Shown here piece after piece: positions 1 to 64,000 of a DNA stretch of 64,000 bases. Within the stretch, counting starts at the first letter, position 1; each line of letters opens with the position of its first letter. Made by a program: the position numbers and the translations under genes. Source of the stretch: Giardia intestinalis (Eukaryota). The notes below the pieces were generated by a model. It saw nothing but the letters and a program-made list of their open reading frames with translations, made no database searches and was not told the DNA's origin. The stretch lies in NCBI GenBank assembly GCA_000002435.2, contig CM018792.1, one strand, 5' to 3'.

Positions 1-543
1 GGCCTCGTCCTCATACTTAGCAGTCATTCTATTTTCAATCTCCTGGGCCTTCAGGCGATGCTCTTGTGCAGCCTCAAGTTGAAGCTGTTGTTGTGCTTCC
101 TTAGCAATGCGCTGTCGGAGATTGAGCTCCACTTCCTTAATATGACGTTCAATGATTTTGGCCTTGAGCTCGTCCGGGTTATGCGTGGATGTCTGCAAAA
201 GCCCCCCTCGCGGTGTAGATGGAGCTGAAGTAACGTTTGGAAAGCGCAAGTGGGGGTAAAGCGCAGCCTCGGCCTTCGAAATTCCTTGCTCTAAAATTAG
301 CTGGTACTCGGCTATAGCTTGGCTCAGAGCCTCTTTCCGCATTGCCTCATAGTTATCGTAGTAGATGACAAACTCCTTATCCGTTAGATTCTTGTATGCA
401 ATGCGATGCTTTAGTTCTTCGCGAGAAACGTAAAGTATGTCTGGTGGCGTTATCCCACACCTGTTCATGGCCACAATGGACCGCGGGGAAGTCGGCGGAT
501 CGGTAATCTTATCCGCAGGGTTGATCTGCTTGAAACTAGACAT
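1..543 (-). CDS. Hypothetical protein, partial. The N-terminal 180 aa are in the window and the C-terminus lies upstream of position 1.
   Basis: Hand-translated minus-strand ORF with ATG at 543-541 (MSSFKQINPADKITDPPTSPRSIVAMNRCGITPPDILYVSREELKHRIAYKNLTDKEF...). The frame stays open to the window edge. The initiator context is AT-rich. It is absent from the ORF track, probably because it is truncated. Confidence 0.45.
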   Translation of the reverse strand, partial: MSSFKQINPADKITDPPTSPRSIVAMNRCGITPPDILYVSREELKHRIAYKNLTDKEFVIYYDNYEAMRKEALSQAIAEYQLILEQGISKAEAALYPHLRFPNVTSAPSTPRGGLLQTSTHNPDELKAKIIERHIKEVELNLRQRIAKEAQQQLQLEAAQEHRLKAQEIENRMTAKYEDEA

Positions 544-1030
544 GGTGGGGTATTTTTTTGGCGGATCTTTATAGTTAAATTTGTCTCACTTGTCGTAGAA
601 ACGTCCGGACAGCACGATACAACGGTCTATCTTGATAGGATTCCCTCGAGAGGCATACCTTATTTACTAGATGATTGCCTATTATGTGGCTATCCAGGTA
701 TTCGTCTGATAGGCCCCCAACGGCACATCCAGAATGAGAACCGGCGCCAGAGAAAATAGGGGGTTGTCCCTATTTACTTCAGATAGTACACTGTCAAGTC
801 AAAACATAACCAAACCTTCTAAAGCGTATCTACCGGAGCTAGAGATGGTGTTGACCAATCTTGACACTTTGATCACTGATGGACAGCAGCCTCCTTAAGA
901 ACAAAAATTAAGAGTGTAGATTTGTTGCTGAATATAAGTCAAAATCGATGATGTAATTTTTAATATAATAAAGACGAGATTGGTTAGGGGCAGCTTAGTG
1001 CACAAGCTAGCCCTTAGTCCCACGGAGCTG

Positions 1031-2317
1031 TTACTCGAAAAGCACTGGAGGGGCAGTGAGAAGTCTCGCTGTTCCTATGTTTTCTGGGGTGGCACTGAGC
1101 TGCCCTGTGGATTCCTGCAAAACAACTATATGGCGTCCTCGCCGCTGGTTAATGACGTTGGTGGCGGGAGGTTTCGCGTTATTGCGTATCTGAGGGAGCA
1201 TTGGCTCGCGATAGTAGTTATCCTTCGTAAAGGAGGAGTACATAGGAGCGTAGTCTTCAGGCGTCTCCGTAATCTTAACAGACTCTAAAAAGCTCTTCTG
1301 GCTAAGCTCCTGTGCCCGCATTTTAGAGAAAACACTGTGTATTGGTCGGTACACCTCTGGGCGTCTACTCTCTGGAAAGGGCTCGCGTACAATAGATGGA
1401 AGCAGCTTGCTGTCACTCTTGGCACGCCGTTCCTTCCGTGCGAGAGACTCTATGCTACCAGGAGGCTGGTCTGCAAGCTGGAAAGGCACCGGAATCAAAA
1501 CGTCACCCTCGCTAGAAGCTTGGCACAAAGGTGCGCGAGCCAGGGCCTCCCTGTAGTTCTCATAGAGTAGTCGCGTTTTGGAATTCTTAAGCACCTCTTC
1601 ATACAGTCTGCCACGATCATGGTAAGGCTTCCAGGTTGTGTCTTGTGGATTGATGAAGGGGACCTCGGAGGCATTATCAAGCTCCCATGGTGGTCTGTCC
1701 AGATCCTTCTGCACAGTAAATTTGTGATCGCATGCTTGCTTTGTCTCCTCTATAAGCTCGCGACGACGAGCAAGCATCAATGCCCGTTGAGTCATAGGCT
1801 CTCGGCCCTCAGAGCTACTGAGATTGGCTTGTGCGATAATCCTATCCTGATATTGAGTGTATTTCTGATGGCGCTGCTTGAAGTACTTTGAGGTCTCCGC
1901 GATGGTCTTGTCGGCTTCAACTTGATAGCGTTTGGCGCGCTGCTCCTTTAATTCAGTGAGTGTCTTAACAGGCGGTTGATCAGTAGAATCTGGCAAAAGG
2001 AAATCGTGGCTCTTAACTGTGGTGTCCACCTGTATCTTAGAATCATCAAGTGCAGGGTCCCGAACAATCACCCCGGCCCTCGGAACCTTGTGGGCCTGCT
2101 CAATCAGCTTCTCCTCTTTATAAGAAGGATAAATACCGTAGTACTCTGGCGCTGGCCGGCGAGAAAAGGCTCCTAATGCCTTCCGCTCTTCTTGCGCATA
2201 AGTCACACCTTGCTCTATTTCACCTTTTGTCAGCACTATCCGATCAGATAGGTCGTTGCAGGGGGCCTCTAGCTCAGCATTGTAATCGGATCTGGTCAAG
2301 TAAGCGGACTGATGCAT
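1031..2317 (-). CDS. Hypothetical protein, 428 aa
   Basis: Long ORF with a true ATG (cat at 2315-2317). AT-rich initiator context (aaaattaccttcatataaATG). No family motif recognised. Confidence 0.6.
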   Translation of the reverse strand: MHQSAYLTRSDYNAELEAPCNDLSDRIVLTKGEIEQGVTYAQEERKALGAFSRRPAPEYYGIYPSYKEEKLIEQAHKVPRAGVIVRDPALDDSKIQVDTTVKSHDFLLPDSTDQPPVKTLTELKEQRAKRYQVEADKTIAETSKYFKQRHQKYTQYQDRIIAQANLSSSEGREPMTQRALMLARRRELIEETKQACDHKFTVQKDLDRPPWELDNASEVPFINPQDTTWKPYHDRGRLYEEVLKNSKTRLLYENYREALARAPLCQASSEGDVLIPVPFQLADQPPGSIESLARKERRAKSDSKLLPSIVREPFPESRRPEVYRPIHSVFSKMRAQELSQKSFLESVKITETPEDYAPMYSSFTKDNYYREPMLPQIRNNAKPPATNVINQRRGRHIVVLQESTGQLSATPENIGTARLLTAPPVLFE

Positions 2318-2518
2318 TTATATGAAGGTAATTTTTGTCCTAAAATCTTCATGGGGAATTCGGCGTCCATCGCTGGAACGCCGTAGTTCTGCAGAGAGTT
2401 CTAGATGTTAGCCAAAAGATGGGGATCTATAATATCTACAAGTAAAATTTACGCACTACCGTGAATTTGCAGACCAAAATAATCTCACCCTCGTGCAAGC
2501 ACCAGAACTAGATACGGT

Positions 2519-3283
2519 ATGAGCACGCACAGAAGCACCAATTGTCAGCCCAGCAATTTGCAAGGTTCTGAATATCCAGAGGGAAGAAGGAAAGGAGACA
2601 ATGTCACCCGTGGTCTTTTTGTCGTCATAGAAGGTCTTGATAGAGCTGGAAAGGACACAATGATTGGGCAAGTAGTAGCTCTACTAAGGCAGGCCGGGGA
2701 GTCTGTCGTGGTACAAGCGTTCCCAGACCGCACAACCAAATCCGGTGCCGTCTTGGACCGCTTTTTGCAACGAGAGCTCGATCTCAGTGACTGGGACTGT
2801 CACAGGCTATACGCTGAAAACAGAAAAGAACTCGAAGAAGTGCTATGCAATACATTGCTGGCTGGAACAACGGTAATCTGCAGTCGTTATGCCTATAGCG
2901 GTGTAGCATACACGGCTGCTAAGGGGCATGATATGCGTAGATGTATGGAGGCAGACAAAGGCCTTCTACGACCAGATTTAGTAATCTTTCTTGACGTCGA
3001 TGCAAGTGCCGTTGCAGTGCGAACTGGCTTTGGAAAGGAACGTTACGAAACACAGGACTTCCAAGTAAAGGTCTATACTGCTTTCCAAACACTTTGGGAG
3101 CTTCTTCGCAATTCTCAAAATGGGTCCCAGGATGAGGAAGATCGTACTACTTTGCTCACCATCCGTCCCGAAGACATCTCCGAGGCTCCCAAGCAGATCC
3201 TACAGGCCATTCTTGAGCGTAAGAAGAGGGTCCGGCACACCCTATGCAGAGACTTATTTCATTTAGAATTGAATTTGTGTTAG
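2519..3283 (+). CDS. TMPK: Thymidylate (dTMP) kinase
   Basis: P-loop 'VVIEGLDRAGKDT', matching the thymidylate kinase signature IEGxDxxGKTT. Length 254 aa. ATG at 2519. Confidence 0.8.
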   Translation: MSTHRSTNCQPSNLQGSEYPEGRRKGDNVTRGLFVVIEGLDRAGKDTMIGQVVALLRQAGESVVVQAFPDRTTKSGAVLDRFLQRELDLSDWDCHRLYAENRKELEEVLCNTLLAGTTVICSRYAYSGVAYTAAKGHDMRRCMEADKGLLRPDLVIFLDVDASAVAVRTGFGKERYETQDFQVKVYTAFQTLWELLRNSQNGSQDEEDRTTLLTIRPEDISEAPKQILQAILERKKRVRHTLCRDLFHLELNLC

Positions 3284-3305
3284 AATAAAATACTCCCTAC
3301 GACAT

Positions 3306-6002
3306 ATGCCCCACTTTACGACGGAGCAGATCCGCGAATGCATGGATCACCAGGACCGCATCCGCAACATGTCGGTCATTGCTCATGTCGATCACGGAAA
3401 GTCGACACTGACAGACTCTCTCATCGCACACGCCGGAATCATCTCCATGGGCTCAGCAGGGAACACGCGTTTCACAGATACACGCCAGGATGAGAAGGAC
3501 CGCTGCATCACAATCAAGTCTACAGGCGTCTCCCTCTACTATGAGTGGACGGATGAGAACAAGGTTGTGATGGAGGAAGCCGCGAAGAAGGCCGCAGAGA
3601 AGGTGGCCAAGGCGGGAGAGAATGTCGAGGATGTCAAGGCAGACAAGAAGGATAAGAAGAAGGATGAGGAAGACGCGATTGCCACCGCAGAATCCGGCGG
3701 TTATCTGATCAACCTCATCGACTCTCCGGGGCATGTAGACTTCTCGTCTGAGGTCACGGCCGCCCTCCGTGTCACGGACGGCGCGCTGGTCGTTGTAGAC
3801 TGTGCCGAGGGTGTTTGCGTCCAGACGGAAACTGTTCTGAGACAGGCCTTGTCCGAGCGTGTCATCCCGTGCCTCATGCTCAACAAAGTCGACCGTGTCA
3901 TCATGGAGCTCAAGCTTTCCGGCGAGGATGCCTTCCTCATGTTCGAGAAGACCATCGGCGAGGTCAATCAGCTCATAGCTACATATCAGGACAAGACCCT
4001 CTTCAATGAGAAGAAGTACAAGAAGATCTTCGGCAACCGTACAGATCTGTGTGTTGATCCGTCGCGCGGAAACGTCGCCTTCGGGTCCGGGCTTCACGGT
4101 TGGGGCTTCACAGTCACACACTTTGCGCGAATCTACACGAAGAAGTTCGGTGGCGAGCTCTCGACATGGATGAAGAATCTCTGGGGAAATCGCTTCCTCA
4201 ACGAGAAGACGGGCAAGTGGACCGGCAAGAGCCAGGGCGACAATGGTGAGAAGAACCAGCGAGGCTTCGCCATTTATGTCATGGACCCAATCCTCCAGCT
4301 ATTCGATGCCGTCATGACTGAGCAGAAGAAGAAGTATACTAAGATGCTCAAGCAGCTCAACGTCACGCTCACACCCGATGAGGAGGACATGACTGGCAAG
4401 CGCCTCCTCAAGGCCGTCATGCAGAAGTTCCTCCCTGCTGCGGACGCGCTCCTTGAGATGATCATCGTTCACCTTCCATCTCCGAAGAAGGCTCAGCAGT
4501 ACCGTGTTGACACGCTCTACACCGGCCCTCTGGACGACCCTGCTGCTGAAGCCATCAGGAACTGTGATCCTAACGGCCCGCTCATGCTTTACGTATCGAA
4601 GATGGTTCCAACCGTGGACAAGTCCCGTTTCTTCGCTTTCGGTCGTGTCTTCTCGGGTGTGGTCCAGACAGGCCAGAAGGTCCACATCATGGGGCCAGAG
4701 TACCACCCTGGTACGAGTAAGAAGGATGAGCTTTTCATCAAGAACATCCAGAGGACCATCCTTATGATGGGCTCCAGGATTGAGCAGATTGACGACGTTC
4801 CTTGCGGCAACACGGTTGGGCTGGTCGGCATAGATCAGTATCTCGTCAAGTCCGGAACCATCTCCACCTATGAGCAAGCCCACTCGATCAAGCCGATGAA
4901 GTTCTCTGTTTCCCCCGTCGTCCGCGTGGCTGTTGAACCCGCAAACCCGAAGGATCTCCCTAAGCTTCTCGAAGGCATGAAGCGTCTCGACAAGTCCGAC
5001 CCGTGCGTCATGTGCATCTGTGACAAGGATGAGAACCAGAACATCATCGCGGGTGCAGGTGAGCTGCATCTTGAGATCTGCCTCAAGGACCTCAGGGAGG
5101 ACTTCTGCGGCGGGATGGACATCCGCGTCTCGGATCCAGTTGTCTCGTATCGCGAGACTGTCACGGAGAAGTCGACGAAAGTCGTCATGGCAAAGAGTGC
5201 GAACAAGCACAACAGGCTCTACTTTGAGGCCGAGCCCATCTCCGAAGAGGTCATTGAGGCCATCAAGGACGGCGAGATTACGAGCGAGCAGGATTCGAAG
5301 GTGCGTGCGCGTATTCTGACGGACAAGTACGGCTGGGATTCCGACGAGGCGAAGCAGATCTGGTCCTTTGGCCCCGTGGGCGCCAGCTCCGGCCACATGA
5401 CCAACCTCATCCTCGAAGCCACAAAGGGTGTCCAGTACGTCAAGGAGTCCAAGGAGCACATCGTCTCTGGGTTCCAGATCGTCTGCAGGAACGGCGTTCT
5501 CGCCGGCGAGGAGCTTGTCGGAACCTGCTTCAAGCTCCGTGACGCCACGTTCCACGCGGACGCCATCCATCGTGGCGCGGGCCAGCTCACACCAGCGACG
5601 CGCAGAGGTCTCTATGCTGCCTGCCTCTACGCCAGCCCGATGCTCATGGAGCCGTTCTACCTTGTTGACATCCTCGCTCCTGAGGGCTGCATGGGCGGCA
5701 TCTACTCCACGATGAGCAAGCGCCGTGGGGTGGTCATCTCTGAAGAGCCTCGTGAGGGCCAGCCGCTTACAGAGGTCAAGGCGCACCTACCTGTCGCAGA
5801 GTCCTTTGGCTTCGACGCAGACCTTCGTGCTGCGACGTCCGGCCAGGCGTTCCCTCAGTGTGTCTTCTCGCACTACGCCCTCATCCCGTCGTCTCCCCTG
5901 CAGACGGGCAGCCAGGCGCAAGGCATCATGCTCTCCATCCGTAAGCGCAAGGGCATGAAGGAGGTTGTTCCAGACGTTTCCGAGTATGAGGACAAGCTTT
6001 GA
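3306..6002 (+). CDS. EF2: Translation elongation factor 2 (EF-2)
   Basis: N-terminal G-domain 'NMSVIAHVDHGKSTLTDSLI'. Collinear EF-2 domain order, 898 aa. AGTAAAT overlaps the stop codon (6002-6008), matching the Giardia poly(A) consensus AGTRAAY. Confidence 0.95.
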   Translation: MPHFTTEQIRECMDHQDRIRNMSVIAHVDHGKSTLTDSLIAHAGIISMGSAGNTRFTDTRQDEKDRCITIKSTGVSLYYEWTDENKVVMEEAAKKAAEKVAKAGENVEDVKADKKDKKKDEEDAIATAESGGYLINLIDSPGHVDFSSEVTAALRVTDGALVVVDCAEGVCVQTETVLRQALSERVIPCLMLNKVDRVIMELKLSGEDAFLMFEKTIGEVNQLIATYQDKTLFNEKKYKKIFGNRTDLCVDPSRGNVAFGSGLHGWGFTVTHFARIYTKKFGGELSTWMKNLWGNRFLNEKTGKWTGKSQGDNGEKNQRGFAIYVMDPILQLFDAVMTEQKKKYTKMLKQLNVTLTPDEEDMTGKRLLKAVMQKFLPAADALLEMIIVHLPSPKKAQQYRVDTLYTGPLDDPAAEAIRNCDPNGPLMLYVSKMVPTVDKSRFFAFGRVFSGVVQTGQKVHIMGPEYHPGTSKKDELFIKNIQRTILMMGSRIEQIDDVPCGNTVGLVGIDQYLVKSGTISTYEQAHSIKPMKFSVSPVVRVAVEPANPKDLPKLLEGMKRLDKSDPCVMCICDKDENQNIIAGAGELHLEICLKDLREDFCGGMDIRVSDPVVSYRETVTEKSTKVVMAKSANKHNRLYFEAEPISEEVIEAIKDGEITSEQDSKVRARILTDKYGWDSDEAKQIWSFGPVGASSGHMTNLILEATKGVQYVKESKEHIVSGFQIVCRNGVLAGEELVGTCFKLRDATFHADAIHRGAGQLTPATRRGLYAACLYASPMLMEPFYLVDILAPEGCMGGIYSTMSKRRGVVISEEPREGQPLTEVKAHLPVAESFGFDADLRAATSGQAFPQCVFSHYALIPSSPLQTGSQAQGIMLSIRKRKGMKEVVPDVSEYEDKL

Positions 6003-6008
6003 GTAAAT
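6002..6008 (+). promoter_or_regulatory. Putative polyadenylation signal AGTAAAT (EF-2)
   Basis: Matches the Giardia consensus AGTRAAY and overlaps the TGA stop. Confidence 0.5.
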
Positions 6009-6012
6009 ATAA

Positions 6013-6237
6013 ATGGACGAAAAGGTCCGGGTAAGCTATGAGGCCCAGCTGGTGGAGGCGCGTGCGACCGTCCGGGAGGTTAGTCGCCGGGAAGACGAGG
6101 TGGCGGCTGCTGTTAAGATCATTTCTGACCTAAACGCTACTCTGAGCGCCATCGCTGCTCGTCAGGATGAGATACTTAAAGAGATGAGTGCGGTATACGC
6201 CGGGACATCAGCTCTTCTAAATAAGAGAGACGGGTGA
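6013..6237 (+). CDS. Small hypothetical protein, 74 aa, predicted helical/coiled-coil
   Basis: ATG-initiated ORF that exactly fills the 250-bp gap between EF-2 and the next gene. AT-rich initiator (aaatataaATGG). No homology recognised. Could be spurious. Confidence 0.3.
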   Translation: MDEKVRVSYEAQLVEARATVREVSRREDEVAAAVKIISDLNATLSAIAARQDEILKEMSAVYAGTSALLNKRDG

Positions 6238-6258
6238 CTCGTAGGTAGGCTGCGGTAA

Positions 6259-7914
6259 ATGAAAATGTCGGTATTGTTTGTTGGTGGGACTGCAGAGCAA
6301 TGCATAGCAGCGGCGATTCTTCAGCAGCGAGGGATCAAGTGCAGCGTTGTTGGGGCATGCCACGAATTGGGCGCCCCTTGGATAGGAGTTCCTATCAGTG
6401 TTCTTTGTGGCTGCAGCGGTACAGAGACCAGTGCTTCCGATGCTCTCCCCGCTGGCCTCTCTGTTGTCTTCGCTGAGCTTTCGTGGACCGAAGCCGAACA
6501 GAATATGCTGGCGCCACTGAGCTATGAATGCATGACAGAAGTACTGCCCTTGAACTCTTCTTTGATCCTGATGTCAAGTGTAGCTAACATGAGCGAGTAC
6601 TACCGCTTTATCTTTCTGGAAGAGCCTCTCTCATTGTGCAATGGTCAGGTTTTGCACGCTGCCAATTCAATAGCCTCCTTGATGAGGTCCGAGACATACA
6701 CAATCACTCAACGGCGAAATATTATTCGCTTTCTGAAGGCGATGGAACAGTATATTAAGGCTTTTCACTTATCGTATATTGAATTCACAGATCGAGAGGA
6801 CGCAGATGTTAACTATTTGGCGATGCCTAATGAAGTAACTATTCTCAAGCAATTTGAAGAAGATAACGTGCAAATTTTGGCTGTAGGTGAGTATTTTAAG
6901 GTTCCCCAGATCTTCTTTTCACAGCTTCTCTGTGTTGCCATGGAGTCGCTGGCCAATCTGACATTTACCGACCTACTGAAAGGAGTAGTATGCTTGTATC
7001 AATCACTCAGTGGCCATCGCTCTCGATGTGTATTAGAATATGGATTCTCAGATATACCCCAATCATTTGTTAGAGTTCTCTTCTGTCACGGAGGATTGGG
7101 AATTTCCAGATGCTCAGCTAAGGTGTATCCCAATGGGATCCAGATTACACCAATAACGGGGGATGCTATTGAGGTATCCCCAACTGTGATATATATCGCT
7201 GACACCTCTCTCACCATGCCTGTGATTCAAGTAGTCTTCATTTTGCGAGACATTGATGGCACATTCGCTTCCTATTTTTGTACTCACATTGCTCCAACGG
7301 GATCAGAGAACTCTGCTGCAAGCAACGGTCACATGCCCGTTAACTTCAGTTGCCTTCTTTCTAGTCATATTGCAGTTGTTCGTGTCGGGGAAGGGTGCCA
7401 TTTAAGACGTGGATTTCTCTCCATTACCGTCTGCTGTCCATGTAAAGTGGAAAGCGATGAGTCAATAGCAGTCATTGTTCGCAACATACAAAAGTCAGTT
7501 CGCACAGAGATGCCCCAATTCATGGGCATCGAAATCCAACAGTTCCAGGCTGCCGAGTGCGCAGTGTTTGCAACCTACTACAACCAGGATAAGTACATTC
7601 TCCAGTCGAGTCTGTTTACAGATGGCCAAATCCAGGATCTAAAAGAGCGGTACACAGTTAAGTGTCACTCAGAGCTATTCACAAACGGACCATCCGCGTG
7701 CTCCGTGTCGACAACCTTAACAGGGGCGACTATTCTAATTAAGGACGTGCTAGGTGACGCTGTTGGAGAGGTCCTGAACTGGGTCACAGACTTGAGAAGG
7801 ACTGCTAGGGTAGATGCATGCAAGAGACTATTCAATAGGTCGAAGAACGATGGGGGTAAAATACACCCTGATGATGCTGGGCAAGATTCTAACGAATTTA
7901 TGAACGACAGCTAG
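6259..7914 (+). CDS. Hypothetical protein, 551 aa
   Basis: Long ATG-initiated ORF (atgaaaatg). No recognisable domain. Confidence 0.55.
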   Translation: MKMSVLFVGGTAEQCIAAAILQQRGIKCSVVGACHELGAPWIGVPISVLCGCSGTETSASDALPAGLSVVFAELSWTEAEQNMLAPLSYECMTEVLPLNSSLILMSSVANMSEYYRFIFLEEPLSLCNGQVLHAANSIASLMRSETYTITQRRNIIRFLKAMEQYIKAFHLSYIEFTDREDADVNYLAMPNEVTILKQFEEDNVQILAVGEYFKVPQIFFSQLLCVAMESLANLTFTDLLKGVVCLYQSLSGHRSRCVLEYGFSDIPQSFVRVLFCHGGLGISRCSAKVYPNGIQITPITGDAIEVSPTVIYIADTSLTMPVIQVVFILRDIDGTFASYFCTHIAPTGSENSAASNGHMPVNFSCLLSSHIAVVRVGEGCHLRRGFLSITVCCPCKVESDESIAVIVRNIQKSVRTEMPQFMGIEIQQFQAAECAVFATYYNQDKYILQSSLFTDGQIQDLKERYTVKCHSELFTNGPSACSVSTTLTGATILIKDVLGDAVGEVLNWVTDLRRTARVDACKRLFNRSKNDGGKIHPDDAGQDSNEFMNDS

Positions 7915-7944
7915 GGATAACAATTAGTTGTGCAGATCCTTCCG

Positions 7945-9324
7945 TTAAGCCTGAGGCGCAGTTTGAGTTGCTTTGGGTGTTGTTATCCCTATGCACGCTA
8001 GAATAAAGGTTAGAAGTATGAGGAACCCCATCACAGAAAGTGTTATTAGGAGCCATAGTTCTATTCGCAGGCCTGCTATCTCCACTATCCGATTTCTGGC
8101 TGCTGAAATGTTCGTTGTATACTGAAGCGATCGATGTGCTGTGCTGCTGTTTACCTTTCTTTCTAACTCATCTATTCGCAGTAAGACCGTCTCGAACGTT
8201 GAGTTTAGCTTCTGCTGAGAAAAGTCATAGACGTTCATGGTGGGCAAAAGAGTATTTGTTTGCATAGTACGACTGGGAAGCAATTGCGAAGAGTACTCAT
8301 CCTTCGGCTGAGAGTCAAAATAGCTTTTCGTGCTCTTTGTTAGTTGAAAGGCACTTGTAGAAGATTGCATCGCCGATTGGGGACGAACTGGTTCGGATAT
8401 TGTTTCGTTGTAGATTAATCCAATTGTGCCTGCAGATGGAAGTGCGCTTGCTTCTATTGTGTCGTACTTGCACCTTTGGTGTGATCCAAGAGAGGATGTG
8501 GCACTGAGATACTTGGCTCTTTCGGGAATGGGAACACTGTTCATGCTAAGATAGATAATAAATGTTAGGATTCCATGTTGTGACGACGTGGGCTCTCCAG
8601 CGCTCATAAGAGCAGATTGGACAACTTTGTGCGGGACGGCCTTCACGCCGCTGCTAATTCGCCCAAACTGGTACACGAGTGAATTGGCACTGTTACTATT
8701 CCTATCTAGAACCCACTGCTGCAAGATGTGTTTTGGCTTCTTCCCGTGTGTACGTGAGTGGACTACTGATAGAAGCTCATAGTCCACTCCAAGATCCAAA
8801 TAGCTAACAGGGACATCACGCAGCTTCTCTCGCGCAGCGTTGTAGAAGATCATGAGGATAGGAGACTCTTTGATACTAAAAGAGGCCTGGTGACATTGCT
8901 TGCATGCGAGGCACTTAGCTGCATCAGCAAAAGAGACGTCTAGGGCGTCTCCAGGAAGAGACAAGAAGAAGCTTAGATGCTCGTATCCACACGCTGTACA
9001 TGAAAGAGTGCACTTGAAAAATCTGTCTACTAAAAGTTTCGGCATTGACAGAAGAATCAGCTCCAAATACTGATTGAAATTGGTCGTAACTCCAATATCT
9101 GGAAGCCCCGCAGACTTTAGTAGTTTAACTATGAGCCCAAGATCCACCTCACCCGTGGGCGCCTCTGACAGAGCATGAACCCAGGCTCTCTGTGCAGGCG
9201 TACTTGTTGCTTCGAGCAAAGGCCAGGACTGCAGGTCATCATCTATAATCTCACTGGCACAAAGAATAGCGCGCACAAACGGAGTAACTAGGCATTCTGG
9301 GTCGTTTGAAAAGAGAACCTGCAT
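7945..9324 (-). CDS. Hypothetical protein, 459 aa, with a C-terminal hydrophobic (tail-anchor-like) segment
   Basis: True ATG (cat 9322-9324). C-terminus 'LLITLSVMGFLILLTFILACIGITTP' is a predicted TM helix. Several Cys pairs occur mid-protein. Confidence 0.55.
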   Translation of the reverse strand: MQVLFSNDPECLVTPFVRAILCASEIIDDDLQSWPLLEATSTPAQRAWVHALSEAPTGEVDLGLIVKLLKSAGLPDIGVTTNFNQYLELILLSMPKLLVDRFFKCTLSCTACGYEHLSFFLSLPGDALDVSFADAAKCLACKQCHQASFSIKESPILMIFYNAAREKLRDVPVSYLDLGVDYELLSVVHSRTHGKKPKHILQQWVLDRNSNSANSLVYQFGRISSGVKAVPHKVVQSALMSAGEPTSSQHGILTFIIYLSMNSVPIPERAKYLSATSSLGSHQRCKYDTIEASALPSAGTIGLIYNETISEPVRPQSAMQSSTSAFQLTKSTKSYFDSQPKDEYSSQLLPSRTMQTNTLLPTMNVYDFSQQKLNSTFETVLLRIDELERKVNSSTAHRSLQYTTNISAARNRIVEIAGLRIELWLLITLSVMGFLILLTFILACIGITTPKATQTAPQA

Positions 9325-9345
9325 GGATTTACTTCTTACTTTTTT

Positions 9346-10860
9346 CTACTTGTACCTCGACAAAAACTCGTACATCTCTGGGTTCTTCTCCTTCTTGACC
9401 ATGTAGAAGGCAGTTGAACCGTTCTTTAAGCGGAAGTTGTGCTCCCTCCCGGCGAGTCTTTTGACCGCATCAAGGTGATTGTGCACCACAGCCTTATGAA
9501 GCGCCGTTGTTCCATCGACGGTCTGCATCCCAATCTCATCTGTTAATAGGTCAATGATATCGCAGTGGTTATTGGTTGCAGCACTCATGGTTGCAGTCCA
9601 TCCGTCGCGCCTCGTCTTTCCGATCTCCTTAGGAGCCAGGAGCTTACAGATCTCGTAGTGTCCATTGTGTGCAGCTTTCATTAGTGCAGTCGTCCCCGAA
9701 TTAGCCTGAAGTCCGGCTTCCTTTTCCAAGAGAAGCTGAACGAAGTCAAGGTAGCCCTTAGAGGCGGCGATCATGAGTGCGGTGGTCCCGTATATGTTCT
9801 TGAGCCCACCCTGTTCATCCAGAAGCTCCTTTGCTCGGTCGAATTGTTTCTCCTCCACAGCAAGCATAAGCGGAGTATTGCCCTCACAATCCCTGTCGAA
9901 AGGTTCGTTCTGCTTAATGTTGGCGAGGGCAGCACGACCGCCATCTTCGCGGTTTGATGCACCGTAATCTCCGCCCATAATCTTGCGAACTGGACGAACA
10001 ACGGATTGATCCTTGTTTTGCTCCTTTGCCTTGCTGAGCTGGTTGGAGAGAATGCTCTGCTCTCTGGCCATCTCCTCTAGGGCCTTTTCCTTATCTGCCA
10101 GCATCTTGTTCTTTTCATTGATCTCGTTGCGCAGAATTCTCAGCTCGTCCTCATATTTGTTGCTATCGATATCGGCAGTCGAGCTCGTTATGACGTGAAG
10201 CTTCTCTTCAGTAGGCTTGGTGGAAGAGCAGCCAGCGCTGAGTTTCGTTATATGGATATGAGGAGCCTCGTACGACGAGATGCTTCCCGGGCTCACCTTC
10301 TTGGCCGCTATGGCATGCAGATAGCTGGCAATCTTTGCATGCGAGTGTTCACGGGCCTTATGCTCTGCCTGCTCCAGCAACTTCTTATTATATTTCTTTG
10401 TCGAGGTTAAGATGCAGTCGACTAGCTCTTCGTCACCTGCAATCGCAGCACAATCAAGCGCATTATTATGATCGCCGTTCTTCTCGGTCGTAAGAAACTC
10501 GAGCAGAATCCCGATACTCTTCATAGAGCGATGTTTGACGGCGACGTGGAGAGCCGTGTCTCCATTGGGTAATTTGATATTGGACTCTGCAGCAGCCAAA
10601 CACTCTACGACTTCGTCGTGATCAAGTTTGGCGCCAATCATGAGTGCAGTCTCTCCATCGTGATTTTGGCGGGAGGTTTCGTAGGCCTGAAGAAGTTTGA
10701 CGAGTTCAAGGTTGTTCCCCCGTGCTGCAATCATAAGGGCTGTTTCACCCTGAGGATCACACGATGTAGCGTACTCATTTACCATGCGCTCGACCTCCCC
10801 GAGGGACCCGGCGGCAACTGCATTGAACCACTCCACAGTGTTTGGCTTCGAGTCAGTCAT
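9346..10860 (-). CDS. Ankyrin-repeat protein (Giardia 'protein 21.1' family)
   Basis: Tandem ankyrin repeats (GETALMIAARGNNLELVKLL, GTTALMIAASKGYLDFVQLL, GTTALMKAAHNGHYEICKLL). Start placed at the internal ATG 10860 (MTDSKPNT...). The upstream ATG at 10968 would overlap the 3' end of the next gene, which stops at 10926. Confidence 0.8.
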   Translation of the reverse strand: MTDSKPNTVEWFNAVAAGSLGEVERMVNEYATSCDPQGETALMIAARGNNLELVKLLQAYETSRQNHDGETALMIGAKLDHDEVVECLAAAESNIKLPNGDTALHVAVKHRSMKSIGILLEFLTTEKNGDHNNALDCAAIAGDEELVDCILTSTKKYNKKLLEQAEHKAREHSHAKIASYLHAIAAKKVSPGSISSYEAPHIHITKLSAGCSSTKPTEEKLHVITSSTADIDSNKYEDELRILRNEINEKNKMLADKEKALEEMAREQSILSNQLSKAKEQNKDQSVVRPVRKIMGGDYGASNREDGGRAALANIKQNEPFDRDCEGNTPLMLAVEEKQFDRAKELLDEQGGLKNIYGTTALMIAASKGYLDFVQLLLEKEAGLQANSGTTALMKAAHNGHYEICKLLAPKEIGKTRRDGWTATMSAATNNHCDIIDLLTDEIGMQTVDGTTALHKAVVHNHLDAVKRLAGREHNFRLKNGSTAFYMVKKEKNPEMYEFLSRYK

Positions 10861-10925
10861 TATTTTTGAAGAGGTTGTAATTTTGATAAATATGTAGTGT
10901 GGCTTCCATCTCTGCTTCCTATAAT

Positions 10926-13900
10926 TTACACACTGAGAATCTTTCGCGCATGATGGACATACTCCCATTTCCTGTCGTGCTGAGCTGTGCGGTTTAATGT
11001 GACGAGAAGTTCTGGGGTCATATGAAGACCATCGGTTTTAGATTTGAGTGTAACGGACACGCTAATCTTAGCGTTGGGGCTTAAAGTGTATGCGCGGCAG
11101 AGCTGTGTCTTGTCTGATACTATTTCCAACGGGGGCACATTTGCTAAGCTACGATCCGGCGGTGGTTCGGCAAAGCGGATTGTCATTGTATAGCTATCAG
11201 AGTCGCGCACGGAAATCTCGCACATATATTCAAATGCAGTGCCTACATGACACTTCGCCTCCGTTTTGTCTATGATCACGAGAAAAGGGCAGTTGATAGT
11301 CGGATGCATATCCACCACCGGTATTTCGTGACAAACAACGCCCGTGCAAAGCAAGGGCCCCGTTGTCTCAGTGCTTGTCACGTATGCTTCAAATGGAGTT
11401 CCTTGGAGCTTGCGGGGAATGTATGGAGCAGCCGACCGGTATTTAATGCAACATAACGGTAGGTCCTCCAGCTTGGATGAGCCGTGTTCCCGTACAATGA
11501 AACGGGTCTTGAGGTTGAATAGGCCCGTTATAGATGAGCCAGGGTTATAGCAATTAACATTGCTTTTCACCACCAGACTCAGCTTGCCGCCTGAAGCTAT
11601 TTTGACCTGCTGTAGTGCCGATGGGCTCAGGATTTCACCTGTGGGCATGTTGGTCAATGACACCCCCTCAGTGACGATGTCATTGTGAGTTCTGTTAGTT
11701 AGTTCAACTTTTGTCCACTGGGATAGAACTAGCGGGCGTAGCATGCTTCCATTGCTAAAGACAGATAATGTCTGTAAAGGATCTGTTTTAACGACAAACT
11801 CTACCGGCCGATGTAGAACTATAGTGCAAATATTGTTTGATTCTTGGGGCGCTGTCTCAAAGACTTGATCCTTAGTCGACCCCCGATGTGGAGAAAGAGA
11901 CACCTTCTTTGATCCTAATTGCAAGGTGAATTTGAATGTCAAGTGACAGAGGTCACTAGCACAAACAATAAAGGGAATGAATGTTATATCTGAGTTGTTA
12001 GAATAAGAGGTTAGGCCACCAATGCTAATAGTGTTGGAAGACCCCAGAGTAAGAGGAGACGGACGCCCATCAAAGTACGTATAGACGCTAGAGGTGATGG
12101 GTGCATTCCTTGTGTAATGAGGGTTAACATCAGGCTCTGGTAGTGTGTCATTTGAGCATGTGTAAGTAGCAATAAGGGAAACGGGAGGGACAGACACCGC
12201 CGCCTTTAGATATAGATACAAAATAAATGGCTTTCCGGCATACACGTCAGGGGAGCTAAGACAATATCCGCTCTCTACCATTTGGAGCGGGTCCCGGATA
12301 TGAGCACACAGGTTTTCAGAGCACTTTAAAAGACAGTAGGTGTTCTTATGAATAGCTTCTGCCGTGTTTTCCTTGTATCTCCTCAAGTAGAATTTCACTG
12401 ATGAGAATCGTGACTCGCGCGCTTGCAGAGTAATCAGATCGCTATAATCGATTATCTGGCTGCTGGTGTTTTTAAAGTCGACAGCCTCTGTGCTTGCCTT
12501 TTGCCATATATAGCTCATTTTAAGTGTGCGTATAGCGAGCGTTTCATCGGTATATTGCTGAGTGATCACATGTTTATGAAGGACAATCCTGGATACCCGT
12601 TGTTGCGCCAAAAGCAGGATCTTTGGTTTGAGAATTGTCTGCACGACAAATGTCTGCCCCAGCTTATCAGAGAGAGATCCATTAATTAGTACATGAAGCT
12701 GTATGTCCAGTTGAGCCGAGATTTCAAGTATGGGACCTGGGAGTGTCAGTTCTGCAGCAAGAGTGGCAGACTCTCCTATAGAAAAAGAGGGCTGGTTCCA
12801 TGCCAGCTGAGATATTACTATGGGGTATGCAAACGAGTTAGATGCGATTGGCGTGGAGAGTGCTGCAGCTTGCGTGATAATACCATTAAGTAGTTTTTTC
12901 AGTATCTCCCTGTCGGTGCTATCAAGCTGTACACCCGCCTCCTGCATCTCCTCATGTTTCAATAATTTCATGATGAAAAAGTTCGGAGAATAAGACGCCT
13001 TCATGGCTCGTCCTTCAAGGCATGCTAACGCCATTGAGTAAGAATCAAACGACTCCAACAGAAGGCTAAGGAACTCACTGCCAGATAGCTTCAGCTCGGA
13101 GGGTATGGTATCATTCAAACCGAACAGAAAGCCGAGTCTGCGCGTCAGCTGCCGCCGCAAGAGGTCCATGTCGCAAGAGTTGAGCGTCTTATAAACGGTA
13201 GCAGGATTTATCAGCTCTTTTCGTGTGTCTGCTAAAAGGACAGAAACGTCCTTCTTCAATAGAGAAGAGGAGGAAACACTCAAAAAGCGAGGAACATTCG
13301 TGGTGAGCTGCGCATAGATTAAGTAGGATAGCAGCTTTATGGATGCCACCGAAGATTTTGTGCTAGTGGACATAGAAGCGTAATAAGAAATAAGCCTTTC
13401 TGAGGCATCGAGCTTGCCTTGCTTTGAAGACGCGTGATCAAAGACAGCGCGAATGATCCGCTCAATAAGCACCGTGAAGAAGCCGTATAGTGTATCAGTG
13501 ACTATACCGTCTGTTGTTTTCGAGGCGAAAAATCCCTGGAGGGCACTGTATATCTTAGTGGGTTCGCGAACAAGCTGATCCTCAAAGGAGTATGCTACGG
13601 CGGGGAACCCAATAAATGCTGAGACGGGTTGCTGTCCATGAGGTAGTGTTCGCAACCTCTTACCTAAGATGTCCAGAGAACGCAGAAGGTCAGAGTATAT
13701 CGGGAAAAAGCATGCTGTATATGCGACAGGTGTCACATAGGAAAAGTACGTCCCAAGACAGCGGAATGCCTCTGGAGATCGACGGTGCCAGTAGAAAGTT
13801 GTCAGAAGTCTTTGGGACACTATAGACTGGGAGCTTCCGCTTTGAGGAAAGATGTAACCAAGCTTGCTTGCCTCCGAGACGGTAGCCTTTAACGCATGTC

Positions 13901-15584
13901 CCAACAAAGCTGTATCATCTTCAGAAAGGTCTGCGGGGAAAATGTTTCCCAAGACGGAAAGCAAAGATGTAGCTTTGAAAAGCTCTCTATGCAGCGAGGA
14001 GTTCTGCTCTGTAGTCTGGACGGAGTTACACGGTAAGGTGATAGAATCAACGTCAGAGAGGGCCAGGCTGACTAGACGGATTGCTTCACAAACTAGGCCA
14101 ATCTGACTCACATTAACAAGTATTTGGTGCATGATTGATCCTAGGCCTAACTGAGAGCCAAAAGTAAACGGCTGATGTTCAGAATATTTCATGGCAAGTA
14201 ACTCTAGAAGCGCGTGGATTGTAGCCAACAAAATTAGAGCGGTAGGGACATTAGAATCGAATGCTAAGCGATACATGTTAAATAGAAGAGGAGTGGTTGT
14301 CAGAGGAGCTGCTACATCCTCTACTGCATCAACCAAGATCGGTGTGTGAGGAATGCTTTGCCTATTGTAGCTGTATAATTCAACGTTGGGGTACAGGAAG
14401 TCTTGGGAAATGCTAGGCTGATCGGCCTCTGCAAACAAAGGTGCGTCCTTGCCCTGCTTAGCGGCAGTCACTATTTTACTTAGAGTCTGGCTAAGTGGCA
14501 GTACTTTCGTCTCTCCATACAGTCGAAGGTACGCAGTAAGAAGCATTATCACCTCAACAGTTGGGCCTATAAGTTCGTAATGGTGGCATAAGCGAATTAT
14601 AGCTGCCTCATAGCAACAGACAATCGTCGATGCCAGCCCTGCAGGAGTATGAAGAGTGGCTTCTGCAGCTGCTGCACTATCAGTGTTGAGGATTGCAGCG
14701 AGATAGGCTGTGTGCGTAGCCATCAGCTTGTAACGGGTACAGATGTCGGAGGCTGCTTGGATTGTAGGGGCATCCTGATCGCAGAAGGAGGCTATGCTCA
14801 AAAGAAATGCTCTGCGTACAATAGCCATGAGACATACTCGACTTCTGTGCTTTAACGATGCACTAGCATGAACCTGCACAAAGCGATCTGGCAATGTATG
14901 GACCTGATTGGCTAAATCAATGAAGAAGGCACGACCCATGGACAAGATGCTCAATAGAAGCTTCTGGCCATCGACCTGTGCTGTCGCCAGATTAGTAAAG
15001 GAGCTAGTTGGAAGACGCGTTGCAGACACAAGATTGGCTAAGAAGTCTTTTACAACAATGGCAGGTTGTGTTTGTGTCGCAGACCCCACGGGTGGCCGAG
15101 ATCCTACAACAGGTGCTAAAACAATATGCAAAGGAACGGCCCCAAGGGGTGCCATTGTGTTCATCAGGGCTTGAATTCCCACCACAATAGAAGAGTAGTA
15201 TGCATGCAAAACGGCAGCTGGATCATCGGCTGGATACTCAATAAGATAAATAGCTCCAACAGGGATGCTCTTCATTGCTGTAATGGCGCTGGGGGTAATG
15301 ATGCCAAAAGCGGAGCTGCCCTTCGACTCCGAGGCAGAAGACAATAGGACTTGAAGATCGTGTCCGGAGCCACTATATGTAGGGAGCTGATCAACAGACT
15401 TATAAGATATTACCTGAAATGGTCCGACCTGAGGAGTAGAACTGGACTCTGCTTGTGGTTGAGGATGACCCTTAGCCCAGATCTGATTAAGTAGTTCCGC
15501 AAGGCTCTTGTGCGACTCTAGATGGTTTATCATTACAAGCACTGGAGCTACCGGACTCAGGTCTGGAAAGCGCACAAGGGTCAT
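10926..15584 (-). CDS. Large hypothetical protein, 1552 aa
   Basis: Uninterrupted 4.6-kb ORF with a true ATG (cat 15582-15584) and an AT-rich initiator. No domain recognised. Confidence 0.7.
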   Translation of the reverse strand: MTLVRFPDLSPVAPVLVMINHLESHKSLAELLNQIWAKGHPQPQAESSSTPQVGPFQVISYKSVDQLPTYSGSGHDLQVLLSSASESKGSSAFGIITPSAITAMKSIPVGAIYLIEYPADDPAAVLHAYYSSIVVGIQALMNTMAPLGAVPLHIVLAPVVGSRPPVGSATQTQPAIVVKDFLANLVSATRLPTSSFTNLATAQVDGQKLLLSILSMGRAFFIDLANQVHTLPDRFVQVHASASLKHRSRVCLMAIVRRAFLLSIASFCDQDAPTIQAASDICTRYKLMATHTAYLAAILNTDSAAAAEATLHTPAGLASTIVCCYEAAIIRLCHHYELIGPTVEVIMLLTAYLRLYGETKVLPLSQTLSKIVTAAKQGKDAPLFAEADQPSISQDFLYPNVELYSYNRQSIPHTPILVDAVEDVAAPLTTTPLLFNMYRLAFDSNVPTALILLATIHALLELLAMKYSEHQPFTFGSQLGLGSIMHQILVNVSQIGLVCEAIRLVSLALSDVDSITLPCNSVQTTEQNSSLHRELFKATSLLSVLGNIFPADLSEDDTALLGHALKATVSEASKLGYIFPQSGSSQSIVSQRLLTTFYWHRRSPEAFRCLGTYFSYVTPVAYTACFFPIYSDLLRSLDILGKRLRTLPHGQQPVSAFIGFPAVAYSFEDQLVREPTKIYSALQGFFASKTTDGIVTDTLYGFFTVLIERIIRAVFDHASSKQGKLDASERLISYYASMSTSTKSSVASIKLLSYLIYAQLTTNVPRFLSVSSSSLLKKDVSVLLADTRKELINPATVYKTLNSCDMDLLRRQLTRRLGFLFGLNDTIPSELKLSGSEFLSLLLESFDSYSMALACLEGRAMKASYSPNFFIMKLLKHEEMQEAGVQLDSTDREILKKLLNGIITQAAALSTPIASNSFAYPIVISQLAWNQPSFSIGESATLAAELTLPGPILEISAQLDIQLHVLINGSLSDKLGQTFVVQTILKPKILLLAQQRVSRIVLHKHVITQQYTDETLAIRTLKMSYIWQKASTEAVDFKNTSSQIIDYSDLITLQARESRFSSVKFYLRRYKENTAEAIHKNTYCLLKCSENLCAHIRDPLQMVESGYCLSSPDVYAGKPFILYLYLKAAVSVPPVSLIATYTCSNDTLPEPDVNPHYTRNAPITSSVYTYFDGRPSPLTLGSSNTISIGGLTSYSNNSDITFIPFIVCASDLCHLTFKFTLQLGSKKVSLSPHRGSTKDQVFETAPQESNNICTIVLHRPVEFVVKTDPLQTLSVFSNGSMLRPLVLSQWTKVELTNRTHNDIVTEGVSLTNMPTGEILSPSALQQVKIASGGKLSLVVKSNVNCYNPGSSITGLFNLKTRFIVREHGSSKLEDLPLCCIKYRSAAPYIPRKLQGTPFEAYVTSTETTGPLLCTGVVCHEIPVVDMHPTINCPFLVIIDKTEAKCHVGTAFEYMCEISVRDSDSYTMTIRFAEPPPDRSLANVPPLEIVSDKTQLCRAYTLSPNAKISVSVTLKSKTDGLHMTPELLVTLNRTAQHDRKWEYVHHARKILSV

Positions 15585-15603
15585 TTGATATTTTTACTTC
15601 GTT

Positions 15604-16632
15604 TTAATTGGTGTACAGACTCTGGAAAGTGAAGTCCACCAACTCAAGGAGCTCATAGTCCTCCTTGCCTGGCACTAAACCACACTGTGGCCAGATTTCA
15701 TTCGCCAATTTACGAAGTACGGCGTGACCTAGGCGTGTCCTATTCTTCGTGTATACATCGATCCCATCTACTCCGGACGACCATGCAGCCCAGAACAGAC
15801 ATGCAAGTGGGACAAAGAAGAGGCAAAGCGAGTCTATGAGCAAATTTGAGTTTCCAAAGTAGTGTCTATAGAAATCTTGTCGCTTTGACGCACAAGGAAA
15901 CGCAGAGATTTCACAATCAATCCCTGTAAACTCCAGGAAGAAACAGGCGATATCGAACGCATTTATGCTGTATGTCGAATACTCCCAATCGATAAATCTA
16001 ACCTCTTGTGTCGACGGACAATAGATTATATTTCCAGAGTGCAAGTCGTTGTGTGAAATGCATGTCCAGAGTAGGGAAGGGTGGTTGTTGACCAATTGGC
16101 CCAATACCCCATCTTCCGAGTAAAGCTTGTAGAGGACCTCTGCTTCTCTTCCCTTTCCCATGTAGTCTACCGAGATATCAAGCAAGGATTTTAGCCCGTA
16201 GTGACTCTCAAGGTGCATGGCACTAGCACCATCGTCCTGCACTGATATCTCATGGAGACGCCTCATCTGTCTTGCAATAAGCTCATAGTAAGGGCTGTCT
16301 CCGAGCATCTTGTCCGACTCTATGCAGTGGCCTTCTATGCATGCCGTCACTATTCCATCTGCGAAAAGGTAAGCCTGTGACGTGGCTACGCTCCTTCCCA
16401 CAACATGCGATAAGATCTTCCTTTCAACGCTATAATTCTGGAAGCGAGACTGTCGCGTAAACCGCACTATGTACGCTGACCCTGAGTGTACGTCTTCGAT
16501 GATATGAACCTCATTAGAACAGCCCTCAAGAGTCCTACAATAGCAGTATTGCGAGCCAAGCTCCCTCTCTAATATTCCTAGGGCCTCAGTAACATTCCTC
16601 CCAAGAGCAATATCATCCTTGAACACTGCCAT
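15604..16632 (-). CDS. Choline/ethanolamine kinase-like phosphotransferase
   Basis: Brenner phosphotransferase motif 'ISHNDLHSGNIIY' and choline-kinase motif 'IDWEYSTYSINAFDIACFFLEF' (cf. IDFEYSSYN...D.GNHF). Confidence 0.65.
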   Translation of the reverse strand: MAVFKDDIALGRNVTEALGILERELGSQYCYCRTLEGCSNEVHIIEDVHSGSAYIVRFTRQSRFQNYSVERKILSHVVGRSVATSQAYLFADGIVTACIEGHCIESDKMLGDSPYYELIARQMRRLHEISVQDDGASAMHLESHYGLKSLLDISVDYMGKGREAEVLYKLYSEDGVLGQLVNNHPSLLWTCISHNDLHSGNIIYCPSTQEVRFIDWEYSTYSINAFDIACFFLEFTGIDCEISAFPCASKRQDFYRHYFGNSNLLIDSLCLFFVPLACLFWAAWSSGVDGIDVYTKNRTRLGHAVLRKLANEIWPQCGLVPGKEDYELLELVDFTFQSLYTN

Positions 16633-16653
16633 TTTTCTTCGAGTAGTGTCGAT

Positions 16654-17787
16654 TTACTGAGTGTCCAAAGTGTCTTTTGACTTCTCTATCTCTTCAGCTA
16701 AGTGCTCTTCTACCAGAAGCTCCTCTGCTTGTTCATGGGGCAGCCCATGTTCGGGGTCTGCAGGGCAGCAGCTTGTCTGTGCGTTGACTGCGATAGAGTG
16801 TGCTTCGGGTACATCAGCTTTCACGCCACTAGTGTCCTCATTAGATAGCTGTGCCTTTGATTGAATCTCCATATTTCTGGCCTCCATGTCAATCTTTTCC
16901 CAGAGCTCTCCTTCTCCTATGACCACTCGGGGAAGCGGGTCATACACTGTTAAAGGAGACTTGGATGCGGCCAGATATCTTCTACGAACAGATAAAAACT
17001 CGGCCCGTGCAGCCATGAATGGAGGTGTGTAAGTCTTGAAGTCCTCGAGAAGACGTTTGACTTGCTCAGCCATGATGGCAACAGAGTTCTCCTTAAGGTG
17101 CTTCTGCACGCTCTCCATGTAGGTGTTACGGCGCTCCAGTACGCGCGTGATTTTCTCGGACTCCCGCTTCTGTGTGTGCAATTTGGACTCGACAGATGAA
17201 CGCTCAGCTTCCAACTTCTGCTTAAGCTCAGCAAGAACATGTTTGGAGGCCGATATCTTAGTGAGCTTTTCGCTGTGACTGGCTTTGGCTGCTTCGATAT
17301 CAGATGCCCTGCTGTCTAGAAGCAGCTTCTTTTCATCAATCTCCTTTTGATGGGCCTCTAGCGTTGTCTTAAACTCTCTGGCCTTTGCAATTCTCTCGTC
17401 CAGAGTTGCAATGCGTTGAGTGTATGTCTCTTGGACAGCTGCTGTACGGTCCTCAATGGGTACATCCTTGAGCTTCTTAAGCTCTTCGTCCAGACGCTTA
17501 TTGATGTCGTCCAGATCTGCGTGGTGCTTGTTCAGCTTCATCTGCTTCTCCACAAACGTGATGGCGAAGTCTGGAATGGCAGCAAGCTGCTGCTCTTGTG
17601 CTGCAATAGCCTTCCGCATCTTCTCGACTTCCTTCTCTTTCATGACCACGTTTCGCTCCAGTTCGTTGATGTAACGCGCGTGCTCCTTGCGCGCTATGTG
17701 CTGAGGCTTCTTTACCTTCTGCATTGTAGCTGCGACAAGGAAGAAGAGTTCCTTTTTTGAGCGAGAATTTACTTGCGCAGGCCTCAT
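16654..17787 (-). CDS. Coiled-coil protein, hypothetical
   Basis: 377-aa ORF rich in heptad-like K/E/L segments. The ATG at 17787-17785 overlaps the stop codon of the upstream leucine-rich-repeat gene as ATGA. An alternative ATG lies at 17724. Confidence 0.6.
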   Translation of the reverse strand: MRPAQVNSRSKKELFFLVAATMQKVKKPQHIARKEHARYINELERNVVMKEKEVEKMRKAIAAQEQQLAAIPDFAITFVEKQMKLNKHHADLDDINKRLDEELKKLKDVPIEDRTAAVQETYTQRIATLDERIAKAREFKTTLEAHQKEIDEKKLLLDSRASDIEAAKASHSEKLTKISASKHVLAELKQKLEAERSSVESKLHTQKRESEKITRVLERRNTYMESVQKHLKENSVAIMAEQVKRLLEDFKTYTPPFMAARAEFLSVRRRYLAASKSPLTVYDPLPRVVIGEGELWEKIDMEARNMEIQSKAQLSNEDTSGVKADVPEAHSIAVNAQTSCCPADPEHGLPHEQAEELLVEEHLAEEIEKSKDTLDTQ

Positions 17788-19565
17788 TTCTTGGCAGCCA
17801 CTTGCTTGTTATACCATTCCACAATCCATTGTTCTTCTGTTTGAACAAACTCGTTTATATCGAGCACATGCTGTCTGTTTCTTGCGGCCTCTCCTGCATG
17901 TAGGATCCGCGTTGTGTTACTGAGGAATTCCTTTTGGGAGGCAATGAGACTATCTTCACGCTGATCCACTGCTGACATGCGAGACTCATGGGCAGCGACA
18001 GCGGCACCTATAACAGAGCCCTTGTCTTTTAGCAACGCATGGACCTCGGGGGTGATGTCCGTCGGAAGTAAATTTTGTACATCTGCAAGGCTGGTTGGAG
18101 CGAAGAACATCCCTCCTATTCCAGTGCCGCCGCCCTGGGCTGTGTCTCCTCCATCCGCAATATTTCCAGATCCTAGGTCCACTTGGCGGCTTATGTCGCC
18201 CCCTGCTAGCCCTGCTTCTCGAGCAAGCTTCAGTTCCATCGCCTTGTTGAGCAAGCTAAGACAGCTTTCGTGAAGTTGGAGGACATTTTCGCGAACCTTA
18301 GTAAACGCGGACTGGGCCTGCTCAGATGTTTTGTTAACTAGCGAAGTAAGGTTGGCTATTACCTGGTCAACTATTTCTGTTATGTCCGCTGTAGTGCTTG
18401 ATTCTATTTTCAGAAGCTTCACGCGCAGGGGAGGAAGCAAAGCCTGTACCCCATTTCGGGCCTCCGTTGCATAGTGAACACTGTTCTTTGGATTCTTGGC
18501 TATTTGTTCCTCACACAGGTCCAAGTAATCGTCCCGCTGGTATATGTATGCTTGAATGGCCTGCTGCAGATTTGAGCGCCCCTGCTCAGAAAGCACTCCA
18601 TACGCCTCCTCAAACTCAGCCAGCTCCCCCAACTTGAGGATGCGACGGCGGCGCATAAGGCGAGCCAGATCTTTGAGAATCGCAGACGTCACAAGCCTGA
18701 ATTTTCCATGGCATTCTAGCTTTACAGCAGGTATCACGCATATGCGTTCAGTAACAGGTGTCTCTAAGAACTCTCTGTCGACAAGAGTTGCCAGGCCTAG
18801 GGCGTCGGCAGCACAGTCGATACGGATCTGACGAGCCTTTTGTAGTGCCTTTGTCCGAGCCTGCGTTTCAACGGTGTCTTTCTCTTCTAAGCTGATGAGG
18901 TCCATCTTGAAGACCTCATGCGCTGACGCCTTATCACTCTCTCGGATAACTTTGTGATCAAAATATCTCAAACTCTTTAAATAGGCGATGACATGAAGCC
19001 GATAGTTAGTCTGTTTGACAAGAGGGTTGTTTTCTAGAGACAAAACCTTGAGGTCCTTGAATTCTCTAAGCAGCAGGATCGTTGCGTGTAGATTGCTGAT
19101 GTTGTTTGAGCTCAGATTAATCAGCTGAATCTTGTGGTAGTTCTCTGGTATCCCTGTCAAACCTCTGATCGTTGCATTGAGCTCTGTCAGACCATCTATG
19201 TTACCAATCTTGTTGTTGTTCAGCGCCAAATCAGTGAGCCTGTGGAGGTGGCCAATGCCTTCGATGCTGGTTAGCTTGTTAAAAGATAGGTCCAGAGACT
19301 CCAGATTGATTAGATTATCGAGGCCGGAGATCTTCTCGATCGCATTGTTTGAGAGATTAAGGCGCGTCAACGAACGGAAGTCGCTCAGGTTAGAGATAAG
19401 ACAGATCATGCGGTACGAAAGCGTGAGGGTACGTATGCTGGAAAAGTCTTCAAGAGACCACTCCCTCTTGTCTTCCTCTGTTCGCAGGGAATCAAGTATA
19501 ACATCGTTGGTTATGATGTTATAGTCCTTGGCAGCTCCGGGGAGACGCGAGACGTCGCTTGCCAT
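17784..19565 (-). CDS. Leucine-rich-repeat (SDS22-like LRR) protein with C-terminal coiled coil
   Basis: LRRs 'LNLSNNAIEKISGLDNLINLESLDLSFNKLTSIEGIGHLHRLTDLALNNNKIGNIDGL'. The track ORF opens on TTG (19616-19614 = caa). The first ATG is at 19565 (MASDVSRL...). Confidence 0.7.
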   Translation of the reverse strand: MASDVSRLPGAAKDYNIITNDVILDSLRTEEDKREWSLEDFSSIRTLTLSYRMICLISNLSDFRSLTRLNLSNNAIEKISGLDNLINLESLDLSFNKLTSIEGIGHLHRLTDLALNNNKIGNIDGLTELNATIRGLTGIPENYHKIQLINLSSNNISNLHATILLLREFKDLKVLSLENNPLVKQTNYRLHVIAYLKSLRYFDHKVIRESDKASAHEVFKMDLISLEEKDTVETQARTKALQKARQIRIDCAADALGLATLVDREFLETPVTERICVIPAVKLECHGKFRLVTSAILKDLARLMRRRRILKLGELAEFEEAYGVLSEQGRSNLQQAIQAYIYQRDDYLDLCEEQIAKNPKNSVHYATEARNGVQALLPPLRVKLLKIESSTTADITEIVDQVIANLTSLVNKTSEQAQSAFTKVRENVLQLHESCLSLLNKAMELKLAREAGLAGGDISRQVDLGSGNIADGGDTAQGGGTGIGGMFFAPTSLADVQNLLPTDITPEVHALLKDKGSVIGAAVAAHESRMSAVDQREDSLIASQKEFLSNTTRILHAGEAARNRQHVLDINEFVQTEEQWIVEWYNKQVAAKK

Positions 19566-19683
19566 AACAAGGCCCTGAAAATCGGAAAGGAATTTTTGGT
19601 GTGGTATCTCCTCCAATTTACAGAAAGATATGGCAGAGTACTAAGAGCGCCACTAACAAGGAGAACGATCAAGGATCTGATGA

Positions 19684-21615
19684 CTATCCCTTGAGCTTGA
19701 GGCCTTTGAAAACTATCTGGCCAATCTCCTTATAGATTGCACCGTCACCGCTTATCCTACGCATCAGGATTCCAAGTTGAGGCGAAATTGCACTGCCAAT
19801 CCTGTAAATATCAATACTAAACTGAACGTTCATGCGTTCGCACTTGAATGACCCTTCACGTTCTGAGTCTGCTTTAATTCTAAGCTCCTTAAAGACCTGT
19901 TTGAGCCTGACAACGAGATCTTCATACTGGACAGTAGTAACTACACCGTTCTCCTTTGTAATGTCGTCTTTGCATATGCGTAGCCCACCGTCGTCGTACT
20001 CCACCGTCATCTCTGGGGCCTCGCTGGAGGTTTTGACTGTCGGGGTATCCACAAGCTTTTCTGTCTTATGGTTACGGGTCGTGACAGCACCACCACCTGC
20101 AACAGGGCCTGCAGGGAGGTTGAGACCGAGACCTAGTCCGGGTATCTTGGCTTGGCCGACAGGTATGACTGGGACGGTCGCAGCCAGCTCTGCGGTTTCG
20201 CGCTTGAGCTCCACATCCTTCTCATTGATCTTCATCGTGACTTTCTCTTGACTACCCCTATCCGAGGCGGGGTCCTGTGCAACAGCGTCCTTTGTGCTGG
20301 CATCGGAAGTATTAGAGTGCAAGTGCTTCCCTACCTTGTCGCCAGAAACCTCGAGCTTGAGCTTTCCAATGGTAACCATGGTATTGTTCTCGGCATGCAA
20401 GATGTTGTTCTCAGAATCTATCTCTATTCCTATCTCCTCACAGATCTTCTTCTTCACTTCCAAGTTATCAAAGTCTGCCTTTTCGTAGCCATTTATTCCT
20501 ATGATGGCAGCCATAGACATCTTCGGGTTGCTTTTCTTGGTAGCCTCTGCCTTCTCAGCCAAGAGTGTGTAGGTGGCGGTCGATGCGTTGTGCTTTCCAA
20601 GGAATAGCCCACGGATGCACTCCACGGCATCCAGATTCATCCTGTGCATCTGCAGCAGGATCCCAAAATTCAAGTCGGAGGATATCTCTGGCAGCTCGGT
20701 CAGAATGGGCTCACTTCGACCGTCATGATTGAGAGCCCAGTTCTTCTGAATCCATGGATAAGTAATTAACTCTTCAATGGTTACGCGATCGTCCGGGTTG
20801 ACAGTGAGAAGAGCCTTCAGCACGTCCTTGGCTCCCTGGCTAAGATAACTTGGCGTGGAAAACTCTCCTGACAAGATCTTGATATACAAGCTCTGGGTTG
20901 TGCTGCCCTCAAACGGCAGGCAGCCACAGAGCATCGCATAGAGAATTATACCAGTGCTCCAGAGATCTGCGGAGGGGCCACTATACAGCTTGCCCTGAAT
21001 CATCTCAGGGGGAGCGTAAGCAGGAGAGCCGCAGCAAGTCTTCATAAAGGTGTCATGAAATATGTTCGACAGGCCGAAATCGATAATCTTAATGTCGTTA
21101 TTCGCAGTAAGAAGTAGGTTTTCGGGCTTAAGATCGCGGTGAACAATGCGCCTGGAGTGGAGAAAATGTAGTCCGTTCAGAAGCTGGCAAAGGAAACGGC
21201 AGGCCTCCTTCTCGGACAGGCGGCCCTTTGCTACGATATAATCGAAAAGCTCTCCGTTGTTCATGTATTCCTGGACGATATACACATGCCTGGGGGTGTC
21301 GACGATCTCATAAAGCTTGATTACGTTGGGGTGGTTAAGAAGTTTCAGAATTTGGATTTCACGCGTGATGCGCTCTATGTCGGCGGCCTCTGTTATCTTC
21401 GACTTTTCGATTATCTTGAGAGCAATACGCTCGTTAGTCAGTACGTGAGTCCCTAGACGCACCTTTGAGAATGACCCTTCGCCTATCGTCTTGCCAATTA
21501 TATAGTTCCCCACCCGCTTGACACGGATCTTCTTTGTGTCCTGATCTTCCCTGGAGGCATCTGGAGGGCAGGCATCGTCGACGGCCCTATCGGCGACCTT
21601 GTCGGTCTTCGGCAT
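19684..21615 (-). CDS. CAMK-like (AMPK/MARK-related) Ser/Thr protein kinase with KA1-like C-terminus
   Basis: Gly-loop GEGSFSKV, catalytic HRDLKPENLLL, DFGLS, APE. The track ORF start at 21744 is GTG and runs into the tRNA. The real ATG is at 21615 (MPKTDKV..., context ttttaaaATG). Confidence 0.85.
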   Translation of the reverse strand: MPKTDKVADRAVDDACPPDASREDQDTKKIRVKRVGNYIIGKTIGEGSFSKVRLGTHVLTNERIALKIIEKSKITEAADIERITREIQILKLLNHPNVIKLYEIVDTPRHVYIVQEYMNNGELFDYIVAKGRLSEKEACRFLCQLLNGLHFLHSRRIVHRDLKPENLLLTANNDIKIIDFGLSNIFHDTFMKTCCGSPAYAPPEMIQGKLYSGPSADLWSTGIILYAMLCGCLPFEGSTTQSLYIKILSGEFSTPSYLSQGAKDVLKALLTVNPDDRVTIEELITYPWIQKNWALNHDGRSEPILTELPEISSDLNFGILLQMHRMNLDAVECIRGLFLGKHNASTATYTLLAEKAEATKKSNPKMSMAAIIGINGYEKADFDNLEVKKKICEEIGIEIDSENNILHAENNTMVTIGKLKLEVSGDKVGKHLHSNTSDASTKDAVAQDPASDRGSQEKVTMKINEKDVELKRETAELAATVPVIPVGQAKIPGLGLGLNLPAGPVAGGGAVTTRNHKTEKLVDTPTVKTSSEAPEMTVEYDDGGLRICKDDITKENGVVTTVQYEDLVVRLKQVFKELRIKADSEREGSFKCERMNVQFSIDIYRIGSAISPQLGILMRRISGDGAIYKEIGQIVFKGLKLKG

Positions 21616-21714
21616 TTTAAAATTATTTTTGCAGCCGGATTCCGGGGTCGGCACAGACCCTACCCCTCCCCTGCTACATGCGTCTCCTGCGCAGGGGGAC
21701 CCAAGGAAGAAGTG

Positions 21715-21786
21715 AGCCCACACCGGGACTCGAACCCAGATCACTAGCTCCGGAGGCTAGCATGCTTTCCATTGCACTATGCGAGC
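21715..21786 (-). tRNA. tRNA-Arg (anticodon CCG)
   Basis: Hand-folded cloverleaf on the minus strand. Acceptor GCTCGCA/TGTGGGC with two G-U pairs. D-arm GTGC-AATGGAAA-GCAT. Anticodon arm CTAGC-CTCCGGA-GCTAG with U33 and CCG at positions 34-36. 4-nt variable loop. T-arm CTGGG-TTCGAGT-CCCGG. Coordinates accurate to about +/-2 nt. Confidence 0.6.
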
Positions 21787-21843
21787 GTGCGCGCGCGAAG
21801 GACGCTGCGAAGGGCATGGGCTCTGTGTGTCTTGTCCGTTTAC

Positions 21844-23295
21844 TCACGCCTCGTCCTCCCCGAGGGCGATCGCGGCCTTCCGGGCGGGCCGGGATGCAGG
21901 CGGCACAGCGGGTGCCGCAGGGCCTGGCGCGCCCCCGCCGACAACAACGCCCGTCGTAACCTCGTTGAAAGAGAACATCGCCCCGTAGCTCGTGAGGAAC
22001 TCGCAGGAGCGGTCGAGGTCCATGAAGAGCCCATATGCATGCTGGCAATCCTCCAGAGCAACCTGGTGCGACTGGCGGCGCTGCGCGATAATGTGCGACG
22101 TCGTGATGAGCTGGATGGCGTAGCGGAGAGACGTGCTAAAGCCGACCTTGGAGAGGAAGTCGATGGCCTGGTCCTCGAACTCGACGCCCTCTTGCTCTCC
22201 TCGCACCACTAGAATCTCGCGAATCTGGTCCTCTGTGAATGCATCGGTGTGGATAATCAAAAGGCGGTCGAGCAGATCTGTTGGCATAGCAAAGGGCGAC
22301 TGGTATTCCGTGCCTCTTATCTGCGCAATTCCACGGTTTGTAGCGAAGATTATGATGGGAGAAAGCTCCGACTCGAGGGCGCGATTGAGGAAAGAGTGGC
22401 ATTCGATATTAAGCATGTGGCATTCGTCTATGAAAAGAACACCAGGAATGACCGTGGCCTTTCCTTCCTCCTTCCACGCGGCTATCTTCTGGTCGACTTG
22501 TTCGCGAACCTCAATTGATATCTCGCCCGTATCTCCATTGAACAGAGCAAGGAAGCCCTGGCTTCTGGAGTTAATGACGTCCATGTCGTGGAGCGTAACA
22601 TCGTGCTCCACTTCACGCCGGGTAATGAGCTCGCCAGTGGGAGGCTGCAATAGCTTCGTCTGGGCACCCATTGCATCGAACTTTTCAGCACAGCTGAACG
22701 AGCGACCCACCTTTGTAAGCCTCCCTGTGATCTTGTCTATGCTGATGATGTCACCCACTGTCACCGCCTCCTTGGTCAATTGTTCGATCATCTTCGCCCC
22801 TATGTCAAATGAACTTTCCATGTCTAACGTCTTGAGGATGATTTCACCCATCTTCTCACCAGTTGTCGTGTCGTCCTTGATGTTGATCTGGCCAACCTCG
22901 CCCTCGATGAGTTCCGTCTCCTCACGAATGCGCACGGAGATCGAACGACGCAAGGCTTGAGTCAGAGCCTCCGTTTGGTTGATGTCAAGGGAGAAAAACT
23001 CACTCGATGATGTTGATGTAAAGGGGATGTCCTTACCTAGAGATTGAGAGATGGCCGTGGCCAGCGCCGTCTTCCCGGTGGCAGGCTTCCCAGCGATCAG
23101 AATAGCGCGTCCAGCGAGCTTTCCGTCGCAGATCAACTGGTAGATGATCCCAGCTGCACGTCTTGCACGCTCCTGACCAACCATCCCTTCACGAGATTCC
23201 GGCTGGAGTTCGTCAGTGAGCCCGAGCCCACGAATATGGGAGTGTGCCCCAATGCGCTCTGTGAGGCTGTTTCCAACGGTGGCAGTGCTAGACAT
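21844..23295 (-). CDS. RUVBL2: RuvB-like helicase 2 (reptin/TIP48)
   Basis: 'ERIGAHSHIRGLGL', Walker A 'GKPATGKTAL' and Walker B region. N-terminus matches RuvBL2 rather than RuvBL1. True ATG. Confidence 0.9.
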   Translation of the reverse strand: MSSTATVGNSLTERIGAHSHIRGLGLTDELQPESREGMVGQERARRAAGIIYQLICDGKLAGRAILIAGKPATGKTALATAISQSLGKDIPFTSTSSSEFFSLDINQTEALTQALRRSISVRIREETELIEGEVGQINIKDDTTTGEKMGEIILKTLDMESSFDIGAKMIEQLTKEAVTVGDIISIDKITGRLTKVGRSFSCAEKFDAMGAQTKLLQPPTGELITRREVEHDVTLHDMDVINSRSQGFLALFNGDTGEISIEVREQVDQKIAAWKEEGKATVIPGVLFIDECHMLNIECHSFLNRALESELSPIIIFATNRGIAQIRGTEYQSPFAMPTDLLDRLLIIHTDAFTEDQIREILVVRGEQEGVEFEDQAIDFLSKVGFSTSLRYAIQLITTSHIIAQRRQSHQVALEDCQHAYGLFMDLDRSCEFLTSYGAMFSFNEVTTGVVVGGGAPGPAAPAVPPASRPARKAAIALGEDEA

Positions 23296-23448
23296 TTTTT
23301 TAACAAATCAATTTATCTTAAGTGATGAGCAAAGGCAAAAATCTAGATGCCAAGAAGCTTGAGACGCACGTCCGCCGTTAGATTTGCTACTCAGAATTGT
23401 AAGGCTGGCTCTCTTGGTTGATATAAAATAAGAGAGTTTTAAAATGTA

Positions 23449-24927
23449 ATGTTACAGGCCAAATGTACGCTCTGCACAGATCCTCTTCCTCTTTCATGGC
23501 TTAGCGGGAATCTCCTAGCTGAGGACCAGCTTAGTGTCGTAAGCGTGACGGACGCTCTTTCCATGCAGTTAGTGCTAATACAGGGACGGGGACCAAATGT
23601 AAAGTTTTTGCTGAAGACCATGGTTTGTAACTCATCCGCTCGTGAGCTTAACCCGGTCTTTCTTCAGGGCATCTCCACTGGGATAAGATCCGCCTTAGTG
23701 ACGTTTCTTAAAGACGAGTCTTCTGAGCTTCTGCTCGCCGTTTTGTCTCAAGATGGACTCCGTTACTTCGACACAGTCACCTCCCTAGAAGACCAGGAGG
23801 TAGGTAGTATTGCCATTTCTGCGCGGAGGCACCATGCCCTCCACAGGGTAGGAGAAACAGAGTATCTTATCGTTGGGGGCCTTCTGGAGGAGGACTACCT
23901 GGCAGGCAGAGCTACCGCCCTTAGTGACTGTTACATTGTTAATTTGGGTGACCCGTCCACAGAAAGCCTCGCAGTGTCGGGTCCATTTTTGTTACCGTAC
24001 CCCATTGCCGGTTGCACAATTAGCACGATAGGGCAACTAGATCGTTTCCCCTGGTCTCAGAAAAGGCATATCTTAATTGGCGGATACATAGACAGCACAG
24101 AGTGTAATAGTCGTGTCATGGAGTACAATTCCGATGAGAAGGTCTGGACTGCCTTGGATATAGAGCTCCTAGAAATGACTCCTAGGCACTCACACACAGC
24201 TATTACAATTAGCGATAGATACATAGTGATATATGGCGGCTTTACAGCAACCCGCTCCCCCCTCTACGACATGTGGGTTATAGACCTGGAGACCATGTCT
24301 ACCAGGCAGATAGCATTAGCTCCTGAGGGCCCTGCCCTTTCGGGGTGCACACTGTATTATAATGTGGTATCCGATGACCTGTTCTTCCTTAGTGGTCGAG
24401 GGATGGATGAAGACAAGCTGAGCTCTGATGCCTATGTGATCCAGGGCTTCGGAACCATGATCTTTCAGTGCTTCGATTCTTTGGCTAGCACAATGCTATA
24501 CAGCCTTTCAACGTCAAGCATGCAGACCACTGAGATTGATTCCTCCAACCAGACCATTGAATTTCTAAAATATAGACTAAACACTATCGAGATAGGATAT
24601 CTAAAGCAGATAATTTCCATGCGCCAGGCTTTGGAAGCTGAGCGCCGGGATAAGCAGCGTCTCTTGGCAATCTTGGAAAAGCAGATCCTTCTAAGTACGC
24701 GGGAGCGTCGTAGCACCCTTGTGGCAAGTCTCAGCAAGACCAGCAGTATGCAAATCAGTCTGTCCCATGTAGGTTTATCAAATGAAAAGCAGGAGAATTC
24801 ACTGGTGGTTGCGCCAAATGCTCTTGGGGACACAGATTCCTTTCAACATCTTATCTTCGCCCTTGTTGAGAAGATGAATGGAATGGAGAAAGAACTTGCC
24901 ACAATAAATATGCGCCTCCGTAACTAG
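23449..24927 (+). CDS. Kelch-repeat-like protein with C-terminal coiled coil
   Basis: Repeated GG...Y/W beta-propeller-like motifs (LIVGGLLEEDYLAGRATALSDCYIVNLG, IYGGFTATRSPLYDMWVIDLET). C-terminal K/E/L-rich helix. ATG at 23449. Confidence 0.55.
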   Translation: MLQAKCTLCTDPLPLSWLSGNLLAEDQLSVVSVTDALSMQLVLIQGRGPNVKFLLKTMVCNSSARELNPVFLQGISTGIRSALVTFLKDESSELLLAVLSQDGLRYFDTVTSLEDQEVGSIAISARRHHALHRVGETEYLIVGGLLEEDYLAGRATALSDCYIVNLGDPSTESLAVSGPFLLPYPIAGCTISTIGQLDRFPWSQKRHILIGGYIDSTECNSRVMEYNSDEKVWTALDIELLEMTPRHSHTAITISDRYIVIYGGFTATRSPLYDMWVIDLETMSTRQIALAPEGPALSGCTLYYNVVSDDLFFLSGRGMDEDKLSSDAYVIQGFGTMIFQCFDSLASTMLYSLSTSSMQTTEIDSSNQTIEFLKYRLNTIEIGYLKQIISMRQALEAERRDKQRLLAILEKQILLSTRERRSTLVASLSKTSSMQISLSHVGLSNEKQENSLVVAPNALGDTDSFQHLIFALVEKMNGMEKELATINMRLRN

Positions 24928-24932
24928 TAAAG

Positions 24933-27900
24933 CTACTTCTTAAGCTTCTTGGCCGCCTTAGACTTCGGGCGGATCCTGTCATATCCTCGTTCTCGCACAG
25001 GGCCGCCCTTACCATCGAACCGTGTTAGCTCCTGCGACGATTTCTTAGTATGAGCACCTTGCTTCTTGTGACCCTTTTGAAGCTTCCCACTAATCCAGTC
25101 ATTTGAATACTCGTGCCTATCTCGTCGTTGCGGAGACCCTCTATGATCTCTGTTCTCAGTACGGTGATCTTGGTGGCTGCTCCGTGCCTGGTCGCGCTGA
25201 GACCGATGGTAAAGCGTGCGTACATTCTCCGCTGCAAATTCGCAGATTGGACGGCGGTCTCTGTAGAAGCTTCGTGGATTGTTGTTGAGGGCCAGAAGAC
25301 ACCGGAGTGCACTCTCGTGGCTTGTAAACTCAACAAAGCAGAACCCACTGTGCTGGCCGTCCATGTATCCCTCTTCGTTGTAAGCGTCATCCATAGACTT
25401 AACAAGATTATATGCCTTTGGCCCCCTCCGGAAACGCATTTCTGTACACCCGACCGATTTGAGCAGCCGCATGAGGACCTTGTACTCGTAGTTCTTGTCA
25501 CTCGGGTCGAACATCGCCCTGGCCTCAGATTCGTTGATCCGCCCAAATGATCGAATGACAATCCACGAAATCTTCCTTTCGTCAAACTCCTTAGGAATAT
25601 TACGGATGACTATCCGCGTCCTACTGATATGAATAGATTGATTGGTCATAAGACCCTTCAGTGTCTTCCAGTACTTGATCCGCTTCCTGACATCTTCAGG
25701 GGGGACGTCTGCCTTTGAAAATCCATCAATCCCTGGGATCAGCAGCCCAATTCTTGCAAGGCTAAGATTGCGCGGATCTTCTGTGTCTGTCTTTTCGCTC
25801 CTGTGCTTTTCAATTGTCTTGAGCTGCTGTCTCTCAATGGCGGGCTTAAGGGTTAAAGGAGAGCCATTGATAACCAGCAAGCCATTGGTGTAGTCAATAT
25901 ATTCTTCCGGAACCTTAAAGCGTGAGAGGATTAACCTGTGAATCTCCTCCCGGGAGAGACTGGTGTATGCATCCTGATTTCCCGTCTTGGCTGCTTCTCG
26001 GATTTCTAGAAGCTTCTGCTTATCATCGTCGGCTAGCAGTCCGGTTGATGCATTCTTCTCTAGTGAAAAGAAGTCCTCCTCCCCATCAGTGCTCTCTTCG
26101 TTTTTCTTCTTGGTTTTCCTCTTTCTCTGATTATCGTCCTTGCCTGGAACATCTGTGAAAGGCTGCTCTGACACAGTAGCTTGGTCATTAGGCGTGTCTT
26201 TTTCACGCTCTTCGGCAGCCAAGCGGGCAAGATCTTTCATGTAAGGGTCATCAAGGCCGTCTCCAACAGCAAGGGTGTGTGAAGTGCTGTGACCCGCCTT
26301 ACCGTTCTGACTGAAAAAAGCCTGATTTTTGAGACTGTTGTAGTATTCCATGGCACAGAGAGCTGCCCCCCGCTTTTTGAAGATTATGAAGGCAGAGCCC
26401 GTGTGTCTGTCCAGCATCTTATTAACAACTATGGATACATCACGCACCATTCCGAATGCTGAGAAGAGGCGCCGCAATTCATACCGAAGACCAGAGACAA
26501 GTATGTCTTGAGGACGGCATTTAGCATTCTTCGCCATCAGGACCTTTTCTGCCTCTGCCATACGGGCAGCAGTAACGCGAGAAGGCAGATTAGTAACGAA
26601 GATCGTCCTCTCGATCTCCTCCTGCTTGTCTTTAGTCCCGTCAGATTTGGTTCCTGGGACTTCAGTCTGAGCATCTTGTTGTTTCGTCTCATCGCCCAAC
26701 AGTTCGCTTAAGTTGTCCGTATTGCTGCTTACGTTAGGGTCCTCGTCATATGCTTGCTCCTTGTTAGGGTCATAAGAAGGCTCATCTTGATCCTTTGCAG
26801 GCACCTCACGAACAAACGGCTTGATAATTGTCTTACCATCTTCATAGAGCTCAAAGCTAGGCTCATTGTCGGATGCGCCTGCAGAACTAAAAGAGCTGCC
26901 TTCCGTGTTAGAGTCGCTAGAACTGGCTCTGCTGTAGCTATAATCCATACCATCTGATTCTGATCCTGACTCTGAAACGCTTCGGCTCCGGTTTTCTGTG
27001 TCATCGATAGTGTCTCCTGCTGCGCGTGCAATGACTTGCTGCTGCCTTTCAAACGTGTTTTTATCTAGCCCCCAATCTAAGATACTTGTATGATGTAGAA
27101 TCCGCAGCTTAACACTGGATACAAGGGCGACAGCATCAGAGTGGGTAGCCAGAACAAGAAATGCAAATCCCGACCCTTGTGTCCTTCCGCTAATGGTTCG
27201 GCTTGGAAGGCGGAGCTCTATCACAGGATATTTATCTCTGACCGCTTCAAAGATAGTATTAGCGTAAACTGTAAACGGCAGGTTTCTGAGGATAACCGTG
27301 GTCATACGCGGATATGCTCCGGTGTCGTGAGGGCGAACTATCACGTTGCTAGCGGCAGTTATCTTCCATTTGTCTTTGAGCTTTTTGAAGATGTTCGCTG
27401 CCGCTTGCTCTGGAGAAAGAATTGTCTTGCCCTTTTGAGGCTTCGACTCCGTCTTGGTCTCTTGTGAGAATTGCTTTTCAGCCTCCTGCTCCGCCTCTCT
27501 ACTCATGTACACAACAGCATATGTGATTGGATCCTTCACACCCTCGTTGCGCCAATCCTTGACTGAGGTAGTGTGCATTGTAAGGTTGACAACGTGGCGA
27601 TACGCACTGTGGACAATTTGAAACAGCTCTTTGGGATCTCGTTTCTCGGGTGGAATATTGTAGATTAGAAAAGAGTTTGGAATGGATTTATAATCAACTG
27701 GATGTGTGTTCAAGGCCTCGCGAAGCTTCTGTGCATTGTCTCTTTCCGGCGGCCTATCGGAATACGGCCTTATAATGAGGACTCTGCCACCAATCTCTAT
27801 CGGGCTGTGCTCATGATGGGCAAGCACATCCTGCAGGTCGTCCACAGTAGCGAACTGCAACACGCCGAACCCCTTCGACTTTCCATCTCGTCCCTGGACA

Positions 27901-28010
27901 ACCTCCGCATTGCTGACAGGAACTATCCGTGCAAACGGCGCCTTCAGCTCCTTGAACGTGCAGTCATACGGGAGGTTGCCGACATAGAGCTTCTTGGCAT
28001 CGAAGGCCAT
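24933..28010 (-). CDS. Multi-RRM RNA-binding protein (nucleolar Nop4/RBM28- or Mrd1/RBM19-like)
   Basis: At least four RRMs: 'KLYVGNLPYDCT...KGFGVLQF', 'TVILRNLPF...GFAFLVL', 'RTIFVTNLP...SAFIIFK', 'GFCFVEFTSHESA'. Acidic Ser-rich linkers and a basic KKLKK tail. True ATG. Confidence 0.75.
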   Translation of the reverse strand: MAFDAKKLYVGNLPYDCTFKELKAPFARIVPVSNAEVVQGRDGKSKGFGVLQFATVDDLQDVLAHHEHSPIEIGGRVLIIRPYSDRPPERDNAQKLREALNTHPVDYKSIPNSFLIYNIPPEKRDPKELFQIVHSAYRHVVNLTMHTTSVKDWRNEGVKDPITYAVVYMSREAEQEAEKQFSQETKTESKPQKGKTILSPEQAAANIFKKLKDKWKITAASNVIVRPHDTGAYPRMTTVILRNLPFTVYANTIFEAVRDKYPVIELRLPSRTISGRTQGSGFAFLVLATHSDAVALVSSVKLRILHHTSILDWGLDKNTFERQQQVIARAAGDTIDDTENRSRSVSESGSESDGMDYSYSRASSSDSNTEGSSFSSAGASDNEPSFELYEDGKTIIKPFVREVPAKDQDEPSYDPNKEQAYDEDPNVSSNTDNLSELLGDETKQQDAQTEVPGTKSDGTKDKQEEIERTIFVTNLPSRVTAARMAEAEKVLMAKNAKCRPQDILVSGLRYELRRLFSAFGMVRDVSIVVNKMLDRHTGSAFIIFKKRGAALCAMEYYNSLKNQAFFSQNGKAGHSTSHTLAVGDGLDDPYMKDLARLAAEEREKDTPNDQATVSEQPFTDVPGKDDNQRKRKTKKKNEESTDGEEDFFSLEKNASTGLLADDDKQKLLEIREAAKTGNQDAYTSLSREEIHRLILSRFKVPEEYIDYTNGLLVINGSPLTLKPAIERQQLKTIEKHRSEKTDTEDPRNLSLARIGLLIPGIDGFSKADVPPEDVRKRIKYWKTLKGLMTNQSIHISRTRIVIRNIPKEFDERKISWIVIRSFGRINESEARAMFDPSDKNYEYKVLMRLLKSVGCTEMRFRRGPKAYNLVKSMDDAYNEEGYMDGQHSGFCFVEFTSHESALRCLLALNNNPRSFYRDRRPICEFAAENVRTLYHRSQRDQARSSHQDHRTENRDHRGSPQRRDRHEYSNDWISGKLQKGHKKQGAHTKKSSQELTRFDGKGGPVRERGYDRIRPKSKAAKKLKK

Positions 28011-28084
28011 TTAAATGAACTGCTTTTTGCATGCAGCTTAAAATTGCATTATAAAGAAAGTGAAGAAATCGGAATTTAGCTCTA

Positions 28085-28999
28085 ATGGAAGGGACAAAGG
28101 TGATTCACCTTATCCGGCCCCCACCTGTGCAGGCCCAGGGGGGCGCGCAACCAGGTTCACAGGGGCCTATCTGTGGTCTTGACAGGCTCCCCAGGGCAGG
28201 TCACAGCTTTCGAGATATCGTACCTGTTACGTCTCATCACTCCCCGCCACTCTCCAGATCCGGTGATACCAGATTAACTGGGCGGCGGATAATCCATCAA
28301 GATAGCATCAGCACGTTTAATAAGCCGTCAGACCCGCCAATTGGCGGGAAGCTGCAAGTATCTGGAAAAACCATATCCAGACTCTTCACTGGCGAGCCAG
28401 AGTACAGGGCCGGAAAGAAGTGTTCTGCCCAAGGCGAAACTATAGGCAACATACAGGCTGAGTGTAACTATGCAATGCCGCGCCGTCATCGCCCCACAGC
28501 TGAGGAATGTTCCGGGCGCGCAGGAACAACTAGTGAGTACATGATGCATAATCAGACAGGCATCAAAACCTTCGAGCAGAAGTCTGGAGAAGAGGCAGTA
28601 ATGTGTTCTAGTAAGCGCCATTACGCTTCGGCAGCGCCATCGGCCACAGACGCGATGATACCGCATAAGAAGATAGCCCCATTCCAGCGTTCTGATCCGT
28701 TTGGATCTTCTGGATACCCTGAAGATATGCGAGGACCAAGGCCACGCCATAATACTGGCCCAAGCGTAGAAGAAATCTTTAAGCCCAGTTTGAATGTGAA
28801 CACGGCGAAGTTCTCCAGCGACAAGGCAAGTATCTTACATACTGCGCCCCCAACAAGGTTCGACATTACGGGACCGATTGCTATCGATGCACGTAAGCAA
28901 ACACAGAGCACAGCAGCTATGATGGCTGAATACCATGCAACACGGCAAGCCGCAGCCAACTTGAAGGCACGGGAGTACGTCGAGACCAGTTGTTATTGA
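28085..28999 (+). CDS. Hypothetical protein, 304 aa, low complexity
   Basis: ATG-initiated ORF filling an otherwise 1-kb gap. No motif. Gene density in this locus argues it is real, but there is no direct support. Confidence 0.35.
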   Translation: MEGTKVIHLIRPPPVQAQGGAQPGSQGPICGLDRLPRAGHSFRDIVPVTSHHSPPLSRSGDTRLTGRRIIHQDSISTFNKPSDPPIGGKLQVSGKTISRLFTGEPEYRAGKKCSAQGETIGNIQAECNYAMPRRHRPTAEECSGRAGTTSEYMMHNQTGIKTFEQKSGEEAVMCSSKRHYASAAPSATDAMIPHKKIAPFQRSDPFGSSGYPEDMRGPRPRHNTGPSVEEIFKPSLNVNTAKFSSDKASILHTAPPTRFDITGPIAIDARKQTQSTAAMMAEYHATRQAAANLKAREYVETSCY

Positions 29000-29020
29000 A
29001 AGTAAACGGTTTTCTACTCG

Positions 29021-32000
29021 CTACCCGAGGTAGTACGGTATGGAGAAGAATCCGTTATGCTCCACAGGGAGATCCAAGAGCCCATTTATAAGCACCGTTG
29101 CAAAAAGCCGGCCAACCTGCTCTTCAGCCAACCTCACGGGAATCCCGTCCCGCATGTTGACGTCAGGATCCCCGTACTTACTCAGCATAGGAGCGGGCTG
29201 GGTCCATATGACTCCAGTCCCATTGAGGCAGAGGATCTTGTTCTGCGCGGGCAAATAGAACACGGCAGGAAGAATGCACGCAGCGCTATGGTGGAGAATG
29301 GAGATGAAAATGCTATACTTATGGAGGGCCTTTGCCGATATGTCTATAACAGGAGTCCAAACATCCAAACTATCGTGCAGAGCAAGGAACCTATCGATAT
29401 CTAGATAATCGGGAGTCTCCTGGATGTTGATATTGGTATGAGTATGGCCGCAGAAGTTACAGAAGCACTGTCCACACATCATGCACACAATGAGATTGAT
29501 CTCGTCATTCTTAGACCTCTCTGGTGTGTATTTGCAGTATGGACAAGCGTGCTTATCTGTGATGTACTTTTTCAGAGCTTTAACGGCCGTGTAGGAAAAC
29601 GGAAAGACCTTGTATAGGTAGCGCCTGGAATAATCCAGAGGCGTGATGCGGAGACTGTCCCTGCCTGCTATCATGCTGTAGAGGCCATAGGAAGACGGGG
29701 GTGCGGCTACTGTAAAACTGTGGCGGCTATCCACGAAGCTCCGGAGGTGAGTCATGCAAAACCTGCGGGCGTGAAGGGAGTATCCTTCTAAAGAGCTGAT
29801 CGAAGAAATAACCTTGTTGTGCTCTGAGGCAGTATTCCCGAAGAAGGTTCCCACGGCAGAAAGCACGTGGGATGCCTTGAAGGCATGAACAAAGAGATAA
29901 AGTTCTCCTGGGGTGACAATAGACCTGGCGGCCGTAAGAGCGTTCTTTGCAAGAATAACAAACTTCCTATGCTCAAATCTTGGCATGGTCGCACAGATAT
30001 TCGAAAGAATCTCGTCCTGTGAATAGTTGGTAGTCTTCCAACCCTGGTAAGCTAGACCCAGAGTGTCATTAATTTCGGTGAATAGCTCAATAATAAGACC
30101 CGCATTCCAAGGCGTCTGTTCCTCGTCGTAGCCCAGTTTTGTAGTTAATTCATTCAGTGCCTCTGCAACGCTCTCTGCAAAGAGGGCCAGGTCGTAATCA
30201 GACGAATGCCTCATAGAGATGTGTGCGTGATCTACTATAAGGCTCCGAGCCATTAGAGCTTCCCGCTGACAGTAGGATTGGTAAGACAAGGCGTCGCTCG
30301 GACAGGAGTTGTACTGCGAATGAAGGTTATGATATTGCTGCTCTGATATCAGAACAGAGGGCTCTGTAATTGAGAAAAGCCCGACCTCATAGGAGAGGAA
30401 AAGTGCAACAAACACAACGGCTGGGTTCTCATACAGATTAGTGAAGGGCAGGAAAACATCTTCGCCCGGGTGTAGAAGGTCGAAACAGGCTAGCAGCTGG
30501 CCAAGATAGTGCATGAAAAGAGGAAATCCGATGACCCCGACGATGCGGTTGGATATTTGGAGAAAGATTCCAAGGTAGCAATTCACCTGGGAAAAGTTAT
30601 ATATTGACGGAATTATGCACTGTGCCTTAAGAGAGAGCTCCCTCCTTCCATCGTTCTGGTCTAAAATCGCCTGAGAGATTTCCCTATCGGTGAGAGTCAT
30701 GGAATTCCCCTGGGCCCAATAGACTACCTTTTCCGTGGAGCCGCTCTCGGCTGAGATGTTGTCTACAAAGCCATACATATTCTTGGTCTTTGGTGTCCTT
30801 TCGGTATCCTTCAAGATACCAATAAGCGTTTCAAGAACTTTGACAAAGGAGCGGTGGAGCTCCATGAAAAGCTCTTGCTGTAGTATATGGGTGCACCTCA
30901 TGCGCGCAGGACCAAAGGCGATAGTGCACAGGTTTGGGCCATACCTATTTATGAGAAAGGAAAGCGTTATCTGTGCTATCAATACAACGCTCCCAAGGGA
31001 CGAGAGATTGGATCCAAGCATCGTCATAAGTCTGCTATCCGTGAAAAGCTTGCTTTGAAGCCCTATGCTGAAGCCATGGAGAGTAAGGAAGGTGTTGTAA
31101 AGAATGAGGTCAGAAAACATGATGTACCATGCAGAGTAGATCAGATTTTGTGAATGCGCTAGGGACGTCTCTTGATGCCTAGCAGACCGTCTTGGGAACA
31201 AAAGCTGGGCTGTTGGCGACTCAGTAAGAGAAAACGAGGAGGCACTGACGAATTCTGCATAAAGCTGCTGTGTGGATAGTGCGATGGTTGCGTTACCGTG
31301 GTAAATAAGAACGCTCATGCACATGGCCATGGCGAGTGATTGAAGACGAAACTCCTCGAGCAACTGCTCCTTAAGCTTAGCAATCCCCTCTGGACTTGAC
31401 GACTGACTCTTGTAGGCGGTCACTACGGGCAGACACGTGTTATAAAAGCGGCGGCAGATAGAGCAGGTCTTAGGGAGAGAAGTGATCTTATTGAAGGACA
31501 AACAGCTGCTGTGGGAGAAATGCTTGCATCCTGCAACGCGAATGAAATACTTCACCGTTGGGACGTCATAGAGCTTGTCAGAAAGACTGTGCACAAGCGG
31601 TATTGCGTTCCAGATGGAAAGTGTGGTGCTCTTAGAAAAGATCACTCCTCGAAAGGCATCCTTATACTTGATGTGGTTAGTATGATGCGCAATCTCTTCA
31701 AGATGCTGGTCTGCAGGAAGCGGCGGATAGGCTATCAACACCAGGTCCTTGTCGAACAGTTGGCGAGCTGGGTTGATCCACGGGTGCTCTAATATGTTCG
31801 AGAATTCCTTGTCTCCCTTGTGGCTTTGCTTAAGGATATTTGCGTAGAGCTTGTTGAGGCTGTTCGGGACGAACGCTACTGGCTGGCATATGGGCAGTTC
31901 TGGCACATCAAAGAGCCTGCAGTTGTAGCACTGAGTGTCATTATTAACTATGATGCTCTGAACAACCTCATATAAGACCTTGCCTACTGACGCTGGGAAA

Positions 32001-35000
32001 AACTGCTGAGTATCAAGATTGCTATTCTTAGCAGGTTCATGCGATATGCTAGTTAGTGTCTCTAAACTGGTGAGGTCATCTATCGACATCAGGATCCCAG
32101 ACTTACTGGGGCCAAGCTTCTCCTTCAGAAACGCCAACTTTCTCTTAGGTTTTTTCGTAATTGGCTTTGTAGTCGATAATTCTGAATCAACGAGAGATAC
32201 CTCTGGTTGGAACTTTTCACGGTACACAACTGTCCTTAGAAATTCCATAATCGAATCGTTGAAGAAGCAGTGCGAGATGCCCGAATCAAGCACGCTCTTG
32301 ATATAAGTATAGAGCGCATCGTATGTCTCAGTGACAGCCTTCTTGACGGCGGGGTCGACTAGTGAGGGAGCGCCAGCTCCAGCATGTTCAGGAACGTCTC
32401 GAATAGTGTAGTGGTGAAGCAAGAAGAATGTGTTGCATAAGCACAGAACCACTGTTGGTCGCAGAGAGGATTCGACGTCTGTCCGCGTGAAGTGACTCAG
32501 TACAGCATCAGCAAATACCTGACATATGTACAGGCCAACGCAAGGAATTCTCATGACGGCAGCAGTAAGCGCTGGACTGAGTCCATTTCCGTGTATGGAA
32601 ATAAGATCTGCATAGTCGCCATCCAATTTTTCTACATCATTGCTCAGCGCAGTGAGTCCAGCAACACATTGGGGAACGGGTACTGGCACTCGCCTGTCGG
32701 TGGAGCAGTCCTCCTGCGGCTGGTTGGTCTCCCTACAATATCGCTCCCAAGCGTCTACGTAGTCTATCCCCGTGACTGTGGGAGAATAGATGGAAGTATA
32801 CGCCCACCCCTTTTTGTTCAGTCGATAGTATGCTGCACACTCGGTGATCGAATAGACGTCTGTATTCAGAGCGTCAGTTGCAGGATATATAATATCGCAC
32901 ACTTGAGCAAGAGTCCCCATCACTGTGGGCTCGCGCCAGAAGGTTAGTCTCATGCAGCTATCGACAATGCTAACAACAGTATCGTCAGGCGACGCATCCA
33001 CAAGTCTTGGAAGATACAGAAGAGCGAGTTGATTCTCAACGGTACGCGGAGAGTAATCAAAGCATAGAAAGCTGATTGCAGTCTTCAGAATTAAAGCTCG
33101 CGCATTTGTGACTTTTGCCAGGTCCTTCTCTAAAGCTATGCGGCGCTCTGCCAAGTTGAACAGAATGAAGAAGAAGGCCTCCAGACCACCAGGACAGCTC
33201 TCTTGCTGATCGTAAAGAAATCTGAGAACGCTTTGGCAAGCATATCCCATAGACAGCAAATCAGCCGAACAGGCCCTAGAGCTATTCATCAGGACATAGA
33301 ATATATACTTCTGTGCCATGCCTGAGCGCACAAACATCTCGGAAAAGTTTAGGGCAATCGCAATTAGAGTCTTGAATGGCAGTAAGACGAGCTCCAAGGC
33401 GATTCTGGTTCGAACGTTGAGGCCCGGAAGGCATGCCTCATTCCAGAAGATATTTTGGTATTGGTTCCAGACTGTGTGACGAGGCCGTACAAGGCACGGA
33501 GATACGTATTCCTCGTCATGTGCAAGGTCACAGATCCCTATTTCAACCGCCAGCTTTTGCTCTTCAGGGGTCAGACAGCTAGCTCTTAAGTACTCTGTAA
33601 AGATAGAGGAGCCCTTGAGGACATTGTTATAGTGGCAGCACAAATTAAAGAGCTGCACCTTGAGAATGGAGACGGGCTCTTCGACGTAATTGTTCAGGCT
33701 GATAATACGATCGATGGTCTGGGCAATAACATCACTGACGGCAACAGATGATATCCCAAATGCGTTTCGTGTAGAAACGGCGCCAAGTGTATACCCAAGG
33801 ATGTAGTGCAGAGGAAGGAAAATGGGGTGATAGATGTGGACTTCCAGGTCGAGCTCATGATAATCAAATTTTTCCACTGTTGACGAGCCTGTTTTCAAGG
33901 CTTCAACAGAAGCTTGTTCCCGCTCGATTTCCTTTGCCCCCTGAAACAAGGGCTCAAAAGATAGCGCTTCGGAATTATTTATCGTAAGAATAAACATACA
34001 AAGAAGATGCAAAAACGAAAGGATATAGGCATTGCCTGTCTGAATCTCGGAGTCATTGCGACCAAACTTTCCACGAAGCTCAGCAAGCTTGAAGGCGTCA
34101 CAATGCTTGCGGGAGATAGTGTCGTTGGGAAACATTGGATTGTCATTATAAAACGGGCCGTGAGTAAACGCGAACCAGGCCCCGTAAGTAAAGTAGGTAG
34201 TAAAGTCTGAATAGGTCAGCACATTTCGATAACGCGTTGTTCCGAATTCAGTGTCCATCTCCAAATGATTTCCATACATCACTTGAAGAGCATCCACAGT
34301 TGTTAGGGATGAAATGACAGCCAGCAAGGCCATAGCAGGAAGCGGGTGGAAGAAGGACGATTGTGTAAAGTTGCTCATCTTACCAGAATATGCTATCGGA
34401 TGGTGGACTCCAATACACGACGACAAGTACACGTCAAAGAAGCTTCGGTGCGCTTCTATTGCAAACCTTGTGTCATCGCCATACTCGCCATTGTCAAGAT
34501 TGCTGATAGGCAAGAAACCGTTCGGTATACAACACATGTACGGAAGTGACTCATCGAGGCCACGGAAGATGCTATTAAAAATGGTATCTGTCAGAGACCC
34601 ATTCTCGGCTGCAGTAGAAGCCATTCCAGCACCAAGTTGTCCACAATCAATATAGTTATCGTGGAGAGTTTTAAATATGTATTCCCTAAAAAGCAAGGCA
34701 CGCTCCCTGTGGAGATAATTGGGAACAAAGGAGATCGAAAGAGAAAGATAAACTGTGGAGAGAATGTAGCCTGCAATAAGATGGCAGGCCTCGTCTACGG
34801 GGTTAAACTCTGTGTATATCTGAACTGGCGCTCGTGTCCAGACATTGTCTTGAGGAATGACTCTGTGGGGAAGTTTGAAGTTCTCTAGTAAGTAAGAATG
34901 GAGGTAAGCAGCATCGAAAGTCTCCGCATACTTATCGTTGTATATCAAGGATAACTGCTTTATCGCTTCGTTGACGACAGAAAACGAAATGGGACCATAA

Positions 35001-36604
35001 GCAAATGCACGTTGAATCTGCAGAAAGCGCGGCTTATATTTGCAGAACATGGGCGGGTCATGAGTAAATGCGTGAGCAAGCTTGTCTGCAGCCAAGTCCC
35101 ATGGCCCTTCAGAGATGTCATTATTTAAGGCACCAATGAAAAGATATGGGTAATACCAATGATAAATATTGCACAGAAAGACTCGATAGATTGGCTCAAA
35201 AATTAATCCATCCACGATAAACTTGAGTAGGTCGTTGAGTGCAGGACTATCCACAGTTAGCCAGCGCTGATCATGTTCCAGTCCAGAGGCAGTTGTCGTG
35301 CGAGACAAGCACAACTTTTCCTTGTCTAGGATAACCTTGAATAAGCTTAAAGAAAAGATAATGTCAGAAAGGACCAGTCCTTCCGCCAAGTCCTCCATCA
35401 GCATAGACAGTGAAAGGGCATTTGACCGCAGCTTAGAAATACCGGCAATCAGAGACCTACGAGAAGAAACTAATTTCTGCGCAAACGCCATAACATCCCG
35501 ATAGTAGCGTTGATGAACAGGGTCATATGCCAGAATGTCACCCACGGTGGTAGAGTTTGTGACAGGGATAGTCAGCACCTTTGAAAGAATCCTCCAAAAG
35601 CCATCAATTTTCACATTAATAAATAAGTGGTGAAAAACATTATTAACCAGGGATTGGACAGAACACTCCAGATCAGACCTTTTTGCCGAAGCGATAGAAA
35701 TAGCGGGAGAGTCACCCAAAGCGCCCGCATCAATAGCTGTAAGATTCGTTAGAAAGGCTTCTATTGGAAAAATAATGCTCTGAAGAAGCGCAACGCTCAA
35801 GAAGACTGCGACATTGCACAACATAGCTAAATCACACGATGAACCGACGATCCCCGTGTAGACAGACAGGGCATTTTTAGAGTAGTTGTCTCCAAGATGC
35901 CTTGCGCACACCCCGGTCTTCCCTGTCGAGACGACGCTGCCACAGTCGCAGAGCCCCGTACTGAAGAAGCACCGATACTCGTGCCCAACGTGCTTTGACT
36001 CATCGAAGCATTCGAGGCACATAACGGAGGACTTATCGGTAGTGCAGTATTGACATTTAAAGCCGAGATGACTGTTCAAGACCTTGCCACAAATGCTTAA
36101 CGGAAGCTCCTCTCCGTGAAGCTTCATGAAGAGCTCTGAATGGATATAAGACTCTGGATAATAGAATTTGCTACAATCGTTGAGATCTAAACAGGGGCTC
36201 TGTGACAATGGCGTGTGGTGCTCAGGGTTCTCACTACAACCAAACAGCACTTCGCGTATTTTCAGCTCCTTGTCGACCGACTCCCCAAGGAGAGCTGGGC
36301 TCGAGGAGGCTGCACGGGCCCTAATTAAGCCAGTGACATAGTCCTCTTTGAAAATGCGACTGATCAAGAAATTAAAGACAATGGCAGCACCTTGGTCTGG
36401 GCGAAGATTAGACGATAAAAAGAGATTTGTCGACCAAACATTAAACGACGTGGCCAAGTCAAAAATGCCTCCCTTTCCCATGAGCGACATTGAGGAAGCT
36501 TTCTCGGGTGCCGTTAGAATACTCAACGTTTCAATGAGCTTGTCCATGCTCCAGAGAGACCGCTCCGGGCTCTTGGTAAGGGGAGTCTGGTTGTCGCCGT
36601 CCAT
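29021..36604 (-). CDS. UBR-box E3 ubiquitin ligase (N-recognin, UBR1/2/3-like)
   Basis: Canonical UBR box 'CGKVLNSHLGFKCQYCTTDKSSVMCLECFDESKHVGHEYRCFFSTGLCDCG' near the N-terminus. C-terminal RING-like Cys/His clusters (CKHFSHSSC...CSICRRF, CPYCKY...CMMCGQCFCNFCGHTH). The track start is GTG. The ATG is the second codon (36604). Confidence 0.8.
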   Translation of the reverse strand: MDGDNQTPLTKSPERSLWSMDKLIETLSILTAPEKASSMSLMGKGGIFDLATSFNVWSTNLFLSSNLRPDQGAAIVFNFLISRIFKEDYVTGLIRARAASSSPALLGESVDKELKIREVLFGCSENPEHHTPLSQSPCLDLNDCSKFYYPESYIHSELFMKLHGEELPLSICGKVLNSHLGFKCQYCTTDKSSVMCLECFDESKHVGHEYRCFFSTGLCDCGSVVSTGKTGVCARHLGDNYSKNALSVYTGIVGSSCDLAMLCNVAVFLSVALLQSIIFPIEAFLTNLTAIDAGALGDSPAISIASAKRSDLECSVQSLVNNVFHHLFINVKIDGFWRILSKVLTIPVTNSTTVGDILAYDPVHQRYYRDVMAFAQKLVSSRRSLIAGISKLRSNALSLSMLMEDLAEGLVLSDIIFSLSLFKVILDKEKLCLSRTTTASGLEHDQRWLTVDSPALNDLLKFIVDGLIFEPIYRVFLCNIYHWYYPYLFIGALNNDISEGPWDLAADKLAHAFTHDPPMFCKYKPRFLQIQRAFAYGPISFSVVNEAIKQLSLIYNDKYAETFDAAYLHSYLLENFKLPHRVIPQDNVWTRAPVQIYTEFNPVDEACHLIAGYILSTVYLSLSISFVPNYLHRERALLFREYIFKTLHDNYIDCGQLGAGMASTAAENGSLTDTIFNSIFRGLDESLPYMCCIPNGFLPISNLDNGEYGDDTRFAIEAHRSFFDVYLSSCIGVHHPIAYSGKMSNFTQSSFFHPLPAMALLAVISSLTTVDALQVMYGNHLEMDTEFGTTRYRNVLTYSDFTTYFTYGAWFAFTHGPFYNDNPMFPNDTISRKHCDAFKLAELRGKFGRNDSEIQTGNAYILSFLHLLCMFILTINNSEALSFEPLFQGAKEIEREQASVEALKTGSSTVEKFDYHELDLEVHIYHPIFLPLHYILGYTLGAVSTRNAFGISSVAVSDVIAQTIDRIISLNNYVEEPVSILKVQLFNLCCHYNNVLKGSSIFTEYLRASCLTPEEQKLAVEIGICDLAHDEEYVSPCLVRPRHTVWNQYQNIFWNEACLPGLNVRTRIALELVLLPFKTLIAIALNFSEMFVRSGMAQKYIFYVLMNSSRACSADLLSMGYACQSVLRFLYDQQESCPGGLEAFFFILFNLAERRIALEKDLAKVTNARALILKTAISFLCFDYSPRTVENQLALLYLPRLVDASPDDTVVSIVDSCMRLTFWREPTVMGTLAQVCDIIYPATDALNTDVYSITECAAYYRLNKKGWAYTSIYSPTVTGIDYVDAWERYCRETNQPQEDCSTDRRVPVPVPQCVAGLTALSNDVEKLDGDYADLISIHGNGLSPALTAAVMRIPCVGLYICQVFADAVLSHFTRTDVESSLRPTVVLCLCNTFFLLHHYTIRDVPEHAGAGAPSLVDPAVKKAVTETYDALYTYIKSVLDSGISHCFFNDSIMEFLRTVVYREKFQPEVSLVDSELSTTKPITKKPKRKLAFLKEKLGPSKSGILMSIDDLTSLETLTSISHEPAKNSNLDTQQFFPASVGKVLYEVVQSIIVNNDTQCYNCRLFDVPELPICQPVAFVPNSLNKLYANILKQSHKGDKEFSNILEHPWINPARQLFDKDLVLIAYPPLPADQHLEEIAHHTNHIKYKDAFRGVIFSKSTTLSIWNAIPLVHSLSDKLYDVPTVKYFIRVAGCKHFSHSSCLSFNKITSLPKTCSICRRFYNTCLPVVTAYKSQSSSPEGIAKLKEQLLEEFRLQSLAMAMCMSVLIYHGNATIALSTQQLYAEFVSASSFSLTESPTAQLLFPRRSARHQETSLAHSQNLIYSAWYIMFSDLILYNTFLTLHGFSIGLQSKLFTDSRLMTMLGSNLSSLGSVVLIAQITLSFLINRYGPNLCTIAFGPARMRCTHILQQELFMELHRSFVKVLETLIGILKDTERTPKTKNMYGFVDNISAESGSTEKVVYWAQGNSMTLTDREISQAILDQNDGRRELSLKAQCIIPSIYNFSQVNCYLGIFLQISNRIVGVIGFPLFMHYLGQLLACFDLLHPGEDVFLPFTNLYENPAVVFVALFLSYEVGLFSITEPSVLISEQQYHNLHSQYNSCPSDALSYQSYCQREALMARSLIVDHAHISMRHSSDYDLALFAESVAEALNELTTKLGYDEEQTPWNAGLIIELFTEINDTLGLAYQGWKTTNYSQDEILSNICATMPRFEHRKFVILAKNALTAARSIVTPGELYLFVHAFKASHVLSAVGTFFGNTASEHNKVISSISSLEGYSLHARRFCMTHLRSFVDSRHSFTVAAPPSSYGLYSMIAGRDSLRITPLDYSRRYLYKVFPFSYTAVKALKKYITDKHACPYCKYTPERSKNDEINLIVCMMCGQCFCNFCGHTHTNINIQETPDYLDIDRFLALHDSLDVWTPVIDISAKALHKYSIFISILHHSAACILPAVFYLPAQNKILCLNGTGVIWTQPAPMLSKYGDPDVNMRDGIPVRLAEEQVGRLFATVLINGLLDLPVEHNGFFSIPYYLG

Positions 36605-36801
36605 CACTGGAAATGTATTTTCTTAAAGGTTATCTGGTGCAATTCACCACGTTGATCTATTTAACAAGACTTCGTCCTGGGCCCCCCTGTTACACTAGTA
36701 GATGACCGTGCACAATCTTCCATAAATATTCACTGCGGCCTAGTCCTTGACCTTCTAGATCAAAAAACCCAAAAGCAGATTTAAATTATCACTCTCAAAA
36801 A

Positions 36802-37959
36802 ATGCCGCTGGCCGTCTTCAACATCAAGGGAACACGGTTTTGCGTCCCAGACTACTACAAGGTGACAAAGGCCTTGGGGGCAGGCGCATACGGCGTTGTC
36901 GCCGAAGCAGTAGACACCAGGACTAACACCACCGTGGCTATCAAGAAGATCTCTAATCTCTTTGTTCATCTTGTCGACTCTAAGCGCACACTACGCGAAA
37001 TAACGATTCTCCGCATGCTAGACCACGAAAATATCGTGAAGCTTCTCGATGTCCTGGTCCCAGAGGACCCCTCCAACTTTGACGACTTGTACGTCGTGTT
37101 CGACTTTATGCAAACCGACATGCACAAGATAATCTCCTCCAAGCAAGACCTCAGCCCCGACCATATGCAATACTTCGTCTACCAGCTCCTGCGCGGGCTA
37201 AAGTACCTGCACTCGGCAAACTGTGTTCACAGAGACCTCAAACCCTCCAACCTTCTCCTTAACTCTGACTGTGCCCTGGAGATTTGTGACTTGGGGCTGG
37301 CTCGACTTGTGGACGACCACGCTGCAAAGACTAAGGAGCTGAAGGATGCCGAAAAGCACGACACACAAATGACAGAGTATGTCGCAACGCGCTGGTATCG
37401 CGCGCCAGAGATCATACTGGGGTGGCCGCAGTATGGGAAGCCTGTTGACATTTTCTCCGTGGGCTGTATCTTTGCAGAGCTCATCGCCAGAAAGCCCCTG
37501 TTTCCAGGTAGAGATTATATCCACCAACTACACCTGATCCTCGAGGTTTTGGGCACCCCGGAGAAGGAGCTTCTAGACAGAATTGCGTCGGACTCGGCGA
37601 AGAGCTACGTCCTCGCCCTCAAGCCCTCGGCGCCGCAGGACCTTTCACAGAAGTTTCCCATGCTGGATGAGGCGGGCATTGACCTCCTTACCCGCATGCT
37701 CACACTGGATCCCTTGAAGCGCATCACCGTTAACGAGTGCCTCAGCCATCCCTACTTTGAAGGAATCCACGATGAGTCTGACGAGCCTGTCTACACCGGT
37801 CAGCCTCTTGAACTCTTCTTCGAGAAGTACGAGCTCACAAAGCCGCTTCTTGAGATGTGCTTCCTTAACGAAGCACGCAAGTTCCATCCAGACGAGCTTA
37901 AAGATGAGGTTGCAAAGCGTGCCAAAGCCCTGGGGATCCCGGAGTCTGTGTGGATGTAA
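36802..37959 (+). CDS. ERK: ERK-type mitogen-activated protein kinase
   Basis: HRDLKPSNLLL, DFGLAR, activation-loop T-E-Y (TEYVATRWYRAPE), CD-domain-like C-terminus. AGTAAAT lies 2 nt after the stop (37962-37968). Confidence 0.92.
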   Translation: MPLAVFNIKGTRFCVPDYYKVTKALGAGAYGVVAEAVDTRTNTTVAIKKISNLFVHLVDSKRTLREITILRMLDHENIVKLLDVLVPEDPSNFDDLYVVFDFMQTDMHKIISSKQDLSPDHMQYFVYQLLRGLKYLHSANCVHRDLKPSNLLLNSDCALEICDLGLARLVDDHAAKTKELKDAEKHDTQMTEYVATRWYRAPEIILGWPQYGKPVDIFSVGCIFAELIARKPLFPGRDYIHQLHLILEVLGTPEKELLDRIASDSAKSYVLALKPSAPQDLSQKFPMLDEAGIDLLTRMLTLDPLKRITVNECLSHPYFEGIHDESDEPVYTGQPLELFFEKYELTKPLLEMCFLNEARKFHPDELKDEVAKRAKALGIPESVWM

Positions 37960-37961
37960 CT

Positions 37962-37968
37962 AGTAAAT
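37962..37968 (+). promoter_or_regulatory. Putative polyadenylation signal AGTAAAT (MAPK)
   Basis: AGTRAAY consensus 2 nt downstream of the TAA stop. Confidence 0.5.
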
Positions 37969-38027
37969 GAATTCCGCGTCCGGCTATGCACACGCCTGGG
38001 CTATTTACTCTTGTTCTATGTGCCTTG

Positions 38028-39224
38028 TCACTTAGCGACGATTATGATTTGTTGGCGCTCAAGCTTTGCTTCGGCGATTGTCATCGAGATGTCTGAAAGC
38101 GTTGTCGAGGTAGACGTCACCTTGACTAGGCACTCTGAAGGCGTGGGGAGGCTAACTCCGGCCTTACGAAGGCAATCTATAAGGTCCTTAATGGTGTGTC
38201 GCTCTGGGTTTGTTTGTAGTGTGTACACTTTGTCTGCTCTAACACGAACTGGGGCTACGGGCTTCCCAGGTATCAAGGCGAGGGAAGGTTCGGCAGTAGC
38301 AGCAGAGGAAGTGGGCCCGGGGGCAGACCCATGCTGAGAATGCTTAGCCGTCTTTTTGCAATCTCCCAAAGATCGCGCCTTTTCGTTCGAATCGAATGTG
38401 TAAACCTTCTTAGAGCTTTCGTTAGCCTGCTTCACTGAGCTATAAGCTTCTGGATGGTTCTTGATCTCCGTATAGATCTGCTGGCCAGGCTTTGGTCGCT
38501 CGTTTTCCGGAAGAGCACTCAAGATTGCCTTTGGTAGCGTCTGCTTGGTTTTCATCTCATCAAGCATAGCCTCCGTCTCCTTGCTGTTAAAAGGATAGAA
38601 AGGTTCATGGCCATTGATCAAGAGCCCGTCGGAGTAGAACTCAATGACGATCTTGCAACCAGACTCCTGCTCCGCCTCCTGCTTGTTGACGTCTTTTATG
38701 GTGTGAGGGGGAGGTGCTCTGATCTTCTGACCGCTTCCTGCAAAGTACTCATTTTCAGTCCGGTCACTATCGCTTTTGTCATTCAGTATATCAGCCATGG
38801 TGTTGAACTTCGTCCCTTGCTTAGCCCCTGATGCAGAAACCGTTGGCTTACTCGGGGGAGGCGGAGGAGCGGGTGCAGAAGGTTTTGTAGATTTATGCTT
38901 GTCTATAGGGGCAGAAGGCTGAGCGGGGCGAACATGGGCGGGGGCTGCCGGCTTTTGGTGGGTGGCAGGGTTAGCATGTCCAGGCCGAGAAGACGAACCC
39001 TTCTCTGGCACTGCAGCTGATTGTTTATGGTGCGACTTGGGATCTGCGGCAGGTGCACGGGGCGCGGGTGCAGGTACGGGATCGGGGCTGGCAGCGACCC
39101 CGGAGTCAAAGAAGAGCATAATAGCCGTGTTTACGTCCCCACCGCTCATTTCCAGAAACTGTTCTGCTTGTCTATGGCCACTCCCCGTGACGGCCATGAA
39201 TTGCTGGACACTCGCTTGCTTCAT
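38028..39224 (-). CDS. p47/Shp1-like UBX-domain cofactor of p97/VCP (UBA-like, SEP and UBX domains)
   Basis: N-terminal UBA-like 'VQQFMAVTGSGHRQAEQFLEMSGGDVNTAIMLFFDSG' (cf. p47 '[24 protein letters not shown]'). SEP-like 'IVIEFYSDGLLINGHEPFYPFNSKETEAMLDEM'. C-terminal UBX-like fold. The track start is GTG (39239). The first ATG is at 39224 (aaatttaaaATG). Confidence 0.7.
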   Translation of the reverse strand: MKQASVQQFMAVTGSGHRQAEQFLEMSGGDVNTAIMLFFDSGVAASPDPVPAPAPRAPAADPKSHHKQSAAVPEKGSSSRPGHANPATHQKPAAPAHVRPAQPSAPIDKHKSTKPSAPAPPPPPSKPTVSASGAKQGTKFNTMADILNDKSDSDRTENEYFAGSGQKIRAPPPHTIKDVNKQEAEQESGCKIVIEFYSDGLLINGHEPFYPFNSKETEAMLDEMKTKQTLPKAILSALPENERPKPGQQIYTEIKNHPEAYSSVKQANESSKKVYTFDSNEKARSLGDCKKTAKHSQHGSAPGPTSSAATAEPSLALIPGKPVAPVRVRADKVYTLQTNPERHTIKDLIDCLRKAGVSLPTPSECLVKVTSTSTTLSDISMTIAEAKLERQQIIIVAK

Positions 39225-39248
39225 TTTAAATTTTGTCACCGACAGATT

Positions 39249-40490
39249 TTATCTATTATCGCTTATGTCTGTGGAGGGCTCGCAGAAAGCCATGGCATAC
39301 TTCGACCCGGTAACAAGAAATTCTAGTTCAGTGCACTCACTGGGCGAAGAGGGGGGCGGTGAGTTCTGCGTAATATTATCCTCACTCGGCAAAGTCTCGC
39401 AAACGCCTCTCTCTGGAGGCCCTTGTTCACGCCTCGCCATGGCTTCCTGGTAACGAGCCCGCACTTCTGGGGTGACTGTATTTTTCAAGAGCCTGAGAGC
39501 CCTTTCCGCGTAGAGCTCTCCTTCTACAGGGCCAAGGAGCTGGACAAGAGACAAGTGGCCCTTTTGGGTGGCATACATGAGTGCACTATATCCCGAAGAA
39601 TCCTCGTAGTTGCCCTCCTTTAGCAAAAGAGCGGCAATATCTGCATGTCCGTTGCTAGCAGCCAGCATGAGAGCAGTCCTGCCCTTCTTTGTGCGCATAC
39701 CCCGCTCTTTCGGCGCAAGAAGGTATGCTATCTCTAGGCAGCCGTTGGCTGCAGCGTCCATTAGGGCAGTCCAACCGCCAGCATTCTGCAGCCCGTACTC
39801 TCGATGGTAAAGCTTGGCGGCTATGGGCAGTCGACCAAGCTGTGTGGCTAGCATAAGAGCACTCCAGCCTCCCTTTGACCGGATTCCCGCTTCAATTGGA
39901 GCAAGCTCCATGGCAAGATGGGTGTTCCCCGCAATGCATGCGTACATCAATGCAGTATATCCGGACCAATCCTGCTTTCTACTCTCTGCCTTTACAAGTG
40001 CCTTCAGCGCCTCGTGAAGCTTGATGTCCTCTTCTCCGTTTTGCACCAACTGAGTGCTGTGATTGAGGAGCGCACATATCATTAAGGCCGTTGGCTTCCA
40101 TACGATATACCCTCCGTACTTTACGGATCCCCCCACTCGCACTCCTGTTTCGCCTGTGAGCAGCACCAGATGGCTAATTGCCGTGAAGTCTCCTTTTTCT
40201 GCAGCAAGATGAAGTGCTGTCTTTTGTGCCTTGTTCCGACGGCCTGCATGCTTGGATGCGTCAGAAATATAGATATATTGCTCTTGGAGGACAGCCCTGT
40301 GTAGGCCTGTGTTTCCGTCTTCGTCAATATGATCTAGAGGAATTGATGGGGGAGGTTTTGGCGGCTCCTTTGGACGAGCTTCTCGCGAGGCAGCATCACG
40401 CTTAGGTTTGGTTGCAGCAATTCTCTTGGAGAGCGACGGACCATTGTGGCTCTTAACACGTGAAAGTGGATGCTGCGGCTCAGGCGTCAT
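39249..40490 (-). CDS. Ankyrin-repeat protein (protein 21.1 family)
   Basis: Repeats 'GWTALMDAAANGCLEIAYLL', 'GRTALMLAASNGHADIAALL', 'GYSALMYATQKGHLSLVQLL'. True ATG. Confidence 0.8.
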   Translation of the reverse strand: MTPEPQHPLSRVKSHNGPSLSKRIAATKPKRDAASREARPKEPPKPPPSIPLDHIDEDGNTGLHRAVLQEQYIYISDASKHAGRRNKAQKTALHLAAEKGDFTAISHLVLLTGETGVRVGGSVKYGGYIVWKPTALMICALLNHSTQLVQNGEEDIKLHEALKALVKAESRKQDWSGYTALMYACIAGNTHLAMELAPIEAGIRSKGGWSALMLATQLGRLPIAAKLYHREYGLQNAGGWTALMDAAANGCLEIAYLLAPKERGMRTKKGRTALMLAASNGHADIAALLLKEGNYEDSSGYSALMYATQKGHLSLVQLLGPVEGELYAERALRLLKNTVTPEVRARYQEAMARREQGPPERGVCETLPSEDNITQNSPPPSSPSECTELEFLVTGSKYAMAFCEPSTDISDNR

Positions 40491-40528
40491 GATACAAAAC
40501 TTAGCTAAAAGTCAGGACCCTACAAAAA

Positions 40529-40813
40529 ATGAGCTTTATAGCCACGTGCTGCAACTGGTGCTGCCTTATAACGGGCGGCTTTGGAGTCATCTTCTTGGGC
40601 TTTCTCGCTTGCATGTTTTATGTTGGTGCATACTTTGAGCCAGAAATAGATTTGGGGCTGAAAGAACGCCCCGACGAGATTAAAAAGGAACGCGAGGCCC
40701 ATGCTATCGGCTTAATGTTCGGCCTTGTCGTTGAGCTTGTTGTCTTCGTCGTATGTCTCGGGGTGTTGATGAGTAAGCGACAAAGGAAAAGATTTATTAA
40801 GGCGAGGAGTTAA
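40529..40813 (+). CDS. Small membrane protein, 94 aa, two predicted TM helices
   Basis: ATG-initiated ORF with two hydrophobic segments (ITGGFGVIFLGFLACMFYVGAY, IGLMFGLVVELVVFVVCLGVLM) and a basic tail. It sits divergently 38 bp from the ankyrin gene start and exactly fills the gap. Confidence 0.4.
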   Translation: MSFIATCCNWCCLITGGFGVIFLGFLACMFYVGAYFEPEIDLGLKERPDEIKKEREAHAIGLMFGLVVELVVFVVCLGVLMSKRQRKRFIKARS

Positions 40814-40819
40814 CTGCCA

Positions 40820-41644
40820 CTAAAGGCTCTTGAGGAGCTTATGGTCGTTTCGCGAGTCATATATCTCACAGCACAGAGCGCAGTCTGCTTTCTTTGTGTA
40901 GGGGATGGTCCGTGACACCATCTCAAAACAGTGAATGATCATCAATCTACCACATAAGGCAAGGTCTGGGAGCTTCTTGTCATCTCGATAGAGGCAGACC
41001 TTGAGGCACTCGGATGCTGCAAGGGTGCCGGCTGTTCCTGCAGCAGGACCAAATATCCCGTCGCGGTCAGAGACCTGTCGCAATTCGCGACTTGGAATGG
41101 CTCTGTAGAGACACCGGAGACACGGATACTTCTTCAACCATGGAATCACCGTCGTCAGAGTCACTGTGAACCGCACTGCTGCTGCGTGCACCAAGGGAAT
41201 GGACCTTCTGTAGGCCACCTCGGCAACAAGGAACCTCGCCTCGGGGGTGTCTGTCGTGTCGACAATGCAATCCACACGCCCTTCGAGGATCTTGGGGGCC
41301 GTCTCACGCGTGAACTTCTCTTTGCGAACAACTATCTTCACGTTGCTGTTGAGCGCTCGTAGGACCGTCTCTGCACTCTCGGCCTTGTTTATTCCGACGC
41401 GCTCTTCGTTATGGATGACCTGCCTCTGCAGATTTGTGACGTCTACCTTATCGTTGTCAACAATGATGAGCTTCCGGACTCCCGCCGCTGCAAGGTAAAG
41501 CAGACAGCTCGAAGCAACGCCCCCCGCCCCCACGACGCAAACCGTGCTTGCATGTATCCGTGCATCATTTGATGATATCTCGTGAAGTGCACGGTGTCGA
41601 GCATACCTCGGGTCAGGGCCCTCTGTCATAGGTTTAATTGTCAT
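40820..41644 (-). CDS. ThiF/MoeB-family E1-like enzyme (MOCS3/Uba4 homologue, no rhodanese domain)
   Basis: Nucleotide-binding 'VCVVGAGGVASSCLLYLAAAGVRKLIIVDNDKVDVTNLQRQ' and zinc CxxC pairs 'YPCLRCLY' and 'CALCCE', collinear with MOCS3. The track start is TTG. The first ATG is at 41644 (MTIKPMTEG...). Confidence 0.8.
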   Translation of the reverse strand: MTIKPMTEGPDPRYARHRALHEISSNDARIHASTVCVVGAGGVASSCLLYLAAAGVRKLIIVDNDKVDVTNLQRQVIHNEERVGINKAESAETVLRALNSNVKIVVRKEKFTRETAPKILEGRVDCIVDTTDTPEARFLVAEVAYRRSIPLVHAAAVRFTVTLTTVIPWLKKYPCLRCLYRAIPSRELRQVSDRDGIFGPAAGTAGTLAASECLKVCLYRDDKKLPDLALCGRLMIIHCFEMVSRTIPYTKKADCALCCEIYDSRNDHKLLKSL

Positions 41645-41686
41645 AGCGGGAGTCAAAAGAAGTTAAAAGGAGATTAAAAAACAGGG

Positions 41687-42631
41687 ATGCAGTACGACCA
41701 GCAGTCAGAAGCGAACAAAGCCAAGCTTTTGGCCATGGCCAAGCAGCACGGTAACAAGGAGTGTGCAGACTGCACCTCTCGCTCTGTCAAATGGGCGTGC
41801 TTTAACCACGGCACCTTTGTCTGTATTAAGTGCTCGGGAATACATCGGAGTCTAGGACGGCACATTTCCAAGGTCAAATCGCTCACCCTTGACAAGTGGA
41901 CTGCCGAGGAGATGGCAGGGATGCGAGGCAATTTAGCGGCTAATTCAGAATACCTGTACAACCTACCTGATGGTCTAAGTAAGCCAGACGAGAACGACGA
42001 TACAGGAAGGCGTAAGTGGATAGAGAGAAAGTATGTTAAACAGGAGTGGGCTCGCCGTCCAGACCAACCCCCGGGGCAGGGTGCTATGGAGAAGCAAGGG
42101 ATGCAGTCCACCCCTTCTCTCCCAGAGGTCTCGTCCACATCATCCATACAGACAGGACCACTTCAACCTCAAGGCCTACCGTCTCAATCGACTCTCCAGC
42201 CTCAGCTGCAGCAGACCCTGTTTTCCACGCCCCAGCAGCCGTATCAGAACGCTCCTCAGCCAACTCTTCAGTACCCTGCTCCTGGCTCTGTGTCCGGAGG
42301 TCTTCAACAGGCTGCCATCCCTGTCGCTTCACCTTATCAACTGGGCCAGCTTGCTACACCATCAACCTTACCAGGGCTTCAGCCCGCTACGCAGCAGCAG
42401 CAGAGCCATCACGAGATGATCCAGAAAATAATCGAGCAGCAGAACCAATACATGCAGCAGTATCAGCAGTATCAGCAACAGGCACAGCAAGTGCAGATAC
42501 AGCAAGCATCGCAGCAATACCAACAGCAATATTATCAACCGCAGCAGCAGGCCCTGCAGGTGCAGCCACTGCCGGTGCAGCAGCAATATCAGCAGACCCC
42601 GGCCTCTATGTACCAGCAGTTCAAGATTTAA
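41687..42631 (+). CDS. ArfGAP-domain protein with Q/P-rich C-terminus
   Basis: ArfGAP zinc finger 'CADCTSRSVKWACFNHGTFVCIKCSGIHRSLGRHISKVKSLTLDKW' (CX2CX16CX2C plus Arg finger). Glutamine-rich low-complexity tail. Confidence 0.85.
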   Translation: MQYDQQSEANKAKLLAMAKQHGNKECADCTSRSVKWACFNHGTFVCIKCSGIHRSLGRHISKVKSLTLDKWTAEEMAGMRGNLAANSEYLYNLPDGLSKPDENDDTGRRKWIERKYVKQEWARRPDQPPGQGAMEKQGMQSTPSLPEVSSTSSIQTGPLQPQGLPSQSTLQPQLQQTLFSTPQQPYQNAPQPTLQYPAPGSVSGGLQQAAIPVASPYQLGQLATPSTLPGLQPATQQQQSHHEMIQKIIEQQNQYMQQYQQYQQQAQQVQIQQASQQYQQQYYQPQQQALQVQPLPVQQQYQQTPASMYQQFKI

Positions 42632-42715
42632 TAGCATCACAGACATAAGTAAATCAACAGGTGTGTTGTGCTTCTAGCTAGATCGTTACCCTCGAGCATT
42701 TGGTAAAAATCGAGG

Positions 42716-44575
42716 ATGCTTCCCGTCATCGATCGGTTCCGAGCCGACCATGAGCTGTTTCGAGGCAATGACGTGGTTTCCTATGCAGGCACCGATGGAG
42801 TTACCCGGAAACCTGTTCGCATAACCCGTTACATGGCCTCTCCGGGTAGCAGCACGCAGATACTTAAGCAAGTTCGGTCAGTTCGCTCTAGGTTCACAAC
42901 TCACATACATGCAGTGCACCACGAGCCAAAAAGGCGGATCTTCAGCGTCGTTGAACCGGCCCCTTGTTGCACCGCTCAGTTACTAATTGATCTCTTGTAC
43001 GCTAACCCATCCGACAGGGTAGTTCTTCACGAAGAGCTGATCTGGGAGATCGCCGCCGCATCGATTACTGCACTTGGCCATCTGGCCGACCAAGGGCTAA
43101 CTCATATGGGGATTTCTCCTGGGGCGATTCACTTGACCGAAATGGGTCCTCGACTTGCTTGTCCACGACTCAGTCGCACCTTGCTCCCTGAGGATGTCCA
43201 GAACATGGACATTCAAACGCTCCAATTTACCGCCCCGGAGGTCATCGCTGGACGGGGCTACATTCCTCAATCGGACCTTTGGTCTTTGGGGGCTACTCTC
43301 TACGCTTGCTGCACCGGCAAGCCTCCTGCTATACTTCAAACAATCCGCTCTCAGGAAGCGTTAGAAACGGCATACTTTGATGTGTCGTATGACGTTGCCA
43401 GCCATGCCTCCAGCGAACTGGCTTCTCTGATTATTTCTCTGCTAGCACCGCTCGCGGGAGTCAGACCAAAACTCAGTCAGCTACGCAAGCACCCCCGAAT
43501 ACAGACAGTTATTGAGCGTCTCACCGCTCACGCCAGCTTCACGGATCAATACCTTGTTGCATTTTCAAACCTCAGAATGGCGAAGATGCTTAGAAGCACA
43601 CATGGGCTGTGCTTCTACAACCCCGATCAATTTAGCAATTACTTGTGCTTTACAGAATTGATGCGCAGCGCACTTTTTCCATGCACGATGCAGCTCCAGG
43701 AGCACACAGAAGATACCACGAAGCTCTGCGATTTGTCATCTGCTGGCCTCTCCTTTGATACTTCTCTTTTGGGGAAAAGAAATGTCTTCGGCAAAACAGC
43801 CTTACTTCTGTCAGCAGAAACACAAAACCTCCCTCTTGTCTGTGTTCTTTTGCAATACGAAAGCGCGCTGCTAGACTATCGAGGCGCCAATGTGCTGGCC
43901 ACAGTGTTATCAGAGAATTGGGAGGCAGGGATAGCACGTGTATACACACACCTAGTTGATACCTCCCCAGCCCACTTGGAGGCAGGTTATACACGGAGGG
44001 GAGACTCTACTATCTCATCATCAGATATTGAGGGGGACAACAGATACACACCTCTTATGCTTGCTGCGTTGCATAATGACATAGAGGCCGTCTGGAGATA
44101 CAGTGACAAATTCGAGGGAATGAGGGACGCCAGCGCGCGGACTGCCCTCTTTCATGCTGTGGAAAATGGCTTTCTGGCAATAGCACGGTTCTTAGCTACC
44201 CGAGAGGCGGGCCTTACCAGTGACTTCGGTAACACAGCCCTGCGTCTTTGTGCCGAGAGAAACATGCCTGCAACAGCTGCCCTGTGTTATAAAGAGGCGG
44301 GTATTCTGTACTCAGTGGACCAGGATCGCTTAACAGCCGTCGATATAGCACTCGCTAATCAGAACTATGTTGTTGCATCTGTTCTTGTCAAGCACGACGT
44401 TTCACTGAACCAGCTAGACCTTTTTCAAGCCATTGAACAACACGATATATCGACTACCTTCAGAAGACTCCTCGGCTATGTGATCTCTGGCAACTCGCTT
44501 AAGCCCCTTGTAGACCTGTTGAAGGAAAAAGATCTGACAGGTTTACTGGAGATAGTCGCTGTGTATACAGTGTAG
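42716..44575 (+). CDS. NEK-like pseudokinase fused to ankyrin repeats
   Basis: Kinase-fold C-lobe (TAPEVIAGRGYIPQSDLWSLGATLY) but 'LTHMGISPGAIHL' in place of HRDxKxxN. C-terminal ankyrin repeats (GKTALLLSAETQNLPLVCVLL, RYTPLMLAALHNDIEAV). Confidence 0.75.
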   Translation: MLPVIDRFRADHELFRGNDVVSYAGTDGVTRKPVRITRYMASPGSSTQILKQVRSVRSRFTTHIHAVHHEPKRRIFSVVEPAPCCTAQLLIDLLYANPSDRVVLHEELIWEIAAASITALGHLADQGLTHMGISPGAIHLTEMGPRLACPRLSRTLLPEDVQNMDIQTLQFTAPEVIAGRGYIPQSDLWSLGATLYACCTGKPPAILQTIRSQEALETAYFDVSYDVASHASSELASLIISLLAPLAGVRPKLSQLRKHPRIQTVIERLTAHASFTDQYLVAFSNLRMAKMLRSTHGLCFYNPDQFSNYLCFTELMRSALFPCTMQLQEHTEDTTKLCDLSSAGLSFDTSLLGKRNVFGKTALLLSAETQNLPLVCVLLQYESALLDYRGANVLATVLSENWEAGIARVYTHLVDTSPAHLEAGYTRRGDSTISSSDIEGDNRYTPLMLAALHNDIEAVWRYSDKFEGMRDASARTALFHAVENGFLAIARFLATREAGLTSDFGNTALRLCAERNMPATAALCYKEAGILYSVDQDRLTAVDIALANQNYVVASVLVKHDVSLNQLDLFQAIEQHDISTTFRRLLGYVISGNSLKPLVDLLKEKDLTGLLEIVAVYTV

Positions 44576-44621
44576 ATTTAGTACATCAGCTGTCTACCTT
44601 TTGTGATTCCTAACTAAATAT

Positions 44622-46328
44622 ATGACGAGCCTTGCTATGGGCGATACAACCCTCTGGGTGAGCGAGTCCCAGCAGGAGCTGACTGTGTGTATAACGAACC
44701 AGTTGAAGAAGCTGCAGCATGTGCGTCTCTGCAGAGAAAGCGCAGTGTTCTGGATCAATGGAGACACAATTCTTTTGGATATTGTAAGAAGCTATGTAAC
44801 ATCTTGTCCTGATGTAAGGGTCAAAGTACTTGTGCATCCAGACACATCCGAGCAGAGGGAGGAAATCACAAAAAGCTTGCCGGGTGTCAACATTTCTCTC
44901 GGGAGTTATGCAGAAAACACGAAGATTGATATCTTCTTGTTATCGCTGGATATACTGACTTGTGAGCCTCCTGTAGATCCCGGGCTGCTCAGTTCTTATT
45001 TGGAAACATTGCGAACTGCTCCAGAACGGATCCTCACAGTATTCTCTGGAGAGCGACACGAAAAACCCTGCTATCAGGCAGTGCTAGCCAGGCAGGAAGA
45101 CCAGTTCAAAATGGAAAAATATCCAAAAGTATTGTACTGTGATATCCACGCTTGTGGAGCCTTAAAGTATCTCATTTCTCAGCATACCTTAACGCACCAG
45201 ACTATGGATCAGGATCCGTTGAGAGGTTATACCTCAAATCAGAATAGCTACCACTATAGAACGATACTGACAGATCCCAGGGCAATGCACTGCAAGCTCG
45301 AGGTTCCTGATGCCATCAGAAAAGAGATATTCGCCCAGATAGCTTCACAGGTATACAGCGTTACAGACCCGTCGTTCTTTACTGGATCGCGTGTTCTACT
45401 TTTCAGCCCTCATCCAGACGACGACGTAATCGCTGCCGGTCTGGGCCTCCAGCATTTAAACACTCCAGAGATAATACTGCATATCGCATACTGTGTAGCA
45501 GGGTACAACTCTGTTGGAGACATGTATCTTGAGCATGTTCCTGAAGATCCTCTCGATCTTTGCATAGAAAAGACAAGGGTGAGGGAGGCCGAAGCGAGAA
45601 GTGCGCTCGAACTACTGGGGGTGCCTACCAATCATATCCATTTCCTTAGATTGCCATTTTATAATAGAAATTATCGCTCCAAGCGAACCTATGATCAATC
45701 GGATATACGAATTGTCATGGATATCATAGCAGAGGTAAAGCCCAATCACATCTTCATGGCCGGCGACCTCGCAGATCCTCATCAGACACACGAAGTGTGC
45801 TATAACATAATTAAAGAGGCCATAGAAGCATTGAACCCAGGACTCTACCGGCAACTTCACAGTAACTCGATTGCCCCGTTACTAGTGGAGCGTATCCAAA
45901 ACGAGGAAGTCCATTCTAACTTGAGTGTAGAGGATATTCAATCTGCTATACATGGGCCTGTGAATTTCTTACGATGCCGGGCCATTCAACCATATAATGT
46001 AGTAAAGACCGTCCGAGACACAATCAGCGCAATCACTCAAACGGACATACCGATTATTTGGCTGTACAGAGGCTCGTGGAATAGGTTCACCCTAGGAGAG
46101 GCTTCTCTAGTAATCTGTGGCACTTACGACGAGGTCTACAAAAAAGGGTGTGCCATACGGGCACATGTTTCTCAGATGGGGGAGGCTATGTTTATGGGCG
46201 GAGATACCCGCAGCTTCGATGTACGGGCGCATGAGCTGTGCACCGAGGCTGCAGCACAGCTCTCCAAGTTTATATCCAGTGCAGCCCATGGAGCCGAGTA
46301 CTATGCATGTAGTCTAGTTTTGCTATAG
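44622..46328 (+). CDS. LmbE/PIG-L-family (GlcNAc deacetylase-type) domain protein with an unknown 260-aa N-terminal extension
   Basis: 'LLFSPHPDDDVIAAG' matches the LmbE/PIG-L metal-binding motif (A)HPDDE. 568 aa. ATG at 44622. Confidence 0.65.
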   Translation: MTSLAMGDTTLWVSESQQELTVCITNQLKKLQHVRLCRESAVFWINGDTILLDIVRSYVTSCPDVRVKVLVHPDTSEQREEITKSLPGVNISLGSYAENTKIDIFLLSLDILTCEPPVDPGLLSSYLETLRTAPERILTVFSGERHEKPCYQAVLARQEDQFKMEKYPKVLYCDIHACGALKYLISQHTLTHQTMDQDPLRGYTSNQNSYHYRTILTDPRAMHCKLEVPDAIRKEIFAQIASQVYSVTDPSFFTGSRVLLFSPHPDDDVIAAGLGLQHLNTPEIILHIAYCVAGYNSVGDMYLEHVPEDPLDLCIEKTRVREAEARSALELLGVPTNHIHFLRLPFYNRNYRSKRTYDQSDIRIVMDIIAEVKPNHIFMAGDLADPHQTHEVCYNIIKEAIEALNPGLYRQLHSNSIAPLLVERIQNEEVHSNLSVEDIQSAIHGPVNFLRCRAIQPYNVVKTVRDTISAITQTDIPIIWLYRGSWNRFTLGEASLVICGTYDEVYKKGCAIRAHVSQMGEAMFMGGDTRSFDVRAHELCTEAAAQLSKFISSAAHGAEYYACSLVLL

Positions 46329-47039
46329 CTCGGTGACCAGGTAGAGAAGTTCAGCAACGAGGGAGCAAAAGTCATACTGAGCCAATCTATCAACAGCCAC
46401 CTTCATCTGGACTGCGGTAAACTTATCGCCTGATATATCACCGTTACTTTCCAACAAAGAAAGATCGGACAGAAGACTCTGTTTATCGACCGAGCCTTCG
46501 CGATTAACGAAAAGCTGCTCAATGAACTCAACTGATTGGATGTGCTTAAAATATGCAATGAACCATTGTGCTTTATCCACGATTTGATCTGGTAGCCTCT
46601 GTGAGTACGTCATGGCTTCTCCGAAAACCTGTCGCGGCCCAGAGGCCGATCCGTCGCAAACCCGACCCCGGAAGCGGGCCTTTTTGACGTTGTATGCATC
46701 TATGACGGTGTCTACCACTTTGAACGGTACGTCATGAACTACAAGTGTACAGGCATCCATCCAATCCTGCTTCGAGTGTGGCTGCAAATCTGCACACACC
46801 CGAACAAAGAGGTGAATGTAGCATTTCATATAGAGTTCCCTTTCCTTGATCTGGGACCACGAAAGCCCCTTGATCGCAGATCCCGTGGCCACCGATTTAA
46901 AAAACTCTAGCGAGGCCGCGTTGGCGTCTGCCTGGGTCTGGGGTTGTGCCGATTCCACCTTCTCGAGGTACATCTCCGTGAGCTTCGCGAGGTCGAACCG
47001 GCGGATGTACTCGTCATCGCTAAGGTGAAAGAGGTCCAT
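46323..47039 (-). CDS. Hypothetical protein, about 238 aa
   Basis: The track ORF opens on TTG (47045). The first ATG is at 47039 (MDLFHLSDDEY..., context tttttgaacATG). Its stop codon abuts the stop of the convergent LmbE gene. Confidence 0.5.
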   Translation of the reverse strand: MDLFHLSDDEYIRRFDLAKLTEMYLEKVESAQPQTQADANAASLEFFKSVATGSAIKGLSWSQIKERELYMKCYIHLFVRVCADLQPHSKQDWMDACTLVVHDVPFKVVDTVIDAYNVKKARFRGRVCDGSASGPRQVFGEAMTYSQRLPDQIVDKAQWFIAYFKHIQSVEFIEQLFVNREGSVDKQSLLSDLSLLESNGDISGDKFTAVQMKVAVDRLAQYDFCSLVAELLYLVTEL

Positions 47040-47089
47040 GTTCAAAAAATATAGTATTCAAAATTTAGTAACAAAATTCCCCGTCTCTA

Positions 47090-50000
47090 ATGGACACGAT
47101 CACGCTCATCGCAGGCTTTCTACGTCAGCATGGAGAAAACGAGCTGGCTGAGAATGTGGAGAACTGCGAGTCTCTGCGCCGAGAAACTCGAATCACAACG
47201 GACCTGGAGTTTCTCCTGAACATTTCTCGTGGGTGTGTGACTGTGGAGACCCTGGCCAATCGGTCGGCGATGATCAAAGAGCACAACATGGCTTCAACCA
47301 TCGATAAGTTTGTTATCCACCCCGTTTTCTTTGGTCGGAGAAGGGCCCTGGAGAACGAATTCCTCCTGGAGATGTTCCGGGACATAGACACTAAAGTAGA
47401 TTACCTGGGCCTTGTGCCCGTGACCTCTAAGCGCTACCGCATGTCCGTCTGCCATAAGCAGCCCTATCAACACCTTTATCTCAAGCGTATATTCCCCGCC
47501 GACCAGAAGCTCAAAGGCCTTGCGCCCGATTCTCCACCGGCCATGGGCTATGCGCGTCTGTCGAATCCATATATGGACTACTACAAGGGCGAGACGGGCT
47601 TTGCCAGGCAGATAATCCTTGGGCACAAGATTGAGAAAATACAGAGTCGTGACTTTGAGCCCCACAATATCCCGGAGAAGAAGGGGCTCGGGCTAGCCAC
47701 ACGTGGAACCATTGCAGCAGCAGAGGCCGCCGATCCGTATCCCAAGGTGCCAGTTCCGACAATGTCCGCCAGCGAGAAGCAGGTTTTGTCGCGAAAGATA
47801 ACCCCCCGTGCTCTCAAGGAGTTCATTGAGCTAAAGCGCCGCATCATTCGTCTGCTTACTCAGCGCGTTGCACCCGAAGCAGACGTAACGGTGAAGCTTC
47901 TAGATGTCTTGGGGTCCTTTAAGGGGCTTGTGGAGTCTGTTCCAACGGACGACGGAGTGCCCCTTTGGACATTTGATTGGGGAAGCGCCGTTTATTTCTC
48001 TGAACACAACATAGGCAGCGCTGCGTCAGATCTAAACGCGAGGTATATCAGGCCTCAGTCAAAGGCCATTTCGAAGCGTGCTGGTTCGCGCATAATCACA
48101 ATGCGCGCGCAACCCTCTGCTGAGAGCCCAGACCCCGGACCGGAACAACAGTATGTGGTGGAGCGGTCCTCTCACTATCCAAATGTCTTCTTCATGCGCA
48201 AGTCGCGTGCATATAGTCAGGCTTTCCAAGCATTGGTTCCCTCTGCTGCGCCGGTCACTCTTCTTCAGTCTGCCCTCAATGCCAGCAAGCGTATCGGGCC
48301 TCTAGAAGAAGATACTAGCGATACTACAACACTTAATAGCCTTGCGGCAATCCCAACTGCAGCTAGTAGTCTGCAAACAACGATGGGGCAACAGCTCTCA
48401 TCAACCCTTCAAGAGAGCCAGGGGATATTCGGTCTCAGCTCAACCAACCCCCTCCAAGTGCCATCTCAAGTGCAACCTAAGATGGGTGTTCTAGCCTCCA
48501 AAATCAGGAACCAGCATTCTCTTTCCGCCGAAGAATCACGAATGCAGGCCAGTACGAAAGAGAATAAGGATTCCATGAAGTTCAGAGTTGTTCAAAATGC
48601 CACCCCATCCACGACCAAAGTAGAAAGCGTCAACTATCGGGATCTGATCATGGAGCATCTGTCATCGCCCCAGGCAACCATAGAAGCCAAGCTTCAGAGT
48701 GCACTAACAGCAGACGAGCGGCAAAAGTTCGACTCCACCGTCCGTAGCTTTGCCGAGAAGCTCAGGGCTAAGGAACTCTCATACAGCAGTATTCTATCTA
48801 ACCTGTTTGATGGACTATCAGCGCCCTCAGGCAGCCAGGTGCAGGGATCTGGGCGGCCTGGTTCTAATTATGGCCAATCGACGTCATCTCTTCCGACAGG
48901 AATTGAGCAGTTTTCATCACGTGGAGATTCCGACACGAGGACGGACCCATCCGATCACGACTTCGACTCGGACATGGCTCTTTCTGGCAATGAGGAGTAT
49001 GAGGATATAAACCTGGGAGATGAGGACCAAGCGCAGTTTGCCGCATCAGCTGGACAGGTTTCGATAGGAAACAGTGTCTCCATGGACTCCATGATTAGGA
49101 CTACGAATGAGTTCATTAAGGCAACAAGTGCATCTGGACTGAGCGAGCAGATTGAAAGTAGTGCCCAGTCTCTTCAATCCACTGGGTCACTCCACCGCAG
49201 TGATGTCCATAGTAGCAGTGTGGGTGCTCTAGGGCATGTCGGTGCCCATCATATCCGACCGCAGAGTAGTAAAGCTGTTAGCTCTATTAGCAGCGCAATG
49301 AACATGGCGACGAGCCTCTACAGTCAGACGCAGCTGTCGACCGGAGCACCCACACAGACGGCTTCTAAAAATGGATCCTCTGATGCCCCTGCGGTTGTCT
49401 ACACCCCTGTTCCGCCGATGGCAGATGACATCACAAAGAGTTGCCTCCGCCTCGAGATTTCTGTCACATCCATGGATGTTGCAGAGGCTGGTGGCACGGC
49501 GATGTCAGGCAAGGATGAGAAGGTCTTTCAGTCGTCTGTCCCGCTTCTCCCTGTGACAGCGTACTGTGATATCAACGCGGTAATAGACACAGCAGTCAGC
49601 GGATTGGATGCTTCTGATGCAAAGAACTCTGCTAAAGACAAGTACAAGACAATTCTCCAGGTAATCCGAGGCCAATTGGACCAGACGTCGCTAATGAACA
49701 CAACTGCCTGCTCCAAGCTACCAATCTACTATAACCCGCTGCACACCGGTGCCATTGAGGTTACGACTCCCGATGACGCTGATGTTCCGTTCATAGAGGG
49801 AGAGACAATCCTAAACAGATACAAGCTTCTAAAGATGGTTGGCTCGGCAACGTTCAGTAACGTCTTTAGTTGTCTGGACCTTAAAGATAATGTCACATAC
49901 TGTTTGAAGATCATTAAACAAGAGAAGGAGTTCTTTGATCAGGCTATAGATGAGGTCCATCTGCTTGAGCTCCTCAAAGACATAGACCCCAACAATAACA

Positions 50001-50794
50001 TCAACATCATAAAAATCCATGACTATTTCTATTTCCGCGAGCATCTCCTTCTCAAGTTCACACTCTTGGGAGAGGACCTGTACACTCACTTTAACAGGCG
50101 AGAAAAGAAGGGGCAGCCCAACGACTACACAATCCCCGTTATTCGGGATATGGCGCGTCAAGTGCTGAAGGCTCTGGATTATATTCATAGGCTTGGAATC
50201 ACTCATTTAGATCTCAAACCGGAGAACTTGCTCCATGGCGACAAGAACTTTATCGGAGGGGTCAATGAGCCGTCTGTCACCCTGGTTGACTTTGGAAGCT
50301 CCTCATTTATCTTCGACAAGATGCACAGCTACATCCAAAGCCGCAGCTACCGTGCGCCAGAAGTTATTCTAGCAACGCCCTACGACTCTCGGGCGGACAT
50401 CTGGTCGTTTGGGTGCGTGGTTTGCGAGCTACTCACGGGCCGTGTACTCTTCCCCAACTATTCGGTGGCGACAATCCTGAGCCGCATCTGCTCCTTGATA
50501 GGCCCAATACCCCGGGACATGATCATGAGTGGGCGCATGGGTCAGCGTGTTCTCACGTTTGGGCTGGTGCCATATGAGCATGACGAGAAGAACAGGCAGC
50601 ACTTCTACTTCACACCACAGCAGGGTCTTTTGGAGTATTGGCTCTTTGGAGAAAGGTGCGCAAATCTCACGGATGAAGAGGTGCTCTTTTCTGACTTCTG
50701 CCGGCAGGCACTTATTGTTGACCCAATCAAGCGACCAACGGCAGCCATGCTCCTTGAGCATCCGTTCATAAAGGGAGCTGATCTTCTATTGTAA
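47090..50794 (+). CDS. DYRK-family dual-specificity kinase with a long Ser-rich N-terminal region
   Basis: C-terminal kinase domain: 'FSNVFSCLDLKDNVTYCLKIIK', DYRK-type 'FFDQAIDEVHLLELL', 'ITHLDLKPENLL', 'DFGSS', activation loop 'HSYIQSRSYRAPEVIL' (YxY). About 850 aa of low-complexity N-terminus. Confidence 0.85.
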   Translation: MDTITLIAGFLRQHGENELAENVENCESLRRETRITTDLEFLLNISRGCVTVETLANRSAMIKEHNMASTIDKFVIHPVFFGRRRALENEFLLEMFRDIDTKVDYLGLVPVTSKRYRMSVCHKQPYQHLYLKRIFPADQKLKGLAPDSPPAMGYARLSNPYMDYYKGETGFARQIILGHKIEKIQSRDFEPHNIPEKKGLGLATRGTIAAAEAADPYPKVPVPTMSASEKQVLSRKITPRALKEFIELKRRIIRLLTQRVAPEADVTVKLLDVLGSFKGLVESVPTDDGVPLWTFDWGSAVYFSEHNIGSAASDLNARYIRPQSKAISKRAGSRIITMRAQPSAESPDPGPEQQYVVERSSHYPNVFFMRKSRAYSQAFQALVPSAAPVTLLQSALNASKRIGPLEEDTSDTTTLNSLAAIPTAASSLQTTMGQQLSSTLQESQGIFGLSSTNPLQVPSQVQPKMGVLASKIRNQHSLSAEESRMQASTKENKDSMKFRVVQNATPSTTKVESVNYRDLIMEHLSSPQATIEAKLQSALTADERQKFDSTVRSFAEKLRAKELSYSSILSNLFDGLSAPSGSQVQGSGRPGSNYGQSTSSLPTGIEQFSSRGDSDTRTDPSDHDFDSDMALSGNEEYEDINLGDEDQAQFAASAGQVSIGNSVSMDSMIRTTNEFIKATSASGLSEQIESSAQSLQSTGSLHRSDVHSSSVGALGHVGAHHIRPQSSKAVSSISSAMNMATSLYSQTQLSTGAPTQTASKNGSSDAPAVVYTPVPPMADDITKSCLRLEISVTSMDVAEAGGTAMSGKDEKVFQSSVPLLPVTAYCDINAVIDTAVSGLDASDAKNSAKDKYKTILQVIRGQLDQTSLMNTTACSKLPIYYNPLHTGAIEVTTPDDADVPFIEGETILNRYKLLKMVGSATFSNVFSCLDLKDNVTYCLKIIKQEKEFFDQAIDEVHLLELLKDIDPNNNINIIKIHDYFYFREHLLLKFTLLGEDLYTHFNRREKKGQPNDYTIPVIRDMARQVLKALDYIHRLGITHLDLKPENLLHGDKNFIGGVNEPSVTLVDFGSSSFIFDKMHSYIQSRSYRAPEVILATPYDSRADIWSFGCVVCELLTGRVLFPNYSVATILSRICSLIGPIPRDMIMSGRMGQRVLTFGLVPYEHDEKNRQHFYFTPQQGLLEYWLFGERCANLTDEEVLFSDFCRQALIVDPIKRPTAAMLLEHPFIKGADLLL

Positions 50795-51036
50795 GTGTAA
50801 ACATGCATGCCTGTTTCTCTCCATGGTTCAAGCGTCGAGGGGCCTCCTGGACCGGGTTGGCAAAGATTCCATTAGAACTTGGCGATCAGTAAGAAAGGGG
50901 TACAGAGCCGGTGCAGTAATCTATTGAGCAAAAGTACCATGAATCGCAACAACGCTTTACTCTAACTGAACGATTACTCAAACTCGAAATCTAGTACGGG
51001 ACTTTAGCTTAAGCGAGTAAATTCCGCAAGAATTAT

Positions 51037-54000
51037 ATGAACCACTGTGTGGCGTGCCAGGCACCACGGCCTTCTGCACGGGATCCACGCCCGGAGCTGG
51101 GCCCAGTTGTTGGCAGCGGATATCTGGGACAGGTGCGAACTTTAACAAACTCCCCGGGGCACATCACTGAAGAAGTCCGACTGGACGTCTTGCAGGAATC
51201 GGAAAAAACGTCCATCCGTCGGATCCTCCACTTAGCTACCACACTTAGTCATCCTAACATTATTCCCATAGAGTCTATTTTTGAGACAAGCAGCGTTATT
51301 TATGCTTCAATGGAGAGACCACCATGCACCCTTGAAACGCTTATCAAGGAAGCCAAGGACTCCAAGCGTAAGATCCCATCTGACACTGTCTTGCTGGCCA
51401 TCCTCCAAATCGCTGAGGCTATTACCTATCTCCACGGTTTTGCGACTGCTAGCGGAGATACCATAAAGACCTCTAAGGTCACGTATAAAGCCCTCCAGCC
51501 GAGCAATGTATTTGTTGGATGCAATGGCTGCCGCTTTTTGATTTCCGCGATTGGTATCTGTATCGAGCATGAGCAGACTGACACGTGTTTCTATTCTGCC
51601 CCAGAAATTTTGATACACAATAGATGCTCTGCTGCATCAGTTATGTGGAGCCTTGGGGTAATAACTTATGAGCTAGCAACGGGAATTAGACCCAACTTTC
51701 GAAGAACGACAGATCCTAGGCTAGTCTTTGTGCAGGACTGGAAGCCAGATTTAATCCTGGTGAGAGACAAAGAGATCAAGAAGATTATTGAGCGCCTCCT
51801 GGTGGTGACAGAAGAACACCGAATTACTGCCCCCGAACTGGTTAACCTATTGCGATCTAATAAGCACGTGGCTAAGCTCCTAACTAGTTCCACCACTTCG
51901 CCTGACAAGGCCAGTAGTAACCAGTGTGTGCAGAATGGCCTACTGAACGAGCTTTTGACTGCTGTGCGTAGTGAAGATATCGACGCTGTTAACCGTCTAC
52001 TATCCAATTCACAAAAGCTTAGCGGGGATCAAGTGGATCTGCGAGTGATTATGTCTTGCACGGAGGTTCAGGCTGCTCACGATATAGGGGTACTACTTTT
52101 GAATGCTCTAGACCCTACTGACGAAATAGGACGCACAGCTCTGATGCGCGCAGCAGACAAGGGAGACGCAGAGATGGTGCGACTGCTGATACCATTCCAG
52201 TCCAGGAAACAAACATCCTTGGGTGAAACTCTTGCCGGATACGCTGTTCAAAATCGAACAGCCCTCATGGGAGCCGCAGTCAATGGCCATCTAGAAGCTG
52301 TACGAGCTCTTCTGGACTATGAGGGCGGGATGAAAGAAAAAGATGGCTTGACAGCCCTGATGTTAGCAACGTGCAATGGACACACTGAAGCTGCCCGGAT
52401 CCTTGTCGAGAAAGAGCATGGTATTCAGACCGAGGAAGGCTGGTCGGCCCTGATGTATGCAGCTGAAAGCAACCAAGTGGATATAGCACAATTGCTTCTT
52501 AACACTGAAAAAGCCTTGCAGAACTCCAATGGGTGGACGGCTCTTATGCGAGCTGCAGAAAAGGGATACAAAAAGCTTATCAGGCTTCTCTTACAGCTCG
52601 AGGCGAAAATCCATGATAAGCATGGCCTCACCGCGCTCATGTATTCTGCATGGAGCGGTCATTCAGAAATCGTGGCCTTGCTCTTACCGTATGAGGGGGG
52701 AATGAGCTCTGCCGATGGCTGGACTGCTCTTATGTATGCAGCCTATAATGGTCATTCGGACGTAGTGCAGATCCTTATGGACACCGAGAAGCGGGCCGTC
52801 AACAAAGACGGACGCAGCGCCCTTATGCGGGCAGCTGAAAACGGACATACGGAAGCGGTCCGGCTTTTAGTTGGGCAGGAGAAGGGAATCCAGGACAATA
52901 ATGGGCTTTCCTCCATGATGTATGCTGTTTGGAATAATTACACAGACATAGTAGAAGTTCTCCACGATCACGAGTCCGGGCTTAAAAGCAAAGAGGGATG
53001 GACAGCGTTATTGTATGCAATCGATAAGAAGAATACAGACGCAGTACAAATACTTGCAAAATCTGAGGGCCTAATTCCAGACAATGGTAATCACACCGCT
53101 TTAGAGTATGCTCTTCAATCGGGATATTCTGACGCAATTAGAATCCTGCTGCCGATTGAACGCCCAACAGATGAGTTGGGCCGAACAGCACTGATGCGCG
53201 CTGCAGATAGAGGAGACACAGACATGGTTTCCCTCCTTATACCTTATCAAGGGAAACTGCAGACTGTCGGGGAGGAGGCGCTGGGCGGTCAAACACTATG
53301 TTATCGAACTGCGCTTATGGGAGCCGTCGCCAACGGACATACAGCTTCTGTTAAAATACTTGCAGAGCGTGAGCATGGGGTTCAGGACATTGATGGATGG
53401 ACTGCGCTCATGGTTGCTGCGTGCATCAATAATGCCGAGGCAGCGGCGATTTTGGTAGGTAAAGAAAGGTGCATACGGACGTCTTCTGGTCGAACTGCGC
53501 TGATGCTCGCTGCTCAGAATGGGAGCTATGAGGTCGCCACAATCCTCCTCGATTCAGAGAGAGCGCTAACAGATAGCAGTGCTCGGACGGCCACCATGAC
53601 TGCTGCGTGGACCAACTATCCAGAGATCGTGAATATTCTTCTGAAGTACGAGGAAGCAATGCAGGACGAGGATGGCTGGACAGCCCTGATGTGTGCTGCC
53701 GTTCAGGGGCACGTTGAGCCGTTAAAGTTGCTTCTTCCGCATGAAAAAGGAATGCAGAAGAAAGATGGATGGACAGCTCTTATGCTAGCCGCGAATAATT
53801 CTCATGCTGAAGCTACAAGGCTCCTCATGACCTGCCCAGAGGAGCTGCAAGCCAGCGAGAGCTGGACCGAGTTGATGATCGGGGCAGCCATAGGAGACTT
53901 AGGACTTGTGAATCAACACCTCGATCAGGTAGGAAGAACAGACAAAAGAGGCCGTACTGCGTTGATGATTGCTGCCGAAAACGACTGGCCCGAGGTTTTG

Positions 54001-54399
54001 GTGCCTTTGATAGATGACGAAGCAAAACACGTGGACATAGACGGATGCACTGCTCTCATGCTTGCAGGAAGAAATGGCAGCCTGGAATCTGCACGTATAC
54101 TTGCAAACATAGAACACGGGATCCAAAGTAGCAATGGCCAGACAGCCCTTATGGAGGCCGCTAAGGGCGGATACCCAGACGTTGTACAGGTTCTTGTAGA
54201 GTACGAAAAGTGCCTTCAGGATGCAGATGGAAACACGGCTCTGATGGTAGCAGTAGCAGAGGGATGCCAAGATGTTGTTGAGATACTAGCGGTCCACGAG
54301 TGGCATCTTTCAAATAACGCTGGCCAAACTGCGTTGGATTTGGCAAGAAGTTCTGGGAGAGAAGAGATGCTACCCATTCTATCTACGTATGCACAGTAG
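51037..54399 (+). CDS. NEK-like (pseudo)kinase fused to a large ankyrin-repeat array (21.1-type)
   Basis: N-terminal kinase-like domain ('LSHPNIIPIESIFE', 'ALQPSNVFVGCNG' replacing HRDLKPxN, 'APEILIH'). It is followed by more than 20 ankyrin repeats (GRTALMRAADKGDAEMVRLL...). Confidence 0.8.
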   Translation: MNHCVACQAPRPSARDPRPELGPVVGSGYLGQVRTLTNSPGHITEEVRLDVLQESEKTSIRRILHLATTLSHPNIIPIESIFETSSVIYASMERPPCTLETLIKEAKDSKRKIPSDTVLLAILQIAEAITYLHGFATASGDTIKTSKVTYKALQPSNVFVGCNGCRFLISAIGICIEHEQTDTCFYSAPEILIHNRCSAASVMWSLGVITYELATGIRPNFRRTTDPRLVFVQDWKPDLILVRDKEIKKIIERLLVVTEEHRITAPELVNLLRSNKHVAKLLTSSTTSPDKASSNQCVQNGLLNELLTAVRSEDIDAVNRLLSNSQKLSGDQVDLRVIMSCTEVQAAHDIGVLLLNALDPTDEIGRTALMRAADKGDAEMVRLLIPFQSRKQTSLGETLAGYAVQNRTALMGAAVNGHLEAVRALLDYEGGMKEKDGLTALMLATCNGHTEAARILVEKEHGIQTEEGWSALMYAAESNQVDIAQLLLNTEKALQNSNGWTALMRAAEKGYKKLIRLLLQLEAKIHDKHGLTALMYSAWSGHSEIVALLLPYEGGMSSADGWTALMYAAYNGHSDVVQILMDTEKRAVNKDGRSALMRAAENGHTEAVRLLVGQEKGIQDNNGLSSMMYAVWNNYTDIVEVLHDHESGLKSKEGWTALLYAIDKKNTDAVQILAKSEGLIPDNGNHTALEYALQSGYSDAIRILLPIERPTDELGRTALMRAADRGDTDMVSLLIPYQGKLQTVGEEALGGQTLCYRTALMGAVANGHTASVKILAEREHGVQDIDGWTALMVAACINNAEAAAILVGKERCIRTSSGRTALMLAAQNGSYEVATILLDSERALTDSSARTATMTAAWTNYPEIVNILLKYEEAMQDEDGWTALMCAAVQGHVEPLKLLLPHEKGMQKKDGWTALMLAANNSHAEATRLLMTCPEELQASESWTELMIGAAIGDLGLVNQHLDQVGRTDKRGRTALMIAAENDWPEVLVPLIDDEAKHVDIDGCTALMLAGRNGSLESARILANIEHGIQSSNGQTALMEAAKGGYPDVVQVLVEYEKCLQDADGNTALMVAVAEGCQDVVEILAVHEWHLSNNAGQTALDLARSSGREEMLPILSTYAQ

Positions 54400-57300
54400 C
54401 TGTTTCGCTTTAGCTTTTGACCTTTACTCTACTTCGAGGAGAGCCATCTCACTCTCAGAGAAATCAAACTCGTTATCCGCATTGTCCTTTGAATGGCTCT
54501 CTCGATGCAGTGCTACATGATTTCGACGGCTAGCTGGTACTCCTTTGGCTCTATGCTGCTCTCATACCCTCTTCTAGAATCGCTCAGATCTACCCGCGTT
54601 GCAGATGGAAACAGACAGGGGAACCGTATCTTATCGCTTATGAATAGACTCGCCAGCGTCGAGACCACGTCCTTGTTTGTCTGTCGGTTATCCTTCGTCG
54701 TATTGGAGTACGTATTAACGAGGACGCTGCCCGAGTAAATTCCCTCGTGCAAGCTATCACCGCACTGGGCTGGCAAACCTCTCACTCACTCACTCACCAG
54801 TCGAGATCCAGATCTAGAATTTGAGATCGAATGCCCTCGAATTCTGGTGGGAGAAGGCCTTATGTTCCCTCTCCCTTGAAAGCCGGTGCTGTTCCTCGCA
54901 GTGCTTTCTGAGGGTTCCTCCCTTCCCTTGGCAATCTACTGTCTGACGCCTAGGTGGGCACCTGCTGTCTCGGGCTTTGTATCATCTGCGGCGATCTGGC
55001 CTCCACGTGGCCCTGGTGTTCCGTGACGAAGATCGCGCCCCACGACCCCGGGTATCCACCCCGTTCCTCGGGGTGCCTCTTCGTCTCCTCATGGAGGGCA
55101 CTATCTGTTCCATTATCAAGGGTGCGCTCCCCATGCACCTCTATCTCGGAGTTGTAGTACGCGTTCGTGGATGCCGATGGAGTACTCCCATGCGTTGTGT
55201 CGGGGGAGAGGCCCACCCCTCTGCTCATGGATCGCAGTGCGCTCTTGCAGGTGCTCCGTCACCCAGCACGAGATCATGTCGACGCTCACCCTGTGCAGTG
55301 TGTCTGGCTCAGTGACGTGTGGGCTCCATCCATCCTCGCATCACATGGTGTGCTTGGGGTGATGCTTCGGTCTGTCGAGGCGTCATCCAAAGCACCAGGA
55401 GCGATCAGAACCGGTTCGCCGTTAGGCCGTCTCGCTCTACACCGGCACCCATCTACTCGGGGGTGTCAGGCACTGCCAGCTGCTGTGGCAGACACCCGGC
55501 AGGTGGCCCAGACCACCGCTCTTCGGTGCGGGCAGGATCAGTCCGCCTCTGTCAGCCAAGCACCCCAAGTCCTATTTCTTGTCGAGGGATTCACATGGGT
55601 CACGTGTGGGTCCGTCTCAAGCAGCACGGCGAGTGATTAGTGCCATCACTGGCTTCAGGTTCTCTGCTGCCTTGAGGGGTCCTTCGAGACCAGCCAGGAA
55701 GAAGGCCTCCTGCTCCTCTGTGCTCCTACACCCGGTGGTGACCGTCGAGCCAGTCGCTTCGCCAGGTCTGTCGTCACTATGGAAGCTGAGTGTGTCGTCG
55801 GCAAGGCACTGAGCGGGGTATCTCCTCAGCTCCTGGCGAGCAGGTTCTGTACCACGCAGCACAGAAGCATGCTCAGGGCCCTGAGGGACCGAGTCCAGAT
55901 ACCTCGCGTGTCGCAGCCAGGGGAAGGCCTCGACGCAGCTCCTCGGGACGGGGCACACTCGCCTGGCAGAGGCCGTCTACTGTTGGAATGTTCGCTATGT
56001 CGAGCAACACTGTTGTGCCCATCAGCCTACGTCTCCCTGTACTATGCGAACGCTACCATGTGCAGTCGGTGGAACGCAGTCTGCTCTGTCTCGGGGAAGG
56101 CTAGTGTCTGGGTCTCCAGGCGGCTCAGGATTGTCTTGTGGAGCGCATCATGATCGTCCCCTGATCGTGGTTGTCCTGTCTCGTTCTTGGGAAGAGGGCA
56201 GAACAAGAGTTCTTCTCCCGCCGAAGTCGCTTGACACTCACTTTCGAACTCTGGGTTTTGATCTTGGCCAATGCATGGATGAGAGAGACCCGCTTGCCCA
56301 GGGTGGCGGTGGTTCGCATGAGAGACCACTCAGATAGCAGGCGACAGTCCCGCCCCAGTGAAACGGAGAGTAAATCTTTCGATATATCAGCTCTGCCACC
56401 TGCTCTGCCCCGCAGTTCTGTCAGACCAGACGTCTTGCTTCGGCGTTGACTCATGTGGGCAGCCTTCATATCCGTAATAAGGTGACAGAATGCCAGCCGG
56501 CTGCTGTGGCGAGAGACCTCCCGTGGTCCGCTGACGTTTTAGACCTCAATGAGAAATGGATAACTCCGCGGCATGCCTCCCCTCCGGACTGGACTGGGTG
56601 CCCAGGACCCTTTCTAGAGTCCTCTGCATCACGGAGCTGTACTAAATAAGCAAAACCCTATGCTGTCCAGTACGGGCGCTTCTAAGATGCGTAAATAACT
56701 GTGTGGCTGCAGCGACGCGTCTCCATCCACAGGCGTCGGCAAGCCAGAGGGCACGTCGGCAGACAAGGTATCCCGAGCGAAGTAAGCCCCAGATTTGGTC
56801 ATATAGTGTGGCTCCCACAATGGCTACGGAGGTCTGGGGACCAGTGCTCTACGACGATATGAGCGCGGGAGGTGATCCCAAGATATGCCGACCAAGGATT
56901 TCGATATAGCTCCTGCCGCAGGGGATAATAGAACAGTGCAGCGAAGAACAGGTAACCCAAGTATCAAGAGGTACACCTATAATGGCAACCAAGAAAAGTG
57001 CTATACATAGTTAGTGATCAATACCCTTAGACAGGAAGCGGCAGATTATATGGCAGAAGAGGAGCGTTATCACTGTCGGCCAATCAAGCATTCTAAGACA
57101 TCGAAGCTGTGACGATGCATCTACCAGTGAGCTCCATCGTGCATTCTGAATGGCACGTTGTCCAACTAAGCTAGGGAAGTTCAGGAGATGGCTACGTCCC
57201 TCCGTCATCGTATGTGCCCCTTGTGAACACATGTTTGACCCAGCATCCTCTGGTTCCTAAAGTGAATGCAGATGTAAGTGAGACTGGGCAAGTGTTGAGG

Positions 57301-60300
57301 CACGCCGGCTACGAGTAGCCTCTAGTGTTGGCTAGCCACACCTGGGAGCATATCTGTCTAGGAGAGCTCTATGTAGGGCGAAGAAGATCATTCTTCGCTG
57401 GTTGGTCGTGACTTGGAGCTCAGAACAGACAGGGAACTGAGGTGGTGACCGGGTTATTGCTCTGCATCGTCTGTGCAGCCATAGCCAGGTCAGCCAGAAG
57501 GATGCCTCAATATGCACGTGATTAGCCTGTGTCTGGATACTAAAAAACTTGAGGCAGCCGTTGCACCCGCCGCCCTCAGGACAGGGCTTCTGCACGCATG
57601 GCCAGCTGCCCTTGTCAGTTCGGTCTACTGGTCCAATAGTCTGAGGACCCTCTACGCCGCTCTCTGGCATGCGATGTATCGCAACTGCTCATGGGAGTAA
57701 GCAGTATGAAAAGGCAATTGCATGTGCAGGCAGCGTGCTATGCTCGTTTCAGGGGACCGATGTGTCCAACTACAGAGCGCTGCACCGAGCAACACGCCCC
57801 ACTGCCCTGCGCCGGTGGCTGCCTCCACCACTGCACTTGCTACAATGGAGCTGTACCGGCCCAACAGATTAAGCAGGCACTGCATCGACCCCTCTGACGT
57901 TGCATGCCGCATGACGTCCAATGGTAGAGCGGACACCGTACTGCCTGAGCTATCCGTTATCGGTGAAGAATGGCACCAGAGACGCTTCTACGTATCCACA
58001 CAGTCATTATGCCTGCTTCTCCATCAGCTGTAGCGATAACTATATACCCGGAAGGTCCTGCAGAGCGCTCCATTGCCTTTCAAGATGAGACGTCTGCACC
58101 TAAAGCTAAAAACAGAAATCCGTGCACCAAGTGTCACAAGCCTAGTACGCTGACCGGCCTAGATCACAATGCACCCGCCAAAGGCCTGTGCACATGTTTG
58201 GATGCTCACCGCTAGTGGCAGACGGGCCTGCGAGAAAGCTCGTCTCTGGCCGCGCCCACCCCATAACACCTAGTCCCTGGCGACATGCTTCGGTGAGGGA
58301 GAATGCTAGGTAGACGTGCAGAGGGCCACCTGTAGACGGCCATTTCTGGAGGACCGATTCGCATGGAGAGCGTAGGGGTGACCAGCAGATCAGTGAGGTG
58401 CGACTGGGACTGGAGAGGCTGGCTGCCGGTCTGGATTGCAGCGGGGGCACCTGTGTGCCTCTCTGGCCCGCGAGTGTGGAAGGGTCTATCTACCGACAGG
58501 CCGAAGACCGCATTTTGATTTTATGCATTTACAGCAGCACATTTATTGAGGGCTGTTCTATCGAGAGGCGAGGACGTTCGCTTTCCCCGTATACGGGCGG
58601 GGATCGATTGGATTGTAGAGGTATACTGTGCAGGCCAGTATCAGTCGACACGGCCAGATCTGCAGTGCTACGCGGATGGCTACCTCCATCTTCGACCAAA
58701 GGGTTGGTATATGCATTGCGTAGGTTGGATTACGCATCACCCAGGGTAGCATGGCTCGCCCTTGTTCTCTACTTGCCTGCCTCGTGCAACCACTGCTGAT
58801 GGCCTTTCCAGGTCAGCATGCGGATGCCTCTACGGTCCCGTAAAGGAATGCATCGTGCAGGCGGCCACCACAGGCCGTCCCGTCTACCAAGGAACAGGGT
58901 CAATCGGTTACTGCATGGGGGTCCTCTGTGCGCCTTGCATAATCCATCAGGTCTTGTGCTCCTCACCACTCCCTCGCAAGCCCCGTCTGGCTCTCCCCGC
59001 CGCTGGAGTCCACGCGCATATCGTTACTGCCAAGCACTCTGGCCCCAATAGGCCACCTAGAGCGTCGGGTTCTTTGCCCTACGCAGTGAGTGTGCTTGAC
59101 ATAGGAGATGCGCAATCAACGGCAGCCTTCCCGGCTTCTGGCCTGGGTAATGCTATTGTTGCTTCTCATCCAATCGGCTGGCACGAGGACCCAGCTCATG
59201 GCCAGTAAGCCGAGAAGGGTCGTTCCAGGATGCCTTCAAGCACAGCAGTACCTCGCTGGCGGGTAGCTAACAGTGACCGTGGGGCGTACCTCCGCCAAGC
59301 CACGGCCTCCTGGGGCATGAAGTGGGACCCTGCCATCCTGCGGCCCTGCTGATTCCCCGGACAGCAGGGATCGGAGCAGCCCAGCTAGCGCCTCTGGGTC
59401 TCCATCTGTCCTCGTTGTCTGAGGTGTGCTTAGCTCCAGAGACTCAGAAGGGCGCTGTACTGTGATCGGGCCTGCATGCCTCAGCCAGGCAGAGCTACCC
59501 TCTTGGAGGTCGCATTGAGGTAGCCACACATCCCGGGACCTGTGGGGAACACCGCAGCCCAATGGAACCCTTACCTGTCGAATGCAGGCCGTAATTGCAG
59601 CCCCACCGGTGCAGACTTTCTTAGAATAACCGGTCGACTGTAGGGTCCGCCCACTCAGTCCAGATGAGCGACATCACTCTCATCGATGGGCTACATTGCG
59701 CACCGAATGAGCCCTACAGGCGGGTAGGGATCGTCCAGCCCGCAGCAATGAGCATTGGCAGATGTCCTTCACAGCAGCCGCTTTCCCATTGGGATTCGCC
59801 AGCCACTGAGGCCCAGGCCGGCCTCCTGCAGGATCATTGGCAGGATCGTGCCCGATGCATGTCTGCGGCACTCCCCTCAAGGTGCGTGCTGCTGGACCTT
59901 CGCTTCCCACACTGGCCTGCGAACATCGAGCCCTTCTGGCGGGGCCAGACGGAGATCGCAAGGATATGGCGTCTTCGGAGACTATCTGGCCTCTGAGCCA
60001 CACACCGGAGCCCACTTCTCGCAGCGGCATCACAGAGAGGTGTATAGAGCCATACCACACCCTCTACCAGGTGACATGATGCACGAATCAAGGGTAGGAC
60101 GCTCGCACCAGTTGGCCCGAAGGCAGCGATTAGATGTTATTCGACTCCCTCATCAGCGGATGGGCGCCCAGCTACCCTGGTACCCACACGAGGCCACGCT
60201 GATCATTGCCCTGGTCACTGGCTGCCACACCAGCGCAGTCTCCCTGGATCTCGTCCCTCATGAAGGCAGCCTGACACAGAGAGCCCTTTGTCACTCACAC

Positions 60301-60907
60301 CAACAGGCCAAGGTACCGCGGGCCCGGGTGTTTCCGATGATAGAGCGGTGGCACCAGAGTGACTCAAGGAGTGGTGGGGTCCTCTCCATCAGCTCGGGAG
60401 ACAGCACGGTCTGGGCAGTGCTCCCCCTTGACTAGGCACGGGAGGGCCGACCCGTCTCTGAGTCCTACTTAGCACTCTGTCATGCAGTGAAGAACCTTAG
60501 TGGTACTTGGTACGAGAGATCAGGGCTATGCACACACCAGGAGAGAGCGTCTCATGAGCCAGTCTCTGCTGATCCACATCTTCTATGGACCCGGTATCTC
60601 CTCCAGGGACTGCGAGGATCCACTTTCGGGTGCTATCTGCCGGGTAGCCGGGCCAGCAGGTGTTGTCTAGGAGGATGCCACAGGGACAGAGAGAGCACTG
60701 GCAGACGGAGGTCCACAAGGGGTCGATCCGCGCAGGGAAGGCACAAGGCCCAGCTCTCTGAGGATGTAGAGACACCGGAAGAGGGGCCAGCAGAGAGGCT
60801 GCAAGCACGTGGGTGGTCCCGTGCCTACTCGTGGACTTTCTGTTTCCCTGCGCGGTGAGCTGAGTATCACAGGCCACACGTAGTGGATGCGTTTACTACC
60901 TAAGTAT
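54400..60907. other. ORF-poor, GC-rich 6.5-kb interval (probable decayed pseudogene or retroelement relic)
   Basis: No ORF above about 226 aa in any frame. The ORFs present are short, overlapping, on both strands, and Arg/Ser/Ala/Pro-rich, as expected from random GC-rich sequence. This contrasts with 5-250-bp spacers everywhere else in the window. Confidence 0.5.
60891..60905 (-). promoter_or_regulatory. VSP extended polyadenylation signal ACTTAGGTAGTAAAC
   Basis: Minus-strand sequence TAG-AT-ACTTAGGTAGTAAAC immediately 3' of the VSP stop codon. It matches the conserved VSP 3' motif ACTYAGRTAGTRAAY, which contains the general Giardia signal AGTRAAY. Confidence 0.75.

Positions 60908-64000: not shown

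Follow-up and report, generated by a model that had tools for sequence, protein, structure and literature searches.

A GC-rich, non-coding interval of about 6 kb beside a VSP gene in Giardia intestinalis WB

Within a 64-kb stretch of DNA from Giardia intestinalis WB (here called the window), an earlier note had described the interval 54400-60907 as a 6.5-kb desert of open reading frames in an otherwise gene-dense locus, visibly richer in GC, placed between two convergent genes and adjacent to a VSP gene, and the question that this locus raises is what such a length of DNA represents. The description proved to be correct in most respects. The note had rightly recognised Giardia, the neighbouring VSP gene and the lack of coding in the interval, and its wider notion of a non-coding zone associated with VSPs fits the data as well as the literature. 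Outside the interval, stop-free frames of 200 or more codons follow one another with gaps of -109 to 311 nt, no coding signal was found inside it, and its GC content is 0.572 versus 0.496 in the remaining window. The flanking genes are indeed convergent, since the left one, a NEK-kinase/ankyrin gene (Pfam scores of 72.5 bits for Pkinase and 608.9 bits for Ank_2), lies on the plus strand and the right one on the minus strand; the latter is identified as a VSP gene by its PF03302 match and its CRGKA tail. The N-terminus of this VSP lies outside the window, and Tandem Repeats Finder detected between 61842 and 64000 a repeat with a period of 120 bp (40 aa), in at least 18 copies with 99% matches. 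Only the extent of the desert had to be revised: about 6.0 kb (54910-60890) is ORF-free, while the first ~340-500 bp, from 54400 to ~54900, are conserved and fall outside it (Table 1).

Table 1. Positions of the desert, its subdivisions and its flanking features in the window.
Feature	Position	Strand	Basis or comment
Left flanking gene: NEK-type protein kinase with ankyrin repeats (Protein 21.1/NEK family), 1120 aa	51037..54399	+	Pfam
Conserved block, not part of the desert	54400..54900	+	98% A1/A2; ~85% to P15 (assemblage E) up to 54729
ATG-started 81-aa ORF	54493-54738	+	Intact in WB/DH/P15 at 81/81/83 aa
PolyA signal AGTAAAT, overlapping the stop of the 81-aa ORF	54734-54740	+	Motif location
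Core of the feature: ~6.0 kb, GC 0.58, no ORF, no repeats, fast-evolving	54910..60890	.	Composition, homology, divergence
WB segment with ~83 bp in its place in DH (A2)	55658..56255	.	blastn and junction inspection
1.19-kb WB segment versus ~9 bp in DH; no homolog found	56348..57538	.	blastn and junction inspection
Part common to WB and DH, 90.4%	57539..60668	.	Basis of the three-way substitution analysis
Longest stop-free frame, 227 codons, not a gene	59752..60432	+	Length reached by 11% of shuffles
VSP polyadenylation signal AGTAAAC	60891..60897	-	11 nt past the VSP stop, inside the extended motif ACTTAGGTAGTAAAC
Right flanking gene: VSP, C-terminus ...CRGKA, stop at 60908	60908..64000	-	PF03302, 258.6 bits

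The GC and periodicity scans that the earlier note had proposed showed raised GC and a 3-nt periodicity at noise level: the Fourier signal was 0.4-1.6 in the interval versus 4-30 in the flanking genes, and the uniform coding-like periodicity that had been named as evidence against a desert is absent. Stop codons occur in the six frames of the interval at frequencies of 0.024-0.038, versus 0.035 predicted by base composition. Codon-usage scores in the desert are close to the shuffle level, with weak peaks at 54900, at 56700-57200 (minus strand) and at 60500, for which neither homologs nor a frame kept between WB and DH were found. The mismatches between WB and DH are evenly spread over the three phases (137/129/138) and the indels are mostly non-multiples of three.

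The longest stop-free frame has no Pfam match and, in a search against 1.84 billion representatives, matched only its syntenic copy (P0137) and one bacterial protein. P0137, which is also encoded on an untyped metagenome scaffold (L010), has 81% amino-acid identity, below the nucleotide identity, and the bacterial match is spurious and repeat-inflated. No Pfam match at E<=1 was obtained in any of the six frames of the interval, and a six-frame composite of stop-free segments of at least 70 aa gave no match among 5.8 billion proteins; the latter search misses the query itself and close orthologs (it overlooked the identical 114-aa ORF from the interval that is present in UniParc, as well as the 1120-aa orthologs of the left flanking gene), so that its negative result excludes distant homologs alone. 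An exact look-up in a contig index recorded none of the desert ORFs. A hidden gene was considered and was ruled out by the lack of periodicity, the random stops, the near-shuffle codon scores, the even substitution phase and the non-triplet indels. The interval is genuinely non-coding DNA beside a VSP gene.

As for RNA genes, neither the gathering threshold nor a cut-off of E<=1 gave an Rfam match in the interval, which is also free of tRNAs; on this basis, rRNA, tRNA and known RNA families were rejected. The interval also differs from the Giardia small ncRNA class (snoRNA/snRNA), in that the ncRNA 3′ motif CCTTYNHTHAA is absent, no Rfam family matches and neither P15 nor assemblage B shows conservation. 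Fold energies have a mean z-score of ~0, with extremes of only z -2.4 to -2.9 in ~98 tests; the strongest windows selected with 15 shuffles gave z -1.6 to -2.9 once 200 shuffles were used, which is not significant. Searches of the interval for tandem, direct and inverted repeats returned short matches at chance level and no G4 motifs, and the interval resembled none of the genes in the window, the VSP next to it included. A scan for bacterial-type promoters and terminators, irrelevant to Giardia, was likewise at chance level.

The composition of the interval is characterized by the absence of A/T tracts of 8 or more, versus 3.4 per kb elsewhere, and by the absence of A runs longer than 6. This deficit is as predicted from base and dinucleotide composition. 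The lack of long A/T tracts suggests that there may be few Giardia-type promoters and, consequently, little transcription. The dinucleotide signature is homogeneous across the desert and distinct both from that of ordinary genes (distance ~100) and from that of VSP genes (100-158); AA/TT are depleted and CA/TG are in excess, leaning towards the VSP genes, and the strand skew in the interval is weak.

A synteny comparison among assemblages A, B and E, another suggestion of the earlier note, revealed that the desert is non-syntenic and that DH, P15 and B each have a different VSP beside it, in another orientation and of another identity. Orthologs of the left flanking gene, of 1120/1121 aa, are found at the P15, assemblage B and DH loci, and the A1 and A2 versions of this gene are 98.99% identical. 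The desert from ~54910 onwards was found only in A1 and A2 genomes and on scaffold L010; three independent assemblies contain DNA of the interval that is 90-92% identical, and blastn detected no similarity of the desert to the P15 or the assemblage B locus. A 27-mer common to WB and DH had no match in one metagenome DNA scan. At the P15 locus, the end of similarity is followed by a 1.9-kb spacer with a GC content of 0.46 and then by a plus-strand VSP. The assemblage B locus carries, ~430 bp beyond the conserved gene, the tail of a pseudo-VSP, beside which lies a GC-rich (0.64) ORF-free flank unrelated to the WB desert.

The desert is present in DH minus two segments of 0.6 kb and 1.2 kb, and the VSP at its end is on the plus strand, whereas scaffold L010 has the same arrangement as WB and matches 57804-61025 at 91.9%. 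The longer of the two segments lies in the least GC-rich part of the desert (56400-57399, GC 0.526), and its codon-usage score, on the minus strand, is weakly the highest. The desert has been reshaped by kilobase-scale insertions or deletions, together with exchange or inversion of the adjacent VSP.

Where WB and DH can be aligned in the desert, 404 of 3870 sites differ (10.4%), compared with 44 of 1829 fourfold-degenerate sites next door (2.4%; Fisher p ~1e-30), corresponding to a substitution rate ~4 times that of the neighbouring fourfold sites. Three-way polarisation of the desert substitutions gave 169 S>W and 149 W>S changes, with an equilibrium GC of 0.56 versus a current value of 0.59; this parsimony polarisation may err, since it is based on three sequences from a single locus with no true outgroup. 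For 17.6 kb of the flank, polarised with P15, the counts were 121 S>W and 83 W>S and the equilibrium GC was 0.39; this control is mostly coding, so that codon selection adds to its apparent AT bias. The spectrum of the desert favours W>S changes relative to the flank (binomial p = 4e-9, from three sequences of one locus and a control that is coding). The substitutions in the desert are balanced at ~56% GC, and the adjacent gene-dense DNA is drifting to ~39%.

Four other explanations of the interval have to be weighed against these data. The earlier note had put forward an array of VSP or cysteine-rich pseudogenes, decayed past recognition, in which the GC-richness would be inherited from former VSP copies. 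This would agree with the position of the interval next to a VSP, with the corresponding site in assemblage B, where a pseudo-VSP C-terminal fragment precedes DNA that is GC-rich and lacks ORFs, with the excess of pseudo-VSPs over VSPs in WB (208 vs 133; PMC7000408) and with the VSP-ward lean of the dinucleotides. We nevertheless consider it quite unlikely, given that no PF03302 match at E<=1 was found in any frame, while the assemblage B fragment, used as positive control, was detected with E = 1e-18, and that tblastn with WB, P15 and DH VSPs gave nothing in the interval. There is no enrichment of cysteine or CXXC motifs, of which the interval contains 19, versus 15.7 +/- 4.0 in shuffles and 14 in 931 nt of a real VSP. 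Furthermore, no leftover periodicity was seen, the strand skew is weak, the GC content is at substitutional equilibrium and not decaying, and the dinucleotide distance to VSP genes is not below that to ordinary genes. The second proposal of that note, a degenerate non-LTR retrotransposon relic (GilD-like) inserted beside the VSP and altered by deletions, substitutions and frameshifts, is very improbable in our judgement. Reverse-transcriptase remnants are annotated between several WB VSP pairs and retroelements occur at synteny breaks (PMC7000408, PMC3091692, bioRxiv 10.1101/2022.03.07.483299), the interval has internal deletions between isolates, and its ~6 kb are close to the GilM unit of 5474 bp (PMC7000408). 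However, the six frames contain no RVT, endonuclease or other Pfam match, the stop-free segments of 70 aa or more have no distant protein homolog, and neither tandem, internal or terminal repeats nor a poly-A tail were found. Moreover, the published relics lie between head-to-head VSP pairs and the interval lies at a VSP 3′ end.

The third proposal of that note was a long non-coding transcription unit. Such a unit, an antisense one, a source of small RNAs, or a boundary in the chromatin that helps to insulate or silence the VSP would each be a functional non-coding element, which also seems unlikely to us. Long GC-rich flanks are general among VSP genes and could reflect a function, and the absence of A/T tracts of 8 or more would fit a quiet buffer between convergent genes, but this deficit is what the composition predicts. 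In addition, the interval is not conserved beyond the A1/A2 lineage, evolves faster than neutral sites and carries kilobase-scale indels, and it has no Rfam match, no ncRNA 3′ motif and no surplus of RNA structure. None of the three identities that the note had considered received positive support. Finally, the possibility that errors of sequencing or assembly created the interval, or that frameshift errors mask an intact long gene in it, is effectively refuted and we regard it as extremely improbable: Logan short-read contigs of WB-like samples do end at window positions 54552/54504, but the region also occurs, at 90-92% identity, in DH (AHGT01000049.1) and three ENA assemblies, its 114-aa ORF is in UniParc, the dinucleotide signature is Giardia-like and not that of random sequence, and periodicity, codon bias and substitution-phase bias are all lacking.

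The explanation that we favour, and hold to be rather probable, is that the desert is a non-coding VSP-island spacer, recombination-prone and most likely functionless, whose GC content is upheld by biased gene conversion. According to this model, as read from the substitution patterns, recombination and gene conversion, allelic and/or ectopic, would be frequent in the VSP flank and would give rise to the turnover of VSPs, to the indels and to the strong divergence, and GC-biased repair of the conversion tracts would uphold the high GC. The DNA itself would most likely be functionless filler, tolerated because nothing essential is located there. The divergence could alternatively reflect a comparison of paralogous copies, or old haplotypes kept around the VSP.

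The spacer reading agrees with what has been published on VSP genes in WB, whose surroundings contain few genes and vary more between alleles (Xu et al. 2020, PMC7000408). The intergenic length at VSP genes has a median of 1280 and a mean of 2131 nt, versus 79 and 392 genome-wide, and this DNA is GC-richer (Rodriguez-Walker et al., bioRxiv 10.1101/2022.03.07.483299); the G+C-rich islands that VSP, RT and HCMP genes form on the chromosomes are located where synteny is lacking (Jerlstrom-Hultqvist et al. 2010, PMC3091692). The desert belongs to this documented class of gene-poor, GC-rich and variable VSP flanks: it adjoins a VSP, has a low coding density and raised GC, varies between isolates and is non-syntenic, with a synteny break near NEK/Protein 21.1 genes. 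It departs from the WB flanks in that its ~6.1-6.5 kb are about three times the mean VSP intergenic distance of 2.1 kb, and in that it is situated 3′ of the VSP, while publications have concentrated on regions upstream (5′) and on the DNA separating VSP pairs. Gene-poor GC-rich VSP flanks have already been published for WB, so that this one is of an ordinary kind and stands out by its size only, with no new gene, RNA or element hidden in it.

Other known arrangements are comparable in part. The 2-4 kb spacers of inverted VSP pairs (Adam et al. 2010, PMC2996952) are likewise kilobase-scale non-coding DNA at VSP ends with abrupt ends of similarity, but here the partner is a conserved kinase/ankyrin gene and the window shows no duplicated arm. 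Dead GilD copies and pseudo-RT remnants share with the desert the lack of coding capacity, the numerous indels between copies and the association with VSPs; unlike them, the desert has no reverse-transcriptase or endonuclease similarity (Pfam, E<=1, compared at the protein level) and no tandem arrangement. Regions of GC-biased gene conversion are known in yeast, birds and mammals. In such regions elsewhere, for example the GC-rich subtelomeres of Cryptosporidium canis (PMC10438818), raised GC and rate, a W>S spectrum and neighbouring surface-antigen or contingency genes are found as they are here, although the desert is chromosome-internal within the window and would have undergone its recombination in an organism whose sexual or parasexual cycle is poorly defined.

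New in the present analysis are the restriction of the desert to A1/A2 genomes and L010, its divergence of 10.4% versus 2.4% and its GC-favouring substitutions; in the VSP-flank literature that was searched, we did not find a description of the ~4-fold rate excess or of the GC-favouring balance. The value of the locus is modest, that of a clean and large case whose dynamics can be measured, which is sharply delimited from the core genome and whose neighbouring VSP has been swapped between close lineages. The same pattern at all VSP flanks would indicate recombination with biased gene conversion. We tentatively raise the possibility, doubtful as it still is, that VSP-flank deserts in general are hot zones of allelic and ectopic conversion, where GC-biased repair would build up GC and the instability would drive VSP turnover, inversion and replacement. 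If true, the "GC islands" at antigen genes would be a footprint of recombination and not the relic of decayed genes, which would explain both the GC islands of Giardia and the turnover of its VSP repertoire and would bear on genetic exchange in Giardia, whose sexuality is debated.

Also new is the conservation of the leftmost ~500 bp of the interval, containing an 81-aa ORF intact in A1, A2 and E and a polyA signal. In the frame of this ORF, the ratio of synonymous to non-synonymous codon differences is 16:15, and it is 18:15 in the antiparallel frame that has its third positions in common, compared with 4:26 to 8:25 in the remaining frames. At ~54910 the identity between WB and DH falls, marking a sharp border between the conserved core genome and the desert.

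On the evidence of its stop-codon rate, 3-nt periodicity, longest frame, GC content and dinucleotide signature, the ORF desert reported between the kinase/ankyrin gene and the VSP gene (54400-60907) is real. The longest stop-free frame in the interval has 227 codons, and 11% of shuffles contain one at least that long; the stop-codon rate per frame is 0.024-0.038, compared to the 0.035 expected from composition. The Fourier 3-nt signal is 0.4-1.6 in the interval and 4-30 in the neighbouring genes; the uniform coding-like periodicity that the earlier note had named as a possible refutation is absent. GC content is raised to 0.572 compared to 0.496 in the rest of the window. The DNA is non-random: its dinucleotide signature (CpG 0.67, TpA 0.79, AA/TT 0.72, CA/TG 1.27), strand-symmetric and homogeneous throughout the interval, exaggerates the local Giardia signature. 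Codon-usage scores of the desert under housekeeping or VSP models lie near the shuffle distribution, and the few weak peaks have neither homologs nor a frame conserved between isolates. The gaps between long stop-free frames elsewhere in the window range from -109 to 311 nt.

Features of the locus and of its syntenic counterparts (positions in the window unless a locus is named)
Feature	Location	Strand	Description
tRNA-Arg (CCG)	21714-21786	-	The window's single detected RNA gene; overlaps a long stop-free frame, 19687-21756 (-), at that frame's upstream end
DYRK kinase gene	47090-50794		Identical to XP_001704788.1 (Kinase, CMGC DYRK, strain ATCC 50803)
Kinase/ankyrin gene	51037-54399	+	NEK/Protein 21.1 family; protein kinase with ankyrin repeats
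81-aa ORF	54493-54738; DH, L006 17404-17646; P15, L003 17412-17660	+	ATG start; intact in WB, DH and P15
GLP15_2690	P15, L003 17324-17869; counterpart at 54405-54785	-	Antiparallel ORF; hypothetical protein of 181 aa, annotated in P15
Imperfect GC-rich hairpin (GACGAAGA...TCTTCGTC)	55025-55085		Close to where the hypervariable part begins
114-aa ORF	56125-56469	-	UniParc UPI0001CA72F2; spans WB/DH indel junctions
VSP gene	from 60908	-	PF03302, 258.6 bits; C-terminus CRGKA
VSP repeats	61842-64000 and past the window end		120 bp (40 aa), at least 18 copies at 99% identity
Spurious frame on VSP repeats	61490-64000	+	837 codons, strand opposite to the VSP
Spurious frame on VSP repeats	61612-63999	-	796 codons
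Assemblage B pseudo-VSP tail	L004 17758-18288	-	About 200 aa, ends CRGKA; PF03302 E = 1.3e-18
ORF-free DNA	L004 18289-20076		1.8 kb, GC 0.64; beyond the pseudo-VSP tail, unrelated to the WB desert

The window belongs to strain WB, of assemblage A1, and its syntenic loci were reached via DYRK kinase orthologs in DH (A2), two A2-like metagenome assemblies (L007, L008), P15 (assemblage E) and assemblage B (L004, L005), and a further scaffold, L010, via the representative protein match P0137. From about 54910 the A1-A2 identity drops to 83-95%, and segments of 0.6 kb and 1.19 kb of the WB desert are missing from DH. The VSP at the desert end lies on the plus strand in DH and presents a convergent tail in WB and L010, the latter with a different VSP body. 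At the same place P15 has only a 1.9-kb spacer with a GC content of 0.46, followed by a plus-strand VSP, and in assemblage B a VSP C-terminal fragment converges on the kinase/ankyrin gene from about 430 bp away. From these indels, differing VSPs and the dissimilarity of P15 and B, it follows that the desert is structurally unstable and was seen in no sequence other than the A1 and A2 genomes and L010. This untyped, metagenome-derived scaffold (ENA ERZ28584860, 1-3849) represents a third haplotype, which covers the desert's right half and is about 92% identical there to both WB and DH. Short-read Logan contigs of ~65 kb from several samples (L001, L002, L009) all end at 54504-54552, 105-153 bp past the kinase/ankyrin stop, in sequence that is not of low complexity, as would fit a region that starts nearby and is heterozygous or multi-copy.

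Between WB and DH, 404 of the 3870 aligned desert sites differ (10.4%; transitions to transversions 338:66), compared to 44 of 1829 fourfold-degenerate sites in five flanking genes (2.4%; Fisher p about 1e-30) and about 1.2% across the flanking 10 kb. The mismatches are even across the three phases, and the indels are mostly non-multiples of three. The WB, DH and L010 sequences form a star-like comparison with pairwise divergences of 7-9%, in which lineage-specific changes (S>W 169, W>S 149) give an equilibrium GC of 0.56, near the current 0.59. The P15-polarised 17.6-kb flank gives 121 S>W and 83 W>S changes, with an equilibrium of 0.39, a balance that differs from that of the desert (p = 4e-9) in an analysis of one locus and three sequences with a largely coding control. 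The high GC is thus upheld by the substitution process rather than fading from a GC-rich ancestor.

As to the identity of the desert, a hidden gene and an artefact can both effectively be ruled out. The longest ORF, searched against 1.84 billion representatives, had no match beyond its syntenic copy P0137, which L010 also encodes and whose amino-acid identity (81%) is below the nucleotide identity, and a spurious repeat-inflated bacterial protein. A large word-indexed protein search was blind to self and close orthologs: an ORF with an identical UniParc entry went unreturned, as did the 1120-aa orthologs of P15, B and DH, although other indices contain them. Its negative therefore excludes distant homologs only. 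The 114-aa ORF, whose UniParc entry presumably derives from an early WB annotation, has no Pfam match and no coding signal. The decayed VSP or cysteine-rich pseudogene array proposed in the earlier note found no support: stop-masked six-frame translations of the interval matched nothing in Pfam at E≤1, and thus no VSP, reverse transcriptase or endonuclease domain was detected by a method that works, since it recovered the assemblage B VSP fragment. Moreover, tblastn with three VSP proteins gave no match in the desert, and its 19 CXXC motifs are not an enrichment over shuffles (15.7 ± 4.0). The interval resembles nothing else in the window, the adjacent VSP included. The proposed GilD-like relic fared no better in the Pfam and repeat scans, which gave no reverse transcriptase or endonuclease domain at E≤1 and no tandem, direct or inverted repeats in excess of chance; either origin would be possible only for remains too decayed to be detected.

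A regulatory or lncRNA role, akin to the long non-coding transcription unit also put forward, is disfavoured because the desert sequence is not conserved. Rfam gave no family in the interval at the gathering threshold or at E≤1, no tRNA was found there, and the Giardia ncRNA 3′ processing motif (PMC3510501) was not found. RNA folding energies are overall indistinguishable from those of shuffles, and the z-scores of the hairpin (between -2.6 and -2.9, both strands considered) are non-significant after multiple testing.

The desert DNA is probably functionless, and the best-supported mechanism that we infer is recombination and gene conversion at a VSP flank. Frequent allelic or ectopic exchange there would produce the sharp core-genome border, the excess divergence, the indels and the swap of the neighbouring VSP, and GC-biased conversion would keep the GC content up; our literature search, of incomplete coverage, found biased gene conversion in Giardia discussed in other contexts only. 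Earlier publications on this genome report gene-poor DNA with more allelic variation around VSPs (PMC7000408), long VSP intergenic regions of higher GC content (preprint 10.1101/2022.03.07.483299) and, where synteny breaks, G+C-rich islands made up of VSP, RT and HCMP genes (PMC3091692). The interval is real and a large member of this class, which is ordinary and known from those descriptions of the Giardia WB genome; the desert rate and GC-bias measurements and a small conserved left-edge ORF are minor additions.

This ORF of 81 aa in WB and DH and 83 aa in P15, unannotated and directly downstream of the kinase/ankyrin gene, lies in the conserved block of ~500 bp that follows this gene (A1 versus A2 98%; versus P15 about 85% up to 54729). 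A canonical polyA signal, AGTAAAT, overlaps its stop; it has no Pfam match, and its exact sequence is absent from the protein collection. WB-P15 substitutions are concentrated in one codon phase, with synonymous to non-synonymous counts of 16:15 in the 81-aa frame, 18:15 in the antiparallel frame and about 4:26 in the rest. Because the antiparallel frame shares third positions with the 81-aa ORF, which strand is coding is ambiguous. The WB and DH counterparts of the antiparallel GLP15_2690 are disrupted, with no ATG and an in-frame stop, and that of WB has also lost 1 bp compared to DH and P15. GLP15_2690 is either an antisense shadow cast by the 81-aa ORF or a gene that is decaying in assemblage A.
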